Assembly (NCBI GenBank): GCA_044867445.1
Contig: JBIOUY010000116.1
Location: 2,611-66,610, forward strand
Direction of reading: 5' to 3'
Origin: Gemmatimonadales bacterium
GTDB taxonomy: Bacteria; Gemmatimonadota; Gemmatimonadetes; Gemmatimonadales; GWC2-71-9
Length of the DNA: 64,000 nt
The position numbers and the translations under genes are program-made. The notes beneath the pieces are model-generated. The model was not told the DNA's origin. It saw only the letters and a program-made list of their open reading frames with translations, and searched no databases. Shown piece by piece: positions 1-64,000 of the stretch (position 1 is its first letter; each line of letters begins with the position of its first letter).

Positions 1-749
1 CCCCGACGCTCGGCGTGTTCCAGGCTTTCCAGCACGACGACAGCACCGCCGTCGCCCAGGACGAACCCGTCTCTACCGAGGTCGAACGGGCGGCTCGCGG
101 TGGCGGGTGAGTCGTTGCGGGTGGAGAGCGCCTTCATGTTGGCAAAGGCGGCGACGGTGAGGCCGGTGATGGCGGCCTCAGCCCCGCCGGTCACCATAGC
201 GTCGGCGATGCCCTGCCGGATCAGATTGTAGGATTCCCCGATCGCGTGGGCCGAAGAGGCGCAGGCGGACACGGTGGCGAAGTTGGGGCCCTTGAGGCCG
301 TAGCGGATGGAGACCAGCCCAGCAGCGATATCCGGGATGAACATCGGCACGAAGAAGGGAGAGACCCGATCTGGACCCTTGGTGAGATACAGCATGCAGT
401 TGTCTTCGTACGTCTGCATGCCGCCAATCCCAGTGCCGATAACTACACCGGTACGGTCGGAGTTGGGGAAACGGTCTTCTAGGCCGGCCTGGGTGACCGC
501 TTGATGCGCGGCGGCGAGGGCAAGCTGGGCGAATAGATCGTAGCGCCTGGCCTCCTTGCGATCCATGTACTGGAGCGGGTCGAAGCCCTTGACCTCGCAG
601 GCGAACCGAACCGAGAGCTTCTGCGGATCGAACTTGGTGATGGGCGCGGCACCCGGAGTGCCGGCCAACAGCCCGTTCCAGGTGGAGGCTACATCAGTGC
701 CCACGGGAGTCACCAGGCCGAGCCCGGTGACGACAACACGACGTGACAA
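1..749 (-). CDS. fabF: 3-oxoacyl-ACP synthase II (FabF), N-terminal part; gene runs off the left window edge
   Basis: My reverse-strand translation reads LSRRVVVTGLGLVTPVGTDV ... GPNFATVSACASSAHAI ... LGDGGAVVVLESLEHAERRG (KAS II with active-site Cys). It follows acpP as in canonical fab clusters. The only start candidate is TTG at 749, 1 nt after the acpP stop. Confidence 0.85.
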   Translation of the reverse strand, partial: MSRRVVVTGLGLVTPVGTDVASTWNGLLAGTPGAAPITKFDPQKLSVRFACEVKGFDPLQYMDRKEARRYDLFAQLALAAAHQAVTQAGLEDRFPNSDRTGVVIGTGIGGMQTYEDNCMLYLTKGPDRVSPFFVPMFIPDIAAGLVSIRYGLKGPNFATVSACASSAHAIGESYNLIRQGIADAMVTGGAEAAITGLTVAAFANMKALSTRNDSPATASRPFDLGRDGFVLGDGGAVVVLESLEHAERR

Positions 750-750
750 G

Positions 751-990
751 CTATTTCCCGATCTTCTCGTGGAGATAATTCATCGCGTCACCGACGGTCC
801 GCAGCTTTTCCGCGTCCTCATCCGGGATGTCGATGTCGAACTCCTTCTCGAACGCCATGACGAGCTCCACCGTGTCCAGGCTGTCGGCGCCGAGGTCCTC
901 CATGAAGCTGGCCTCGTTGGTCAACTTCTCCCGCTCGACGCCCAGCTCCTCGACGATGATGTCCTTGACCTTCTCTTCGACGTTGCTCAT
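751..990 (-). CDS. acpP: acyl carrier protein
   Basis: ORF 751..1110 trimmed to the internal [21 protein letters not shown]...[16 protein letters not shown] contains the DSL phosphopantetheine-Ser motif. Length 79 aa. Confidence 0.95.
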
Positions 991-1021
991 GTCGTCCTCA
1001 GTTGGAGATTCAGGAGTTCCA

Positions 1022-1762
1022 TCACATGACCATCCCGCCATCGACCACCAGTACTTGTCCCGTGATGTAGCTCGCCAGACTCGAGGCGAGGAACAGCACG
1101 GCTCCGGCAATGTCCTCGGGCTGTCCCAGCCGGCCGAGTGCGATGTCCTCTAATAATGAGGCCCGCGCCGCATCGGGCAAGGCGCTGGTCATCTCGGTAT
1201 CGATGAATCCCGGCGCGATGCAATTCACCAGAATTCCCCTGCTGGCATACTCCCGCGCAACTGACTTGGTGAAGCCGATCAGACCGGACTTGCTCGCGGC
1301 GTAGTTGGCCTGCCCTTTGTTGCCGGTGAGGCCAACCACGCTGGTGATGGTGATGATCCGCCCGGAGCGCCGTTTCATCATGCCTTTGATCACAGCCCGG
1401 GTGGTGTGAAATGCGCCCTTCAGATTGGCATCGAGCACGGCATCCCAGTCGGCCTCGGACAGCCGGAGCAGGATGTTATCCCGAGTGATGCCGGCATTGT
1501 TCACCAACACGTCAATGGGGCCAAGCCCCGCCTCCGCGGCGGCCACAGCGGCCTCGACCTGGTCAGCTTGGGCGATATCACAGCTCAGGCCCTGGGCCTT
1601 CTCACCCATCTCGGCCGCCACCGCCTGTGCCCGCGCCGCATCTCGTCCCACGATCGCCACCCGAGCGCCCGCGTCGTACAGGGAACGCGCAATGGCGAGC
1701 CCGATGCCCCGGGTGCTGCCGGTGACGAAGGCGGTCTGGCCGGTCAAGTCGATGGTGATCAC
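1022..1762 (-). CDS. fabG: 3-oxoacyl-ACP reductase (SDR family)
   Basis: ORF 1022..1837 trimmed to GTG 1762, which is preceded by GGAG. Motifs [12 protein letters not shown] and YAASK are the SDR signature. The upstream part of the ORF only translates the repeat element. Confidence 0.9.
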
Positions 1763-1780
1763 AGGTCTCCTTTCAGACAG

Positions 1781-1845
1781 CGTGAAACGTGAACCGTGAA
1801 ACCTGAAGGCGGTAAGGTCGACCCTTTCACGTTTCACGTTTCACG
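1781..1845. repeat. heptad-periodic quasi-palindrome 1 (unit CGTGAAA), fabD|fabG spacer
   Basis: Left arm cgtgaaacgtgaaccgtgaaacc (1781-1803). Right arm cctttcacgtttcacgtttcacg (1823-1845), whose reverse complement is cgtgaaacgtgaaacgtgaaagg. One mismatch in 21 nt. The fabD TGA (1841-1843) lies inside the right arm. Confidence 0.85.
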
Positions 1846-2770
1846 TAGTCACAAACCGCTCCACCTCGTCCGCCGTCCCCAACGTCATCGACGCCGCGTG
1901 GGGCAGAATTCGCTTGAGCAGCCCGCTCAAAACTGCTCCCGGCCCGACTTCGACGAACATGGCGTCCGGAGCAATCAGCTCCGCGCTCCGCATGCACGCC
2001 ACCCACCGGAGCGGCGCGGTGAGCTGATCCACCAGCAGCCGCTTGGCATCCGTCCCGGTGCGAACCGGTTCGGCGCTCGCGTTGGCGATGACAGGAAACA
2101 CCGGATCGGCGAAGGCAGCACCGGAGAGGGCGTCGTGCAGTCCATCGACTGCCGGCACCATCAACGGTGAATGAAACGCACCGCTCACCTTGAGCGGCAC
2201 GACCCGTTTGGCGCCACGCGCCTTGCAGTGCTCGCCGGCGCGCTGGATCGCCGCCGGGTCGCCGGATATCACGGTCTGATCCGGGGCGTTGAGATTGGCC
2301 GCGACCGCGATTCCACCTTCGTGCGAAGCCTCATTACACGCCGCCTCCACCTCGGCGGTGGCAAGACCGAGAACCGCTGCCATGCTGCCGGGGCGGCGCT
2401 GCCCGGCGGTGTACATGAGCTCACCCCGGCGCCGCACCAGACGCGCCGCGTCGGTCGCACTCAAGGTGCCCGCGGCGACATGGGCACTGTATTCGCCCAG
2501 GCTGTGTCCTGCCGCCGCGCGGACATCGGTGAGGCGGTCGCGGATGATGGCGAGCACTGCCGCCGAATGGGCGAGAATGGCGGGCTGCGCGTTGTGGGTG
2601 AGGGTGAGCTCGTCTTCCGGCCCCTGCCACATGATCCGGGAGAGCGAGACGCCGAGCGCTTCATCGATGGCGGCAAAGGTGGCCCGGGCGGCGGGAAACC
2701 GTTCGGCCAGATCCTTTCCCATCCCCACCCGTTGCGACCCCTGGCCAGGACACATCAGAACGATCACCAC
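1841..2770 (-). CDS. fabD: malonyl-CoA:ACP transacylase
   Basis: 309 aa. Contains CPGQGSQRVGMG and the GHSLGEYSA active-site Ser motif. Lies between fabH and fabG. Confidence 0.92.
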   Translation of the reverse strand: MVIVLMCPGQGSQRVGMGKDLAERFPAARATFAAIDEALGVSLSRIMWQGPEDELTLTHNAQPAILAHSAAVLAIIRDRLTDVRAAAGHSLGEYSAHVAAGTLSATDAARLVRRRGELMYTAGQRRPGSMAAVLGLATAEVEAACNEASHEGGIAVAANLNAPDQTVISGDPAAIQRAGEHCKARGAKRVVPLKVSGAFHSPLMVPAVDGLHDALSGAAFADPVFPVIANASAEPVRTGTDAKRLLVDQLTAPLRWVACMRSAELIAPDAMFVEVGPGAVLSGLLKRILPHAASMTLGTADEVERFVTT

Positions 2771-3756
2771 CGGACGACGGAACTCCCCCAGGTGAATCCC
2801 GCCCCAAAGGCCACCAGCAGGAGAAGAGAACCCCGCTGAACTCGTCCCTCGCTCAGCGCCTGGTCAATGGCCAGGGGAATGGACGCCGAAGAGGTGTTGC
2901 CGAAGCGATCGAGGTTCACCATCACCTTCGACATTGGCATGCCGGCGTGCTTGGCGGTGGCTTCGATGATCCGGAGATTGGCTTGATGAGGCACCAGGAG
3001 ATCGATCTGCTCCGCCGTGATCCCAGCCTGCCGAAGGGCTTGATCGCAGGCATCGGCCATGGCGAGCACTGCTGCCTTGAAGACCTCACGGCCGGCCATC
3101 TTCATGTAGTGCGACCGTTCACAAACCACCTTCTCACTGATGGGCTCGGCCGCGCCACCGCCGGGCCGGTACAACAGGGGCGCGAGCCGGCCGTCGGACT
3201 TGATAAAGGTGGAGAGAATTCCCCTCCCGTCTCCGGACGTCTTCCGCACCACCGAGGCCCCTGCGCCATCACCGAACAGGATTGCCGTGGACCGGTCCTG
3301 AAAGTCGGTGATGGTAGAAAGCTTCTCGGCTCCGACGACGAGCACCGTCTCACTCTGACCGCTCGCGATCAGCCCTTCGGCTATTGTCAGGCCGTAGATG
3401 TATCCCGGGCACGCCGCGCCCACATCGAAGGCCGCCGCGTTATGCGCGCCGATCAGAGCCTGGAGATCGCATGCGGTCGATGGGAGCAGCCGGTCAGGGC
3501 TGGCGGTCGCCAGTACGATGCTGTCGATATCGGCTGCGGTGACGCCCGCCTGCGCGAGCGCTTTTTCGCTGGCCTCGCGTCCGAGTGACGCGACCGATTG
3601 CTCCGGGCCCGCGATGTGGCGCTCACGGATACCGGTGCGCTCGACGATCCACTGATCTGAGGTATCGAGCGTGCGACTGAGATCGTGATTGGTCACCACG
3701 TGGGGGGGAACGGCAACGCCAACGCTGGCCACTTCTACGTAAGGACGCGAGCTCAT
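2764..3756 (-). CDS. fabH: 3-oxoacyl-ACP synthase III
   Basis: ORF 2764..3882 trimmed to ATG 3756 (ATGA overlap with the plsX stop). Motifs AACPGYIYGL (Cys), HQANLRI and GNTSSASIP. Confidence 0.92.
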   Translation of the reverse strand: MSSRPYVEVASVGVAVPPHVVTNHDLSRTLDTSDQWIVERTGIRERHIAGPEQSVASLGREASEKALAQAGVTAADIDSIVLATASPDRLLPSTACDLQALIGAHNAAAFDVGAACPGYIYGLTIAEGLIASGQSETVLVVGAEKLSTITDFQDRSTAILFGDGAGASVVRKTSGDGRGILSTFIKSDGRLAPLLYRPGGGAAEPISEKVVCERSHYMKMAGREVFKAAVLAMADACDQALRQAGITAEQIDLLVPHQANLRIIEATAKHAGMPMSKVMVNLDRFGNTSSASIPLAIDQALSEGRVQRGSLLLLVAFGAGFTWGSSVVRW

Positions 3757-4766
3757 GACTGAGCGGCCGCTTCGCGCTGGGAGAATTCCGCAGCAATATG
3801 CTGGTTGAGGCCCGCCTTGACGGCCTGGACCGCCACTCGGATGGCATTCTTGATGGCGTTGGGGGTGGAGGCGCCGTGGCAAATGATGGAGACGCCCCGT
3901 ACGCCGAGCAGCGGTGCCCCGCCATACTCGGAGTAATCCAGCACTCGGACCAGCTCCTGGACCGGCCCGCGTTCGAACACGTCGGGCGCCCGGTCCTTCA
4001 TCAGACCGACGAACACCCGAGCCGCTGCCTCATAAAACTTGAGCACCACGTTGCCCACAAACCCGTCGCACACCACCACGTCCACCGGGATTCGCCGCTG
4101 AGGTCCCGGCAAGATATCGCGGCCCTCGATGTTGCCGGCGTAATTGATCCGAGGCGCCTGCTTGAGGAGTTGGTGCGCTTCGCGCACCGCGGCCGTCCCC
4201 TTTTCCTCTTCTTCACCGATGTTGAGGAGTCCGACACTCGGATTGGAGCGGCCGAGGAGGTCTCGCATGTAGATGGTGCCGAGATAGGCGAAGCCGACCA
4301 ATTCACGGGGAGAACAGTCGAGATTGGCGCCGGCGTCGAGGACCAGCACCGGTTCGGAGCCGGTTGGAAACGGGGTCGCAACCGTGGCCCGTTCGACCCC
4401 ATCGTGCAGGCCAAGCAGCACGGTCGAGGCGGCCAGCGTAGCTCCGGTATTGCCGGCCGACACGAAGGCATCGGAGCGCCCAGCCTTCTGGAGCCCCAGA
4501 CCCACGACGATGCTGGACTGCGGCTTGCGCCGCACGGCGGTGAGCGGCTTCTCGTTCATGCCGATAACATCAGCCGCCTCGTGAATCTCGAGGCGGCTAC
4601 GGTCGATCCCGACATGCCTGGTGAGCACGGCCTCGATGCTATCGGAGCGCCCAACCAGCTGGACGATGAAGTCGTTGGTGAGACTGCTCAGCGCCTGGAG
4701 GGCGCCAGCGATCTCCGCCTGCGGCGCGCTGTCGCCCCCCATCGCGTCCACCGCGACGCGGATCAC
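3753..4766 (-). CDS. plsX: phosphate acyltransferase PlsX
   Basis: ORF 3753..4856 trimmed to GTG 4766, 2 nt after the rpmF stop. VIRVAVDAMGGDSAPQ N-terminus. Conserved rpmF-plsX-fabH order. Confidence 0.9.
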   Translation of the reverse strand: MIRVAVDAMGGDSAPQAEIAGALQALSSLTNDFIVQLVGRSDSIEAVLTRHVGIDRSRLEIHEAADVIGMNEKPLTAVRRKPQSSIVVGLGLQKAGRSDAFVSAGNTGATLAASTVLLGLHDGVERATVATPFPTGSEPVLVLDAGANLDCSPRELVGFAYLGTIYMRDLLGRSNPSVGLLNIGEEEEKGTAAVREAHQLLKQAPRINYAGNIEGRDILPGPQRRIPVDVVVCDGFVGNVVLKFYEAAARVFVGLMKDRAPDVFERGPVQELVRVLDYSEYGGAPLLGVRGVSIICHGASTPNAIKNAIRVAVQAVKAGLNQHIAAEFSQREAAAQS

Positions 4767-4768
4767 GC

Positions 4769-4951
4769 TCAGGCGTCCTCGACCTCGACCCGCTTCTTGC
4801 CCCCATAGTAGCCGCAGGAATCGCAGACCCGATGCGAGAGCTTGGGCGAGCCGCATCGGGGACAGGCTTGGGTGAGAGGTCCCGCCGCCGAATGATGCCC
4901 GCGACGCAGACGTTTCCGAGACTTCGAGGTTCGACGCTTGGGAACGGCCAT
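4769..4951 (-). CDS. rpmF: 50S ribosomal protein L32
   Basis: 60 aa starting [19 protein letters not shown], with zinc-ribbon cysteines CPRCG...CDSCG. Confidence 0.95.
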
Positions 4952-4958
4952 GTTGTCC

Positions 4959-5432
4959 TCAAACAGGTTCGGCGGGGGAACAGCCGCAGGGCCCCGCGTT
5001 CAGATCGGCCCCGCATCTGGGACAGAGGCCGGCACAGTCCTCACGACACAGGAGAAGGTGGCCCTGCACTGCCAGCGCCAGCTCCTCCCGCACCACATCG
5101 GCGAGATCCACCGCCTTCGCCCGCTCGGGGAGGGGGTAATAATCGGGATCGTCGGCCGCGTCGGGATCGGTGGTAAAGACCGCCGCGTCCACATCCACAT
5201 CGACCTCGCTCAGCACCTCGGCCAGGCATCGGCGGCAGTCACCCCGCACCACAGCATGGACGTGCCCGCGCCAGAGGTACTCCCCATCTCCGGTGGCCTG
5301 CAACTGCCCCCTCACAGCCACTGGTCCGACCAACGCGAGGTCCAGTCCGGCGAACGCCGAATCGTCGGGTGCGAGCTCGCCATCAGTCCGGACCGGCCCC
5401 CGCTGGAGGTCCCGGATATCCACTCGCAGCAT
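4959..5432 (-). CDS. YceD/DUF177 family protein (large-subunit ribosomal accumulation factor)
   Basis: 157-aa acidic protein with a C-terminal Cys cluster ([19 protein letters not shown]). Sits directly upstream of rpmF, the conserved position of YceD. Confidence 0.8.
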
Positions 5433-5440
5433 AGCCGCTT

Positions 5441-5469
5441 AAACTAGTCACGACAATAACTTGGGTCAA
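5441..5469 (-). promoter_or_regulatory. candidate sigma-70-type promoter for the yceD-rpmF-plsX-fab operon
   Basis: The minus strand reads TTGACC (5469-5464), a 17-nt spacer, then TAGTTT (5446-5441). The ATG of yceD follows only 8 nt after the -10 element, so a very short or leaderless transcript is possible. This is the only AT-richer stretch in the spacer. Confidence 0.35.
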
Positions 5470-5479
5470 GGCGGAAGGA

Positions 5480-5588
5480 CGTGAAAGGTGACAGGTGAGA
5501 GGTGAAAGGGCGGCTCAGATTCACCCTTCACGTCTCAACCCTCACGGCTCAGGTCTCCCCTTTTACGTCTCACCTTTCACCTTTCACG
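5480..5588. repeat. heptad-periodic quasi-palindrome 2 (units GTGAAAG/GTGACAG/GTGAGAG), ndk|yceD spacer
   Basis: 5480-5510 cgtgaaaggtgacaggtgagaggtgaaaggg matches the reverse complement of 5558-5588 at 28 of 31 positions. An inner competing copy cccttcacgtctcaaccctcac lies at 5524-5545. cggctcag is duplicated at 5511 and 5545. Confidence 0.85.
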
Positions 5589-5598
5589 CTTTACCCCC

Positions 5599-6021
5599 TC
5601 AATCCCACAGCCCCGCGAGCTCTCCCTCGCTGAAGAAGAATCCCACCTCTCGGGCGGCGTTTTCCAGGCTGTCAGAGGCATGAATGGCGTTCTTACCCTT
5701 GGATTCGGCGTACAGCTTCCGAATCGTTCCCGGGGCCGCCTCCGCCGGGTCCGTGGCACCGATCACAGCCCGGAGGAAGTTGACCGCATCCTCCCGCTCC
5801 AATGCCATGGGCAAGCAGGGTCCGCTAGTCATGAATTCGACGAGGTCGGCATAAAACGGCCGCCCCCGGTGAACGGCGTAGAAGGCGCCCGCTTCGGCGC
5901 GGCTCAGCCGAACCAGTCGAGCGGCGCGCAGGCTGAACCCCGCCTGTTCCAGATGGGCGATGATCTTTCCCGTGGTACCCGAGCCTATGGCATCCGGTTT
6001 CACGATCCCGAGCGTCAGCAA
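5599..6021 (-). CDS. ndk: nucleoside-diphosphate kinase
   Basis: ORF 5599..6141 trimmed. Its first 40 codons only translate the GTGAGAA repeat ([14 protein letters not shown]). TTG 6021 gives 140 aa, LLTLGIVKPDAIG ... NAIHASDS (active-site His). Confidence 0.85.
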   Translation of the reverse strand: MLTLGIVKPDAIGSGTTGKIIAHLEQAGFSLRAARLVRLSRAEAGAFYAVHRGRPFYADLVEFMTSGPCLPMALEREDAVNFLRAVIGATDPAEAAPGTIRKLYAESKGKNAIHASDSLENAAREVGFFFSEGELAGLWD

Positions 6022-6036
6022 AGCAGAGCCCCCAAG

Positions 6037-6158
6037 AAAGTGAGAAGTAAGAAGTGAGAAGTGAGAAGTGAGAAGTGAGAAGTGAGAAGTGCCCCGCCGC
6101 TCCCGCCGGCGAAGCCACCCGCCGTTCCCGCCGCGCCTCACTTCTTACTTCTCACTTT
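6037..6158. repeat. heptad-periodic quasi-palindrome 3 (unit GTGAGAA), EIIA-CBS|ndk spacer
   Basis: 6040-6091 holds 7.4 tandem GTGAGAA/GTAAGAA units. 6137-6158 ctcacttcttacttctcacttt is the perfect reverse complement of 6037-6058 (22 bp). The loop is GC-rich. Confidence 0.9.
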
Positions 6159-7060
6159 ACTGCTCCCAGCACCTTCCGCACGATGTCCGCCCGGGTGAGA
6201 AAGCCGCGCAGGATGCCATCCTGCACCACCGGGACTCGTTCCACATCTTTGCTTGCGAGGAGCTGGGCGACCTCCGCCACCGACTGCTCCTCGGAGACGC
6301 AGAGGACATTGCGGGCCATCACCTCTCGCACCGGTGTGCTTCGCGGATCAGCGGCGGCTTTCACTCTAGCCGCTCCGGCCGGCACCTCACCGGTTGTCAT
6401 CCGCTGGACGTAGGCAGGCACCAGGTACCGGAGCAGTTCCCGATGAGAGAGCATGCCCACCAGCTCTCCCGACTCCGCCACGACCGGGACCGCACCCATC
6501 TGGCTGCTCACGAGAAGCTGTGCAGCCTCAGCCAGCGAGGTCTCCGGCTGCACCGCGGTGATCCGAGCCATCATGATATCCCGCACCAGCAACTGGCCGT
6601 GGAGCTCGATGTCCCGGAGGGTCGGCAGCGACAGAACCTCCTCGGACGAGCGAGCCGCCAGCAGCTGCTCCGCCACCTCAGGACGGGCCAGGGCACGAGC
6701 AAAGGCCGCCACCGTCTGCAGGTAGGCTGCTGCTTCACCGGGCGGGGCCACGATCAGGAGAATCATCGGCAACGCGGCAGTGCCGAGCTCCCGTCCGCTC
6801 ATCGGCTCCCGCGCGATGCCCAGCGCCACCACCAACGAGGGGACAGCATCGGTTCGGAAATGCGGCAGCCAGGCATGCGGCCCGATGCTCATGGTGTCTT
6901 CCGGCCAGCTTTCCCTGATCACCTCCTCCAGCCTGTGGGGATCGCTCACCCGGCCGTCCGCTTGGCATGCATCGATCAGGAGACGCATGCCCTCCTCCAG
7001 TGTGGTCGCGGGTAGCGGCACGATCACTCGGCGGGGACTGAGGAGGTCAGTGAGTCTCAC
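6152..7060 (-). CDS. fusion protein: PTS EIIA type-2 (PtsN-like) domain plus tandem CBS pair
   Basis: 302 aa. The N-terminal half resembles EIIA-2 ([12 protein letters not shown] His loop, [15 protein letters not shown]). The C-terminal half has two CBS repeats ([12 protein letters not shown]...; [12 protein letters not shown]...VPVV). GTG start overlaps the sucD stop (GTGA). Confidence 0.75.
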
Positions 7061-7932
7061 ATGCGCGACCGCAGCAGCTCGACGACGTCGACCGGCCGCC
7101 GCATCACTGCGATCCCTGCAGCCCCGAACGCGGCGAGCTTTTCCTCTGCGGTTCCCGAGGAACCGGAGATGATGGCACCGGCATGACCCATGCGCCGCCC
7201 CTTGGGGGCGGTCTGCCCGGCGATGAAGCCGATGACCGGCTTGGTGACCCGCTCCTTGACGAATCCAGCCGCGTGCTGCTCGTCAGTCCCGCCGATTTCG
7301 CCGATCATGACGATCGCTTCGGTGGCAGAATCGTCTTGAAACGCCCGGAGACAATCGATGAAGTTGGTGCCGATGATAGGATCGCCGCCGATGCCGACGC
7401 AGGTACTTTGGCCGATACCGTTGCGGGTGAGATGATTGACCACTTCGTAGGTGAGGGTCCCGCTGCGCGAGACCAACCCGATCCGGCCGGGCGCGCAGAT
7501 ATTGCCCGGGATGATTCCCACCTTGCTGGCACCTGGAGTAATGAGCCCGGGACAGTTCGGCCCAATCAGCCTGCTGCCACGCGACCGGACGAACGGCATC
7601 GCGCGGGCCATGTCCATGACCGGCACGCCTTCGGTGATGCACACGATGAGCGCGATCCCCGCATCGGCCGCTTCCATGATCGCTCCGGCGGCCATGGCCG
7701 GCGGCACGTAGATGACCGAGGTGTTGGCGCCGGTCTGCGATACCGCCTCGGCCACGGTGTTGAACACCGGGACCTTGCCGTCGAACTGCTGACCACCCTT
7801 TCCCGGCGTTACGCCGGCAACAATGCCGCCTCCCCCACCGTACTCCAGCATCTGCCGCGCGTGGAACGAGCCTTCCCGGCCGGTAATCCCCTGCACCAGC
7901 ACGCGGGTGTCGCGATCCACAAAGATGCTCAC
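7057..7932 (-). CDS. sucD: succinyl-CoA ligase subunit alpha
   Basis: 291 aa. Contains SRSGTLTYE and the [10 protein letters not shown] phosphohistidine loop. GTGA overlap with the sucC stop. Confidence 0.95.
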
Positions 7933-9068
7933 GCCGCCTCCCGGGCGAGCTTGACCGCCTGCGCGACCGCTTGGTCCATGTCGCTAAGCGCACGCATCCC
8001 GACACCCTCCAGGATCCGGATCGCTTCGGCCTCGTTGGTCCCGGTAAGGCGGATGACGATCGGCACACTCACTTTGAATTGGCGGAGGGCAGCCACGATT
8101 CCGTTGGCCACATCGTCGGTTCGAGTGATGCCGCCGAAGATGTTGAACAGGATCGAGCGCACATTGGAGTCGGTGGTGATGATCTTGAGCGCGTGGATCA
8201 CCTTTTCGGGGTTCGAGCCGCCTCCGATATCGAGAAAATTGGCGGGTTCTCCGCCGTAGTACTTCACCAGGTCCATGGTCGCCATGGCGAGGCCCGCGCC
8301 GTTGACCACACAGCCGACGTTGCCGTCCAGCTTGATGAACGACAGGTTGGCCCGCCGGGCGGCCACCTCGCTCGGCTCCTCCGCGGTCTCATCGCGCAAC
8401 AGCGCGAGATCGGGGCGGCGGTCGAGCTCGTTATCGTCGATCACAATTTTGGCGTCGAGCGCCAGGACTCGTCCGTCTGGGGTGGTGACCAGAGGATTGA
8501 TCTCAGCGAGTGAGGCCCCATTGCCGGTAAAGACGGTATAGAGCTGCTCCATGATCCGAGCCGCAGCCCGGACGTGGGCGAACTCACGGTACAAGGAGAA
8601 CGCGAGAGTCAGGGCCTGGTGTGGCAGCAGACCATACACCGGATCCACCGGCAGCCGAATGATCTTCTCCGGGGTCTTGGCCGCCACCTCTTCGATATCG
8701 ATTCCTCCGGCGGCGCTCACCATGAATACCGGTCGCTGGGTCTCGCGATCCATGATCAGACCGACGTAGCTCTCGGTCACGATGTCGGCCGCGGGAACCA
8801 CCAGCACCTTGTGGACCGTGAGGTCCTTGATGGTCATGCCGAGGATCTGGGAGGCATAATCGGCCGCCTCCGCCGGACTGCGGGCCAGCTTGACCCCGCC
8901 TGCCTTTCCCCGTCCGCCGGCGTGCACCTGCGCCTTGATCACGACGGTGCCACCGATCCGGCGGGCGATCGATTCCGCTTCGCTGGGTGTGGACGCTACA
9001 TCGCCATCGAACATCGGAACGCCCGCCGTCTTGAGCAGGGTGCGGGCCTGATATTCGTGTAGGTTCAC
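7929..9068 (-). CDS. sucC: succinyl-CoA ligase subunit beta
   Basis: 379 aa. [13 protein letters not shown]-terminus with ATP-grasp fold. Followed by sucD. Confidence 0.95.
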
Positions 9069-9991
9069 CCTTCCCTCACTATGGTGGTGCCGGTCTCACC
9101 GCGAAGAGCAGCGGGGCCATCAGACAACCGCGCGATAATGGCGCGTCCGCCGCCACGTACGAACTGCAGGGCCGCCTCCATCTTGGGCTTCATCCCACCG
9201 GCATCGAGCCCGCCGGCGGCAATGAGAGCCTCCGCCTGCGCCACGCCCATTCGGCGTATGGGACGAGCGGCCGGAGTGCCCCATCCTTCGAAGACGGCGT
9301 CGACATTGGTGAGAATCATGAGCACCTCGGCCGCGAGCTGGGTCGCGAGAATGGCGGAAACGCGATCCTTGTCAACCACCGCGTCCACTCCCTCGAGGCC
9401 GAGCAAAGGATCCTGGTACACCGGTGGGCCGCCGCCGCCCGCAGCGATCACGATCGCCTCCTGCTCCAGGAGTCGCCGTACCACCGGAAACTCTACGATG
9501 CCGAGTGGCAGCGGGCTGGTGGCCATCCTCCTCCAGGCGCCCGAGCCGTCCATCTCCACCACCCTTCCCAGCTCCCGGAGCTGAGCCGCTTCAGTATCGG
9601 AGAGCGCGTGCCCTACCGGCTTGGTGGGTCGGGAGAGCGCCGGATCGTATCGGTCCACCAGGGTCTGGGTGATCACGGTGACCACTTCGCGCTGGATGCG
9701 GGCCACCGCCAGCGCATTCTGCAGCGACTGCTGCAGCATGTAGCCGATCCAGCCGGCGGTCTCAGCCACCAGCACACCGAGGGGAAGCGGCTGGACCTGG
9801 CGCCGCGCGGCCTCATTGCGAACCAGCTCGTCACCGACCTGAGGGCCGTTGCCGTGGACGATGGCGATTCGCCAACCCGCGCGCGCCAACTCGACGATCG
9901 GAGCGACGCTTTCGCGAGCGCGCCGAAACTGGTTGGCGACGGTGGGCGGCTCCCCGGCATGCGCGAGCGCGTTGCCGCCGAGTGCCAGCAC
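9065..9991 (-). CDS. arcC: carbamate kinase-like (amino-acid kinase family)
   Basis: 308 aa. Contains LALGGNAL and the HGNGPQVG motif. Stop overlaps the sucC GTG start (GTGA). The exact start is uncertain (GTG 9991). Confidence 0.75.
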   Translation of the reverse strand: MLALGGNALAHAGEPPTVANQFRRARESVAPIVELARAGWRIAIVHGNGPQVGDELVRNEAARRQVQPLPLGVLVAETAGWIGYMLQQSLQNALAVARIQREVVTVITQTLVDRYDPALSRPTKPVGHALSDTEAAQLRELGRVVEMDGSGAWRRMATSPLPLGIVEFPVVRRLLEQEAIVIAAGGGGPPVYQDPLLGLEGVDAVVDKDRVSAILATQLAAEVLMILTNVDAVFEGWGTPAARPIRRMGVAQAEALIAAGGLDAGGMKPKMEAALQFVRGGGRAIIARLSDGPAALRGETGTTIVREG

Positions 9992-10061
9992 CGCGGTGCT
10001 CAGTGACCACCCCCGCTGAAAAAGACCTCCAAGCTACCGTGGGCTTCGGGGGCGATCAAGC

Positions 10062-12512
10062 TCATGGTGAGGCGGAATCGACCGGCAATCCCAACGTGCG
10101 CCGGAGGGCATCCCAGGCTTGGCCGAACTCCACCCAATCGGCGGCGCGCAACGCGGAATCGGCCCGCTCCAGCCAGCGCCGCGCCTCATCCAGACGGTTC
10201 ACCTGAGTCGTGCCGGCGATGGCAGGCACGGACGCGCCGAGGAGATTGCTCCAGGCATCCTTGAGCGAGCGACCGGCGCCGAGACGGTTGTCCGTTGCCA
10301 CGCTCACCCAGGCCAGTGCCATGCCCCGCTCTCCTCGACGAGCAAAGTGCGCCTGATAGGCCACAATGCCGGAAGCATCGGCGTCGACCCGGACCGGTCC
10401 GCGCTCCAACTGGCCGCCGTCTTCGCGGATCGAGTCGCTCAGCGCGTCATATGATGGGAAGCGTGACCAACGGCTTTCCAGGGTGCCTCGCGCCGGCACG
10501 GTGGTGATGGAATCGAGCCGGAAGAGCCGCAGCTGATCCCGGCCTTCGTCCTGAACCCCGATCAGCACCGCGTTCAGACGGCGCTCACCCGGCCGTTCGA
10601 AGGTGATGGTGAGCTGCGGACCACTACTGTCCGGAGCCCAGCTCAGGTCGGCCCGGGGTAGCTCGTCGGCATCGGGAACCGGCCGCTCCGTCAGAGTACC
10701 CACGTGCCAGTCGCCTCGTTCCAGCACCCGTGCCTGCGCCCGGAATAGATCCGACGGATACGGCGCGGATCGGAGCACCGGCTCAGGAATATTACCCGAG
10801 GGCTCCACCAGGCCATGCGAGATCGCAGCCCATGCCTCAGCCATCCGGTCAGCGCCGGGCCGGAGAAAGATTCGGGTGGCACCGGTTTCCGCCGAAACCG
10901 TGGCGAGAAACGCGGCTCGCAAGGCTCCAATCCGGTGTTGTTTCCAGATGAGCCGGGTGGAGAGCGGAAAGCTGTTGGACGAGAGATACCCATCTACCAG
11001 CCACACCAGATTTCCATCGATAATCCGCGGAATGGGTGCGGACCACTGGGCAAAGGGAGCCGCCTGCTCGACGCGCTCAGTTGGCGAGAGGTGCCAATCG
11101 ACCCGGGTCCCCTGTGGCAGCGGACCCAGCAGTCCGCCGGCTTGAAGCGCCCAGGCCAGCAAGACTCGCGTGGGCCAATCGTCGACCGGAACTCCCGGCT
11201 CATCCGAGCGATTGATCCGATAATTCGGTGCCTCCGCGTGATAGGCTGGTGCTCCCACCTCGAGCAGGGATGCAGCGACCGGTCGCGGGAGCGAATCGCC
11301 ACTCTGATAGAAGAGCGGCTCGCCCGCCGGGCCAGCGCGGTCGTCGGCGATGCCGGAGACGGCGATGCGACCACCGGAGAGGGTTCGCGTGACCAGCCAC
11401 ATGGGGCGGGGTCGACCCTGGACCACCAGCATCGCCGGATCGGCGGTGAGCACCGAGGTGGAATCCGACGCCGCCACCCGGGTGACGATCGCAGGATTCC
11501 AGAGCGAGGGTAAAGTCGGCGGCTCTGTCGAGGCGCCACGCGTGAGCCGGACTTCGCGCAGTGCTTCGAGGCCGTAGGCCAGCCGATCGAACCGCTCGTG
11601 CGCCTTCGGGGGAACGATGGGCTCGTCAGCTCCGCCGAGTGCGGGCGGCACCATCCAGTGCCCCACCAGTGACGCCGACGCCAGGACAATCCAACCGGCG
11701 GCAGCCAGTGCGTGGCGAGGCCGCACGGCCCATGTCGCGGAGAGCCCGGCGGTGGCCAGCGCCACTCCAGCAAGAAGCGGGGCGACGATGGTCGCGCGCC
11801 ACGCCTGCTGATCGGGGTGATCGCCGAGGCCGGCAACCAACTCGTAGGGTTCGAGCAAATAGCCCCAGAGCAGGGTGAGCGCGAGGGCGGCGAGCAGCCA
11901 ACCGAGATGGGCCCGTGCGTGGGTGTTGATGGCTGGACGGCCTTCGATCCAGCGCACGGCGCCGACCAGCAGATACAGACCGAAGACGACGCTGAGCGCG
12001 AGGAGGACCAGCAGCAGGAGATAACTATGGGCAGCCCGCCACAGCGGGAGCTGCGCGAGGTAGACTCCGAGATCGTGCTGGGAGAGTGGATCGGACACGC
12101 CATAGGTCACGCCTTGCCAGGCCAGCGCGACCTCGCGCCACCATTCGGCGGGCTTGGTGCCGACCAGGAGTCCCAGTGCGGCGCCGATGGCGACCGCAAT
12201 GGAGAGCAGCACACTCGGTGTGAGTGCCTCTCGGAACTCCAGATTGGCCACATTGCGCCGAACTTGAACCGACCCCACGGCGCGGTAGACCAGGAGCAGA
12301 TGGCCCACGAACCACGCGCCGGCGATCAGCAGACCGGAGACCGCGAGGGTGAACCGTAGGATGTGCCAGTCGGTAATGAAAGTCGCCGCGGCGGGAGAGA
12401 GTTGAGCGGCCCACCATCGGTCGGCGAGCAAGCCGGCGACCCATCGCCCCGCGAACAGCAGTGCGACCAGCGCCAGGAGCGCGGCCGTGAGCCGCCCACG
12501 GCGCCGGGCCAT
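10062..12512 (-). CDS. UPF0182-family large polytopic membrane protein
   Basis: ORF 10062..12650 trimmed to ATG 12512 (MARRRGRLTAALLALVALLF), 5 nt after the upstream stop. Multi-TM N-terminal third followed by a large soluble region. The family call is from overall architecture only. Confidence 0.65.
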   Translation of the reverse strand: MARRRGRLTAALLALVALLFAGRWVAGLLADRWWAAQLSPAAATFITDWHILRFTLAVSGLLIAGAWFVGHLLLVYRAVGSVQVRRNVANLEFREALTPSVLLSIAVAIGAALGLLVGTKPAEWWREVALAWQGVTYGVSDPLSQHDLGVYLAQLPLWRAAHSYLLLLVLLALSVVFGLYLLVGAVRWIEGRPAINTHARAHLGWLLAALALTLLWGYLLEPYELVAGLGDHPDQQAWRATIVAPLLAGVALATAGLSATWAVRPRHALAAAGWIVLASASLVGHWMVPPALGGADEPIVPPKAHERFDRLAYGLEALREVRLTRGASTEPPTLPSLWNPAIVTRVAASDSTSVLTADPAMLVVQGRPRPMWLVTRTLSGGRIAVSGIADDRAGPAGEPLFYQSGDSLPRPVAASLLEVGAPAYHAEAPNYRINRSDEPGVPVDDWPTRVLLAWALQAGGLLGPLPQGTRVDWHLSPTERVEQAAPFAQWSAPIPRIIDGNLVWLVDGYLSSNSFPLSTRLIWKQHRIGALRAAFLATVSAETGATRIFLRPGADRMAEAWAAISHGLVEPSGNIPEPVLRSAPYPSDLFRAQARVLERGDWHVGTLTERPVPDADELPRADLSWAPDSSGPQLTITFERPGERRLNAVLIGVQDEGRDQLRLFRLDSITTVPARGTLESRWSRFPSYDALSDSIREDGGQLERGPVRVDADASGIVAYQAHFARRGERGMALAWVSVATDNRLGAGRSLKDAWSNLLGASVPAIAGTTQVNRLDEARRWLERADSALRAADWVEFGQAWDALRRTLGLPVDSASP

Positions 12513-12517
12513 GGGGG

Positions 12518-13888
12518 CTACGCGCGCACGCCTTGCCCGGCGAGCCAGCCTACGACCTCGCCGCGGTAGGCGTCCAGTGCCTGAGACTCGGTGGCCTCGA
12601 AGCGCATGACCAGGATCGGCTGAGTGTTGGAGGCGCGGAGCAGTCCCCATCCCTTGGGGAAAGTGACTCTGACGCCATCGATGGTATTCACCGGGTAACG
12701 GGACGAAAAGTATGCCGCGGCACGCTCCACGATGGCGAACTTCTCCTCCTCGGGTGCATCTACCCTGATTTCGGGCGTAGCGAAGGTCCTGGGAAGATCG
12801 GCTAGGAGAGGGGCCAGGCCGCGGGGCTGGCGGCTCACGATCTCCAGGAGTCGCGCGGCGGCGAAGAGGGCGTCATCGAAGCCGAGGTAATCGCCCCCGA
12901 AGAACATATGCCCGCTCATCTCACCCGCGAGAGGTGCATGCAGCTCCTTCATCTTCGCCTTGATCAGCGAGTGTCCGGTCTTCCACATCACCGGCTTGGC
13001 GCCGGCACTGGTGAGCGCCTGGGGGAGCACTTCCGAGCACTTGACGTCGAAGATCACTGGTGTCCCGGGGCCGTAGCGCCGGACGGCATCCCGGCCGAAG
13101 ATGACCAGCAGCTGATCGCCGAAGATGATCTGACCAAACTCATCCACCGCGCCGATCCGGTCGGCGTCGCCGTCGAAAGCGATGCCGAGCTCCGCGCCGT
13201 TGCGCCTGACCTCAACCTGAAGGTCCCGCAGGTTCTCGGGCACCGTGGGATCAGGATGATGGTTGGGAAAGGTGCCGTCCGACTCGCAGAACAGCGGCCT
13301 GACGTCAGCGCCAAGTCCGCGGAGGGTGGCGACGGCGACCAGACTACCGACCCCATTGCCGCAATCAACCGCGACCTTGACCGGCCTCTGCAATCGATGC
13401 CGCGCGATGATGGCCTCACGATACTTCTGCAGCACCGAGCCGTCGGCGGATTCCCGCCCGACTCCGCTTCGCCATCGCTCGGCGACGATGATCTCCCAGA
13501 GGCCTAGGATCTCCTCCCCATGAAAGGCCTCGCCCCCGAGCACCATCTTGAACCCGTTGAACTCGGGTGGGTTGTGTGAGCCGGTGACCTGCACACCTCC
13601 ATCGGTCCCCAAAGCCGAAACCGCGAAGTAGAGCGCCGGCGTAGGCAGCGTGCCGACATCCACAGCGGTTCCCCCCGCATCCATGATCCCCTGTCGAATG
13701 CCCTGGGACAACTCCGGCCCGGAGGGCCGGTTGTCCCGGCCGACCGCGATCGTAGGCGCACGACCCAGCCGCTCCCATGCGGCGCTTGCGAAGGCGCATC
13801 CCAGCGCCCGAGCGAGCTGGGCAGTGAGCTCCTTCCCCACGATGCCCCGGACATCATACTGGCGAAAGATGGACTTAGGGACGTTCAT
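12518..13888 (-). CDS. phosphomannomutase/phosphoglucomutase
   Basis: 456 aa. Contains the TGSHNPPEFNGFK phosphoserine loop and the FDGDADR Mg site. AGGAAAG Shine-Dalgarno upstream. Confidence 0.9.
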   Translation of the reverse strand: MNVPKSIFRQYDVRGIVGKELTAQLARALGCAFASAAWERLGRAPTIAVGRDNRPSGPELSQGIRQGIMDAGGTAVDVGTLPTPALYFAVSALGTDGGVQVTGSHNPPEFNGFKMVLGGEAFHGEEILGLWEIIVAERWRSGVGRESADGSVLQKYREAIIARHRLQRPVKVAVDCGNGVGSLVAVATLRGLGADVRPLFCESDGTFPNHHPDPTVPENLRDLQVEVRRNGAELGIAFDGDADRIGAVDEFGQIIFGDQLLVIFGRDAVRRYGPGTPVIFDVKCSEVLPQALTSAGAKPVMWKTGHSLIKAKMKELHAPLAGEMSGHMFFGGDYLGFDDALFAAARLLEIVSRQPRGLAPLLADLPRTFATPEIRVDAPEEEKFAIVERAAAYFSSRYPVNTIDGVRVTFPKGWGLLRASNTQPILVMRFEATESQALDAYRGEVVGWLAGQGVRA

Positions 13889-13901
13889 GCTTTCCTAACA
13901 G

Positions 13902-14003
13902 CGTGAACCGTGAAAGGTGAAACGTGAAAAGGACGGACGGCGCACCGGAGGTGTTGTGCCCTGTTACCTGTCACCTGTCACCTGTTACCTCTCACCTGTC
14001 ACC
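13902..14003. repeat. heptad-periodic two-block element 4 (CGTGAAA x4 ... CCTGTCA x6), nuoN|PMM spacer
   Basis: 13902-13932 cgtgaac cgtgaaa ggtgaaa cgtgaaa agg. 13960-14003 holds six units CCTGTTA/CCTGTCA/CCTCTCA. The arms are only partly complementary (shared GTGA core). The nuoN TGA lies inside the last unit. Confidence 0.8.
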
Positions 14004-15501
14004 GTCCAGCGACGGGCATGCCCGTCTGGGTCAATGTCTGCGCACTCCGCCCGGCCAGGTCCAGCAAGCCCCCGGGCCAGAAGCCGAACAGCAGGATCGC
14101 CGCAATCGAAAGCGCGAGGGCCCCCGCCGCGGCGGGTGCCAACCGAAGGCCGTCGAATCGCACCGATCTGGCGGCCGGCCTCATGTACATCGCCATAATC
14201 ACCGGCAGATAGTAGCCTGCGGAGACCACGCTGGTCAGCACCAGTATCACCGGTAGGATGACCTGCCCCTCAGCAACCACCGCCGTCAGGATGTACCACT
14301 TTCCAATGAACCCGAAGGTGCCGGGGAACCCCAGCAGCGAGAGCATGGAGACACTCAGTCCGGCCGCGACCCAGGGGCGAGTAGTGGCCAGGCCTGCGAT
14401 ATCATCGTAGGTCACATCCCGTTCCCCACCCCGACCGAGCACTGAGAGGAATCCGAAGCTCGCCAGGGTAGTGAGCCCATACGCCAGAAGGTAGGCCAGC
14501 ACAGCGCCGGCGCCGGTTCGAGAAGCGGGCCATACCGCTACCAGCAGGTACCCTGCGTGCGCAATAGAACTGTACGCCAACATCCGCTTCAGTGATCGCT
14601 GCGCCAGCGCAATCAGATTCCCTACCACCATCGAAGCGATAGCGAGGCCTGCGATAATCGGCTGCCAGATCCTATCGGCTGAGGGGAAGGTCTCGAGCAG
14701 CACTCGAACCAGAGCGGCGAACGCCGCCGCCTTGACCCCGCTCGCCATGAAGCCGGTGACCGGTGTGGGCGAGCCGTCGTACACATCCGGCGCCCACATA
14801 TGGAACGGAACGGCCGCGACCTTGAATGCGAAACCGATAAGCAGCAGCCCGAGGCCCAGGGCGGCCATCAAGGGCAATGGCCGTCCCGCGAGCTGCGCCC
14901 CGGCGATGGAGAGGTTCGTGGTTCCGGTGGCACCGTAGGTCAGCGCGATCCCGTAGAGCAGGAAACCGGAGGCAAAAGCACCGATCAGGAAGTATTTGAG
15001 CGCCGCCTCGGCGGAGAACGCATTGGCCCGGTTGTACCCGGCCAGGACGTAGACCGCTACCGACATGACCTCCAGCCCGAGGAACAGAACAATGAGGTCT
15101 TCCCCACCGGCGAGGAACATCATGCCGGCGGCAGCCAACAGGATCAGAGGGTAGTACTCTGGGGCCAGCAGGCGTTCCCGTTCCAGGTAGCCCAGCGAGA
15201 GCAGTATGGTTGCGCCGGCCGAGAGTAGCGCGATAGCCGAGGCGGCGTATCGAAAGGGATCGAGCGCCACCATCTGGGCCAGCCCATCGGGTACCACCTG
15301 GTTCACCCACAGCGCGGCGAGCCCTGCTCCGCTGACCAGGACCCCCGCGAAGCTGAGCCATCCCGCCAGACGACTGTCCTCTTCGGTCTGGTGACGCCAG
15401 CTCACGACCAGGAGCACGATGATGGCCCAGGTGGTGAGCAGGATCTCCGGGAGAAGTGCCAGCGTGATCCCCAGCGGCGAGGACAGGTCGAGCCGGGTCA
15501 T
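13999..15501 (-). CDS. nuoN: NADH-quinone oxidoreductase subunit N
   Basis: ORF 13999..15639 trimmed to ATG 15501 (ATGA overlap with the nuoM stop). About 500-aa antiporter-like polytopic protein, last gene of the nuo operon. Confidence 0.9.
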   Translation of the reverse strand: MTRLDLSSPLGITLALLPEILLTTWAIIVLLVVSWRHQTEEDSRLAGWLSFAGVLVSGAGLAALWVNQVVPDGLAQMVALDPFRYAASAIALLSAGATILLSLGYLERERLLAPEYYPLILLAAAGMMFLAGGEDLIVLFLGLEVMSVAVYVLAGYNRANAFSAEAALKYFLIGAFASGFLLYGIALTYGATGTTNLSIAGAQLAGRPLPLMAALGLGLLLIGFAFKVAAVPFHMWAPDVYDGSPTPVTGFMASGVKAAAFAALVRVLLETFPSADRIWQPIIAGLAIASMVVGNLIALAQRSLKRMLAYSSIAHAGYLLVAVWPASRTGAGAVLAYLLAYGLTTLASFGFLSVLGRGGERDVTYDDIAGLATTRPWVAAGLSVSMLSLLGFPGTFGFIGKWYILTAVVAEGQVILPVILVLTSVVSAGYYLPVIMAMYMRPAARSVRFDGLRLAPAAAGALALSIAAILLFGFWPGGLLDLAGRSAQTLTQTGMPVAGR

Positions 15502-17066
15502 GGCCGGATCTCCACCACCGGTCCGCTGCCGACCTTGACGGTCTCCGGCTGCGCCGGCCGGGGCCGGACTGCCTCGAGATACCGCTTCGTGGCCGGCTCC
15601 ATCCGCCGGAGCACCGGCGCGGGATAGAGGCCCAGCCACACGATGCCAACCACCAGCGGAACCAGAACCGCCAGCTCTCGTCGGCTCAGATCGGTCAGAT
15701 GCTCGTTCTCCGGATTGTCCAGCCGGTTAAAGATGAGGCGCTGGAGGGCCCACAAGAGGTAGGCGGCCGCGAAGATCACCCCGGTCGTCGCGATCCCTGT
15801 TGCCCAGGGAAAGGCGTTGAAGCTACCGAGCAGCACCAGGAATTCCCCAATGAAGCCATTGAGCCCGGGCAGTCCGATCGAGGACAACGCCACGACCGTC
15901 AGAATCAAACTGAACACGGGCACGACACGTGTGATCCCGCCATAATCCTCGATCAGCCGGGTATGCCGCCGTTCGTACAGCATGCCAACGAGGAGAAAGA
16001 GCGCCCCGGTTGAAAAGCCGTGACTGATCATCACCATGAGCGCACCCTGGACGCTCTGCACTGTTCCACCCCAAATGCCCAGCATTACGAACCCGAGATG
16101 GCTCACTGAGGAGTACGCCACCAGCTTCTTGATGTCCGGCTGGACCATGGAGACGAGGGCGCCGTAAATGATCCCGATGAGCGCAAGGGTGACCATCAAG
16201 GCGCTCACCTCGGTGCTCAGCGCCACCTGGGGGAAGAACGGCACGGCGAATCGGAGGAACCCGTAGGTCCCGATCTTGAGCATGATGCCCGCCAGGAGCA
16301 CGCTGCCGGCGGTCGGCGCCTCCACGTGAGCGTCGGGCAGCCAGGTATGGAACGGGAAGATCGGGACCTTGATGGCGAACGCCAGCGCGAAGGCGGCAAA
16401 GAGCCAGGGTGCCGTCCCACCGAGTGAGCCCAGGTTGTCGAGCACGTGCTCATAGCCAAAGGAGAGGATGCCGGTCACTGACTGGATCTTCCACACCAGT
16501 ACCACGATCGCGACCAGCATCAACAGCGAGCCCACCAAGGTGTAGACGAAGAACTTGATCGCCGCATACAGCCGGTTGGCCCCGCCCCAAATCCCGATGA
16601 TGAAGTACATTGGGATCAGCACCACCTCGAAGAACACGTAGAACAAAAACAGATCCAGCGCGATAAACACTCCCACCAGCCCCGTCAGCAAGGTGAGCAT
16701 CAGCGCATAGAATGCTCGTTCCTTGGTGGTGATGTAGTCCCAGCTCGCCAGGACGCTCAGGGGCATCAAGACGGTGGTGAGGAGCACCATCACCAGCGAA
16801 ATGCCGTCGATGCCCACACGGTAGCTGATGCCCCAGCTGGCGATCCACGGGGTGTTGGAGATGAGCTGCAGGCCGCCATGCTGGGGAGTAACCACCCACC
16901 AGAGACCTACGGACAGCAGGAACTCCACCGTGGTGACGACCAGGGCCGTCCATTTCGCGTTCCGCTCGCTGCCGAGGAGGACCGGAACAACACCCACCAG
17001 TGGCAGGAGAATCAGCGCGTGAAGAATCCATTGCCCATACCCTATGGATTCCAGGAGGGAGGTCAT
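15498..17066 (-). CDS. nuoM: NADH-quinone oxidoreductase subunit M
   Basis: 522-aa antiporter-like membrane subunit between nuoL and nuoN. Confidence 0.92.
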   Translation of the reverse strand: MTSLLESIGYGQWILHALILLPLVGVVPVLLGSERNAKWTALVVTTVEFLLSVGLWWVVTPQHGGLQLISNTPWIASWGISYRVGIDGISLVMVLLTTVLMPLSVLASWDYITTKERAFYALMLTLLTGLVGVFIALDLFLFYVFFEVVLIPMYFIIGIWGGANRLYAAIKFFVYTLVGSLLMLVAIVVLVWKIQSVTGILSFGYEHVLDNLGSLGGTAPWLFAAFALAFAIKVPIFPFHTWLPDAHVEAPTAGSVLLAGIMLKIGTYGFLRFAVPFFPQVALSTEVSALMVTLALIGIIYGALVSMVQPDIKKLVAYSSVSHLGFVMLGIWGGTVQSVQGALMVMISHGFSTGALFLLVGMLYERRHTRLIEDYGGITRVVPVFSLILTVVALSSIGLPGLNGFIGEFLVLLGSFNAFPWATGIATTGVIFAAAYLLWALQRLIFNRLDNPENEHLTDLSRRELAVLVPLVVGIVWLGLYPAPVLRRMEPATKRYLEAVRPRPAQPETVKVGSGPVVEIRP

Positions 17067-17073
17067 GCGGCGC

Positions 17074-19041
17074 TCACCTCATCACCGCGCTCAGTACCCA
17101 GAGCGCCCCTACCAGAAAGAGGACCACGTAGACCCCGACCTGACCGGTCTGCAGCCGGCTGCCGAGCCAGCCCAGTCCCTGCGAAAGACGAGCCGAGCCA
17201 TTGACGGCGGCGCCATCTACCACGCCCTGATCCACACCCTTCCAGAGCACGACCCGAGAGAGCCACACGACCGGACGCACGATCAGCCCATCGTAGAGCT
17301 CGTCCACGAAGTACTTGCGGTAGAGCAGCCGGGCCAGGCCAGTATCGACCGGAGCTTCGCGGGCAGGCCGGAGCGGCCGGGCGAGCGTTGCTCGAAATCC
17401 GGCCAGGAGGCCGAGGAGCCCGATGGCGACGGCGCCTCCGGTGAGAAAGAGCTCCACCTGCCCGTGAGGCATTTCCAGCGCAAAGAACTGCTCCGCTGGT
17501 GCAACCACCGGCTCCAGCCAACGCTCCAGAGCCGCGCTGCCGCCGGTGAAGGCTGGCAGGTTGAAGGCGCCACCCGCGAAACTCAGGATGCCCAGAACGA
17601 CCAGCGGTCCGGTCATGATGGCCGGGGCTTCGTGCAAATGGGCCCGCTCCTTTTCTCCGGTACGGTTGTTTCCCAGGAAGGTCATGGCCATGAGCCGGGC
17701 CATGTAGAAGGCCGTGAGCAGCGCCGCCAGGATGCCCATGGCATAATAGGCATAGTAGATCGGCTGCTCTCCGCCTCGGGCGAACGCGGCAGCCAGGATC
17801 TCATCCTTGGAGAAGAAGCCGGAGAACGGCGGGATGCCGGAGATCGCCAGGGTGGCGATCAGCATGAGCCAGAAAGTCGCGGGAAGGTACTCTTTGAGAC
17901 CGCCCATGTTGCGCATGTCCTGGGCGTCTTCATGTGAGTGAGTAGCGTGATAGGCGTGATGCATCGCGTGAATCACGCTGCCGGACCCAAGGAAGAGCAA
18001 CGCCTTGAAGAAGGCATGGGTGACTAGATGAAAGATGCCCGACACGTAGGCCCCGGTCCCCACACCCAGGAACATGTAGCCCAGCTGAGAGACCGTGGAG
18101 TAGGCCAACACCCGCTTGATGTCGTATTGTTTGAGACCGATTGTCGCCGCAAAGAGCGCGGTCAGCGCGCCGACGCCGGCGACGATGCAGCTCGACACCG
18201 GCGCCATGGCAAAGAGGACATTGGTGCGGGCAACCAAGTAGACCCCGGCCGTGACCATGGTCGCCGCGTGGATGAGCGCCGATACGGGCGTCGGACCCGC
18301 CATGGCATCAGGCAACCAGGTATAGAGCGGAATCTGCGCCGACTTGCCGGTACACCCGAGGAAGAGGAACAGGGTGATCACCGTGACGATGGCCCCGCCT
18401 TGCTCCAGCACCTGGGGCGCCTTGGAGAGCACGTCGACCAGGTTCAAGCTCCCGAAGGCGCGCCAGATGAAGAACATCGCCACCAGGAATCCGAAATCCC
18501 CGATTCGATTCATCACGAAGGCCTTCTTGCCGGCATCGGCGTTGGCCTTCTCGGAGAACCAGAACCCGATGAGGAGGTAAGAGGAGAGCCCCACCCCCTC
18601 CCACCCGATGAACAGCACCGGGAAGCTCGACCCCAACACCAGCACCAGCATGAACACGATGAAGAGGTTGAGATACGCGAAATACCGCGCGTAGCCCGGG
18701 TCCTCACCCATGTAGCCCACACTGAACAGGTGAATGAGGCTGCCGACGCCGGTGACGACCAGCAGCATCACTGTTGAGAGCTGATCGACTTGAAAGGCAA
18801 GGTCCACCTGGAGCCGCTCCACCGGCAGCCAGCTCCACAGCGACACGATGATCGGAGTATGTGGCGGGCTGCGCCAGAGCTCGATAAAGACGCCCACCGC
18901 GACGGCAAACGCAGCCAGCAGAACGCCCACTCCGACCGCCGACACCAGGCTCTTGGCCTGGGGACGGCGCAACGCCAACGCGCCGTTGAAGAGGAAGCCG
19001 GCGAGCGGCAGGGCGACGGTTAGCCAGACCAGTTTCGTCAT
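17074..19041 (-). CDS. nuoL: NADH-quinone oxidoreductase subunit L
   Basis: ORF 17074..19242 trimmed to ATG 19041 ([17 protein letters not shown]). 1-nt overlap with the nuoK stop. 655 aa. Confidence 0.9.
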   Translation of the reverse strand: MTKLVWLTVALPLAGFLFNGALALRRPQAKSLVSAVGVGVLLAAFAVAVGVFIELWRSPPHTPIIVSLWSWLPVERLQVDLAFQVDQLSTVMLLVVTGVGSLIHLFSVGYMGEDPGYARYFAYLNLFIVFMLVLVLGSSFPVLFIGWEGVGLSSYLLIGFWFSEKANADAGKKAFVMNRIGDFGFLVAMFFIWRAFGSLNLVDVLSKAPQVLEQGGAIVTVITLFLFLGCTGKSAQIPLYTWLPDAMAGPTPVSALIHAATMVTAGVYLVARTNVLFAMAPVSSCIVAGVGALTALFAATIGLKQYDIKRVLAYSTVSQLGYMFLGVGTGAYVSGIFHLVTHAFFKALLFLGSGSVIHAMHHAYHATHSHEDAQDMRNMGGLKEYLPATFWLMLIATLAISGIPPFSGFFSKDEILAAAFARGGEQPIYYAYYAMGILAALLTAFYMARLMAMTFLGNNRTGEKERAHLHEAPAIMTGPLVVLGILSFAGGAFNLPAFTGGSAALERWLEPVVAPAEQFFALEMPHGQVELFLTGGAVAIGLLGLLAGFRATLARPLRPAREAPVDTGLARLLYRKYFVDELYDGLIVRPVVWLSRVVLWKGVDQGVVDGAAVNGSARLSQGLGWLGSRLQTGQVGVYVVLFLVGALWVLSAVMR

Positions 19042-19337
19042 CAGCCCCGCAGCAGGTTGATGTTCTGGAGGTCGACCGACTGTTTGTGCCGGAAGATGGC
19101 AAGGATGATGGCCAATCCCACCGCTGCCTCCGCCGCGGCAACGGTCATCACGAAGAAGACCATGATATAGCCGCTGGCCCCATAGAGCTGGGAGAAGGCC
19201 ACGAATGACAGGTTGACCCCGTTCAGCATCAACTCCACGCACATGAACAGCACGATGGCGTTCCGCCGCAGGAGCACCCCAGCGACGCCCAGACTAAACA
19301 GGATGGCCGAGAGGCCGAGAGCAGGTCCGAGGAGCAT
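19041..19337 (-). CDS. nuoK: NADH-quinone oxidoreductase subunit K
   Basis: ORF trimmed to ATG 19337. 98 aa with three TM helices ([21 protein letters not shown]...). Confidence 0.9.
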
Positions 19338-19894
19338 CACACCTTCCGCTTGGCCAGCACGACCGCTCCGATGATGGCCGCGAGGAGCAGGATCGACGTG
19401 ATCTCGAACGGAACCAGGTAGATCTGGAAGAGCGGCGCGGCGATGCCGCCAACTACGCCATGGGTGACCGCGTCCTGCCTGGCGATGACGCCCGCCGCGA
19501 AGGCGGCGGTCGGGTCGCGCATCCCGGGCGCCTGGGCGATCTCCGCCGCCAGCCGGCCCGGCGAGTAGCGCCACAGCGTCAGCAGCTCAACCAATAGCAG
19601 CCCCACGATCACGAGAGCCGCCGCCACGGAAGACGGCCCCCGAATGTCGGAGCTGGCGTGCCCCAGGTTGAGCAGCATGATCACGAAGAGAAAGAGCACC
19701 ATGACCGCGCCGGCGTACACCAGGACCTGAATCGCAGCGATGAACTGGGCATTGAGCAGGACGTAGATCGCCGCCAGCGAAAACATGGTGGACACCAGCC
19801 AAAGGGCGGCCGAGACCGGGTTTCGCTGCACGATACAGAGCGCGGCCGAGGCGACCGCGAGGACCGCGAAGAACCAGAAGACCGCGTGGGTCAT
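19337..19894 (-). CDS. nuoJ: NADH-quinone oxidoreductase subunit J
   Basis: 185-aa membrane protein between nuoI and nuoK. Confidence 0.88.
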
Positions 19895-20419
19895 CTATTC
19901 ACCCTTGGGGTCAGACGGATCCCATAGGCTCGAGACCGGATGGGTCTGGGACTGCAGCCGCTCGAGGTCGTACACGAACCGTCCCCGGCTGTATTCCGAA
20001 TTCTCGAAATGGACCCCGACGTGAATGGCCTCCTCGGGGCAGACCTCCTGGCAGTAACCGCAGAAGATGCAGCGGAATTCGTCAATCTCGTAAATCAGGG
20101 GATAGCGGTGGCCCTCCTCGTCCTCTCCCGGCACCAGCTTGATGCAGTTCGCCGGGCAAATTTGGGGACAGAGCCCGCAGGCCACGCACTTCGAGCGACC
20201 TTGCTCGTCGGTCAGCATTCGGTGCGTGCCCCGCCACCTGGGCGAGATGCTGTAGGACGGCATCCCGTGTTCCGGCCCGGTGCTCTTCTCTTCCGGATAC
20301 TGCATCGTCACCTTCTTCTCGAACATGTGCTTGAAGGTGAGCGCCATGCCTTTGAGCGTCGCCCGAACGTAGCTGACCTGTCGCTCGGGCCGCTTGAGTA
20401 CCTTGACCCCGATGGCCAT
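19895..20419 (-). CDS. nuoI: NADH-quinone oxidoreductase subunit I
   Basis: Long ORF 19895..21454 trimmed to ATG 20419 (MAIGVKVLKRPE). Carries two 4Fe-4S motifs, CVACGLCPQICP and CIFCGYCQEVCP. 174 aa. Confidence 0.92.
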   Translation of the reverse strand: MAIGVKVLKRPERQVSYVRATLKGMALTFKHMFEKKVTMQYPEEKSTGPEHGMPSYSISPRWRGTHRMLTDEQGRSKCVACGLCPQICPANCIKLVPGEDEEGHRYPLIYEIDEFRCIFCGYCQEVCPEEAIHVGVHFENSEYSRGRFVYDLERLQSQTHPVSSLWDPSDPKGE

Positions 20420-21687
20420 CAGCCGGCCACCGGCGCGCGAGCGCGGCGCGCCTCGAGTGTTTGCTGGCTCCGCACCGACCCGCGGACGAACATCCCACTG
20501 TCCAACACGCCGAATATCAAGAACCCGATGACTAGGTTGACTCCGAACAGCGCCAGCCCAGCGAGCTTCGGGGTGGTGATCCCGAGGACGTGTTCGATGA
20601 CCCAGATTGCCGTCGCGATGAGCATGATGTAGGCGAGCGCCAGCGGCATCAGCACCTTCCATCCCAGTGCCATCAATTGATCGTAGCGGAAGCGAGGCAG
20701 TGTCCAGCGGATCCACATCACGAAGAAGATCCAGAACATCAGCTTGAGAAAGAAGGCCAGCCCGGTGACCAGGGTCTGCAAGACGCCTCCAGCCTGGTCC
20801 CACGATCCCGGGATGTCCCACCCACCGAAGAAAAGCGTGGTCACCATGGCACAGACCGTCACCACGTTGGCGTACTCCGCGATGAAAAAGAAGGAGAACT
20901 TCATCGCGCTGTATTCCGTGTGGTATCCGGCGATCAGCTCCGACTCGGCCTCCGGAAGGTCGAAGGGGAGCCGGTTGGTTTCGGCGAACCCCGAGATCAA
21001 GAAGGTGAAGAAGGAGAGAAACAGCGGCAGGACGTACCAGAGCCCAGCCTGCTGATCGGCGATGATGGCGGAAAAGCTGACGTTGCCCGACAGCAGCAGC
21101 ACCGGGATCAGGGCCAGGCCCATGGCGACTTCGTAGGACACCATCTGGGCGCTGGCTCTGAGCCCTCCCAGCAAGGCGTACTTGCTGTTGGAGGACCAGC
21201 CTGCGAGTGCCACCCCATAGACGCCCAGCGAGCTGATGGCGATAACGAAGAGAAATCCGATCGGCAGGTCGGCCACCACCATAGGCATGGGGCCGTGATG
21301 CACCCAGCGCCCGAAATCGATCGGGAACAGCCCGAAGAAGCTGAAGCGGAGGGTGAAGTCGAAGTCGACTGGAAGCGGAGCGGCGAAGGGGATCACCGCC
21401 GAGAGGAGGAGCGCCGGAATAAAGGACATTGCCGGGGCGAGCAGGAAAAGCCACGGACTCGCCGCCGCCGGATAGGTCTCCTCCTTCAAGATGTTCTTGA
21501 CCCCATCGGCGGCCGGCTGGAGAAGGCCGGCCCAGCCCACCCGATTAGGTCCCCGGCGATTCTGCATCCAAGCGCTCACCTTGCGCTCCATCAGGGTGAG
21601 CAGCGCCACACCCACCATGATCACGGTGAACACGAAGAGCATCTTGAGGACGCTCAAGAGCAGAAAACCCTTTGTCTCGGGTGTCAT
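20419..21687 (-). CDS. nuoH: NADH-quinone oxidoreductase subunit H
   Basis: ORF trimmed to ATG 21687 (ATGA overlap with the nuoG stop). Contains MERKVSAWMQNRRGPNRVG. 422 aa, polytopic. Confidence 0.92.
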   Translation of the reverse strand: MTPETKGFLLLSVLKMLFVFTVIMVGVALLTLMERKVSAWMQNRRGPNRVGWAGLLQPAADGVKNILKEETYPAAASPWLFLLAPAMSFIPALLLSAVIPFAAPLPVDFDFTLRFSFFGLFPIDFGRWVHHGPMPMVVADLPIGFLFVIAISSLGVYGVALAGWSSNSKYALLGGLRASAQMVSYEVAMGLALIPVLLLSGNVSFSAIIADQQAGLWYVLPLFLSFFTFLISGFAETNRLPFDLPEAESELIAGYHTEYSAMKFSFFFIAEYANVVTVCAMVTTLFFGGWDIPGSWDQAGGVLQTLVTGLAFFLKLMFWIFFVMWIRWTLPRFRYDQLMALGWKVLMPLALAYIMLIATAIWVIEHVLGITTPKLAGLALFGVNLVIGFLIFGVLDSGMFVRGSVRSQQTLEARRARAPVAG

Positions 21688-23264
21688 CGCGCGACCTCGT
21701 GGCCCGCCGATGCGAGCACCCGGCCGGTGTACCCCAGGTCGCGGTAGCTCAGGCCGGCGAAGGTCGGCCAACGATCAGCCAGGAGCTCAAACGCTTCGGC
21801 AGCCGTGGATGGGATCGAGACGCCGGCCTCATTCCGCCCCACCAGCTCTCCGGCGATCCACCAGGCCGGCCGTGCCATCCCGGGCTGCGACTTGGCCTGA
21901 TAGAAGCGCTGCAGCCGGCGGTCGCGGTTCACATAGGTTCCGTTCTCTTCTGCCATGTTGGTGACCGGCAGAACCACCTCGGCGTTCCGAAGGCTGGCGG
22001 GAAAGACGGTCGCCAACACCAGCACCAAGCCCGGCGCTCCGGCCAGGACGGCCTCATCGGCCGGACCCAGCTCGGCATCGAGTACCAGCACAACGGAGGC
22101 GCTCAGCGCCTCGCGCATTGCGGCGTCCCAGGACCGGGTGTACCCCAAGAGCTCCGCACCGACCAGGTTGGGGGCGCGCTCCCTTCGCAGCGCGAGGTTG
22201 GGTACCCGCGCCAGCGGCGCCTCCTCGCCAACTGGTACCTGCACCACGCCCGTCGTCTCGAACCGATCGAGCATGCGACGAATCAGGCCGAGCGATTCGG
22301 TCGAGGCCCGGCCGGACGCGAGAATGACCGCTCGACCCGAGGCCCCACGCACTACTTGCTCTAGTCGCGCCAGGGCGGTGTCCCAATCGACCGCGAGGTG
22401 CCGGTTGCCGTCCCGCACCAGCGGTGCCTCGATCCGGTCGCCGCGGTTCATCCACCGGTAGTTCATCCGGCCATAGTCACACATGAAATGCCGGTTGACT
22501 TCGAGGTTGGGCCGGGGCCGCAGCCGGACAACCACATCGTCTCGGGTATCGATGTTGATGTTGCATCCCTGGGTGCAGCCGGGGCAGATGCTGGCACTCT
22601 TGTCGAGGTCCCAGGCCCTGGCCTTGTGCAGGAAGTCCTTGGAGAGGAGCGAACCGACCGGACAGAGATCCACTACGTTGCCGGACCAGGGGTGATCCAG
22701 CTTCTGCTGCTCCGAGATGCCAATGAAGGCTCGGTCGCCCCGCTCCGACACATTGAGGACCGGTGCGGCCGCGACATCCTCCATGAAGCGCACGCACCGG
22801 GTGCAGAGGATGCAGCGGTTGGGCACGTACAGGATGTCCGGACCGAAGTCTTCCACCGGGTTGTATCGCTTGGCGTATTCCTGGTAACGGGTTCCCGAGC
22901 GCCCCTCCTGGAAGACGTAGTTCTGCAGCTCGCACTCGCCCGCCTGGTCGCAGATAGGACAATCCAGCGGGTGATTGATCAACAGCAGCTCCAGCACTCC
23001 CTCACGCGCCTTCTTCGCGGTGGGGCTGTCCACGTGCACCACCTGGCCCTCCGCCACGGTGGTGACACACGCCGGCATCAGCTTGGGGGACTTCTCCACT
23101 TCGACCAGACACATCCGGCAGACCGCCGGCGAGGGCAGCGAGGGATGGTAGCAATAGTGTGGGACCAGCACGCCCGCCTGCTTGGCGGCCTCGATGATGG
23201 TCATCCCCTTGGGAACGGCAATCTGCGCGCCGTCGATGGTTACGTTGACCAGTTCGTCGGCCAT
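21684..23264 (-). CDS. nuoG: NADH-quinone oxidoreductase subunit G (short form)
   Basis: MADELVNVTIDG N-terminus with 2Fe-2S and 4Fe-4S Cys clusters (CYHPSL..CRMC; CILCTRCVRF). ATG 23264 preferred over TTG 23267. Confidence 0.9.
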   Translation of the reverse strand: MADELVNVTIDGAQIAVPKGMTIIEAAKQAGVLVPHYCYHPSLPSPAVCRMCLVEVEKSPKLMPACVTTVAEGQVVHVDSPTAKKAREGVLELLLINHPLDCPICDQAGECELQNYVFQEGRSGTRYQEYAKRYNPVEDFGPDILYVPNRCILCTRCVRFMEDVAAAPVLNVSERGDRAFIGISEQQKLDHPWSGNVVDLCPVGSLLSKDFLHKARAWDLDKSASICPGCTQGCNINIDTRDDVVVRLRPRPNLEVNRHFMCDYGRMNYRWMNRGDRIEAPLVRDGNRHLAVDWDTALARLEQVVRGASGRAVILASGRASTESLGLIRRMLDRFETTGVVQVPVGEEAPLARVPNLALRRERAPNLVGAELLGYTRSWDAAMREALSASVVLVLDAELGPADEAVLAGAPGLVLVLATVFPASLRNAEVVLPVTNMAEENGTYVNRDRRLQRFYQAKSQPGMARPAWWIAGELVGRNEAGVSIPSTAAEAFELLADRWPTFAGLSYRDLGYTGRVLASAGHEVAR

Positions 23265-23292
23265 CAAGATCCTCGCTGGACTCCGGAGGCGG

Positions 23293-23408
23293 TTTTACCA
23301 CGGAGGCACAGAGGGCACAGAGCCCACCGAGAAATGCTTTGGTTGAACAGCACACCCACAAAGCTTCTGCTCTGTGCCCTCTGTGTGCTCTGTGCCTCTG
23401 TGGTAAAG
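23293..23408. repeat. nonamer-periodic quasi-palindrome 5 (unit GGCACAGAG), nuoF|nuoG spacer
   Basis: Left arm ttttaccacggag(gcacagagg)(gcacagag)c at 23293-23323 has 2 units. Right arm 23369-23408 has 3 units (ctctgtgcc ctctgtgtg ctctgtgcc) followed by tctgtggtaaag. The stem is about 30 bp with a 9-nt bulge. Confidence 0.85.
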
Positions 23409-23420
23409 CGCCGCACCTTC

Positions 23421-24728
23421 TTAAACCGCCGCCATTGCCGGCTCGCGGGCACCGGCGATATACGCCTCGAATTCCTCCCGGAACTTCTGGATCCCGCTCA
23501 CCACCGGGGCAGCACAGGAATCGCTCAGCACGCAAATGGTCTTGCCCGTCATGTTTTCGGAGAGGTCGAGCAGCAGCTGGAAGTCATCTGCCTTGCCCTT
23601 CCCCGACAGGATCCGCTCCAGCACCCGCGTGGTCCATGCCGTTCCTTCGCGGCACTGGGTACACTGGGCACAGGATTCGTGGGCATAGAACCGGGCCAGG
23701 CGCCAGATCTGATAGACCATGTCGGTCTGATCGTCCATCACGATCAAGCCGGCCGAGCCCAACATCGATCCCTTGGCGACGATCCCCTCGTAGTCGAAGA
23801 GCGCTTCCTCCGCCTCGACTCGGGTCATGATCGGCACCGAGGAGCCCCCCGGGATAACAGCCTTGATGGTCCGTCCCGGAGGCGGTCCTCCCGCCATGTC
23901 GTAGAGAATTTCCTTCAGGGGCGTGCCCATTGTGACCTCGTAATTGCCTGGCCGCTGCACGTGGCCGCAGATCGAGATCAACTTGGTGCCAGTGCTCTTG
24001 GGATTGCCGAGGCAAAGGCTCTTATACCATTCGGCGCCGCGCACGAGGATGTGCGGCACCGCGGCCAGCGTCTCCACGTTGTTGATGGTCGTCGGCATGC
24101 CGAACACCCCGGCGACCGGAGGGTAGGGAGGCTTGATCCGAGGATTGCCCCGCCGGCCCTCGATCGAACTCAGCATCGCGGTCTCTTCCCCGCAGATGTA
24201 GGCGCCCGCGCCTCGGTGCAGGACCATGTCGATCCGCTTGCCGCTGCCGAACACGTTGTTCCCCAGCGCGCCCTTGGCGTACGCCTCGGCCACAGCCGCG
24301 CTCATGATCTGCCAGGGATCGGTGAACTCCCCCCGGATGTAGATGTAGCACCGTTCGGCGCCGATGGCGTAGGAAGCGATGGCGCAGCCCTCGATCAGCT
24401 GGTGCGGCGTCCACCGCATGATCTCCCGGTCCTTGAAGGTGCCGGGCTCGGACTCGTCCGCGTTGCAGACCATGTAGTGGGGCTTCACCACCTCTTTGGG
24501 CATGAAGGACCACTTGAGACCGGTGGGGAAGCCGGCTCCGCCGCGCCCGCGCAGCCCCGAGGCCTTCACCTGCTCCACGATCTCTTCGCGACTCATCCCC
24601 AGCGCCTTCCGCAGGCCCTCATACCCGCCCCGCTTCACCCAGCCATCAAAGCTGCGGGCCTCCGGCTCGCCGAAGTGCCGGGAGAGAACCAGCGTCTCCT
24701 TGGGGTGGCTCGGATGGGGATAGCCCAT
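23421..24728 (-). CDS. nuoF: NADH-quinone oxidoreductase subunit F
   Basis: 435 aa. Contains GLRGRGGAGFPTGLKW (FMN/NADH site) and ESCAQCTQCREG (N3 cluster). Confidence 0.95.
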   Translation of the reverse strand: MGYPHPSHPKETLVLSRHFGEPEARSFDGWVKRGGYEGLRKALGMSREEIVEQVKASGLRGRGGAGFPTGLKWSFMPKEVVKPHYMVCNADESEPGTFKDREIMRWTPHQLIEGCAIASYAIGAERCYIYIRGEFTDPWQIMSAAVAEAYAKGALGNNVFGSGKRIDMVLHRGAGAYICGEETAMLSSIEGRRGNPRIKPPYPPVAGVFGMPTTINNVETLAAVPHILVRGAEWYKSLCLGNPKSTGTKLISICGHVQRPGNYEVTMGTPLKEILYDMAGGPPPGRTIKAVIPGGSSVPIMTRVEAEEALFDYEGIVAKGSMLGSAGLIVMDDQTDMVYQIWRLARFYAHESCAQCTQCREGTAWTTRVLERILSGKGKADDFQLLLDLSENMTGKTICVLSDSCAAPVVSGIQKFREEFEAYIAGAREPAMAAV

Positions 24729-25243
24729 TACGGATACCTCTGCAGAATGCCGGGCACCTTCGCGGGAGTCACACTCTCGATGAAGTCGTCATCAATCAGG
24801 ATAGGAGTGGCGAACCCGCATGCGCCGAGACACTCCACCTCGATGACGGTGAACCGGCCATCGGGGCTGGTGGCGCCAAGCTCGCCGCAGCCGGTCTCGC
24901 GCAGCATCGCCTTGACCACCTCTTCGGCGCCGCAAATGTTGCACGGCGTAGTGGTGCAGACCTGGATGAAATGGCGGCCGACCGGGTGAGTGTGGTACAT
25001 CGTGTAGAAGGTGACCACACCCTTCACGTAGGCGGGGGTCAGATCCAACACCTCGGCCACCTCGCCGATAGCCGGCTCCGAGATCCAGCCACGAGCCTGC
25101 TGCACCAACCAGAGTGCGGGGAGCAGGCAGGCCTGCTTGGTCGGATACTGGGCGAAGAGCCGGTCCAGCTCGGCCCGATTCTCGCCCACGAAGACCGGTT
25201 CGTGAGGGGCGGTCTGGGTTCCGTGTCCCCCAGTGCTGCTCAT
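24728..25243 (-). CDS. nuoE: NADH-quinone oxidoreductase subunit E
   Basis: 171 aa with 2Fe-2S cysteines CTTTPCNICG...ECLGACG. Confidence 0.93.
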   Translation of the reverse strand: MSSTGGHGTQTAPHEPVFVGENRAELDRLFAQYPTKQACLLPALWLVQQARGWISEPAIGEVAEVLDLTPAYVKGVVTFYTMYHTHPVGRHFIQVCTTTPCNICGAEEVVKAMLRETGCGELGATSPDGRFTVIEVECLGACGFATPILIDDDFIESVTPAKVPGILQRYP

Positions 25244-26532
25244 CGATCCACTTCTCCCATGACGATGTCTATGCTGGCGTTGATCGCGATCACGTCGGAG
25301 AGCAGCGCACCCTCACACATCTTGGGAAGGCTGGCGAGGTTGATAAATGAAGGAGGCCGAATCCGCCAGCGGACCGGTTTGCTGGTTCCGTCGGAGACGA
25401 AATAGGTGCCCAGCTCACCCTTGGGGTTCTCGATACCCAGGTAGGCCTCTCCCGCCGGTGGTTTCACCCCCTCCATCACCTGCTTGAAGTGGAAGATCAT
25501 GGCCTCCATGTCGCTCATGGCGCGGGACTTAGACGGCAGAATCACGCGGGGATCGGACACGTTGATGGGCGCGCCTTTGAGTGACTTGAGCCGATCGAGC
25601 GCCTGCTCGAGGATCCGGTTGGACTGCCACATCTCTTCCAGCCGGACCCGGTAGCGATCGTAGATGTCCCCGTGCTCTCCCACAGGGACATCGAAATCAT
25701 AGGTCTCATACCCGAGGTAGGGACGATCCTTCCGGACATCGTAATCCACGCCGCTCGCCCGCAGCATGGGGCCGGAGAGCGAATAGTTGATCGCCTCTTC
25801 GGCGGTGAGCGCCCCAAGGCCCTGGGTCCGCCCGATCCAGATGGCGTTACGGGTGAAGATGGTGTCCACCTCGGTGAGGGTGCTGGGGAAGGTTCGGGTG
25901 AATTCCCGTAAGCCGTCCTCGAACCCATCGGGGATGTCGGCCATCAATCCCCCGACGCGGGTGAGACTGGTGGTGAGTCGAGCCCCGGTCCACATCTCCT
26001 GCAGGTTGTAAATTCGCTCGCGCTCCTGGAACGACCACAGGAAGGGGGTGTAGGCTCCCAGATCGATGCCGGTGGTACCCAGCCAGACGAGGTGGGAGAT
26101 GATGCGGCTCATCTCGCAGGCAATCACTCGCAACACCTGGCAGCGTTCGGTGACCTCGATCCCCATCAGTTTCTCCACCCCCATCGCGAGACAGACATTG
26201 TTCGCCATGGGCGACAGGTAGTCGGTCCGGTCGGTGAGCGGGATAATCTGGTTGTAGTGGCGATACTCGCCCAGCTTCTCAAAGCCGGAATGCAGATAGC
26301 CAAGATGGGGAATGCAACGCTTGACCGTTTCCCCTTCGAGCTCGAGCACCAGCCGAAGCACGCCGTGGGTTGCCGGGTGTTGCGGGCCGATGTTGACCAG
26401 CATGTGCTCCGCTCCGAACTCCTCGTCGTAGCGGGGTTGACGGTCCTTCACGCCGAGCGGAACACGAGTGGGTTGGCCCTGCTGATCCACACCGGGCGTC
26501 GCCAGCGCCATCTCGACTGTTCGCAGACTCAT
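25240..26532 (-). CDS. nuoD: NADH-quinone oxidoreductase subunit D
   Basis: 430 aa. 49-kDa subunit motif GPQHPATHGVLRL. Confidence 0.95.
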   Translation of the reverse strand: MSLRTVEMALATPGVDQQGQPTRVPLGVKDRQPRYDEEFGAEHMLVNIGPQHPATHGVLRLVLELEGETVKRCIPHLGYLHSGFEKLGEYRHYNQIIPLTDRTDYLSPMANNVCLAMGVEKLMGIEVTERCQVLRVIACEMSRIISHLVWLGTTGIDLGAYTPFLWSFQERERIYNLQEMWTGARLTTSLTRVGGLMADIPDGFEDGLREFTRTFPSTLTEVDTIFTRNAIWIGRTQGLGALTAEEAINYSLSGPMLRASGVDYDVRKDRPYLGYETYDFDVPVGEHGDIYDRYRVRLEEMWQSNRILEQALDRLKSLKGAPINVSDPRVILPSKSRAMSDMEAMIFHFKQVMEGVKPPAGEAYLGIENPKGELGTYFVSDGTSKPVRWRIRPPSFINLASLPKMCEGALLSDVIAINASIDIVMGEVDR

Positions 26533-27146
26533 TTCAGGAACCCTCGTTCACCTCGGGCCAGGCGCTCCCGCATGTCCGCGGGGAGCTCATCGAAGGCCTC
26601 GGCGATGGACAACTCTTCCATTGAGTAGTGCGCCTCCGGATTGGCGGCGAGCGCCTGCCGGGTCTGCTCCGCTCGGCTGAAATGCCCTCGGAGGGGGAAT
26701 TCCTTGCGCAGGGGAAAACCCTCAGCGTAGGTGTCCCACATGAGAATCCGGCGAAGATCGGGATGGCCGGTAAACACCACGCCGAACATGTCATAGGCTT
26801 CGCGCTCCAGCCAGTCGGCACCGCGCCAGAGGTCCCACACCGAGCGCACTTCCATCGGCTCCCATTTGTTCAGCGCAATCTTGGCGCGAAGATCCACTCT
26901 CCTGCTGAGCGAACGCAGCTGATAGACGAGCTCGAGCGGACGCTCGGGATCGCGGTACTCGACCGCAGTGATGTCGGTGAGATAGTTGAACTCCTCCCCC
27001 GGCGTGTCCTTGAGCCAGGCGAGGATATCGTGCGCCCGCTCCCGCGACAGATACACGATGGTGTCGCCGCAAGAGACCAGGTGGCGTTCGATGGCGGGGC
27101 CGAACTCGGCGCGGAGCGCGGCGAGGCTGGATGAAGGAGAGCTCAT
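26529..27146 (-). CDS. nuoC: NADH-quinone oxidoreductase subunit C
   Basis: 205 aa. 30-kDa subunit core (WLEREAYDMFGVVFTGHPDLRRIL) with a C-terminal extension. Confidence 0.9.
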   Translation of the reverse strand: MSSPSSSLAALRAEFGPAIERHLVSCGDTIVYLSRERAHDILAWLKDTPGEEFNYLTDITAVEYRDPERPLELVYQLRSLSRRVDLRAKIALNKWEPMEVRSVWDLWRGADWLEREAYDMFGVVFTGHPDLRRILMWDTYAEGFPLRKEFPLRGHFSRAEQTRQALAANPEAHYSMEELSIAEAFDELPADMRERLARGERGFLK

Positions 27147-27210
27147 CGAGTTTCGGCGTCGCCCTGACGGAGTACGGCGGCCGAAGCCGCGGACGCTCGC
27201 TCGCGCGTTG

Positions 27211-27253
27211 GCTTCGCCGAGCCTGCCCTGAGGAACGAAGGGCTCAGGGTGAC
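27211..27253 (-). repeat. hairpin repeat family 2 (GTCAYCCYGAGCCCTTCG...CTCAGGRCAGGCT), copy in the nuoC|nuoB spacer
   Basis: The minus strand reads gtcaccctgagcccttcgttcctcagggcaggctcggcgaagc. It contains a 7-bp stem ccctgag/ctcaggg. Colinear with the plus-strand copy at 53154. Confidence 0.75.
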
Positions 27254-27275
27254 AGTGCGGGTGGTGAGGGACATC

Positions 27276-27905
27276 TCAGGCTGAGCGAGTCTGGTGAACT
27301 GAATTACCGAAGGGCTCGGAAAGCTCGTCGACCCGGTCCGGGGGCAGGAAGAGGCCGGACGGGCCTACCAGCTGCTCCTCCCGCAAGAGGTCGTCCGTAA
27401 TGCTTTCGCCTTTGATCTTTTTCTGCAACAGCAGAATGCCGTACAGCAAACCCTCCGGGCGCGGGGGACAGCCTGGGACATAAATGTCCACCGGAATGAT
27501 CGTATCGATCCCCTGCACCATCGAATAGTTGTCGAAGATCCCGCCTGAGGACGCGCAGGCCCCCATGGAGATGGACCACTTGGGCTGAGGCATCTGATCC
27601 CAGATGCGCCGGATCACCGGCGCGAGCTTGAACGGCAGGCGTCCGGCGCAGATCAGTACGTCGGCCTGGCGGGGGGAGAAGCTCTGGCGCTCCATCCCAA
27701 ACCGGGCGAGGTCGAACCGGCTCGCCGCGGTGGCCATGTACTCGATGGCACAGCAGGCGGTGCCGAACGGCATGGGCCAGAGCGAGTTTGCCCGCGCCCA
27801 GTTGGTGAGAAAGTCGAGCCGGGTCGTCACCCAGTTGGGCGACATAGAGGAAACCGTGGTGACCTCATCGGCTCGGTTTTCGGTAGCGGGATTGCTCAAT
27901 CCCAT
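27276..27905 (-). CDS. nuoB: NADH-quinone oxidoreductase subunit B
   Basis: 209 aa. PSST-type motifs FGTACCAIE and GCPPRPE. Confidence 0.93.
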
Positions 27906-28261
27906 TGCAATGCTCCGCGCTTCCAGATGTAGACGTATCCCACCGCGAGGATGAGGATGAAGACGAACATTTCAACGATCAGCAGGCCGGAGATCTCGCC
28001 CATCTGGCGGAAGGCCACGGCCCACGGGATCATGAACACGGTCTCGATGTCAAACACGATAAACAACATCGCAACCAGGTAGAATTTGACGGAGAACCGT
28101 TCCCGGGCGTCACCCAGTACCGGCATCCCGGACTCATAGGGTGCGATCTTGGTCGGGGTGCGGCGGTAGGTGGAGAGGAGATGCGAAGCGCCCAACATGA
28201 GGATCGCGTTGGCAATGACGAAAGCGATCAGAATCAGGATCGGGCCGTAAGGCTGCAGCAT
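27896..28261 (-). CDS. nuoA: NADH-quinone oxidoreductase subunit A
   Basis: 121 aa with three TM helices. First gene of the nuo operon. Confidence 0.9.
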
Positions 28262-28418
28262 GGGACTCGGCTTTCGTGAATTTTTTCACTTATATGGGCA
28301 AGGTAACGCGGTCAGAGAGCGGATTCAACTCTGCGCGCGCCCCTGCTCTCGCTATATTCCCCGCCGTTCCGGCAGGGTACAATCCTGCCACATTCTGTCC
28401 GCCGTTCCCCGAGGCGCC
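28262..28418. promoter_or_regulatory. divergent nuoA / dcd control region
   Basis: 157-nt spacer between divergent genes. Inverted repeat GTGAAttttTTCAC at 28276-28289. A minus-strand TATAAG -10-like box lies just upstream of it relative to nuoA. A plus-strand TACAAT at 28378-28383 sits in the loop of ggcagg/cctgcc. Direct repeat ccgccgttcc at 28361 and 28399. Confidence 0.3.
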
Positions 28419-28997
28419 ATGTCTATTAAGTCCGATCGCTGGATCCGGCAACAGGCCCTGGAACATGGCATGATCGAGCCCTTCGTCGAGGGCCAGGTCC
28501 GCCAGCCCGACCAGCGGGGTCTCCTGGCGATCTCCTACGGGCTCTCGAGCTACGGCTACGACATGCGGGTGGCGCCCGAATTCAAGATCTTCACCAACGT
28601 CCTAAGCGCGGTGGTCGATCCCAAGAAATTCGATTCGCGCAGCTTTGTGGAGTTCGAGGGCGATGTCTGCATCGTACCGCCCAATAGTTTCGCCTTGGCC
28701 CGTTCGGTGGAATACTTCCGCATTCCTCGCAACGTCCTCACCATCTGCGTCGGCAAGAGTACCTACGCCCGCTGCGGTATCATCACCAACGTGACCCCGT
28801 TCGAGCCGGAGTGGGAAGGACACGTCACTCTGGAGATTTCGAACACTACCCCGCTTCCGGCCAAGGTCTATGCCAATGAGGGGATCTGCCAGGTACTCTT
28901 CTTTGAGGCCGATGCGGACGATGTGTGTGAGGTCAGCTACGCGGACAAGTCGGGCAAGTACCAGGGGCAGGTGGGCGTCACCCTGCCCAAACTCTGA
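28419..28997 (+). CDS. dcd: dCTP deaminase
   Basis: ORF 28260..28997 trimmed to ATG 28419. [22 protein letters not shown] ... [12 protein letters not shown] ... [14 protein letters not shown]. 192 aa. Confidence 0.9.
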
Positions 28998-29205
28998 GGC
29001 TCGGCCGCTCCTCTCGGATCCGTGCACCCCAGACCCTCGGTCTCTCGGTAGCCTGTCCCAGGCCGTGCCCCCATTATTCCTCCAATACCATTCGCGCCCC
29101 TCGGGACCGGTGATGGGTGCCGAGGAGCGCCCTCCGACAGCGGTTGGCCGTGCGTGCCGCCTTCCGCCGCGGGACGGCCGGGCACGCCATAGGTTCAGCC
29201 TTCGC

Positions 29206-31221
29206 ATGCGACATTGCGTGCTTCTCCTCGGCTTGTTGGCGGCGCCCCTGGCCGCTCAGCAACCGGGCGCGACCGCGCCGGTCCAGCCCGCGCGTCCCAT
29301 CACGCTGACGCCGGCTCTCAAGCCCCCCGTCGCGGATACCGGGATCTTCAGCCCACTTCCCTTCCCTCAGCCGAACGGAGTCCGTCGAGCCGATGGCTCG
29401 CCAGGGCCGGCCTATTGGCAGCAGCGGGCCGATTACGTCCTCAAGGCGACGCTGGACACTGCCGCCAAACGACTCACGGCGACGGAACAGATTCGCTATA
29501 CCAACAACTCGCCGGATACGCTGCGGTTCGTGTGGATGCAACTGGATCAGAACCTGTTCAAGCCTGGCTCGGTGGGGTCACTCCTCTTCCCGCAGGAGAG
29601 CCGCTTTGGTGGCGCCGGATTCCAGGGGGGCTTCGAGATCCAGAGCATCACCCAGACTCAACCTCCACCGGCAGGGCGAACGACCGCCGGACGAAAGAAG
29701 GTGCCCGCGGCTGCTCCGCCTGCCCCGCTCCGGGCACGGGTGGATGACACCATGATGTACGTCGAGCTGGCAGTGCCGCTGGCTCCGGGCGCGACCACGC
29801 AGCTCGACCTGGGCTACGGCTTCAACATCCCCGAGCATGGGGCGGATCGCATGGGGCGCGACGGGAACCTCTACGAAATCGCGCAGTGGTACCCTCGGAT
29901 GGCGGTCTACGATGATGTACACGGCTGGAACACTGACCAGTACCTCGGCCAGGGCGAGTTCTACCTCGAGTACGGAAATATCGATTACGAGGTGACGCTT
30001 CCCGCGGGGTACATCGTGGCTGGGAGCGGTGTGCTCCAGAACGCGAACGAGGTGCTCCCTGCCGCCCAGCGCGCCCGGCTCGCGCTCGCCGCCAAATCGG
30101 ATTCCACCATCGCGATTGTCACTGCGGAGGACCTCGCCAATGGGGCGGCGCGCCCCAAGCGAGACGGCACCCTCACCTGGCGGTTCCACGCGGAACGGGT
30201 CCGCGATGTTGCCTGGGGTGCCTCTCCGGAATACCTGTGGGACGCGTCGGGGTGGAACGGGGTGCTGGCCCAGGCCTACTACCGGCCTTCCGCCACCGAT
30301 GTGTGGAAGGATGCGACCCGAATGAGCCGCTTCTCCATCGAGGAGTACAGCACCCGCTGGCTCCGCTACCCCTACCCCCAAATGTCAGCCATCGAAGGAC
30401 CGGTCTCGGGAATGGAGTATCCCATGGTCGCGATGGAGGCGAGGAGCGAGGACGCCGAGGGCCTTTACAGCGTGATCACCCACGAGATCGGGCACTCGTG
30501 GTTCCCCATGACTGTGGGGTCGGACGAGCGTCGCTACGCCTGGATGGACGAAGGCTTCAACACGTTCATGAACACCTTCTCCGAGCAGGATTATTGGAAG
30601 CGGGACGATACCCCCACCAGACGCGGCGAGGCGCGGTTCGTGACCGCTCTGGACCAGACGCCCAATGCCCAGCCGATCATGACCCCGGCTAACCGTTACC
30701 GCGGCAACGACAATCTCGGTGCCCTCGCGTACATCAAGCCATCACTCATGCTGCTGGCACTCAGGGACAAGGTGCTGGGCCCTGAGGTGTTCGATTCGGC
30801 TTTTCGGGAATACACCCGGCGCTGGGCTTTCAAGCACCCGCAGCCCGCCGACTTCTTCCGGACCATAGAGGAGGTGTCCGGGCGCGATCTCGCCTGGTTC
30901 TGGCGCGGGTTCTTCTACACCACGGCTGGCTTGGACCAGGCGGTCGAGTCGGTCAAACAAGGACCCGACGGCGTCGCACAGATCGTGCTCCGAAGCCTGG
31001 GCGCGGCGGTCATGCCGGTCGAGTTGCAGCTCAGGTTTGCCGACGATAGTACAGAGCTCATCCGGCTGCCGGTGGAGATCTGGTACGGTGGCGATCGGTA
31101 TATCTTCCACATCAATCCCGGCAAACAGATCGTGAGCGCGCGGGTGAACCCTGACGGCGGGTTCCCCGATCTGGTTCCCACCAACGACGAATGGAGGGCT
31201 ACCACAACGGCCACTCCGTAG
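29206..31221 (+). CDS. secreted M1-family zinc metallopeptidase (paralog 1)
   Basis: ORF 28870..31221 trimmed to ATG 29206 (signal peptide MRHCVLLLGLLAAPLAAQQ). Carries a GMEYPM exopeptidase-like motif and HEIGH-x18-E (HEIGHSWFPMTVGSDERRYAWMDEGFNTF). Confidence 0.85.
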   Translation: MRHCVLLLGLLAAPLAAQQPGATAPVQPARPITLTPALKPPVADTGIFSPLPFPQPNGVRRADGSPGPAYWQQRADYVLKATLDTAAKRLTATEQIRYTNNSPDTLRFVWMQLDQNLFKPGSVGSLLFPQESRFGGAGFQGGFEIQSITQTQPPPAGRTTAGRKKVPAAAPPAPLRARVDDTMMYVELAVPLAPGATTQLDLGYGFNIPEHGADRMGRDGNLYEIAQWYPRMAVYDDVHGWNTDQYLGQGEFYLEYGNIDYEVTLPAGYIVAGSGVLQNANEVLPAAQRARLALAAKSDSTIAIVTAEDLANGAARPKRDGTLTWRFHAERVRDVAWGASPEYLWDASGWNGVLAQAYYRPSATDVWKDATRMSRFSIEEYSTRWLRYPYPQMSAIEGPVSGMEYPMVAMEARSEDAEGLYSVITHEIGHSWFPMTVGSDERRYAWMDEGFNTFMNTFSEQDYWKRDDTPTRRGEARFVTALDQTPNAQPIMTPANRYRGNDNLGALAYIKPSLMLLALRDKVLGPEVFDSAFREYTRRWAFKHPQPADFFRTIEEVSGRDLAWFWRGFFYTTAGLDQAVESVKQGPDGVAQIVLRSLGAAVMPVELQLRFADDSTELIRLPVEIWYGGDRYIFHINPGKQIVSARVNPDGGFPDLVPTNDEWRATTTATP

Positions 31222-31318
31222 CGCGAGCTTCGATGGCTTCGTAACAGCCGCGGGCTACTCTTCCGCGTCGTGGCTCGCGGGCTACATTCTGAGTTCTGCC
31301 TGCTCCCTGGAGTGTGCC

Positions 31319-32761
31319 GTGCCGCTGCCTGACTACCTCCTCGACCTGCCAGCCGACGAGGCGGCCCGCCTCATTGCCCTGTTTCTGCTGCGGGATCTGA
31401 TCGAGCAGCGCCCGCGGGTAGATCACCCAGACGACAGCGAAGCCTTACACGATTTTCGGGTCGCCATCCGCCGCCTCTCCACAACCCTGAAATCCTATCG
31501 CCGGCCGCTGGACGGCAGCGTGACCAAGCGCTCTCGGAAGCGGCTTCGGCGATTGGCGCAGTCCTCCCGCGAAAGCCGGGACTTCGAAGTACACATCCAG
31601 TGGGCCCGAGCTCAGGAAAGCGAACTCAGTCCCCGGCAACAGGCCGGCTTACGCTGGCATCTGGCGAGATTGGAGCGGCGGAAACGCGACTGGGACGCGG
31701 CCTGGCACGCCGATCTGGCCAAGCGCTTCCCAGCGCTTGAGCGGGAGCTGCAGGATCAACTGGAGCTCTATCGGCTTCGGGTTGAACCGGACTCCTCTCG
31801 CCGCCAGGTCGCGGCCCAGGTGATCGGGCGCCAGGCGCTGCAATCCGGGGCCGAGCTCGAGCGTAGGTTGGCCGATCTAGGCATCGACCCTAATCCGGTG
31901 GGTGCTCACCGGACCCGGCTGGCGGCCAAGGCTCTGCGCTACCTGATCGAGCCGGTCGAGCGGCAGGTGGAGGCCGCGCCCCCACTGCTCGCCCGTCTTG
32001 CCCGGCTCCAGCATCAGTTAGGCGAGCTCACCGATAGCCACGCCCTTCTCGAGGAGCTAGGCAAGGCCCTGGACGCTACCATCGCGCAGCCGGTGGAAGC
32101 GTCGGCGACGAATGCGTCTGAGGGGCAGGGCGAGCACGAGGCGGAGGATCCTCGTGCGGGCCTCCTGGCGCTGGCCGAGCGGCTGCGCGAACGGTGCGAA
32201 CAAGCGCTGCGCGCAGTGCGCCAGGAATGGCTCGACGGCGCAGCGGACGACTTCTTCTCCGCGCTGACCCAATTGGGCAACAGTGTAGCCGACCGGGCCG
32301 ACCGGCTGCTCGAGATCGAGCGCAAATTCCTGCTGCGTCGCCTTCCTGAAACCGCTCAGGAGGTGCCCGGCGTGGAAATCGAGCAGGGCTGGCTCCCGGG
32401 CACGCGAGTGGTGGAGCGGTGGCGGAAGATTCGGGCGAGCGGAGAGCCGATCTGCTATCGCACCGTCAAGTCCGGTCAAGGGCTCACCCGGATCGAGCTG
32501 GAGGAGAAGACCAGCAGCGAGCTGTTCGAGCACATCTGGCCCCTCACCGAGGGACGGCGGGTCGTCAAGCGCCGGCGTCGGGTCGCAACGGAGGGCGTCA
32601 CCTGGGAGATCGACGAGTTCCTCGATCGCGAGCTGGTGCTGGCAGAAGTGGAGTTGCCCTCCCAGGATGCCGCCATCGAGGTCCCGGAGTGGCTCAGGCC
32701 CTACGTGGTGCGCGAGGTCACGGGAGACCCCGAATACAGCAATCGGAAGCTGGCGCGGTGA
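31319..32761 (+). CDS. CHAD domain protein with C-terminal CYTH (triphosphate tunnel metalloenzyme) domain
   Basis: 480 aa with a GTG start. CHAD His motifs are HDFRVAIRRLSTTLKSY and HRTRLAAKALRYLIEP. The C-terminal CYTH has LEIERKFLL, VLAEVELP and TGDPEYSNRKLA. Confidence 0.85.
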   Translation: MPLPDYLLDLPADEAARLIALFLLRDLIEQRPRVDHPDDSEALHDFRVAIRRLSTTLKSYRRPLDGSVTKRSRKRLRRLAQSSRESRDFEVHIQWARAQESELSPRQQAGLRWHLARLERRKRDWDAAWHADLAKRFPALERELQDQLELYRLRVEPDSSRRQVAAQVIGRQALQSGAELERRLADLGIDPNPVGAHRTRLAAKALRYLIEPVERQVEAAPPLLARLARLQHQLGELTDSHALLEELGKALDATIAQPVEASATNASEGQGEHEAEDPRAGLLALAERLRERCEQALRAVRQEWLDGAADDFFSALTQLGNSVADRADRLLEIERKFLLRRLPETAQEVPGVEIEQGWLPGTRVVERWRKIRASGEPICYRTVKSGQGLTRIELEEKTSSELFEHIWPLTEGRRVVKRRRRVATEGVTWEIDEFLDRELVLAEVELPSQDAAIEVPEWLRPYVVREVTGDPEYSNRKLAR

Positions 32762-32767
32762 ACGGGA

Positions 32768-32921
32768 GTGAGAAGTAAGAGGTCAGAGGTGACAGGTAAG
32801 AGGTAAGAGGGGCCGAGCTCAAAGTGCGCTCCGGCCCTTCAGCTATCACCTATCACCTGTCACCGGTCACCTCTACCTCTCACGCCGTACTATCTTACTG
32901 CTCACTGCTCACTGCTTACTG
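32768..32921. repeat. heptad-periodic three-block element 6, CHAD-CYTH|M1 paralog 2 spacer
   Basis: 32768-32809 has six units GTGAGAA GTAAGAG GTCAGAG GTGACAG GTAAGAG GTAAGAG. A GC clamp gggccg/cggccc sits at 32810-32837. 32843-32883 has six complementary units (CTATCAC..CTCTCAC). 32894-32921 has four units CTTACTG/CTCACTG. Confidence 0.85.
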
Positions 32922-32939
32922 TCTTCCCGGGGTTTCCCT

Positions 32940-34913
32940 TTGCGACTGCCGTCCGTTCTCTCCATTCTCTGCCTCACTGCCACCGCCGCGCTGGCTCAGC
33001 AGCCGCCGTCCGCGACCGCGGGAGCACCCGATACCACAGCCTTTCGGCGCTTGACCCTGCCAACGCCGAACGAGTTCCGCACGGGCAGCGGTGCCCCAGG
33101 CCCGCGCTATTGGCAGCAGCGCGCCGATTACGTCATCCGAGCCAGCCTTGACACGGTGAGCCGCAGCGTACGCGGCACGGAGCGGATTACCTATACAAAC
33201 AACTCGCCCGACACCCTCCGTTACCTGTGGCTCCAACTGGACCAGAATCTCTTTACTCGTAAGAGCCGCGGCGCCGCCATCTTCGATCGCGGCGCCAGGT
33301 TCGGAACCGCGGGCGCGGAGGGCGGATTCCATCTTTCCAGGGTCGCCCAGCCAGCCCGGGCCGCCGGCAAGACGGCCGCAGGGGCGGTTGCACTCAAGTA
33401 CCTCGTCAACGGCACCATGATGCGGGTCGATCTACCCCGCCCTCTGCCACCTCGATCGAAACAGCTGCTCGACATTGAGTGGTCTTTTCCATTTGGGCCC
33501 AATGCCAACCGAATGGGAATCGAGGAGATCGACGGCGGCGTGATTTACGAGTCGGCTCAGTGGTACCCTCGGCTCGCGGTGTATGACGACGTGCAGGGCT
33601 GGAACACGGAGCAATACTATGGCCAGGGCGAGTTTTACCTGGAGTACGGCAATTTCGATGTGAGCCTCACCGTGCCGGCGGACATGATCGTCGCCGCGTC
33701 CGGAGTGCTTCAGAATTCGATCGACGTGCTGACCGCGGAGCAGCGTAGCCGCTTGGCACGGGCGCGAACCAGCGACGCCACGGTGATCATTCGCAGCAAG
33801 GCCGAGATCGGCAGCCCATCGTCGCGACCACGGGCCCCCCGCGGTACCCTCACCTGGCGCTTCGTGGCCGACAGTGTGCGCGATTTTGCCTGGGCCGCTG
33901 CTCGGCATTTCATCTGGGATGCTGTCCGGGTAAATCGGGGCAAGACCCTGGCGATGAGCTTCTATCCACCTTCTGCCGACTCGATCTGGAACCAGGCGAG
34001 TCAATATGCCAAGACAGCCATCGAGAACTACTCGGAGCAATGGCGTCCCTATCCGTACCCGACGGCAAGCAACGTCAATGGCATCGAGGGCGGGATGGAG
34101 TACCCGATGATCGTTTTCTGTCATAACCGCACTGATCCGCAGGCGCTGTACGGCGTCACCGACCATGAGTTCGGCCACGCCTGGTTTCCCATGCTGGTGG
34201 GGAGCAACGAACGGCTGTACGGCTGGATGGATGAAGGCTTCAACAGCTTCATGAATCACTACAACTTTCCCAAGAAGTTCCCCGGCGCACCGCTGCCGAC
34301 CGCGCGAGGAGTTCCGGAGACCTATCTGAGGAATGCTCTCTCAGGCACAGAGCAGCCGATCATGACGCCGGCCGACCGAATGAAGAACACGGACAACTGG
34401 CGCCAGGGCCTGTACAACAAACCCGCTGTCGGCCTGGTGCTGCTTCGCGAGCACATCACCTCACCGGAGCGCTTCGATCCGGTCTTCCGGGAGTACATTC
34501 GCCGATGGGCCAACAAACATCCCACTCCGGCTGATTTCTTTCGGACGATGGAAGACGGGTTGGGTGAGGATCTGAGCTGGTTCTGGCGCTCCTGGTTCTA
34601 TACCACCGAGCAGCTCGACCAGGCGGTGGATTCCGTCGTGTTCGCCGACTCGGCGGGAATCGCGTCACGGGTGTACCTGCGCAATGCGGGCGGGATGCCA
34701 ATGCCGCTCGAGTTGAGCCTCGCGATGGACGATGGCACTACCCAAACTTTGAGCCTGCCAGTGGAGATCTGGTTCGCCGGGGACCGCTATACCGCGCTCA
34801 TACCCGGGCCCAAGCGGGTGCGGAACGTCACCATTGATCCGAGAGGATGGTACCCGGACGTGCGGCGGGAGAACAATCACTGGCCGGCGGGCATGACAAG
34901 CAGTGAGAAGTGA
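32940..34913 (+). CDS. secreted M1-family zinc metallopeptidase (paralog 2)
   Basis: 657 aa with a TTG start and signal peptide MRLPSVLSILCLTATAALAQQ. Carries GGMEYPM and HEFGHAWFPMLVGSNERLYGWMDEGFNSF. Colinear similarity to the 29206..31221 product. Confidence 0.85.
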   Translation: MRLPSVLSILCLTATAALAQQPPSATAGAPDTTAFRRLTLPTPNEFRTGSGAPGPRYWQQRADYVIRASLDTVSRSVRGTERITYTNNSPDTLRYLWLQLDQNLFTRKSRGAAIFDRGARFGTAGAEGGFHLSRVAQPARAAGKTAAGAVALKYLVNGTMMRVDLPRPLPPRSKQLLDIEWSFPFGPNANRMGIEEIDGGVIYESAQWYPRLAVYDDVQGWNTEQYYGQGEFYLEYGNFDVSLTVPADMIVAASGVLQNSIDVLTAEQRSRLARARTSDATVIIRSKAEIGSPSSRPRAPRGTLTWRFVADSVRDFAWAAARHFIWDAVRVNRGKTLAMSFYPPSADSIWNQASQYAKTAIENYSEQWRPYPYPTASNVNGIEGGMEYPMIVFCHNRTDPQALYGVTDHEFGHAWFPMLVGSNERLYGWMDEGFNSFMNHYNFPKKFPGAPLPTARGVPETYLRNALSGTEQPIMTPADRMKNTDNWRQGLYNKPAVGLVLLREHITSPERFDPVFREYIRRWANKHPTPADFFRTMEDGLGEDLSWFWRSWFYTTEQLDQAVDSVVFADSAGIASRVYLRNAGGMPMPLELSLAMDDGTTQTLSLPVEIWFAGDRYTALIPGPKRVRNVTIDPRGWYPDVRRENNHWPAGMTSSEK

Positions 34914-35066
34914 GAAGCGAGAAGTAAGCAGTGAGAAGTGAGGAGTGAAGAGTGAGAGGAGAGTAATCCCCATCCCGAGTGAAACGAGGCATCTATTGGG
35001 CGGCCATCAAGGCCGGGCGAGTAGGTGTCACCTCTCACCTGTCACCTCTCACCCTCACTGCTTCTC
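34903..35066. repeat. heptad-periodic quasi-palindrome 7 between convergent genes (M1 paralog 2 / LVIVD lipoprotein)
   Basis: 34903-34963 has eight units (GTGAGAA x2, GCGAGAA, GTAAGCA, GTGAGAA, GTGAGGA, GTGAAGA, GTGAGAG). 35026-35066 is tgtcacctctcacctgtcacctctcaccctcactgcttctc. Both genes' TGA stop codons lie inside the arms. Confidence 0.85.
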
Positions 35067-36266
35067 TCTTGCTTCGGTCAGTTGCCACAGGCCACTGAGC
35101 ATGTCGATCGTGTAGACTGAGCCGTTCGCAAGCTGCACGCCCCAGGTGAAGGTGTTCCCCGATCCCCCCGGGACCACCTGCGCCAGTAGCCGATTGGACA
35201 GATCACCCGAGAGCGTGCCCGAGACATCCAGCGCCACGACCCCACCATTGTAGTAGGCCGCATACAGAATCTGTCGCGCCTCGTCCATCCAGAAGTTATG
35301 AGTGCCGGCGCCTTCCAAGTGAAACGAGGCGACCTCCCGAGGGTTCGTAAGATTTAACACGTCCACCACGTGGATGTCGCCGCTCGATTGGGAGCCGATC
35401 ACGCCCGGCCCTTCCTGACCGATGAAGAGGTACCGGTTCTCGCCCGAGACCGGGTTGTGGAACCACCACCCGTTGTGGACCGACGGAGAAACGGTCGCCG
35501 TGGAGCTGGTGACCAGGCGGCTCACCTCCTGCGGATTGGCCGGACTGCCGCCCCGGATGCCGTTCCCCACGTCATAGATGATCACACCCGTGTTCCAGGC
35601 GAACACAAACCCCAATCCATCCCGAACGTAGGTGTCGTGGATCCCGTACGCGGGTGGAATCGGCACCGAGGCCGTAGGCGTGATCTGGGTGGGATCCGTG
35701 ACGTCCCAGATCATCCATGCGGGGTCCTCAGGGTCTTTGGCGCCGAACACATACCGCCGTCCCGCGATGGTGCCGAAGGTCGCCGTGTGGATCCCAGTGG
35801 ACACGAGGGCGCTGTCGAGGAACGCCGGCCTCCTGGGATCGGTCAGATCATAAAGGAAGATGCCGGCATTGTTGCCTCCTTCCGTGCTGAAAAGGAGGAG
35901 CTGGCCGTCGTCACTGACCTCGATATCACTAACCGTGTAGATGTCGGGCAGCTTGATCGAATCCACCAACTGAGGGTGTCCAGCCGGGCCGAGCGACCAG
36001 ATTTTGACCACGTTGCCAGGGTTGTTCTGCCGCGGGAACGCACCCCACGTGCCGGTATACGCGTAGTTGCCATGGATCCAAAGATCCGAGCTGTACCGAT
36101 CGGGCACGTTGTTCCCGCCTGCCATCACGTCGATGGTATCGGTGGGACCGGGTGGCGGCGTGACGCCGCCATCGTCGCCACCACCGTCCCCTCCTCCACA
36201 GCCGATCAAGCTCGACAGAGCCAACGTGCCCGAGAGAGCCGACGCCAGCCAACTCCGTTTCGGCAT
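35055..36266 (-). CDS. LVIVD-repeat-like beta-propeller lipoprotein
   Basis: 403 aa. Lipobox LSSLIGC followed by a Gly/Asp/Pro linker. Repeated blades of the type ...VVKIWSL, VSDIEVSDDG, IFLYDLTDP, MIWDVTDP, VIIYDV, IHVVDV, VVALDV. Confidence 0.7.
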   Translation of the reverse strand: MPKRSWLASALSGTLALSSLIGCGGGDGGGDDGGVTPPPGPTDTIDVMAGGNNVPDRYSSDLWIHGNYAYTGTWGAFPRQNNPGNVVKIWSLGPAGHPQLVDSIKLPDIYTVSDIEVSDDGQLLLFSTEGGNNAGIFLYDLTDPRRPAFLDSALVSTGIHTATFGTIAGRRYVFGAKDPEDPAWMIWDVTDPTQITPTASVPIPPAYGIHDTYVRDGLGFVFAWNTGVIIYDVGNGIRGGSPANPQEVSRLVTSSTATVSPSVHNGWWFHNPVSGENRYLFIGQEGPGVIGSQSSGDIHVVDVLNLTNPREVASFHLEGAGTHNFWMDEARQILYAAYYNGGVVALDVSGTLSGDLSNRLLAQVVPGGSGNTFTWGVQLANGSVYTIDMLSGLWQLTEAREKQ

Positions 36267-36276
36267 GGGCCCCTTC

Positions 36277-37527
36277 CTATTGATGGTGATGCCCCGTGCC
36301 CGGCATCATGCCGGCCTCCTCAACCACACCATAGCGTCCCATCCGATGCAGTCCCCCTCCAACCGCGGCCCGCAGGCCCAGGCTGAACGACCAGAATCGC
36401 TCTCTCCCGTACAGGTCGATCACATCGAACAGGCCGCCACCAACCTTGCTGATTTGACCGTGGGAAATCTCCGCCAGGGGCTGAAGCCGAACCGGGCCGG
36501 CGGTGAGTCCCTCGAGCTGGTACCCAACCGTCTCGATGGTCCAACGAGTGGTGCCGAGGATGGAGTTCTCCAGATGTGGGCGCAAGGAGCGGAAGCTCGA
36601 TACCCGCACTTCCTCCGGGCGCTCAGTGCGCTCCCATCGAACGTGGAGACGATGTCGACCCGCCGTCCATGCACCTTCGGCCAGTAGGCTGTGGAACACG
36701 AAGAAGCCTGAGGCTTCCGAGGTCCGGGCCCACTCCACCAGCCCATACACCGGGAATCGGCCCACCGATCGCGACCACCGACCGGAGAGACTCCACTTGC
36801 TCTGATCGGTTCCGGCCCCCGGGCGGTGCTCCGGCGAGTGCACTTTGGCATGCGAGCCTTGCAGCTCGAGCCCGGGGAGAACCCGTCCGGTTACCCGCGC
36901 GGACCACGAGTCACCGAATCGTCCTCCTAGCCTGGGCCACTGACCCGGTCGCTCCGGCTCGTCACCGTCGAACAGGCCGAACTCACCCGCAACAGCACCC
37001 CCCCGCAAGGCGGCAATGGCCACCCACCGCTCGAGGATTTGGCTGAGATGGTGGTTGACCGGGTACAGCAGGCCCGGCCGCACCATGGGGTCGTCGGTGC
37101 CGAAGGGGGCGAAGCCTTTACCTGCCGTGAGCGAGGCATGAAGCTTGGGATTAAGGCCCCGGAGCCCGGACTCGGCAGAGAGAAGGAGCTCATGTGCGTA
37201 GGTATGAGGATGCCGGCGATCTACGAACCCCTCACCCCAGTTTCCCAGAGCGAGCTCTCCCTGGGGTATCGTCGCACCTTCAAGATCGAGCGTCCCGATG
37301 AAGCGGAGATGGCCCCACGCGCCGGCCTGGAGCATCAGGATTGGCTGCAGCACCCGAAGTTCACCCAGTGCGCGGTCCCCCGGCACTGGGTCCGCCCAAG
37401 TGTATGCCGCCACGGTCTGGCCGCCCAGGAGCAGCCAGGGGCTTGATTGAGCCGATACTGGGAGAGCGAACAGCCCGAGCGCGAGCCCCGGGAACAGGAG
37501 ACTCGATGCGCAAGGCGCTCGGCTCAG
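36277..37527 (-). CDS. hypothetical secreted/outer-membrane protein with Met/His-rich C-terminus; start codon unresolved
   Basis: Long minus-strand ORF (36277..37821) with only short ORFs on the opposite strand. Predicted signal peptide ...[28 protein letters not shown] starts exactly at the sdhB stop. No ATG, GTG or TTG lies between the sdhB stop and the signal peptide. Candidate starts are CTG 37527 (CTGA overlap), ATG 37656, GTG 37638, GTG 37626, or an internal GTG at 37413. Confidence 0.6.
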
Positions 37528-38294
37528 TCGGATTCGGCCACCGCCCCTCGACCGGCGGTCGACATGCCTCGGAGGAAATCGCGATTCATCCGGGTGATGG
37601 TATCGATGCTGATCTCCTTGGGGCACGCCTCCTGGCACTCGCCGTAGAGCGTGCATCCCCCGAATCCCTCTTGGTCCATCTGCCGCACCATGCGATAGGC
37701 GCGCTGATAGCGCTCCGGCTGACCCTGAGGGAGGAGGCCGAGGTGGGTGATCTTTGCCGCGGTGAAGAGGGAGGCGGACCCATTGGGACAGGCCGCGACG
37801 CAGGCTCCGCAGCCGATGCATTGCGCCGCGTCCATGGCCGTGTCGACCGCGTCCTTGGGAATGAGAATCGCGTTGCCATCGGGGGCGCTGCCGGTTGGAG
37901 CGGTGACGTATCCGCCCGCGGCGATGATCCGGTCGAGGGCGCGGCGATCAACCACCAGGTCCTTGATCACGGGGAAGGCGCGCGCGCGCCAGGGCTCTAC
38001 GTTGATGACGTCGCCGTCCTTGAAGCTGCGCATGTGCAGCTGGCAGGTCGCCGTGCCCCGATTCGGCCCGTGCGCCACGCCATTGATCATCAGACTGCAG
38101 GAGCCGCAAATCCCTTCACGACAGTCATGATCGAACGCGATAGGCGACTCACCCTGCTCGAGCAGGCGTTCGTTGAGCACGTCGAGCATTTCCAGGAAGG
38201 ACATATCGGGACCGATATCCCGCGCCTCGTAGCGAACCATGCGGCCCTTGTCCGAGGCATTGGCTTGTCGCCAGATGTGGAGAGTGAGATTCAT
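37524..38294 (-). CDS. sdhB: succinate dehydrogenase/fumarate reductase iron-sulfur subunit
   Basis: 256 aa. Cys clusters [22 protein letters not shown] and [13 protein letters not shown] verified the frame codon by codon. Confidence 0.95.
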
Positions 38295-38307
38295 GAGATC
38301 TCCGGAA

Positions 38308-38384
38308 GTCTCGGGTCACGGGTCGCGGGTCTCGAGAAGACTGAGCCGCGCAAGGCCCGCGACTCGCGACCCGCAGCCCGCGAC

Positions 38385-38385
<1 letters not shown>
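38308..38385. repeat. heptad-periodic quasi-palindrome 8 (unit GTCGCGG), sdhA|sdhB spacer
   Basis: 38308-38336 gtctcgg gtcacgg gtcgcgg gtctcga g. 38356-38385 cccgcga ctcgcga cccgcag cccgcga cc. Same family as 55445-55533. Confidence 0.85.
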
Positions 38386-40298
<1,913 letters not shown>

Positions 40299-40320
40299 GC
40301 TGTCTGTCTCCTATTCGGAA

Positions 40321-40539
40321 GTAAGGAGTGAGGAGTGAGGAGTGAAGAGTACGTGACCTCGACGTGAAGTCGCAGCGAGTACCCCGGCTCCCAACCACTC
40401 CTACTCCTCACTCCTTACTCCTTACCCCTCACTCCTCACCCCTCACTCCTCACCCCTCACTCCTTACTGCTTGCTCCTCACCTCTCACCTGTCACCTTTC
40501 ACCTGTCACCTGTCACCTTCTCACTTCTCACTTTATCAC
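40321..40539. repeat. heptad-periodic element 9: 4-unit arm plus roughly 20-unit complementary array, sdhC|sdhA spacer
   Basis: 40321-40350 GTAAGGA GTGAGGA GTGAGGA GTGAAGA. 40398-40539 has about 20 consecutive units of type TCCTCAC/TCCTTAC/CCCTCAC/CTGTCAC/CTTTCAC/TTCTCAC. The last units encode the sdhC C-terminus and stop. Confidence 0.9.
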
Positions 40540-41187
40540 TCCCGCAACCACCGCTATCGGAATCACGGTAAACCCCAGCCATACGAACACCGCGAGCACC
40601 AACGCCAGCCGCCGGCGCATGGGGCGGGGCGACGGAGGGCTGATGCCCAGGCTGCGGCCTCCGCTCCAGATCCCGTGGTAGAGATGAAGCCCGACGGCCG
40701 CCATAGCCACGAGGTAAAACGCCACCACGAGAGGGCTGCGGAACCCCACCGTCACGTTGTGATAGGGGTCGCCCTCGACAAAATCTGAGTGAACTGTCCC
40801 CAGGGTGAAATGGAGGATGTGGTAGATCAAGAACACCAGAATGAGTACTCCACCCCAGCGGATGGTGCGTGACGCCAGTGTAGAAACCTGCGGCTCACCA
40901 CCGCCCTGATAGCCGATCGGTCGCGCGGCACGCCGGCGAAGAGTCAGCTGCAGCGCAGCGACCACGTGGAGCACCAATGACGCCAGCAGGACCAGTCGCG
41001 CGGCCCACAGCGCACCTCCCGTTCCGTGAAGGAAGGCGCTGTAGGCATTGATGCGAACTGGTCCCTGAAAAACGAGGAGATTGGCCAGGACATGCGTGAT
41101 CAAATACGCCACCATGATGAATCCGGTGACGGCCATGACCACTTTTTTTCCGACCGACGAGTCCCAGAAGACCCGTATGCGATTCAC
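40528..41187 (-). CDS. sdhC: succinate dehydrogenase cytochrome b subunit (b558-type, five TM helices)
   Basis: 219 aa. MNRIRVFWDSSVGKKVVMAVTGFIMVAYLITHVLANL..., polytopic with conserved His residues. Directly upstream of sdhA. Confidence 0.85.
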   Translation of the reverse strand: MNRIRVFWDSSVGKKVVMAVTGFIMVAYLITHVLANLLVFQGPVRINAYSAFLHGTGGALWAARLVLLASLVLHVVAALQLTLRRRAARPIGYQGGGEPQVSTLASRTIRWGGVLILVFLIYHILHFTLGTVHSDFVEGDPYHNVTVGFRSPLVVAFYLVAMAAVGLHLYHGIWSGGRSLGISPPSPRPMRRRLALVLAVFVWLGFTVIPIAVVAGVIK

Positions 41188-41199
41188 CGGGCCTCCCTG

Positions 41200-42129
41200 T
41201 TAGCCGTCGACCACCGCCTGTGTCGCTCGCACTGCCTCGGCGGACTTGTGCAGCTCCTCCCGCTCGGCATCGCTGAGCTTGATCTCCAGGATGCGCTCCA
41301 GCCCGGCTCGACCGAGCTTGCACGGCACCCCGCAGAATACGTCCCGCAGGCCAAACTCCCCCTGGAGCCACGCCGAACAGGGCAGGATGCGCTTCTTGTC
41401 CAGCGCAATCGCCTCAACCATCTGGACCGCAGCGGCGCTGGGGGCGTAGTAGGCGGAGCCGGTCTTAAGGAAGGCCACGATCTCGGCGCCGCCGTTCCGG
41501 GTACGATCGACGATGGAGGTGAGCTTGGCGGCGTCGATGAGCTGGCTCACCGGAATGCCCGAGACCGTCGTGTAGGATACCAGTGGGACCATGGTGTCAC
41601 CGTGTCCGCCCAACACCATGGCCTGGATGTCCTCAACCGACACATCCAGGGCCTCAGACAGGAACATCCGATAGCGCGCGGTATCGAGGACGCCGGCCAT
41701 GCCGATCACCCGCTCTCGAGGAAAGCCGGTCGTCTTCTTCACCACATAGCACATGACATCCAGCGGATTCGAGACCACCACCACGACGGACCGAGGGGCA
41801 ACCTGCGCAATCTGTTCGCTGACGGAGCGGACGATTCCAGCGTTTGTCTTGACCAGATCGTCACGGCTCATCCCCGGCTTCCGGGCGATTCCAGCCGTTA
41901 CCACCACAACCTCGGCGCCGGCTGCCTCTTCATAGGTCTGGGCACCGGTAATCCGCGCGTCAAAGCCCTCGATCGGTCCCGACTGCCACTGGTCCAATGC
42001 CTTCCCCTGCGGCACGCCGTCGATGACATCGACCATGATGACCCGGCGAGCCAGACTCTTCTCAGCCAGGCGCTGCGCAGCGGTGGCCCCCACGTTCCCT
42101 GCCCCGACAACGACGACTTTTTCGAGCAT
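41200..42129 (-). CDS. mdh: malate dehydrogenase (LDH-like type)
   Basis: ORF 41200..42279 trimmed to ATG 42129, because the upstream codons only translate the repeat. [35 protein letters not shown] and GGHGD. Confidence 0.92.
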
Positions 42130-42188
42130 GGACAGACCTGACCCGGGGTAAATGGATGCGGTGGAAGGGGAAGCGACAGAATATAGTA

Positions 42189-42332
42189 GTGAGAAGTGAG
42201 AAGTAAGAAGTGAGAAGAGGTGACAGGTGAGACGTGAGACGTGACAGGTAAGACCTGAGAGGCACCGCTTACCTGTCACCTGTCACCTTTCACCTGTCAC
42301 CTCCCTCTCACTTCTTAATTCTTATTTCTCAC
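42189..42332. repeat. heptad-periodic quasi-palindrome 10 (64/65-nt arms), trmL|mdh spacer
   Basis: The left arm 42189-42252 and the reverse complement of the right arm 42268-42332 align unit by unit (about 55 of 64 positions). The loop is acctgagaggcaccg. The right arm encodes the last 5 codons and the TAA of trmL. Confidence 0.9.
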
Positions 42333-42776
42333 TGTAGTTCTGATCGCCTCGTATAGCACGATCCCCGCGGCCGTCGCCAGATTGAGGCTCCGCACCGGCC
42401 CGCCCATCGGAATCGTGAAACATCGTTCCGGATGTTTTTGCAGGATCCGCGTCGGCATTCCCTCGGTTTCGCTGCCGAACACGAGGCAGCTGTTGACCTC
42501 ATAGGGGGCGTCCCAAAAGGAGCGCTCCGCGTTAGCCGAGAAGTAGAGACAGCGATCGCGCCCTATGGCATCCCGAAACGCGAACCAGTCGGGATGGACC
42601 CAGAGATCTACCGCGTGCCAATAGTCCAGGCCGGCACGCTTCAACTCGCTGTCGTCCAGGGAAAAACCCAGCGGTTCAATCAGGTGGAGCGAGGTGTCGG
42701 TGGCGGCGCAAAGCCGGGCGATGTTGCCGGTATTCGGAGGGATCTGGGGTTGAATCAGCGCGACGTGCAGCGCCAT
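42315..42776 (-). CDS. trmL: tRNA (cytidine/uridine-2'-O)-methyltransferase TrmL (SpoU family)
   Basis: ORF trimmed to ATG 42776 (1-nt overlap with the moaA stop). MALHVALIQPQIPPNTGNIARLCAAT. 153 aa. Confidence 0.88.
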   Translation of the reverse strand: MALHVALIQPQIPPNTGNIARLCAATDTSLHLIEPLGFSLDDSELKRAGLDYWHAVDLWVHPDWFAFRDAIGRDRCLYFSANAERSFWDAPYEVNSCLVFGSETEGMPTRILQKHPERCFTIPMGGPVRSLNLATAAGIVLYEAIRTTVRNKN

Positions 42777-43822
42777 CAGCCGCCGCGTGTGTGCATCTCG
42801 CGCCGCGGGTCGGCGCGCAAGCTGTCGATCTGGTACAGGACGCCCCGCTGGGGCGCCTCTGCCCGCTCCTCGGCGCCGCGGTCGACTCGAGCGGACCAGG
42901 TATCGGCAATGCGCGCCGCAATGTCGGCATCGTCCGCCCCGCTTCGGAGCAGCTCTCGCAGATCGAGCCCCGTCTCGCCATACAGGCAGAGCAGCCACGT
43001 ACCATCGGCCGTGAGCCGGCTCCGGTCACAGGTTCGGCAGAATGGAGCGGTGGTCGAGGCGATGATCCCGAACTGAGTTCCATCCGGCAGGGCAAAGCGC
43101 TCTGCCGGCGCCGAGTCTTCAGCCTCGCGCACAGTCATGATCGGGCCGTAGCGCCGAGTCATGAGGTCCAGTATCTCCTGGCGGGAGACCACGCGATCGA
43201 TGGACCAGTGGGTCGCGCCGCCCACGTCCATGTACTCGATGAAGCGGATCTCCAGGTCCTTGAGCCTGGCGAACTCGAACAGTTGACTTACTTCATCATC
43301 GTTGAAGCCCCGAACCACAACCGTGTTCAGTTTGACCTCGTCGAATCCGGAGGCTCGAGCGGCATCGATCCCCTCCAGCACATCCGCGTGCTTTGCGCTG
43401 CGGGAGAACTGACGCATGCGCTCCGGGCGAAGGGTATCGAAGCTCAGCGTGACGCGGCGAAGGCCGGCTTCCCGCAGCGCCATCGCACTCCGAGCCAGCA
43501 GCGTTCCGTTGGTGGTGAGCGCCAAATCTCGGAGCGTCTCGTGCCGGCTCAGCAGCGAGACGAGAGTGGGGAGATTCTGACGCAGCAGCGGCTCGCCGCC
43601 GGTCAGTCGGATCTTGTGGACGCCCAGCGCGGTGAAGATCCCGGCCAGACGGTCGATCTCCTCGAAGGTCAGGATTGAAGAACGCGGGAGCCAGACGTAG
43701 TCCTCCTCCGGCATGCAGTACTGACACCGGAGATTGCATCGGTCGGTCACTGAAATCCGCAGATTTCGGAGCGGACGACCGAATGCATCGCGCAGCGGGA
43801 GCGGCACGGGCTGCTCGATCAT
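42776..43822 (-). CDS. moaA: GTP 3',8-cyclase MoaA (radical SAM)
   Basis: ORF trimmed to ATG 43822 (ATGA overlap with the moaE stop). LRISVTDRCNLRCQYCMP radical-SAM cluster motif. 348 aa. Confidence 0.92.
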   Translation of the reverse strand: MIEQPVPLPLRDAFGRPLRNLRISVTDRCNLRCQYCMPEEDYVWLPRSSILTFEEIDRLAGIFTALGVHKIRLTGGEPLLRQNLPTLVSLLSRHETLRDLALTTNGTLLARSAMALREAGLRRVTLSFDTLRPERMRQFSRSAKHADVLEGIDAARASGFDEVKLNTVVVRGFNDDEVSQLFEFARLKDLEIRFIEYMDVGGATHWSIDRVVSRQEILDLMTRRYGPIMTVREAEDSAPAERFALPDGTQFGIIASTTAPFCRTCDRSRLTADGTWLLCLYGETGLDLRELLRSGADDADIAARIADTWSARVDRGAEERAEAPQRGVLYQIDSLRADPRREMHTRGG

Positions 43823-44271
43823 GCGTGCTGGAACCTCGGCCCAGCCTCGGTGTGCTCTGATCCGGTACTGGGCTCGACCCACTTCACCGCCCCATCGGCG
43901 TAGAACTCCTGCTTCCAGATCGGGACGCGGCGCTTGATTTGCTCGATCAGATAGCGGCAGGCGGCAAACGCCTCCTCCCGGTGGGCTGACGCGGCGATGA
44001 CCGCCACCGCGGTCTCGCCGATGTCGAGCCGCCCCAATCGGTGGGCCACGCTTACCGCCACGTCCCACTTCGTCTGGGCTTCCGCCACGATGCGGGCACA
44101 CTCCGCCTCGGCCATGGGGTGGTATGCCGAATAGTGAAGCCGAAGCACGTCCCGCCCCCCCTCGTGGTCGCGAACCGTCCCAAGAAACATCGCGATCCCG
44201 CCACGTGCGGGAGACTGGACGGCGGCAATAAGCGGGGTGATGTCTATCGGCTGCTCAGTCAGAAATCCCAC
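43819..44271 (-). CDS. moaE: molybdopterin synthase catalytic subunit MoaE
   Basis: ORF trimmed to GTG 44271, 1 nt after the moaD stop. 150 aa. ...FLGTVRDHEGGRDVLRLHYSAYHPMAE...IWKQE. Confidence 0.85.
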   Translation of the reverse strand: MGFLTEQPIDITPLIAAVQSPARGGIAMFLGTVRDHEGGRDVLRLHYSAYHPMAEAECARIVAEAQTKWDVAVSVAHRLGRLDIGETAVAVIAASAHREEAFAACRYLIEQIKRRVPIWKQEFYADGAVKWVEPSTGSEHTEAGPRFQHA

Positions 44272-44272
44272 C

Positions 44273-44539
44273 TCAGCCTCCCGCGAGCGGCGGAAGTACC
44301 GCGACTTCGTCACCCGCGGCGAGTGGCGCTTCCGGTCCGACGTGCGCCAGGTTGAGCGCGCAAAGCGGCCGTTGCGGCAGGCGATCGCCCCCGGGTAGCG
44401 CGCGGAGCCGTTCGAGCACTGCCCCCACCGTAGCCGGCGAAGCCAGGGACAATTCAATCGAGTCGAAGCCTAGGCGCTCGGCATAGCTCGCGAAGAGAAG
44501 TACCCGGACGCTCACTTTGGAAGCGGCTGTAGTGACCAT
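44273..44539 (-). CDS. moaD: molybdopterin synthase sulfur-carrier subunit MoaD
   Basis: 88 aa, ubiquitin-like, ending in the diagnostic C-terminal Gly-Gly (PPLAGG). Confidence 0.85.
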   Translation of the reverse strand: MVTTAASKVSVRVLLFASYAERLGFDSIELSLASPATVGAVLERLRALPGGDRLPQRPLCALNLAHVGPEAPLAAGDEVAVLPPLAGG

Positions 44540-44556
44540 GCTTGGAAGCTAATGGA

Positions 44557-44599
44557 AAAGGGGCCTCGCCGGGTTCGCATTCCCGGAGTGGACCCCTTG
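44557..44599 (-). terminator. candidate intrinsic terminator after the HU/IHF-family gene
   Basis: The minus strand reads CAAGGGGTCCACTCCGGGAATGCGAACCCGGCGAGGCCCCTTTTCC. This gives an imperfect GC-rich stem (AAGGGG/CCCCTT outer, CCGGG/CCCGG inner) followed by a short T-run. Confidence 0.4.
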
Positions 44600-44633
44600 A
44601 AACGCCGATTCTACGACAGCGAATCGAGCGGAA

Positions 44634-44963
44634 TCAGATGCCCTGCAGCGGCTCGGCGGCGGGCGCACTCTCGTCCGCAACCAGGGCGCGTAACTCCTTG
44701 CTGGGCTTAAAGACCGGAACCGGACGGGCGGCTACCTCGACCGGATCGCCGGTTCTCGGATTGCGCGCCATGCGCGTCTTCCGGCGCCGGATCTTGAAGG
44801 TCCCGAATCCGCGGACCTCAATATTATGCTGCTGTCTGAGCGCCTCTTTGACGGCCTCGAGGAACGCGTCCACTACGCGGGCGCAATCCTTCTTAGAGAT
44901 CATTGGACCCGCGGTGCGGGCGATCGAGGCGGTTACCTGTTCGACGAGATCGGCCTTGGTCAT
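44634..44963 (-). CDS. HU/IHF-family DNA-binding protein
   Basis: 109 aa. MTKADLVEQV...GFGTFKIRRRKTRMARNPRTGDPVEV (beta-arm with Pro), plus an acidic/Ala-rich tail. Confidence 0.9.
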   Translation of the reverse strand: MTKADLVEQVTASIARTAGPMISKKDCARVVDAFLEAVKEALRQQHNIEVRGFGTFKIRRRKTRMARNPRTGDPVEVAARPVPVFKPSKELRALVADESAPAAEPLQGI

Positions 44964-45021
44964 GCGCCCCCCAGAAGGGTTACAGACAGCGGAGCTCGGC
45001 AGGGCTTACTACAGGCCGATA

Positions 45022-46149
45022 CTATGAGCTTAAGTGTTGTCTGTCAAGGGGTTGGGATCGGTTGGTGTGAACCGATGCCAGGAACTCCTCGAAATGAGGG
45101 ACCGCATCATGGGGACCAGGAGCTGCTTCGGGGTGATATTGCACGGCGAAGAGCGGCAACTCCCGATGCCGGATGCCCTCGATGGTTCCGTCGTTCAGGT
45201 TGAGATGGGTCACCTTCAGTGCCGGCGCCCCCGGCACGCCCTCCGCGTTCCCAACCACCGCAAAGCCATGGTTTTGAGTGGTGATCAGCACCCGACCAGA
45301 GCCCAGTTCTCGCACCGGGTGGTTTCCCCCTCGATGGCCGTAAGGCAGCTTGGCCGTGGAGCCCCCGAATGCAAGGCCGACCAATTGGTGGCCGAGGCAG
45401 ATTCCGAATGTGGGGAGACCGGTTTCCGCAAGCTCGCGAATGGTGCCCAACGCGTACTCCACCGCTGCAGGATCTCCCGGACCGTTGGAGAGGAAGAGGC
45501 CATCCGGCTTCATCTCCAATACCTGGCTGGCGCTCGTCCGAGCTGGCAGCACCGAGACTCGGCAGCCGGCCTTTACCAGCATCCTCACAATGTTGCGCTT
45601 GATGCCGTAGTGGTACGCCACGATGTGAGGACCCTCGCCCTCACTCCAGGGCTGGTTCACCGTGGCACGGCTGGCGAGGTCGAGTCCTTCCATCGAAGGC
45701 GACGCGAGCAGCTGGCTAGCGAGCTTCCCACTGGGTTGAGTTCCTTCGGCCACCACGCCCCGCATCGCGCCGCGCTCCCGCAAGTGGCGGGTTAACCGGC
45801 GAGTATCAACTCCCTCGATAACCGGAATGCCTGCCGAGGCGAGCCAGTCGTCGAGGCTGCGGGTGGCCCGCCAATTCGAGGCATTGCGAGAGAGCTCCCG
45901 CACGACAACGGCTGTCACCTGAGGACGCTCGGACTCCATGTCCTCGATGTTCACGCCGTAGTTCCCGATCATGGGGGCAGTCATGACCACGATCTGGCCC
46001 AGATAGCTGGGGTCGGTGAAGGTCTCTTGATAGCCGGTCAGGTTCGTGGTGAAGACAACTTCACCAAACGCCGGATCAATGAGGCGCGCGGCGGTGCCGG
46101 AAAACCAGGCGCCGTCCTCCAGCAAAACGAAAGCGGGTCGATCGGTCAT
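45022..46149 (-). CDS. carA: carbamoyl-phosphate synthase small (glutaminase) subunit
   Basis: 375 aa. GICLGHQL (catalytic Cys) and the HGF..QYHPEA triad region. Confidence 0.93.
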   Translation of the reverse strand: MTDRPAFVLLEDGAWFSGTAARLIDPAFGEVVFTTNLTGYQETFTDPSYLGQIVVMTAPMIGNYGVNIEDMESERPQVTAVVVRELSRNASNWRATRSLDDWLASAGIPVIEGVDTRRLTRHLRERGAMRGVVAEGTQPSGKLASQLLASPSMEGLDLASRATVNQPWSEGEGPHIVAYHYGIKRNIVRMLVKAGCRVSVLPARTSASQVLEMKPDGLFLSNGPGDPAAVEYALGTIRELAETGLPTFGICLGHQLVGLAFGGSTAKLPYGHRGGNHPVRELGSGRVLITTQNHGFAVVGNAEGVPGAPALKVTHLNLNDGTIEGIRHRELPLFAVQYHPEAAPGPHDAVPHFEEFLASVHTNRSQPLDRQHLSS

Positions 46150-46177
46150 CCGGTCACCCCGCCCTCGTGTCTCGGGC

Positions 46178-46648
46178 TCACTTCGACTTCTTGGGGGCGG
46201 GCTCCCCCGGTGAGGGCGCGGGAGATGGCTTGCTGGGTGCGGCAGCCGAAGGCTTGCTCGGCGCGGCGCCCGACGGAGCTGAAGCAGGTGGCGTCGTAGG
46301 CTGAGTCTGCCCCGGTGCCGCAGTCGGTGTCGTCGGCGACCCGAGGGGAAGCGAGGTACTGGGCGCTGGTGCCGTGGGGGTGGCCGCCCGGAGCCGCTCC
46401 TGCAACTCGCCGGCAGAGTTGCCGCCGCGACGCACCAGCGAGAGGAGCAGCGAGAGGAGCAGGAAGATCCCGCCGCACCACCAGCTCAGCTTGGTCAAGA
46501 TCGTCACTGCTTGACGCCCACCGAGTACGGTATCGGTTGTGGCGCCGCCGAGTGAGGCAAGTCCACCACCCTGTCCTGCTTGAAGCAGGACCACCACCGA
46601 GAGCAGCAGGGCGTCGAGAATGAGCAACGTGAGCAGCAGCGCGAACAT
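46178..46648 (-). CDS. secG: preprotein translocase subunit SecG with long Pro/Ala/Ser/Thr-rich tail
   Basis: 156 aa. N-terminal 75 aa are typical SecG (LLQAGQGGGLASLGG plus a second TM helix). The C-terminal roughly 80 aa are low-complexity (APSKPSAAAPSKPSPAPSPG). Confidence 0.8.
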   Translation of the reverse strand: MFALLLTLLILDALLLSVVVLLQAGQGGGLASLGGATTDTVLGGRQAVTILTKLSWWCGGIFLLLSLLLSLVRRGGNSAGELQERLRAATPTAPAPSTSLPLGSPTTPTAAPGQTQPTTPPASAPSGAAPSKPSAAAPSKPSPAPSPGEPAPKKSK

Positions 46649-46674
46649 GACAGTCTCCTAGACGGCCCGGAAGT

Positions 46675-49014
46675 CTAGCGACCGTTTGAAGTTGGGTCAA
46701 CACCGGCGGCCTGCTGCGCGGGGCCCACGGGCAGGTGTTGGTGCAGATACTGGGTGAGCAGCCCATACAGGTGCGGCGCGGTGCCCTTCCCCTCGCAAAT
46801 ACAATGGCTGCGATTGGGATAAACCATGAGACTGAACGGCTTTCCCGCCGCCACCAGGGCGTTCACCAGGCCTTCGGTGTTCTGATAATGCACGTTGTCG
46901 TCGCCCGAACCGTGCACCAGCAGGAGATCGCCCCGGAGCTGATCCGCGAAGGTAATAGGTGATCCCAGGCGGTAAGCTTCGGGGTTCTCCTGCGGCAGGC
47001 CCATGTAGCGCTCCTGGTAAATCGTGTCGTAGTAGCGCTGATCGGTAACCGGGGCCACCGACATCCCGACGCGATAGAGCTCGGGGGAACGGAAGAGAAG
47101 GTTGAGCGTCATCGACCCTCCCCCGCTCCACCCCCACACGCCGATGCGGGCGGGATCCACGTATGGTCGTTGGGCGATTGCGCGGGCAGCCGCGGCCTGC
47201 TCGGCCGAAGCGAGGACCCCAATCTGTCGATAGATCGCGCGGCGCCAGGCCCGGCCGCGAGGAGCCGGAGTGCCCCGGTTGTCCACGCTGGCCACGATGT
47301 ATCCCTGTTGGGTGAGCATCAGATGCCACAGGTAGGTCAATCCATCCCAGTCATCGAGCACCGTCTGTCCCGCAGGCTCACCATATACGTAGAACAGGAC
47401 CGGATAGCGACGGGTGGGGTCGAAATCGGGTGGCTTCATCATCCAGGCATCGAGCTGCTGGCCATCGCCGCCGTCCACTCGAAAGAATTCCATCGACCCG
47501 CGCCGCAGTGACCTGACCGCCGCCCGCTGCCGCTCGTTGGGCCGAAGGGTTCGCACGACTTGATGGCTCGGCAAACGAACCAGGTCGGTCACCGGCGGGG
47601 TTCCGAAAGAAGCATGAGTGTGTAAGGCCCATCGGGCGCCGGGGGCGATCTGATAGAGGTTGGTGCCGGACTGTCCCGCTGGGGTAACTCGGGTCGGCCT
47701 GCCATGGCCGTCGAGTCGGCTCCGGAAAAGGTAGAGCTGGGTCGGATTGTCAGGCGACGCGGTATAGTAGATCCACTTCCCTCCCGCATCCGTCCCGAGG
47801 ACCAGAGGCTCGCCGAACGGACTGCCGGGATTGGTGAGATCGAATTGGCCCGGCGTGAGCAGCCGCAGGCGTGAGCCATCGCGGGAAACAGCGTAGAGGT
47901 GCCGCCATCCGTCGCGCTCGCTGACCCAGATGAACCGGCGGCCGTGATCGAGCCACCGCACATCATTCACTACGTCCACCCACGTGCTATCGTGCTCGGT
48001 CAGCACGGCGCGTGCCTGGCCGGTTGTGGCGTCCCCCAGGATTACGACGTCGGTGTGCTGGGACCGGTCGAGCCGTTGCAGCACGACCGTGTCCGAGCCT
48101 CCGGCCCAATCCATTCGAGCGATATAGTGATTCCGCGGGTCGCCTTCGAGCTCCAACCACCGGGTCGGTCCGCCATCCGCGCTCACTATGCCTACCCTGG
48201 CGGCAGAGTTGGTGGTGCCGGCCTTGGGGTATTGCACCGGGATCACGAAGGAGTAGAGTGAGTCGGTGTCGTTGATGAGATCGAAATCGCCCACTTCCGA
48301 GGCGTCGAGCTGCCAATAGGCTATGCGCCGGCCATCGGGGCTCCAGCGAAAGCCATTGCGCAAGGACAGCTCTTCCTCATAGACCCAGTCGAAGGTCCCA
48401 TTGATGACCGTCTTGGATCCGTCATGGGTGAGCTGGCTGATCCGCCCATCCTGGATGGACTCCACATAAAGGTTGTGCTCCCTCACGTAAGCCACTCGAT
48501 CTCCGCTGGGAGAGAAGGTGGCGAACATGAGAGTCGAAGGAGCGGCAGTGCCCCCCAGTCGTTTGAGTCGGCCTCCCGAGAGCGCGAGCACCCAGTAGTC
48601 GCCCCTGGTGTTCTGCCGCCAGACGCGCTTCGAGTTGGTGAAGATCAGTAGCAGCCGTCCGTCGGGAGACCAGTCGTAGTCCTCGACCGCCAGCGGCAGC
48701 GAATCCCCGGGGGGCACCAGCCGCCGCGCCGACACCAGCACTTCGCGCCGGCCAGTCGCGGCATCGTAGCGGACGATGTCGCTTCCGCCGGGCTGCTCCC
48801 GCGAAGGCTCGAGAGTCGTGTAGGCGTTGCCATCTGCCAGCCATCGCGCTGGGCCGAACGGCTCCGGGGCAAAGTCCTGAGTACCGAACAGCCGCTCCAG
48901 GGTCACCTGCCCGGAGTCCGGCTGTTGTGAGGAGGCGGGAAACGTGAGCATGCCGGTGGCGATCACTAGCGCCAGCGAGGTCCGGAAGAGCGTCATGAGG
49001 TCACTCAATTTCAT
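46675..49014 (-). CDS. secreted S9B-family dipeptidyl peptidase (DPP IV-like)
   Basis: ORF trimmed to ATG 49014 (alternative ATG 48999). Signal peptide ...MTLFRTSLALVIATGMLTFPASS. DPPIV N-domain motif INGTFDWVYEEEL. Nucleophile elbow GWSGGG. Confidence 0.85.
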   Translation of the reverse strand: MKLSDLMTLFRTSLALVIATGMLTFPASSQQPDSGQVTLERLFGTQDFAPEPFGPARWLADGNAYTTLEPSREQPGGSDIVRYDAATGRREVLVSARRLVPPGDSLPLAVEDYDWSPDGRLLLIFTNSKRVWRQNTRGDYWVLALSGGRLKRLGGTAAPSTLMFATFSPSGDRVAYVREHNLYVESIQDGRISQLTHDGSKTVINGTFDWVYEEELSLRNGFRWSPDGRRIAYWQLDASEVGDFDLINDTDSLYSFVIPVQYPKAGTTNSAARVGIVSADGGPTRWLELEGDPRNHYIARMDWAGGSDTVVLQRLDRSQHTDVVILGDATTGQARAVLTEHDSTWVDVVNDVRWLDHGRRFIWVSERDGWRHLYAVSRDGSRLRLLTPGQFDLTNPGSPFGEPLVLGTDAGGKWIYYTASPDNPTQLYLFRSRLDGHGRPTRVTPAGQSGTNLYQIAPGARWALHTHASFGTPPVTDLVRLPSHQVVRTLRPNERQRAAVRSLRRGSMEFFRVDGGDGQQLDAWMMKPPDFDPTRRYPVLFYVYGEPAGQTVLDDWDGLTYLWHLMLTQQGYIVASVDNRGTPAPRGRAWRRAIYRQIGVLASAEQAAAARAIAQRPYVDPARIGVWGWSGGGSMTLNLLFRSPELYRVGMSVAPVTDQRYYDTIYQERYMGLPQENPEAYRLGSPITFADQLRGDLLLVHGSGDDNVHYQNTEGLVNALVAAGKPFSLMVYPNRSHCICEGKGTAPHLYGLLTQYLHQHLPVGPAQQAAGVDPTSNGR

Positions 49015-49882
49015 CGATGGAGCGAGGCCAGTCTTCCCGCAGCAGCCGGGAGAGCGCCCGGTCGGCCAGGAGACGCCCGCCGGTCTGGCAGCGGGCGCAG
49101 TAGTTGGTCTCGTTGTCGGCATAGCGGATTCTCTGGACCGGCGTCCCACAAACCGGACATGGCTGCCGGTACCGGCCGTGCACCGCCATTCCTTCTCGGA
49201 AGGCGGTGACCTTCTCGGGAAACACATCTACCTCGGCTCGAAGGCGTTCGACCCACTCGAGCAGTGTCGCTCCGACCGCGTCAAACAGGCGGGCGATCTC
49301 CTCCTGGCTCAGCTTTCGGGTAAAGGTCAGAGGAGAGAGCCGGGCTCGGTGGAGGATCTCATCCGAGTAGGCGTTTCCGATCCCGCTGAATAGACGCGGG
49401 TCGGTGAGCGCCCGTTTCAAGGTGTGGTTCTCCGACATGAGCCGATCCTTGAAGGTCGTGAGATCGGTCTCCAGTACCTCGAGCCCACCCCGCTCGAAGT
49501 CGCTCAGAGCGGCCGCCCCCCGCACCAGGTGCATCGAGGCTCGGCGCTTGGTTCCGGCCTCGGTGAGAAGCAGCACGCCTGCCGGAAATTCCAACGCGGC
49601 CAGCCCGAGTCGGCCACTTGGGCGAGTGCCCGGTGGGCGCCAGCGCAATCGGCCCGCGATCATCAGATGGAGTACCAGAAAGAGGTCGTCCTCGAGCCTC
49701 AGCACGATTCGCTTTCCCAACCGACGCAGACCGACCACCCGCTTTCCCTGGGCTTCAGCGATGGCAGGTGTCACCGACCGAAGGACGAAGGGACTGCGGA
49801 TCACGATCCGTTCCAGGGGCTGGTTCAGAATCAGCGGAGCCAACCGCTCGAGATAGACCACGATGTCGGGAAGCTCGGGCAC
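49001..49882 (-). CDS. Fpg/Nei-family DNA glycosylase/AP lyase
   Basis: 293 aa. MPELPD catalytic N-terminus (Pro2, Glu3) and C-terminal zinc finger CPVCGTPV...YCARCQ. Confidence 0.85.
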   Translation of the reverse strand: MPELPDIVVYLERLAPLILNQPLERIVIRSPFVLRSVTPAIAEAQGKRVVGLRRLGKRIVLRLEDDLFLVLHLMIAGRLRWRPPGTRPSGRLGLAALEFPAGVLLLTEAGTKRRASMHLVRGAAALSDFERGGLEVLETDLTTFKDRLMSENHTLKRALTDPRLFSGIGNAYSDEILHRARLSPLTFTRKLSQEEIARLFDAVGATLLEWVERLRAEVDVFPEKVTAFREGMAVHGRYRQPCPVCGTPVQRIRYADNETNYCARCQTGGRLLADRALSRLLREDWPRSIDEIE

Positions 49883-49890
49883 TCGTCGCC

Positions 49891-51216
49891 CTACCGCCCG
49901 TACGCTTCGCTCAGGGCGGGCTCGACCGGCGTACCGCTTGCCCGCCAGCGGCCACCGACGAACGTTCCCGCGATGACCTCGTTGCCGGCGCCGAAAATCA
50001 CACCTTCGAGGAGGCCCTCCGCAGGCAATTCTGCCAGGGGCGGGGCTGACAGGTCCAGCGCGACGAGATCGGCCCAGTACCCCGGCTCGATTCGGCCGGC
50101 GCGCAGCTTCAACGCTTGGGCACCTCCCTCGGTGCCGGCCGACAGGAGGTTCGTCGCCACCCGGCCGGCCGGATCAGCGAGGACGCCGCGCCGCTCGTCC
50201 CGGAGTCGCTGGCCGTACTCCAGGAGACGCATCTCTTCCACCATAGAGATGCGGGCATTGCCGTCCGTTCCTAGGCTGAGCCGCGCCCCGGCGAGGCCGC
50301 GCAGCTCGGGCAGCCCGTCTCCCAAGTTTGCTTCCGTCAGGGGGCAGAGGCAGACTGCGCCGCCGGCCTGGAGAAAGCGTCTCATGTCATCGGAGGCGGT
50401 GTGGGTGCAGTGCACCGCGCAGAGATTCCCGCCTGACTCGAACCTCTCGTTCAGCAGGAACATCGGCGGCCTTCCGTAAGCAGCCACGCACTCCGCGACC
50501 TCGGCGCGTTGCTCCTCGACGTGCATATGAAACGGGAGGCCGCGTCGGGTCGCCTCCTGATGCAGGAGGCCGATCTGCTCCAAGCTCCCCGCTCGAATGC
50601 TATGCGCCGCGACGCCCAGCGACTGGGTGGTGGGATCAAGCATCGCGGTGAGACGCTCGACCTGTTTCCAGTATTGTTCCATAGACGGAGTGGCGAACCG
50701 GCGTTGGGCTCCCTCGAGCGGCTTCCCGATCCCGCCAGTGGCATAGAATGTCTGCAGCAGCACCAATCGGATGCCCGACGCGCGCGCTGCGTCCAGCAGG
50801 ATGTCATCGAAGCGGTGGTCGGTTTCCCGCTCGTGGTGAAGGTAGTGAAACTCTCCCACCGCCGTGATTCCCGCGTCGCGCATCTCCCGAAACGCCCGAG
50901 CCGATAGCCGCCGAAACGAAGCGGGATCGAGGGTGGCGGCCAGCTGATACATGGATTCCCGCCAGGTCCAGAAGGTCCCCGTCCCCCCAGCCGCTGGAAA
51001 CCGCTCCCCCTTTCCGCGGAGCCCGCGCTGGAAGGCGTGTGAGTGGGCATCGATGAACCCGGGAAGTAGGGCGGTATGCTCCAGCCGATGAGTGACCACG
51101 CGGCCCAGAGCGCCTACCGCCTCGATTCGCCCGTCTCCACTGACGGCGACCTGGACACCGGCAGCGAAGCCATCTCCGAGCCAGGTGTGGTCCGCTTGGA
51201 TGACGATACCGCTCAT
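49891..51216 (-). CDS. amidohydrolase-superfamily deiminase, formimidoylglutamate deiminase (HutF)-like
   Basis: 441 aa. PGFIDAHSHAFQRGLRG metal-binding HxH region and the later HMHVEE motif. Subfamily assignment is tentative. Confidence 0.7.
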   Translation of the reverse strand: MSGIVIQADHTWLGDGFAAGVQVAVSGDGRIEAVGALGRVVTHRLEHTALLPGFIDAHSHAFQRGLRGKGERFPAAGGTGTFWTWRESMYQLAATLDPASFRRLSARAFREMRDAGITAVGEFHYLHHERETDHRFDDILLDAARASGIRLVLLQTFYATGGIGKPLEGAQRRFATPSMEQYWKQVERLTAMLDPTTQSLGVAAHSIRAGSLEQIGLLHQEATRRGLPFHMHVEEQRAEVAECVAAYGRPPMFLLNERFESGGNLCAVHCTHTASDDMRRFLQAGGAVCLCPLTEANLGDGLPELRGLAGARLSLGTDGNARISMVEEMRLLEYGQRLRDERRGVLADPAGRVATNLLSAGTEGGAQALKLRAGRIEPGYWADLVALDLSAPPLAELPAEGLLEGVIFGAGNEVIAGTFVGGRWRASGTPVEPALSEAYGR

Positions 51217-52361
51217 AGCTCGAGGCAGCGACGTCGGACGATGTCGTCCAGCAGCCCTCCGGCCCGGCGAAACTCGGCCACTGGCACAAATTCGTTAGGG
51301 CGATGGGCGACCTCGATGCTGCCTGGCCCGAAGAGCACGCAACGAAAACCCACGCGCTGCAGCCAGCCGGCATCGCTCGCAAACGCGACTCCGAGCGACT
51401 CGCGCTGGCCGATGAGTGAGCAGAGACAGCGGTGAATGTCCGCGTCCGGCTCCAGCATCATGGCGGGACTCTCGCTCACCAGCTCGAGAGAGAACGATTC
51501 TCCAGGTAGGGCTTGCTGCACGGTATCACCGACTCGCTCGGTGACGACCTCTGCGCTCGTCCCGGGGAGCAGCCGGATGCCAAGCTCAATCTCGCAGCGA
51601 TCGGGAATGACGTTCGCCGCGCTGCCGCCGCTCACGGTGCCCACGTTCAGGGCGGTGAACGGCACCTCGGGGAAGTGCTCCCCATTGGGTGGGCGCTCGC
51701 CTTCAAGTGTCCGCCGGAGCTGACTCAGAGACACGATCGCGCGAGCCGCGGGTTCGATCGCGTTTCGGCCCAGATGGGGATACCCGCTGTGCGCTGCCAC
51801 GCCCACGAAGCCAAGCCGGAGCCGCAGCATCCCCTTGTGTAGTCGCACTACCCGAAGCGACGTGGGCTCTCCAATGATGACGTCGCGGGGCATCGCACCG
51901 GTTTCGGTCCAGGTCTCGGTGAACCGCCGGGCCCCCAGTGTCCCGATCTCCTCGTCATACGTGAACAACAGGGCGAACGGGTTTTTCAGCGAGGCGGGAT
52001 TGAGCCCAGCCAGCCGATTCATCGCCAGCGCCAGGAAGCCCTTCATGTCGGCTGCCCCCCGCCCTACCAGTCGCTCGCCCTCATCAGTCAGGGTAAATGG
52101 GTCGGAGCGCCAGTCGGTCTCTTCCGCCGGCACCACATCCATGTGCCCCGAAAGGGTAAGCCCTGCGCTTTCGTCCGGGCCGATCTGGATCAGCAGGTTG
52201 GTCTTGCTGGCATCGGCCGAAGGATTGCGGGCGATTCGCACGCCTGGCCGGTCGAGGTAGTCACAAATGAAATCGGCGAAGGGAAGATTGCTCTCGCGGC
52301 TGGTGGAATCGAAGCCAACGAGACGGGCCAGCAGCGCGCTGTCGGACAGCAGATGCGGCAT
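51213..52361 (-). CDS. M20-family deacylase (ArgE/acetylornithine deacetylase-like)
   Basis: ORF trimmed to ATG 52361, 4 nt after the tpiA stop. LSGHMDVVPAEETDWRSDPF and GRGAADMKG motifs. ATGA overlap with the upstream deiminase gene. Confidence 0.8.
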   Translation of the reverse strand: MPHLLSDSALLARLVGFDSTSRESNLPFADFICDYLDRPGVRIARNPSADASKTNLLIQIGPDESAGLTLSGHMDVVPAEETDWRSDPFTLTDEGERLVGRGAADMKGFLALAMNRLAGLNPASLKNPFALLFTYDEEIGTLGARRFTETWTETGAMPRDVIIGEPTSLRVVRLHKGMLRLRLGFVGVAAHSGYPHLGRNAIEPAARAIVSLSQLRRTLEGERPPNGEHFPEVPFTALNVGTVSGGSAANVIPDRCEIELGIRLLPGTSAEVVTERVGDTVQQALPGESFSLELVSESPAMMLEPDADIHRCLCSLIGQRESLGVAFASDAGWLQRVGFRCVLFGPGSIEVAHRPNEFVPVAEFRRAGGLLDDIVRRRCLEL

Positions 52362-52365
52362 GGGC

Positions 52366-53121
52366 TCAGCCGCCCAGCCCGACGAGCTCCGCCCAGGCAT
52401 CAGGATCTAGGCTCGCGCCGCCTACAAGTACCCCGTCCAACTCGGGCCGTTCCAGAAGCGAAAGCACGTTTCCGGTATTGACGCTGCCGCCGTACAGAAT
52501 GGGGACGTGGTCTTTCACTCCGCGGCGGCTCAAGGCAAACCGGATGAGCTCGTGCACCTGGGCGGCGTCATCCGGGGTGGCGTTCTTGCCCGTGCCTATC
52601 GCCCACACCGGCTCGTACGCGATGGTGACATTGACCCAATCGGGTGGCGAGATCCGCTCGAGGACGACATCGACCTGCCGCAGTACCACCTGCTCGGTGC
52701 GACCGCCTTCGCGTTCCGCCAGAGTCTCACCCACGCACATCAGGGGAATGATCCCGGCCTTGAGCGCCGCTGCGACCTTGCGCCCTACCTGCTCGTCAGT
52801 CTCGCCAAACAGGTGTCGTCGCTCCGAATGACCCACCAAGGTCATTCGGGCGCCCGCTTCGGCGACGAGAGGGATCGACAGCTCCCCGGTAAACGCACCC
52901 TTTGCTTCCCAGTGCACGTTCTGACTGCCCACCCGAACATCACGGCGTGAGCTCAGTGCTTCAACCAGCGCATGCAGTGAGACGGCAGGCGGGAAAAACC
53001 ATAGCTCGCGCCCCTCGACGGGCTGGGTCGTGGCGAGAAAGCGTTCGGCGAAAGCACGGGCGGCGGCGGGCCCGTGATTCATTTTCCAGTTGGCGGCGTA
53101 GATGATCGAGCGCTTAGACAT
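52366..53121 (-). CDS. tpiA: triose-phosphate isomerase
   Basis: 251 aa. AANWKMN, VGHSERR and YEPVWAIGTG motifs. Confidence 0.95.
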   Translation of the reverse strand: MSKRSIIYAANWKMNHGPAAARAFAERFLATTQPVEGRELWFFPPAVSLHALVEALSSRRDVRVGSQNVHWEAKGAFTGELSIPLVAEAGARMTLVGHSERRHLFGETDEQVGRKVAAALKAGIIPLMCVGETLAEREGGRTEQVVLRQVDVVLERISPPDWVNVTIAYEPVWAIGTGKNATPDDAAQVHELIRFALSRRGVKDHVPILYGGSVNTGNVLSLLERPELDGVLVGGASLDPDAWAELVGLGG

Positions 53122-53153
53122 GACGCAAGCAGCAATTGATGGTTGAGCGCTCG

Positions 53154-53209
53154 GTCATCCCGAGCCCTTCGGCTGCGCTCAGGACAGGCTTCGCGAGGGA
53201 TCCCTCGCG
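53154..53209 (+). repeat. hairpin repeat family 2, copy in the pgk|tpiA spacer, followed by an 18-nt perfect palindrome
   Basis: gtcatcccgagcccttcggctgcgctcaggacaggct matches the 27253-27211 copy (17 of the first 19 nt, then 12 of 13). It is followed by the perfect palindrome cgcgagggatccctcgcg at 53192-53209. Confidence 0.75.
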
Positions 53210-53226
53210 CCTAGCCACCGAATCGC

Positions 53227-54417
53227 TCACGCCTCATCCAACGCCGCAACGCCGGGAAGCGGCTTCCCTTCCAGAAACTCCAGCGAGGCACCGCCGCCGG
53301 TTGAGACATGGGTGATCCGGTCGCTGAGACCGGCTTCGGCCACCGCGGCGGCAGAGTCCCCCCCACCCACGACCGTCACCGCACCTTTCGCGGTCGCTTC
53401 CGCCAAAGCGTGGGCAATCGCCAACGTGCCATGATTGAAGGGAGGCGTCTCGAATACACCCATTGGTCCATTCCAGACCACGGTTCCCGCGCCGGCGATG
53501 CGACCGGCAAAATCCTGTTCCGTGGCGGGATCGATGTCGTAGACTGCCCAACCTGAGGGAATTGCGTCGCGACGAACGGCGCGGGTCGAGGCATCGCTTC
53601 GCAGCTCCTGCGCGATGACCGCACCGGATGGCAACACCAGCTTGGTTCCTGCTTTCTGCATCAGCTCTCGTGCCAGTTCGATCCTCTCGGTTTCCACCAA
53701 CGAGTTTCCGGTCTCCAGGCCCATTGCCTTGAAAAAGGTGCAGGCCATGGCTCCGCCGATGAGAATCTGGTCCACCTGAGGCAGAAGCGCCTCGATGAGC
53801 TCGATCTTGCCACTGATCTTGGCGCCTCCCAGAACCGCGAGGAACGGTCGTTTGGGCGCGTGGAGCGCGTCCCCCAGGTAACGCAGCTCCTGCTGCATCA
53901 GGAACCCCGAGACCGCGGGCTTGAGCAACCGCGCGACGGCCTCGGTACTGGCGTGAGCCCGGTGCGCCGACCCAAACGCGTCGTTCACGTAGAAGTCGCC
54001 CAGGGCGGCAAAGCGCTGAGCTAGCGCCGCGTCATTCTTCTCCTCTCCGGGATAGAACCGGGTGTTTTCACCAACAGCGACCCCGCCGCGCGGCAGCCGT
54101 TTAGTCGCGGTCACCGCTTCCTCCGATGTGGGATCGGTGAGAAAGGTCACCGGCGCGCCGAGCCGCCGCTCGAGAGCGCGCACCACCGGCTGCATCGAGT
54201 ACTTGGGGTCCGGCCCACCTTTGGGCCGCCCCAGGTGGGACAGGAGCACCACGCGGGCACCATGGTCTCGCAAATACTTGATGGTCGGGAGTGCCGCCCG
54301 AATCCGAGTGTCATCCGAGACGGCGCCATCCTTGATGGGGCAGTTGAAGTCCACCCGGACCAGTGCCCGACGCCCCTCAATGGCCTTCGGCTCGAGCGAC
54401 TCCAGGGTTCGCTTCAC
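53227..54417 (-). CDS. pgk: phosphoglycerate kinase
   Basis: ORF trimmed to GTG 54417 (GTGA overlap with the gap stop). [17 protein letters not shown] and GGGDSAAAV motifs. 396 aa. Confidence 0.93.
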
Positions 54418-55427
54418 AACTGCTGTCCGACGTAGCGCAGCAGGTCCACGCAACGCGCCGAATAGCCCATCTCGTTGTCATACCACGATGAGACATTCAC
54501 CAGCGTGCCATTCACGACGTTGGTGGACGCAGCGTCCACTGTACTGGACTGAAGCGTACCGATGTAGTCCACCGAGACCAGCGGTTCGTCGCTCACCACC
54601 AGGAGACCCTTCAAGGGCCCAGCCTTTGCTGCCTCGCGGAAGGCGTTGTTCACCTCGTCCGCGCCGGTGGCTTTTTCCACCACGCAGCTGAGCGCGACGA
54701 TCGAGACGTCCGGCGTAGGCACTCGGAGCGACACCCCGTCGATCTTGCCTTTGAGCTGCGGCATGACCAGTCCGGTGGCCTTGGCGGCGCCAGTCGTCGT
54801 TGGAATAATGGACATGGCGGCCGCGCGAGCCCGCCGCAGATCCTTATGCGGCAGATCGAGGATCTGCTGATCGTTGGTGTAGGAGTGCACTGTGGTCATG
54901 AATCCGCTCACGAAGCCAAAGCGATCCATGATCACCTTGACGACGGGGACCAGGCAGTTGGTAGTGCAGCTCGCGTTGGAGAGGACGTGGTGTTTGGCCG
55001 GGTCATAGACCTCGTGGTTCACCCCGTAGACGATGGTGATGTCTTCCTTCTTAGCCGGAGCCGAGATGATCACCTTCTTGGCACCCCCCTGAAGGTGGAG
55101 CGCCGCTTGGTCCCGATCAGTGAACCGTCCGGTCGATTCGAGCACCAGGTCAACCTTGAGGTCCTTCCATGGGAGCTTGGCCGGGTCTTTCTCCGCCAGC
55201 ACCCGAATCGAATCGCCATTGACCTCGAGGGAGTCGGCCTTGGCTACGACATTGCCGGGGAACCGGCCGTGGACCGAATCGTATTTGAGAAGATGGGCGA
55301 GTGTCTTGGTATCGGTGATGTCGTTTACCGCCACGAAGTCGAGCTCGCCGACCCCCATCGCCTTGGCGGCACGCACCACGTTCCGCCCGATCCTGCCGAA
55401 GCCGTTGATGCCTACGCGGATTGCCAT
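54414..55427 (-). CDS. gap: type I glyceraldehyde-3-phosphate dehydrogenase
   Basis: 337 aa. INGFGRIGR and the [10 protein letters not shown] catalytic Cys motif. AAGGA Shine-Dalgarno upstream. Confidence 0.95.
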
Positions 55428-55444
55428 GGTAGTCCTTGTCCTTG

Positions 55445-55533
55445 GTCGTTAGTCGCGGTCGCGGGTCGCGAGTCGCGGGTCATGAGACTTGAGGTCTTCC
55501 TGTCGCAGCCCGAGACCCGCAGCCCACGACCCC
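55445..55533. repeat. heptad-periodic quasi-palindrome 11 (unit GTCGCGG), comF|gap spacer
   Basis: 55445-55485 gtcgtta gtcgcg gtcgcgg gtcgcga gtcgcgg gtcatga. 55502-55533 gtcgcag cccgaga cccgcag cccacga cccc. 55511-55531 matches 38365-38385 at 19 of 21 positions. Confidence 0.85.
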
Positions 55534-55535
55534 AA

Positions 55536-56279
55536 TCACCCCACCGGCACCCTCGCCCTGGCAAAGGTCACCGCCTCGACTCGTTCAGCGCCTGCAGCGT
55601 GCAGGGCGACCGCGGCGGCGCAGAGAGTGGCCCCGGTGGTAAAGACGTCGTCGATCAGGACGAGGCGTCGCCCCTGCGCGGCCTCCCCCCGAAATGCGCC
55701 CGCGACGTTCGCCTGGCGCGCTTCGGGCGTGAGCGCAGTCTGGGTCCCGGTCTCCCGCACCCGGCTCAGGAGATCAGCTCGCATCGGCTGTCCGATCAAG
55801 TGGCCTAGCGCAGCCGCAATCCGCTCGCTCTGATTGTAGCCTCGCTCGCGCAGCCGGTGCCTGCCGAGCGGGACCGGTATCAAGCATACCTGCCCGGTCA
55901 ATGGCTCGAGCGGAACCATTGCCGGCGCCATACCCTCGGCCACCCGCCACCAGCCGGCGTACTTCAGCAGATGCACCGCATCCTGAGCAGTCCCCTCGAG
56001 CCACACGGCGCTGCGTGCCCGGGCAAGCGCCGGCGGCCAGCCGGCGCAGATTCGACATTCCAGTCCAGCAGCGATGGGCTGTCCGCATCGTTCGCAGTAG
56101 GGCGCGGGAACCGGCCGCCAGCGGGAGCGACAAATGGGACAGATCAAGGGATCCTGGACGCTCGGAGGCGTCGCCTCGCCGCACAGCAGGCACGCCGACG
56201 GAAGCAACCAACGCTCCAGCTGATGGAGTCCAGTCGTCCAGCCGGTCAACAGCTGATTCGGCTTACCGGAGCGCGGCAT
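55536..56279 (-). CDS. ComF-family phosphoribosyltransferase-domain protein
   Basis: ORF trimmed to ATG 56279 (17-nt overlap with the aroE end; alternative TTG 56249). N-terminal Cys pairs CLLCG..CPIC..CERCG. PRTase motif LVLIDDVFTTGATL. Confidence 0.8.
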   Translation of the reverse strand: MPRSGKPNQLLTGWTTGLHQLERWLLPSACLLCGEATPPSVQDPLICPICRSRWRPVPAPYCERCGQPIAAGLECRICAGWPPALARARSAVWLEGTAQDAVHLLKYAGWWRVAEGMAPAMVPLEPLTGQVCLIPVPLGRHRLRERGYNQSERIAAALGHLIGQPMRADLLSRVRETGTQTALTPEARQANVAGAFRGEAAQGRRLVLIDDVFTTGATLCAAAVALHAAGAERVEAVTFARARVPVG

Positions 56280-57066
56280 CGACCGCGGCGCGCATGATCT
56301 CTGCTGGAGCACGCACTCCAGGGAACCACCGCTCCAACGCCGCCGCTCCCTGGGCCACCAGCATTGTGCGCCCATCCGCAGCGCGGAGGCCGGCCGAACG
56401 CATAGCGCGGACCCATGCGGTTTCCCCAGGGCCGTAGACCAGATCGAGGGCAACCTCTGAGTCCGGTGCCTGGGCCCGAGTGAGTGGGAAGGGGTCGCCT
56501 GGATGAAGTCCCAGCGGTGTGGCATTGATCAGCACCCGGCATTCGAGCGGCGGCGCAAGGGTAGCTCCGCGGGAGAGCGCCCAACGCTCGAAATGCTCCC
56601 GCCGCTCAGCCTCACGGGACGCGATCGACACCGGTGCGCCCCGCCGGATGGCGCCGCCCACGGCCGCCCGAGCCCCTCCGCCAGTTCCAGCGATGAGCCA
56701 GGGCTCGTCGGGAGGATCGAGCCGATCCAGGGCAGTGAGGAGTCCGTCGACGTCGGTGTTGTCGCCGATGGTCTGGCCATCGTGCGACCAGAAGGTGTTG
56801 CAAGCGCCGAGCAGTTCGGCAACGTCGCTGCAGTGATCCATGGCGGCGGCAGCGGCCTGCTTGTGAGGCACGGTCACATTGCCGCCACCGCCCGCCCGCG
56901 CCAATCCATGAATGAGAGAAGACAGATCGGCCAGGGCGCAGCGAAGGGGGACGTAGACGGCGCGAAGTCCGAGTGCGTGGAATGCCGCATTGTGCATGGC
57001 GGGAGAGAGCGAGTGGGCGACCGGATCGCCAAGGAGCGCGAAGACGCGCGTGCTGCCGTCGATCAC
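56263..57066 (-). CDS. aroE: shikimate dehydrogenase
   Basis: 267 aa. FALLGDPVAHSLSPAMHNAAF and NVTVPHK motifs. Confidence 0.9.
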   Translation of the reverse strand: MIDGSTRVFALLGDPVAHSLSPAMHNAAFHALGLRAVYVPLRCALADLSSLIHGLARAGGGGNVTVPHKQAAAAAMDHCSDVAELLGACNTFWSHDGQTIGDNTDVDGLLTALDRLDPPDEPWLIAGTGGGARAAVGGAIRRGAPVSIASREAERREHFERWALSRGATLAPPLECRVLINATPLGLHPGDPFPLTRAQAPDSEVALDLVYGPGETAWVRAMRSAGLRAADGRTMLVAQGAAALERWFPGVRAPAEIMRAAVDAALR

Positions 57067-57521
57067 CGCACGGTGCCGGCCACCCGACTCACCACGCCGC
57101 TGATCAGCTCCTGGAGCTCTTCGAAGGTGCTGCGATAACTGTCCAGATCGGAGCCGAAGGGATCATTGACCTCGGTGCGGCCCGGGTCGCGCGCGGCATA
57201 GGTGCCGAGCAGGTGAACCTTGTCATCGCCACCCAGCTCGGCCACCCGCGCGAGATGGTGTCCAGACATGGTGAGAATCAGGTCGGCGCCCTTGACGATG
57301 TCGCGGGTGAGAAGGCGGGCACGGTGTTCGCTGAGGTCGAGACCGTGTTCCAGACCTACGAGATAGGCGCCTTCAGAGGCCGGCGCACCATCCCAGGCTC
57401 CCGTGCCGGCGGAGGCGACGGTCACCTGCTCGATGCCCCGTGCGGCGAGCGCCTCGCGCATCAGCGCTTCCGCCATCGGACTCCGGCAGGTGTTCCCGGT
57501 GCAGACGAAAAGAACGTGCAT
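57063..57521 (-). CDS. low-molecular-weight protein-tyrosine phosphatase / arsenate-reductase-fold protein
   Basis: ORF 57063..57545 (TTG) trimmed to ATG 57521. MHVLFVCTGNTCRSPMAE contains the CX5R(S) P-loop. Confidence 0.85.
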   Translation of the reverse strand: MHVLFVCTGNTCRSPMAEALMREALAARGIEQVTVASAGTGAWDGAPASEGAYLVGLEHGLDLSEHRARLLTRDIVKGADLILTMSGHHLARVAELGGDDKVHLLGTYAARDPGRTEVNDPFGSDLDSYRSTFEELQELISGVVSRVAGTVR

Positions 57522-57544
57522 GGCCCGTAAGATAGTCTGGAACA

Positions 57545-57712
57545 AGCTAACAGCTAACAGCTAACAGCTAACAGCTGACAGCAGATTGCTGACAGCTGAC
57601 AGCTCTAACAGCTAAAGGCTAAAGGCGAACAGCTGTCGGACGCGCGGCGGGGCGACGCCTCAACAACAGCTACTATCAGCTATCAGCTGTTAGCTGTTAG
57701 CTGTTAGCTGTT
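57545..57712. repeat. heptad-periodic quasi-palindrome 12 (unit AGCTAAC), tsaC|phosphatase spacer
   Basis: Four AGCTAAC units plus AGCTGAC units run from 57545. 57551-57580 matches the reverse complement of 57681-57710 at 29 of 30 positions. The right arm has three units of type TGTTAGC. Confidence 0.9.
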
Positions 57713-57714
57713 TC

Positions 57715-58365
57715 TCATGGCGCCAACCGTCCCGCAGCCCGACGCAGCTCGGGTCGGGGTATGGCTCCTTCTCTCACCATTCGCGGCATCACACCCGTGC
57801 AATCCACCAATGTCGAGGGCGGGACGTTGCCGAGCACGCCGCCGTCCAGCACCAGGAGATCGCCCCGGTCGATATCTGCCCGAAATACCTCGATCAGTCC
57901 ATCGGCACCGGGCGCCGGCTGCGTGCCCGGCCGATTGGCCGATGTTGAGGTGATCGGATAGTCCAGCTCCTCGATCAGCCGGGCGATACCGCGATGCGAG
58001 GTGTACCGCACCGCGATGCCACCCTCTCGACCGCGCAATTGGTCCGGCAGCCGTCCCTCGCCTCCCCGAAGCACGAGGGTCAGCGGGCCCGGCCAGAAGG
58101 CGTCGGAGAGCGCTTGCGCCGAGGGGGAGAAAACCAGCCCCCACTCTTCTGCCATCCGTCGGCTCGAGACCAGAAGCAGAAATGGCTTTCCCGCTGCCCG
58201 GCCCTTGAGCCGGGCCAAGGCCTCCAACCCCGAGACGCTCGGAGCCGAGCCCAGACCATAGACTGTCTCGGTGGGATAGGCCAGAACTCTGCTGCCCCCC
58301 AGGTGATTCCGCACCATCGGAATGGCGGCGGCGACTTCATTGGTACTCCGAAAGGGAAGAATCAC
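57715..58365 (-). CDS. tsaC: L-threonylcarbamoyladenylate synthase (TsaC/YrdC/Sua5 family)
   Basis: ORF trimmed to GTG 58365 (GTGA overlap with the ispD stop). YPTETVYGLG, KPFLLLV and TSANRPG motifs. 216 aa. Confidence 0.85.
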   Translation of the reverse strand: MILPFRSTNEVAAAIPMVRNHLGGSRVLAYPTETVYGLGSAPSVSGLEALARLKGRAAGKPFLLLVSSRRMAEEWGLVFSPSAQALSDAFWPGPLTLVLRGGEGRLPDQLRGREGGIAVRYTSHRGIARLIEELDYPITSTSANRPGTQPAPGADGLIEVFRADIDRGDLLVLDGGVLGNVPPSTLVDCTGVMPRMVREGAIPRPELRRAAGRLAP

Positions 58366-59054
58366 CCCAACCGCTCCGCCAGCGCTTCGGCCAGCCTGAG
58401 ATCCTCCGGCGTGGTGATCTTCAAGTTGCGAACCGAATCGGGAACCAGCCGTACGACACCGCCGCAGGCCTCCACCAGCGCCGCATCGTCGGTTGCCAAA
58501 AACCCATCGGGTACCTTGGCATGCGCTCGCGTCAGGAGGCTGCGGGGAAACCCCTGAGGCGTCTGCGCCCGCCACAGCCGCTCGCGCGGAATGGTCCGCT
58601 CAATCCGCGTGGGATCGTCGGCAGCGCTCTCCTTCACTGTGTCGCTCAGCGGCACAGCCGCCACGGCGGCCTCGCCCGCGCGGGCGTACCGGATCACGCT
58701 ATCGATGACGGCTCGATCCACGAATGGCCGGGCCCCGTCGTGCACCAGAACCACCGTGCTGTCCGGACGTAGAGCGGCCAGACCGGAAGCCACCGAATCA
58801 CTTCGCTCGGCGCCGCCCGCGACCAGGGTAAGACCGGGCCCAGCCACATCGGTGAGGAATGAAGGAGGAGAAGAGGCATCGGTGGCGGGAAGGACCACGA
58901 CCACCTGGCAGACCTCGGGATGGGAAGTGAACGGGCGCAACGCTCGAAGCAGCACCGGCACGCCGGCCAGGACATGGTACTGCTTTGGCGTTCCACCTCC
59001 CAGCCGGGTGCTCCGACCTGCGGCTACGACGACGACACCGACATCACGCGGCAA
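58362..59054 (-). CDS. ispD: 2-C-methyl-D-erythritol 4-phosphate cytidylyltransferase
   Basis: ORF trimmed to TTG 59054 (11-nt overlap with the radA end). VVVVAAGRSTRLGGGTPKQY. 230 aa. Confidence 0.85.
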   Translation of the reverse strand: MPRDVGVVVVAAGRSTRLGGGTPKQYHVLAGVPVLLRALRPFTSHPEVCQVVVVLPATDASSPPSFLTDVAGPGLTLVAGGAERSDSVASGLAALRPDSTVVLVHDGARPFVDRAVIDSVIRYARAGEAAVAAVPLSDTVKESAADDPTRIERTIPRERLWRAQTPQGFPRSLLTRAHAKVPDGFLATDDAALVEACGGVVRLVPDSVRNLKITTPEDLRLAEALAERLG

Positions 59055-60408
59055 GCGCTCGCACCAGCTGATCGACCCGATCGAGACCGACCAGAGAGAC
59101 TCCTGAGACCTGGGGACCGCTTCGGGAGGAACCGAAGACCCGGCGGAAGCCCAACCTTGCCGCCTCGGCCACGCGGCGTTCGATCGCACCGCTGGGTCGG
59201 ATTTCTCCGCCCAGCCCGATCTCGCCGAGAAAGATGACGTCAGTGGGGGCGGGACGATTGTACAGGCTTGAGATCAGTGCCGCCGCGACGGCGAGGTCGG
59301 CCCCCGGCTCACTGAGCCGAACCCCGGCGGTGACCTGCACGAAGACATCGAGGTCGGCAAATGAGGTGTTGGCCCGGCGTTCGAGCACCGCGAGCAGGAC
59401 GGCCAGCCGCTTGGGGTCCAGGCCAGTGGCGACCCTCTGAGGAGTGCCGTACCCCGACTTCGCTGCGAGCGCCTGAACCTCCACCAGCACCGGGCGGGTG
59501 CCTTCCATGAGCGCGGTGACCGCGCTTCCGCTGATCCCTTCGGCTCGAGCCGCCAGGAAGACTGCAGAGGGATTGGGCACCGCAACGAGCCCCTGCTCGG
59601 TCATGGAGAAGACGCCCAGTTCGTCTATCGATCCGAATCGGTTTTTGGTGGTTCGAAGCAGCCGGTAGTCCAGCGTGGTCTCTCCCTCGAAGTACAGCAC
59701 GGTATCCGCGATATGCTCCAGGGTCTTGGGTCCGGCGATTCCACCGCCCTTGGTGACGTGTCCCACGACGACCACCGCCGTGCCGCTCTCCTTGGCGAAG
59801 CGCATGAGCTGCCCGGAGCACTCACGAACCTGTCCCACATTGCCCGGTGCGCTCTCAAGGGATTCCGTAAAGACGGTTTGAATGGAGTCGATCACCACGA
59901 TGTCAGCCGCGGCGGCTGCGGCCGAAGCGAGAATGGCCTCGAGTCGGGTTTCCCCCAGGACGTGCACGGCACCCGCATCCTCGATCAGACGGTCGGCCCG
60001 GAGCCGAATCTGATCGGGTGACTCCTCGCCGCTGGCATAGAGCACTGTGCGTCCGCCGATCTCCAACCGGGCGGCCGCCTGCAGGAGGAGGGTAGACTTG
60101 CCGATGCCCGGCTCACCGCCGATCAGGATCATGGAGCCGGGGACAATCCCACCTCCGAGCACGAAGTCGAACTCGGGCAGACCGGTGCGCCAGCGGTCGA
60201 GCGGGTGGGTGGCGACGTCGCGCAGGCGGGCGGGAGCGGCGGTACCGCTCCCGCCTCTTCCGCTCTGGGGCGAAGGGTGGCGGCGGCGGGGTTCCGCCGG
60301 CTCTTCCGCCACCGCGTTCCATGCGCCGCATGCCTCACAGCGTCCGACCCACTTGGGGTGCTCGTGGCCGCACTCGGTGCAGCGGTAAACCGACCTGGGC
60401 TTGGGCAC
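59044..60408 (-). CDS. radA: DNA repair protein RadA
   Basis: 454 aa with a GTG start. N-terminal zinc finger CTECGHEHPKWVGRCEACG, Walker A GGEPGIGKST, and a Lon-like C-domain. Confidence 0.95.
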   Translation of the reverse strand: MPKPRSVYRCTECGHEHPKWVGRCEACGAWNAVAEEPAEPRRRHPSPQSGRGGSGTAAPARLRDVATHPLDRWRTGLPEFDFVLGGGIVPGSMILIGGEPGIGKSTLLLQAAARLEIGGRTVLYASGEESPDQIRLRADRLIEDAGAVHVLGETRLEAILASAAAAAADIVVIDSIQTVFTESLESAPGNVGQVRECSGQLMRFAKESGTAVVVVGHVTKGGGIAGPKTLEHIADTVLYFEGETTLDYRLLRTTKNRFGSIDELGVFSMTEQGLVAVPNPSAVFLAARAEGISGSAVTALMEGTRPVLVEVQALAAKSGYGTPQRVATGLDPKRLAVLLAVLERRANTSFADLDVFVQVTAGVRLSEPGADLAVAAALISSLYNRPAPTDVIFLGEIGLGGEIRPSGAIERRVAEAARLGFRRVFGSSRSGPQVSGVSLVGLDRVDQLVRALAA

Positions 60409-60416
60409 CGTTAACG

Positions 60417-60536
60417 CCTCCTCATCCCGAAGTCCCTCCTCATCCCGAGCGAGAAGCCCCTCCTCATCTGACCGACCGCAGGCAAATCCCCCGGTTCACT
60501 CGGGATGAGGACGCTCGGAATAAAACCCGAGCGTCC
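60417..60536. repeat. repeat/hairpin cluster 13 in the dnaB|radA spacer (3 x CCTCCTCATCCCGA, one inverted copy, 10-bp hairpin)
   Basis: Direct copies at 60417-60430, 60435-60448 and 60459-60471 (the last is degenerate). An inverted copy tcgggatgagga lies at 60500-60511. ggacgctcgg (60509-60518) pairs perfectly with ccgagcgtcc (60527-60536). Confidence 0.85.
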
Positions 60537-60540
60537 CTGA

Positions 60541-61917
<1,377 letters not shown>

Positions 61918-62642
61918 CCCAGGTGGGCTTCTTCCAATTCGGGTTACGCAGCAGTGCTGCGGGATGGTAGGTCACGATCAACGGAACACCGTTGTATCGG
62001 TGCACCTTTCCGCGAAGCTCACCCAGACCCTTCCTCACTCCCAACAGCGCCTCTCCCGCAGTGCCGCCGAGCGCGACGATCACCTTCGGTCGGATCAGCT
62101 CGAGCTGGCGATGGAGATACGGAATGCAGGCGACGACTTCGTCAGGCAGTGGTTTCCGGTTCTGAGGCGGCCGGCACTTCATGATGTTGGTGATGTACAC
62201 CGTTTTCCGAGGAACTTCAATAGCCTCGAGAATGCTGTCGAGCAGTTGCCCCGCTTGGCCGACGAAGGGCCGGCCGGTAACATCCTCGGTAGCGCCCGGG
62301 CCCTCGCCGACGAGCACCAGCCGGGCCTTCGGATTGCCCTCGCCAGGGACCGCGTTGGTGCGGTTGGGACAGAGCGCGCAGCAGTATGTGGTGCGGATCC
62401 GCTCGGCTACCTCGTCCAGCGTGCTCAGGTTCGCAAGGTCGTTGCCCAACAGCCCGGCCTCGGGCGACTCCACTACCAGACCCGGACCGGGGATGGGCGG
62501 CGCTCCCTTCTTCCACTTGGGCTCCTCCGGGGCGGCAGCGTCCACCGATTCCGAAGCGATTCCCTTCCTCGGTGACGGAGGGCTCCCCAGAATGATCTCG
62601 GACCCGCCGAGCTCGATTTGTTGCGCCAGATAGCGGCGCCAT

Positions 62643-63845
62643 TCATCGCCCAAGGGCGCCCTCCACCGCGTCGAGGATGGCCTCCGCCACTTCCCGCTTG
62701 GATCGTAGCGGCAAGATGGTAGGCGTCCCGTCTCGCCCGATCAAGGCAACCCGGTTGGTGTCGTGCTCGAATCCGGCTCCGGGCTCGAGCGCATCGTTCA
62801 CCACAATGAGATCCAGATCTTTGCGCTCCAGCTTGGCCCGCCCCTTGGCCAGGGCGTCCCCGGTTTCGAGGGCGAATCCGACCGTAAGGCTCCCAGCTTT
62901 TCGTGCTCCCCGAGTCGCGGCCAAAATGTCTTCGGTTGGTTCCATCGGAATAGCAAGTGCGCCGTCGCCCCGGGGCCGTTTGCTCTCGCTCGGGCTACTG
63001 GGCCTGAAGTCCGCCGGGGCCGCCGCCATCACCAGGACGTCGGCCATGGGCAGCTCCTCGCGCACCACCGCCTCCAGCTCCCTGGTGCTCTCCACCGGAC
63101 GCAGCGTGACACCAACCGGCGGCGGCAAGGCAACCGGCCCCGAAATGAGGACCACTTCGGCTCCCCGCTCCCAGGCGGCTTCAGCAATTCGGTATCCCAT
63201 CTTGCCACTCGAGCGGTTGGTCACCACCCGCACCGGATCGATCGATTCGCGCGTCGGACCAGCCGTGACGACGATACGCCGCCGCGCCAGGGGCCCGGGA
63301 CCCCGGAGCACGCGGGCAGCATGGGCCAGGATCGTCTCGGGCTCGCTCATTCGGCCGGGGCGTTCCGAGGGGCCTTCCGCCAGGGCGCCGATTTCCGGGC
63401 CGACGCTCACCACCCCGCGACTGAGAAGCCGATCGAGGTTGGCTCGAGTCTGAGGATGAGCGAACATCTCATCGTTCATCGCGGGTGCAATGAGGATTGG
63501 CGCCCTGCTCGCCAGCAGGAGCGCAGTTAGCAAGTCGTCAGCCAGACCCTGCGCCATGCGGGCGATCAGGTTGGCGGTCGCAGGTGCGACCAGGATCAGA
63601 TCCGAATTCTGGCCCAGCTGCAGATGCGCGAGCGCCCCGCCCGACTCCCAGATGGAGGAGTAGACGGGGCGCCCGGTGAGCGCCTCGAAGGTAAGCGGTC
63701 GAACGAACTCAGTGGCCGCCTGCGTCAGCACCACATCCACCCGCGCCCCAGCCTCGGTCAGGCGGCGGGCAAGGATGCAGCTTTTATAGCACGCGATCCC
63801 GCCCGACACGCCGAGAACGACGCGCCGGCCGGCCCACATGGTCAC
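62643..63845 (-). CDS. coaBC: bifunctional phosphopantothenoylcysteine decarboxylase/synthetase
   Basis: 400 aa. VLGVSGGIACYKS flavoprotein N-domain plus a CoaB C-domain. GTG 63845 (GTGA overlap with the rpoZ stop) or ATG 63839. Confidence 0.93.
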   Translation of the reverse strand: MTMWAGRRVVLGVSGGIACYKSCILARRLTEAGARVDVVLTQAATEFVRPLTFEALTGRPVYSSIWESGGALAHLQLGQNSDLILVAPATANLIARMAQGLADDLLTALLLASRAPILIAPAMNDEMFAHPQTRANLDRLLSRGVVSVGPEIGALAEGPSERPGRMSEPETILAHAARVLRGPGPLARRRIVVTAGPTRESIDPVRVVTNRSSGKMGYRIAEAAWERGAEVVLISGPVALPPPVGVTLRPVESTRELEAVVREELPMADVLVMAAAPADFRPSSPSESKRPRGDGALAIPMEPTEDILAATRGARKAGSLTVGFALETGDALAKGRAKLERKDLDLIVVNDALEPGAGFEHDTNRVALIGRDGTPTILPLRSKREVAEAILDAVEGALGR

Positions 63846-64000
63846 GCCTCGGATCGACGGCGGCGGACCAGCTTGTAATTCAGTTCACCCTCGACCAGCG
63901 ACTGCATCGCCTTGGTGGTGAGCTTCTCCTCCGCCGCCGCCAGCTGATCCTTGGGAAACTCGTTCAGGTAGCGGGCAAACTTGGCAGCTACCAGGACGCC
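63842..64000 (-). CDS. rpoZ: DNA-directed RNA polymerase subunit omega, C-terminal part (gene runs off the right edge)
   Basis: My reverse translation reads GVLVAAKFARYLNEFPKDQLAAAEEKLTTKAMQSLVEGELNYKLVRRRRSEA*. Lies in the conserved rpoZ-coaBC neighbourhood. Confidence 0.75.
   Translation of the reverse strand, partial: GVLVAAKFARYLNEFPKDQLAAAEEKLTTKAMQSLVEGELNYKLVRRRRSEA

Follow-up and report, generated by a model that had tools for sequence, protein, structure and literature searches.

In this Gemmatimonadales genome, the hairpin located between trmL and mdh is one member of a class, spread over the genome, of inverted array pairs built on 7-nt units, or more rarely on 8- or 9-nt units. 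The window is the whole 64,000-nucleotide stretch of DNA that was analysed. The element shares with the heptamer pairs of Xanthomonas every structural feature except the G-tract, and these pairs are its closest known case. By the features that define each of these categories, it is not a REP or REPIN sequence, a MITE, a member of an Rfam family or an intrinsic terminator. We consider that it is probably a heptanucleotide simple-sequence repeat turned quasi-palindrome, which is self-elaborating and is tolerated in the interval from a stop codon to a promoter or ribosome-binding site; in read-through RNA it would at most be a pause site, a 3'-end or exonuclease barrier and likely an RNase III substrate. 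A known and unexplained kind of repeat is now found in a new phylum, with units that are not G-rich. The observation touches two old open questions, the dominance of heptamers among the long microsatellites of bacteria and the frequency of facing pairs beside stop codons.

The positions of the hairpin, of the flanking genes and of the other members of the family are given in Table 1. Each arm contained four units of the GTGAGAA type, followed by four units of the GTGACAG type and by GTAAG. The joint between the two sub-arrays was irregular, reading GAG in the left arm and GGAG in the reverse complement of the right arm. When the arms were aligned, 56 positions out of 64 were identical, with eight mismatches and one single-base gap (88% complementary), and base pairing ran 2 nt further at each side. 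The arm sequences, the 7-nt units and the 15-nt loop given in a preliminary description of this DNA were thereby confirmed. The same description took the conserved order of the units from arm to arm as evidence. As the arms are complementary anyway, this order merely states their complementarity in another way and is not independent evidence. The self-match at period 7 reached 0.77 in one arm and 0.72 in the other, compared to 0.14–0.42 at neighbouring periods, and was equalled by none of 10,000 shuffles; TRF also returned period 7 in both arms. The folding energies, which the preliminary description had proposed to calculate, were far below those of shuffled sequences. For RNA, the minimum free energy was -97.5 kcal/mol on the plus strand (z of -12.6) and -91.8 kcal/mol on the minus strand (z of -10.4), with a shuffle mean of approximately -42 kcal/mol and none of 200 shuffles as good. 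The stronger RNA fold was that of the non-transcribed strand. For DNA, the energy was -51.1 kcal/mol (z of -11.5). Contrary to what had been stated, the element is not the largest of the window: the hairpin between tsaC and the phosphatase gene is larger (76 pairs), and the array between sdhC and sdhA is longer.

Table 1. Coordinates of the trmL/mdh hairpin, of its neighbours and of the related palindromes in the window.
Feature	Position	Strand	Description
trmL/mdh hairpin	42187-42334, 148 nt		stem of 61-63 bp
Left arm	42189-42252, 64 nt		GTGAGAA GTGAGAA GTAAGAA GTGAGAA gag GTGACAG GTGAGAC GTGAGAC GTGACAG GTAAG
Loop	42253-42267	minus	15 nt, minus-strand letters CGGTGCCTCTCAGGT
Right arm	42268-42332, 65 nt		reverse complement GTGAGAA ATAAGAA TTAAGAA GTGAGAG ggag GTGACAG GTGAAAG GTGACAG GTGACAG GTAAG
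5' arm of the transcribed strand	42268..42334	minus	purine-rich; begins caGTGAGAA; covers the last 6 trmL codons and the stop
3' arm of the transcribed strand	42187..42252	minus	pyrimidine-rich; CTTAC CTGTCAC GTCTCAC GTCTCAC CTGTCAC CTC TTCTCAC TTCTTAC TTCTCAC TTCTCAC ta
trmL	42315-42776	minus	SpoU-type tRNA methyltransferase (SpoU_methylase), 153 aa
mdh	41200-42129	minus	malate dehydrogenase, 309 aa; leads the mdh-sdhCAB run
CTATATT, -10-like box	42180..42186	minus	TATATT hexamer at 42180-42185
fabD/fabG member	1779..1846	minus	CGTGAAA units
ndk/yceD member	5478..5592	minus	
CBS/EIIA protein/ndk member	6036..6157	minus	unequal arms: 3 vs 7.7 units
nuoN/phosphoglucomutase-like gene member	13900..14003	minus	
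nuoF/nuoG sister element	23290..23405	minus	9-nt unit CACAGAGGC
CHAD protein/M1 peptidase member	32766..32926	plus	
Convergent-gene member, M1 peptidase vs hypothetical gene	34897..35062	no strand	arms contain both stops
sdhA/sdhB member	38307..38385	minus	GTCGCGG-type units
sdhC/sdhA member	40315..40540, 226 nt	minus	about 24 purine-rich heptads vs a 5-unit pyrimidine arm
Phosphoribosyltransferase/gap member	55452..55532	minus	GTCGCGG units
tsaC(Sua5)/LMW phosphatase member	57539..57716	minus	CAGCTAA units, 76 bp, -106.6 kcal/mol

The gene order on the minus strand was moaE, moaA, trmL, the hairpin, mdh, sdhC, sdhA and sdhB. The gene map and Pfam agreed with the context already reported, in which the element separates the moaDEA-trmL genes from mdh-sdhCAB. 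The Mdh protein was 80–87% identical to that of many Gemmatimonadales metagenome-assembled genomes (MAGs). The spacer between trmL and mdh measured 185 nt. The trmL stop codon (TAA, 42315–42317) was located 17 nt into the stem, and therefore the last residues of TrmL, approximately five to six amino acids (the ..VRNKN tail), are encoded by the heptads. On the mdh side, the TATATT hexamer lay 2 nt past the stem, and 50 nt separated the end of the box from the mdh ATG. This box, previously pointed out as -10-like, is promoter-like and was kept as TAnAtT in most orthologous spacers, 37–75 nt before the mdh start codon. In the relatives without a hairpin, it stood 17 nt after a conserved -35-like motif, GGGGTTTGCC. 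This motif was missing from every orthologous trmL/mdh spacer carrying a heptad hairpin, and the pyrimidine-rich 3' arm occupies its site. From this comparison of spacers we infer that mdh retains its own -10 box and that the ancestral -35-like motif was displaced by the 3' arm. The CTATATT sequence was present twice in the window, the second copy preceding a gene by 61 nt in the divergent spacer. A promoter consensus scan gave nothing at the hairpins.

Related palindromes were searched for in the window with TRF and a period-7 scan, using a gene map from a self-trained codon model; the Pfam scan covered approximately 50 of the 61 genes. Of the 24 spacers measuring 60 nt or more, 12 contained such palindromes, which made up about 1.56 kb of the 3.9 kb of intergenic DNA (approximately 40%). 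All 12 came after a stop codon, which they abutted or overlapped, and in most of the GTGAnnn arrays the TGA or TAA of the upstream gene was in phase within a unit. The arrays ended 12–25 nt before the next start codon, filling the spacer up to the ribosome-binding site or, between trmL and mdh, up to the -10 box. The sole divergent spacer of the window was devoid of palindromes and the sole convergent spacer contained one. A single unit family was common to eight loci, where the arrays differed in length, in the order of their units and in the symmetry of their arms, and no fixed element emerged. Within this genome the sub-families GTGAGAA, GTGACAG and GTGAAAS each reappeared at three to six separate loci.

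The same architecture was observed at a larger scale. Among the short tandem arrays detected in 1.08 Mb of Gemmatimonadales DNA, period 7 was the most frequent (103 arrays), followed by periods 8, 9 and 6 (32, 16 and 12 arrays, respectively). The heptad units showed 53 forms distributed in 27 clusters, and related genomes use other unit “dialects”, for example GGGAGTC or GAGTCGC. Because one architecture is found with many unrelated units, mostly lacking G-runs, what stays constant is the 7-nt period, together with the inverted pairing and the location, and not the sequence. At least 31 inverted array pairs were found, in which the purine-rich arm came first in 23 of 31 cases and the pyrimidine-rich arm in 3 of 31. 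This bias could reflect a function.

The preliminary description had raised the case of an arm order created by the assembly. An independent assembly, GCA_044866105.1 (L081, contig JBIOTS010000154.1), 99.7% identical to the window across 6.9 kb, contained an identical trmL/mdh hairpin, and a Logan unitig matched the window as far as position 42271, where the trmL-side arm reaches the loop. The break of this unitig falls within the hairpin, and inverted repeats are a weak point of De Bruijn assemblers, as a fold-back or a mis-joined repeat would imply. Such an artefact is nevertheless extremely unlikely. The hairpin is identical in two assemblies that show SNP differences elsewhere, it is flanked by two different and syntenic genes, its loop is unique, and analogous hairpins exist in dozens of independent MAGs produced by different pipelines.

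The trmL-then-mdh order was kept in approximately 50 species-level relatives, and the comparison of their spacers, suggested in the preliminary description, gave a double answer. The unit family of the window was found again in its congeners; arm lengths and units were hypervariable, and in most relatives the element was absent or different. Approximately 10 of the 50 spacers contained heptad hairpins made of other units (GGGAGTC/GGGAATC, present in the relative L012, GAGTCGC or CAGTCGC), one contained the 9-mer CACAGAGGC, some had unrelated hairpins and many had none. Many of the hairpin-less relatives possess a short GC-rich inverted repeat at the hairpin position, so that some hairpin function at this junction may be ancestral. 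In two metagenome contigs from congeners, L084 and L085, Mdh was 97–98% identical to that of the window; at the DNA level these contigs were 86% identical to the window and 98.3% identical to each other. In their spacers a purine arm of 16–17 units faced 4–5 pyrimidine units. The array boundaries were those of the window, '...ATCAGAACTACRGTGAGAA' towards trmL and 'CACTATATT' towards mdh, and the 5' array of the window was kept but without the mirrored outer TTCTCAC units. Both arms differed between L084 and L085.

The sdh junctions showed a similar turnover. Between the window and its 99.7% identical relative L081, the sdhC/sdhA array differed by exactly 14 nt, or two units, a difference that could be a collapse in short-read assembly and not a true polymorphism. 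The same junction measured 229 nt in the window and carried a 45-nt one-armed array in L085. In most relatives, the sdhA/sdhB and sdhC/sdhA junctions ranged from -3 to +25 nt, corresponding to overlapping or tight stop and start codons. Other relatives possess longer sdh junctions (40–230 nt), with heptad structures of 40–200 nt, sometimes one-armed, made of at least eight unrelated units. One-armed, lopsided or symmetric forms can be seen at the same orthologous junction. The heptad hairpins are secondary, lineage-specific and hypervariable. The orthologous series constitutes a comparative system for the birth and growth of hairpins, from an overlapping stop/start to one-armed, lopsided and finally symmetric 60-bp forms.

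The only detailed study of repeats of this kind, in Xanthomonas and Nostoc, leaned on their G-quadruplex potential (PMC4692102). In that work (Rehm et al. 2015, PMC4692102), the GGGAATC and GGGGAYT heptamers, respectively, were described as simple-sequence repeats, often paired in a convergent, inverted orientation. In Xanthomonas they are approximately 90% intergenic, and their mean distance to the upstream stop codon is 28 nt, much shorter than that to the next start; each genome has 70–75 facing pairs of arrays on opposite strands, which are potential stem-loops (PMC4692102). They are rare between divergent genes, vary in length and sequence in close relatives, show no link with a class of genes and have no known function (PMC4692102). 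The trmL/mdh element resembles them in its degenerate head-to-tail 7-nt units, present in both arms, in the disposition of its arrays on opposite strands 15 nt apart, and in its intergenic location against the upstream stop codon, the divergent spacer of the window being empty. The variation in length and sequence is also comparable (L084 and L085 compared to the window, and the 14-nt indel compared to L081), and some relatives such as L012 use GGGAGTC/GGGAATC. The differences are that the GTGAGAA and GTGACAG units of the window have no G-tract, making the G-quadruplex idea inapplicable, that one genome combines several unit families, that the stems reach 60–76 bp, and that the arrays run over stop codons and interrupt core operons, in the phylum Gemmatimonadota. 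For the trmL/mdh hairpin itself, whose units (GTGAGAA, GTGACAG and GTGAGAC) are devoid of GGG runs, a G-quadruplex was ruled out. Since this element fits the class without a G-tract, the G-quadruplex explanation of the heptamer class as a whole is weakened.

Two other sets of heptamers can be compared. Heptanucleotides are the commonest long simple-sequence repeats or VNTRs of prokaryotes, and the length of DNA held by the replicative polymerase was proposed as the cause of this dominance (Mrazek et al. 2007, as cited in PMC4679880 and PMC4692102). The dominance of period 7 in the present data agrees with these repeats, and a change of unit number between strains fits slipped-strand mispairing. 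As they are presented in the two citing papers, those repeats are direct, unlike the arrays described here, which mostly form inverted pairs with the purine arm first. The TAACTGA heptamers of Beggiatoaceae and cyanobacteria are direct repeats of a single unit placed just upstream of start codons, with one inverted case (MacGregor 2015, PMC4679880). They also form intergenic arrays (two to six units or more) containing stop triplets, with an unexplained phylogenetic scatter; they differ by their direct orientation, single unit sequence and proximity to the start, as opposed to the inverted, stop-proximal arrays of the window. A search of the accessible literature gave no relevant report of heptamer repeats in Gemmatimonadota.

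One alternative is that the hairpin is a factor-independent, tail-less (“I-shaped”) terminator or insulator, which would end the moaA-trmL transcript and shield the mdh promoter, the heptads being incidental. The hairpin opens in the last trmL codons and closes 2 nt before the conserved -10-like box, a hairpin of some kind exists in the trmL/mdh spacer of many relatives, and the members of the family are always 3' of a stop codon, with nothing in the divergent spacer and one member in the convergent spacer. Like intrinsic terminators, it is a stable stem-loop immediately after a stop codon. Unlike them, the hairpins of the window have no U-tract, their stems are 3–10 times longer and they are also found within the nuo, sdh and fab operons. 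A terminator scan of positions 41900–42600 and of all family members gave no match and no U- or T-tract, the tail of the trmL/mdh hairpin being CUACUAUAUUCUGUCGC. Three scans of the window for canonical terminators yielded 15, 6 and 8 sites compared to approximately 10 expected in each, which is not above shuffles, and another signal may hence be in use. Downstream of the HU gene, a canonical-looking stem was followed by UUUUCC, and because of this observation the organism may also use ordinary terminators, a point against this reading. Similar hairpins lie at the nuoF/nuoG, sdhC/sdhA/sdhB and fabD/fabG junctions, where there is no room for a promoter. Were transcription to end efficiently at these places, essential genes would be silenced. 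The trmL/mdh spacer is hairpin-free in many relatives, and the arm lengths of close relatives are grossly unequal. We therefore regard this reading as unlikely, and efficient termination between trmL and mdh is itself improbable.

The hairpin might instead serve in RNA processing or stability, as a site of RNase III cleavage or a block to 3' exonucleases that uncouples the decay of successive cistrons, in the manner of REP/BIME and of intercistronic stem-loops. RNase III needs a duplex of roughly 20 bp, and the stems of the family measure 30–76 bp. Its members are intercistronic in multi-subunit operons, tight on the stop codon and leaving just the ribosome-binding site. In addition, the Xanthomonas counterparts were reported as transcribed (PMC4692102). 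Selection at the RNA level was evaluated in 30 hairpins from the proportion of wobble pairs: out of 1348 pairs on the sense strand 111 were G.U, compared to 100 out of 1311 for the antisense, without bias towards the sense strand. The better-folding strand was the sense strand in 17 cases and the antisense strand in 10, with three ties. One-armed arrays occupy the same junctions, and the hairpins are sporadic among relatives whose operons function without them. Such a processing element is quite unlikely in our opinion. Rfam covariance models run on the whole window gave no match at the gathering score.

Another possibility is a dispersed repeat whose unit sequence matters and whose copies spread, either mobile and similar to REPINs or MITEs, or recognised by a protein with 7 nt per subunit, for example one with cold-shock domains. 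The recurrence of the sub-families in this genome and the existence of other dialects in related genomes point in this direction. A single unit dominates approximately 185 loci in Xanthomonas (PMC4692102), and cold-shock proteins bind one heptamer per domain, according to work cited in PMC4679880. The REP, BIME and REPIN sequences of Enterobacteria and Pseudomonas are fixed palindromes of approximately 20–40 nt with a conserved sequence, moved by RAYT transposases (Nunvar et al. 2010, PMC2817692). As in the present case, they are abundant intergenic palindromes at gene 3' ends or between cistrons, form hairpin doublets and are sporadic at orthologous sites, and roles in mRNA stability and protein binding were proposed for them, as considered here. 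They are not tandem heptads in variable number. The approximately 50 genes of the window, out of 61, that were compared to Pfam included neither a transposase nor a REP-associated transposase (RAYT). Relatives show at least 27 unit clusters and one genome can contain several unrelated units, the length of the element is not fixed, and there are no terminal inverted repeats separate from the array. The longest string shared by arrays at different loci was 27 nt; as an alphabet of three to four unit letters produces such lengths by chance, these strings are uninformative on copying between loci. Taken together, these points make a mobile or protein-read repeat very unlikely. Concerning a MITE in particular, the whole element is an inverted repeat and the flanking ACTAC/ACTA was considered as a target-site duplication. 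It was not convincing because it overlaps the conserved -10 context. Mimicry of the Shine-Dalgarno (SD) and anti-SD sequences was also considered, as the purine arm contains GGAGGTGA and its pyrimidine counterpart CACCTC. These motifs are missing from the GTCGCGG, CAGCTAA and GGCCGTT units, and therefore such mimicry is not general.

We propose the following model for the quasi-palindromic simple-sequence repeat. Units would be gained and lost by replication slippage, the change in whole units pointing to slipped-strand mispairing. The second arm would be born, and held complementary to the first, through inverted copying by intramolecular template switching, as in quasipalindromes. In E. coli genetics, quasipalindrome template-switch mutagenesis is known to cause point mutations in short quasipalindromes; it is not known to build 60-bp arms. 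The resemblance lies in the copying of one arm onto the other, which produces complementarity without selection and fits the mirrored GAG/GGAG joint at trmL/mdh. This joint, together with the absence of the mirrored outer units in L084 and L085, indicates that the symmetric 64/65-nt form is a lineage-specific inverted copy. Because inverted copying suffices, selection at the RNA level is not required to explain the complementarity. The preliminary description had argued for selection on, or copying of, the whole palindrome: the copying part is supported by the mirrored joint and by the congeners, and the selection part is not supported, in view of the hypervariability and of the absence of a G.U bias. 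The hairpin may persist since additional DNA that separates a stop codon from the following expression signal would be least disruptive in the form of a tight stem. A read-through RNA from moaA-trmL would fold into a stem of approximately 60 bp starting in the last trmL codons. This stem would most likely behave as a tail-less pause site or as a 3' end and exonuclease barrier, and, being a long double-stranded RNA, it would also be a likely substrate of RNase III.

Purely local slippage does not explain the presence of the same unit sub-families at three to six loci, which hints at a spread between loci or at sequence-specific selection. This recurrence and the purine-arm-first bias keep more interesting readings alive. 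One of them, to which we give a rather low credence, is a sequence-independent “7-nt ruler”. In this hypothesis, a replication or repair activity would add or remove units of 7 nt, less often of 8–9 nt, at gene ends and mirror them by template switching, in the Gemmatimonadales and independently in Xanthomonas and some cyanobacteria. The dialects and the purine-first bias would then reflect spread between loci or a trans factor with a heptad footprint. If this were true, long structured intercistronic RNA would be made de novo within core operons.

Heptad elements also have practical consequences. They break unitig assemblies, they give proteins such as TrmL array-encoded tails, and heptad hairpins may be mistaken for terminators or regulatory RNAs during annotation.

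A length difference was visible in the array between sdhC and sdhA. Two heptads (GGGGTGA GGAGTGA, 14 nt) present in the window were missing in the near-identical assembly GCA_044866105.1, and the remainder of the 6.9 kb compared differed by six SNPs only. The heptad palindromes also break up unitig-level assemblies: a Logan unitig (SRR30692709_1063548) ended at window position 42271, the loop-proximal end of the arm on the trmL side.

The inverted heptad pairs showed a bias in which arm came first. Among 31 pairs from the window and the comparison sequences L001–L163, the 5' arm was purine-rich in 23 and pyrimidine-rich in three. Because a palindrome reads the same on either strand, this purine-arm-first bias is intrinsic, and it agrees with the "convergent" orientation reported for the Xanthomonas repeats (PMC4692102).

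The stop codons of the upstream genes fell mostly in phase within a GTGAnnn or a TAA-containing unit. Since seven is not a multiple of three, three heptad units provide stops in every frame. In TrmL, the M1 peptidase and SdhC, the C-terminal tail was encoded by the array. Many purine-arm units contained Shine-Dalgarno-like strings (GGAGGTGA, AGGTGA, AGGAG), for example at 42297–42304 (GGAGGTGA on the reverse complement) and 40315–40540, and the anti-Shine-Dalgarno-like CACCTC was present in pyrimidine arms, these strings not being a property of every unit type. The ribosome-binding site of sdhA in the congener contig L085 appears to be provided by the final unit of the array between sdhC and sdhA.

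The motif CTATATT was found only twice in the window. Among the orthologous spacers of L001–L075, the hairpin-less relatives carried GGGGTTTGCC-N17-TAnAtT upstream of mdh, a likely -35/-10 promoter; the -35-like part (GGGGTTTGCC) was absent from this position in the heptad-bearing genomes.

Positions of arrays, motifs and neighbouring features (window coordinates unless a comparison sequence is named)
Feature	Position	Remark
sdhC–sdhA length difference	40428–40441	
Stop codons in array units	42315–42334; 1841–1852; 6152–6163; 13999–14010; 34902–34913; 40528–40539	
CTATATT	42180–42186 (-)	50 nt upstream of mdh start codon
CTATATT	28352–28358 (+)	61 nt upstream of start codon of dcd-like gene
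9-nt-unit palindrome (CACAGAGGC / CTCTGTGCC)	23290–23405	between nuoF and nuoG, separating both
Inverted pairs of 8-nt arrays	L007 2291–2419; L097 1192–1355; L121 294–446; L089, L099, L101 and others	
Terminator-like fold	about 44554–44598 (-)	3' of HU gene
Putative L32 gene	4767–4958 (-)	plsX–yceD "spacer"

Arrays with other unit lengths were also observed. The 9-mer of the nuoF–nuoG palindrome was, in another species (L008, about 1560–1640), the unit of the trmL–mdh hairpin itself. In many relatives, inverted pairs of 8-nt arrays (GCGGGGAA / CTTACCCG / GCGGGTAA) occurred repeatedly 1.7–2.7 kb upstream of mdh, a place which probably corresponds to the HU–moaE spacer; the HU–moaE spacer of the window held no 8-nt array pair. 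Downstream of the HU gene, a canonical-looking terminator was seen (AAGGGG..CCCCUU stem, then UUUUCC), the fold of which was only weakly better than shuffles (z -1.9). In two relatives (L010 and L019) the trmL–mdh spacer was occupied by a different long hairpin of 216–334 nt, with units of about 10–11 nt containing CACGGAT / ATCCGTG and a branched region inside. Elsewhere, the segment between plsX and yceD, absent from the gene map as a gene, appears to code for ribosomal protein L32.
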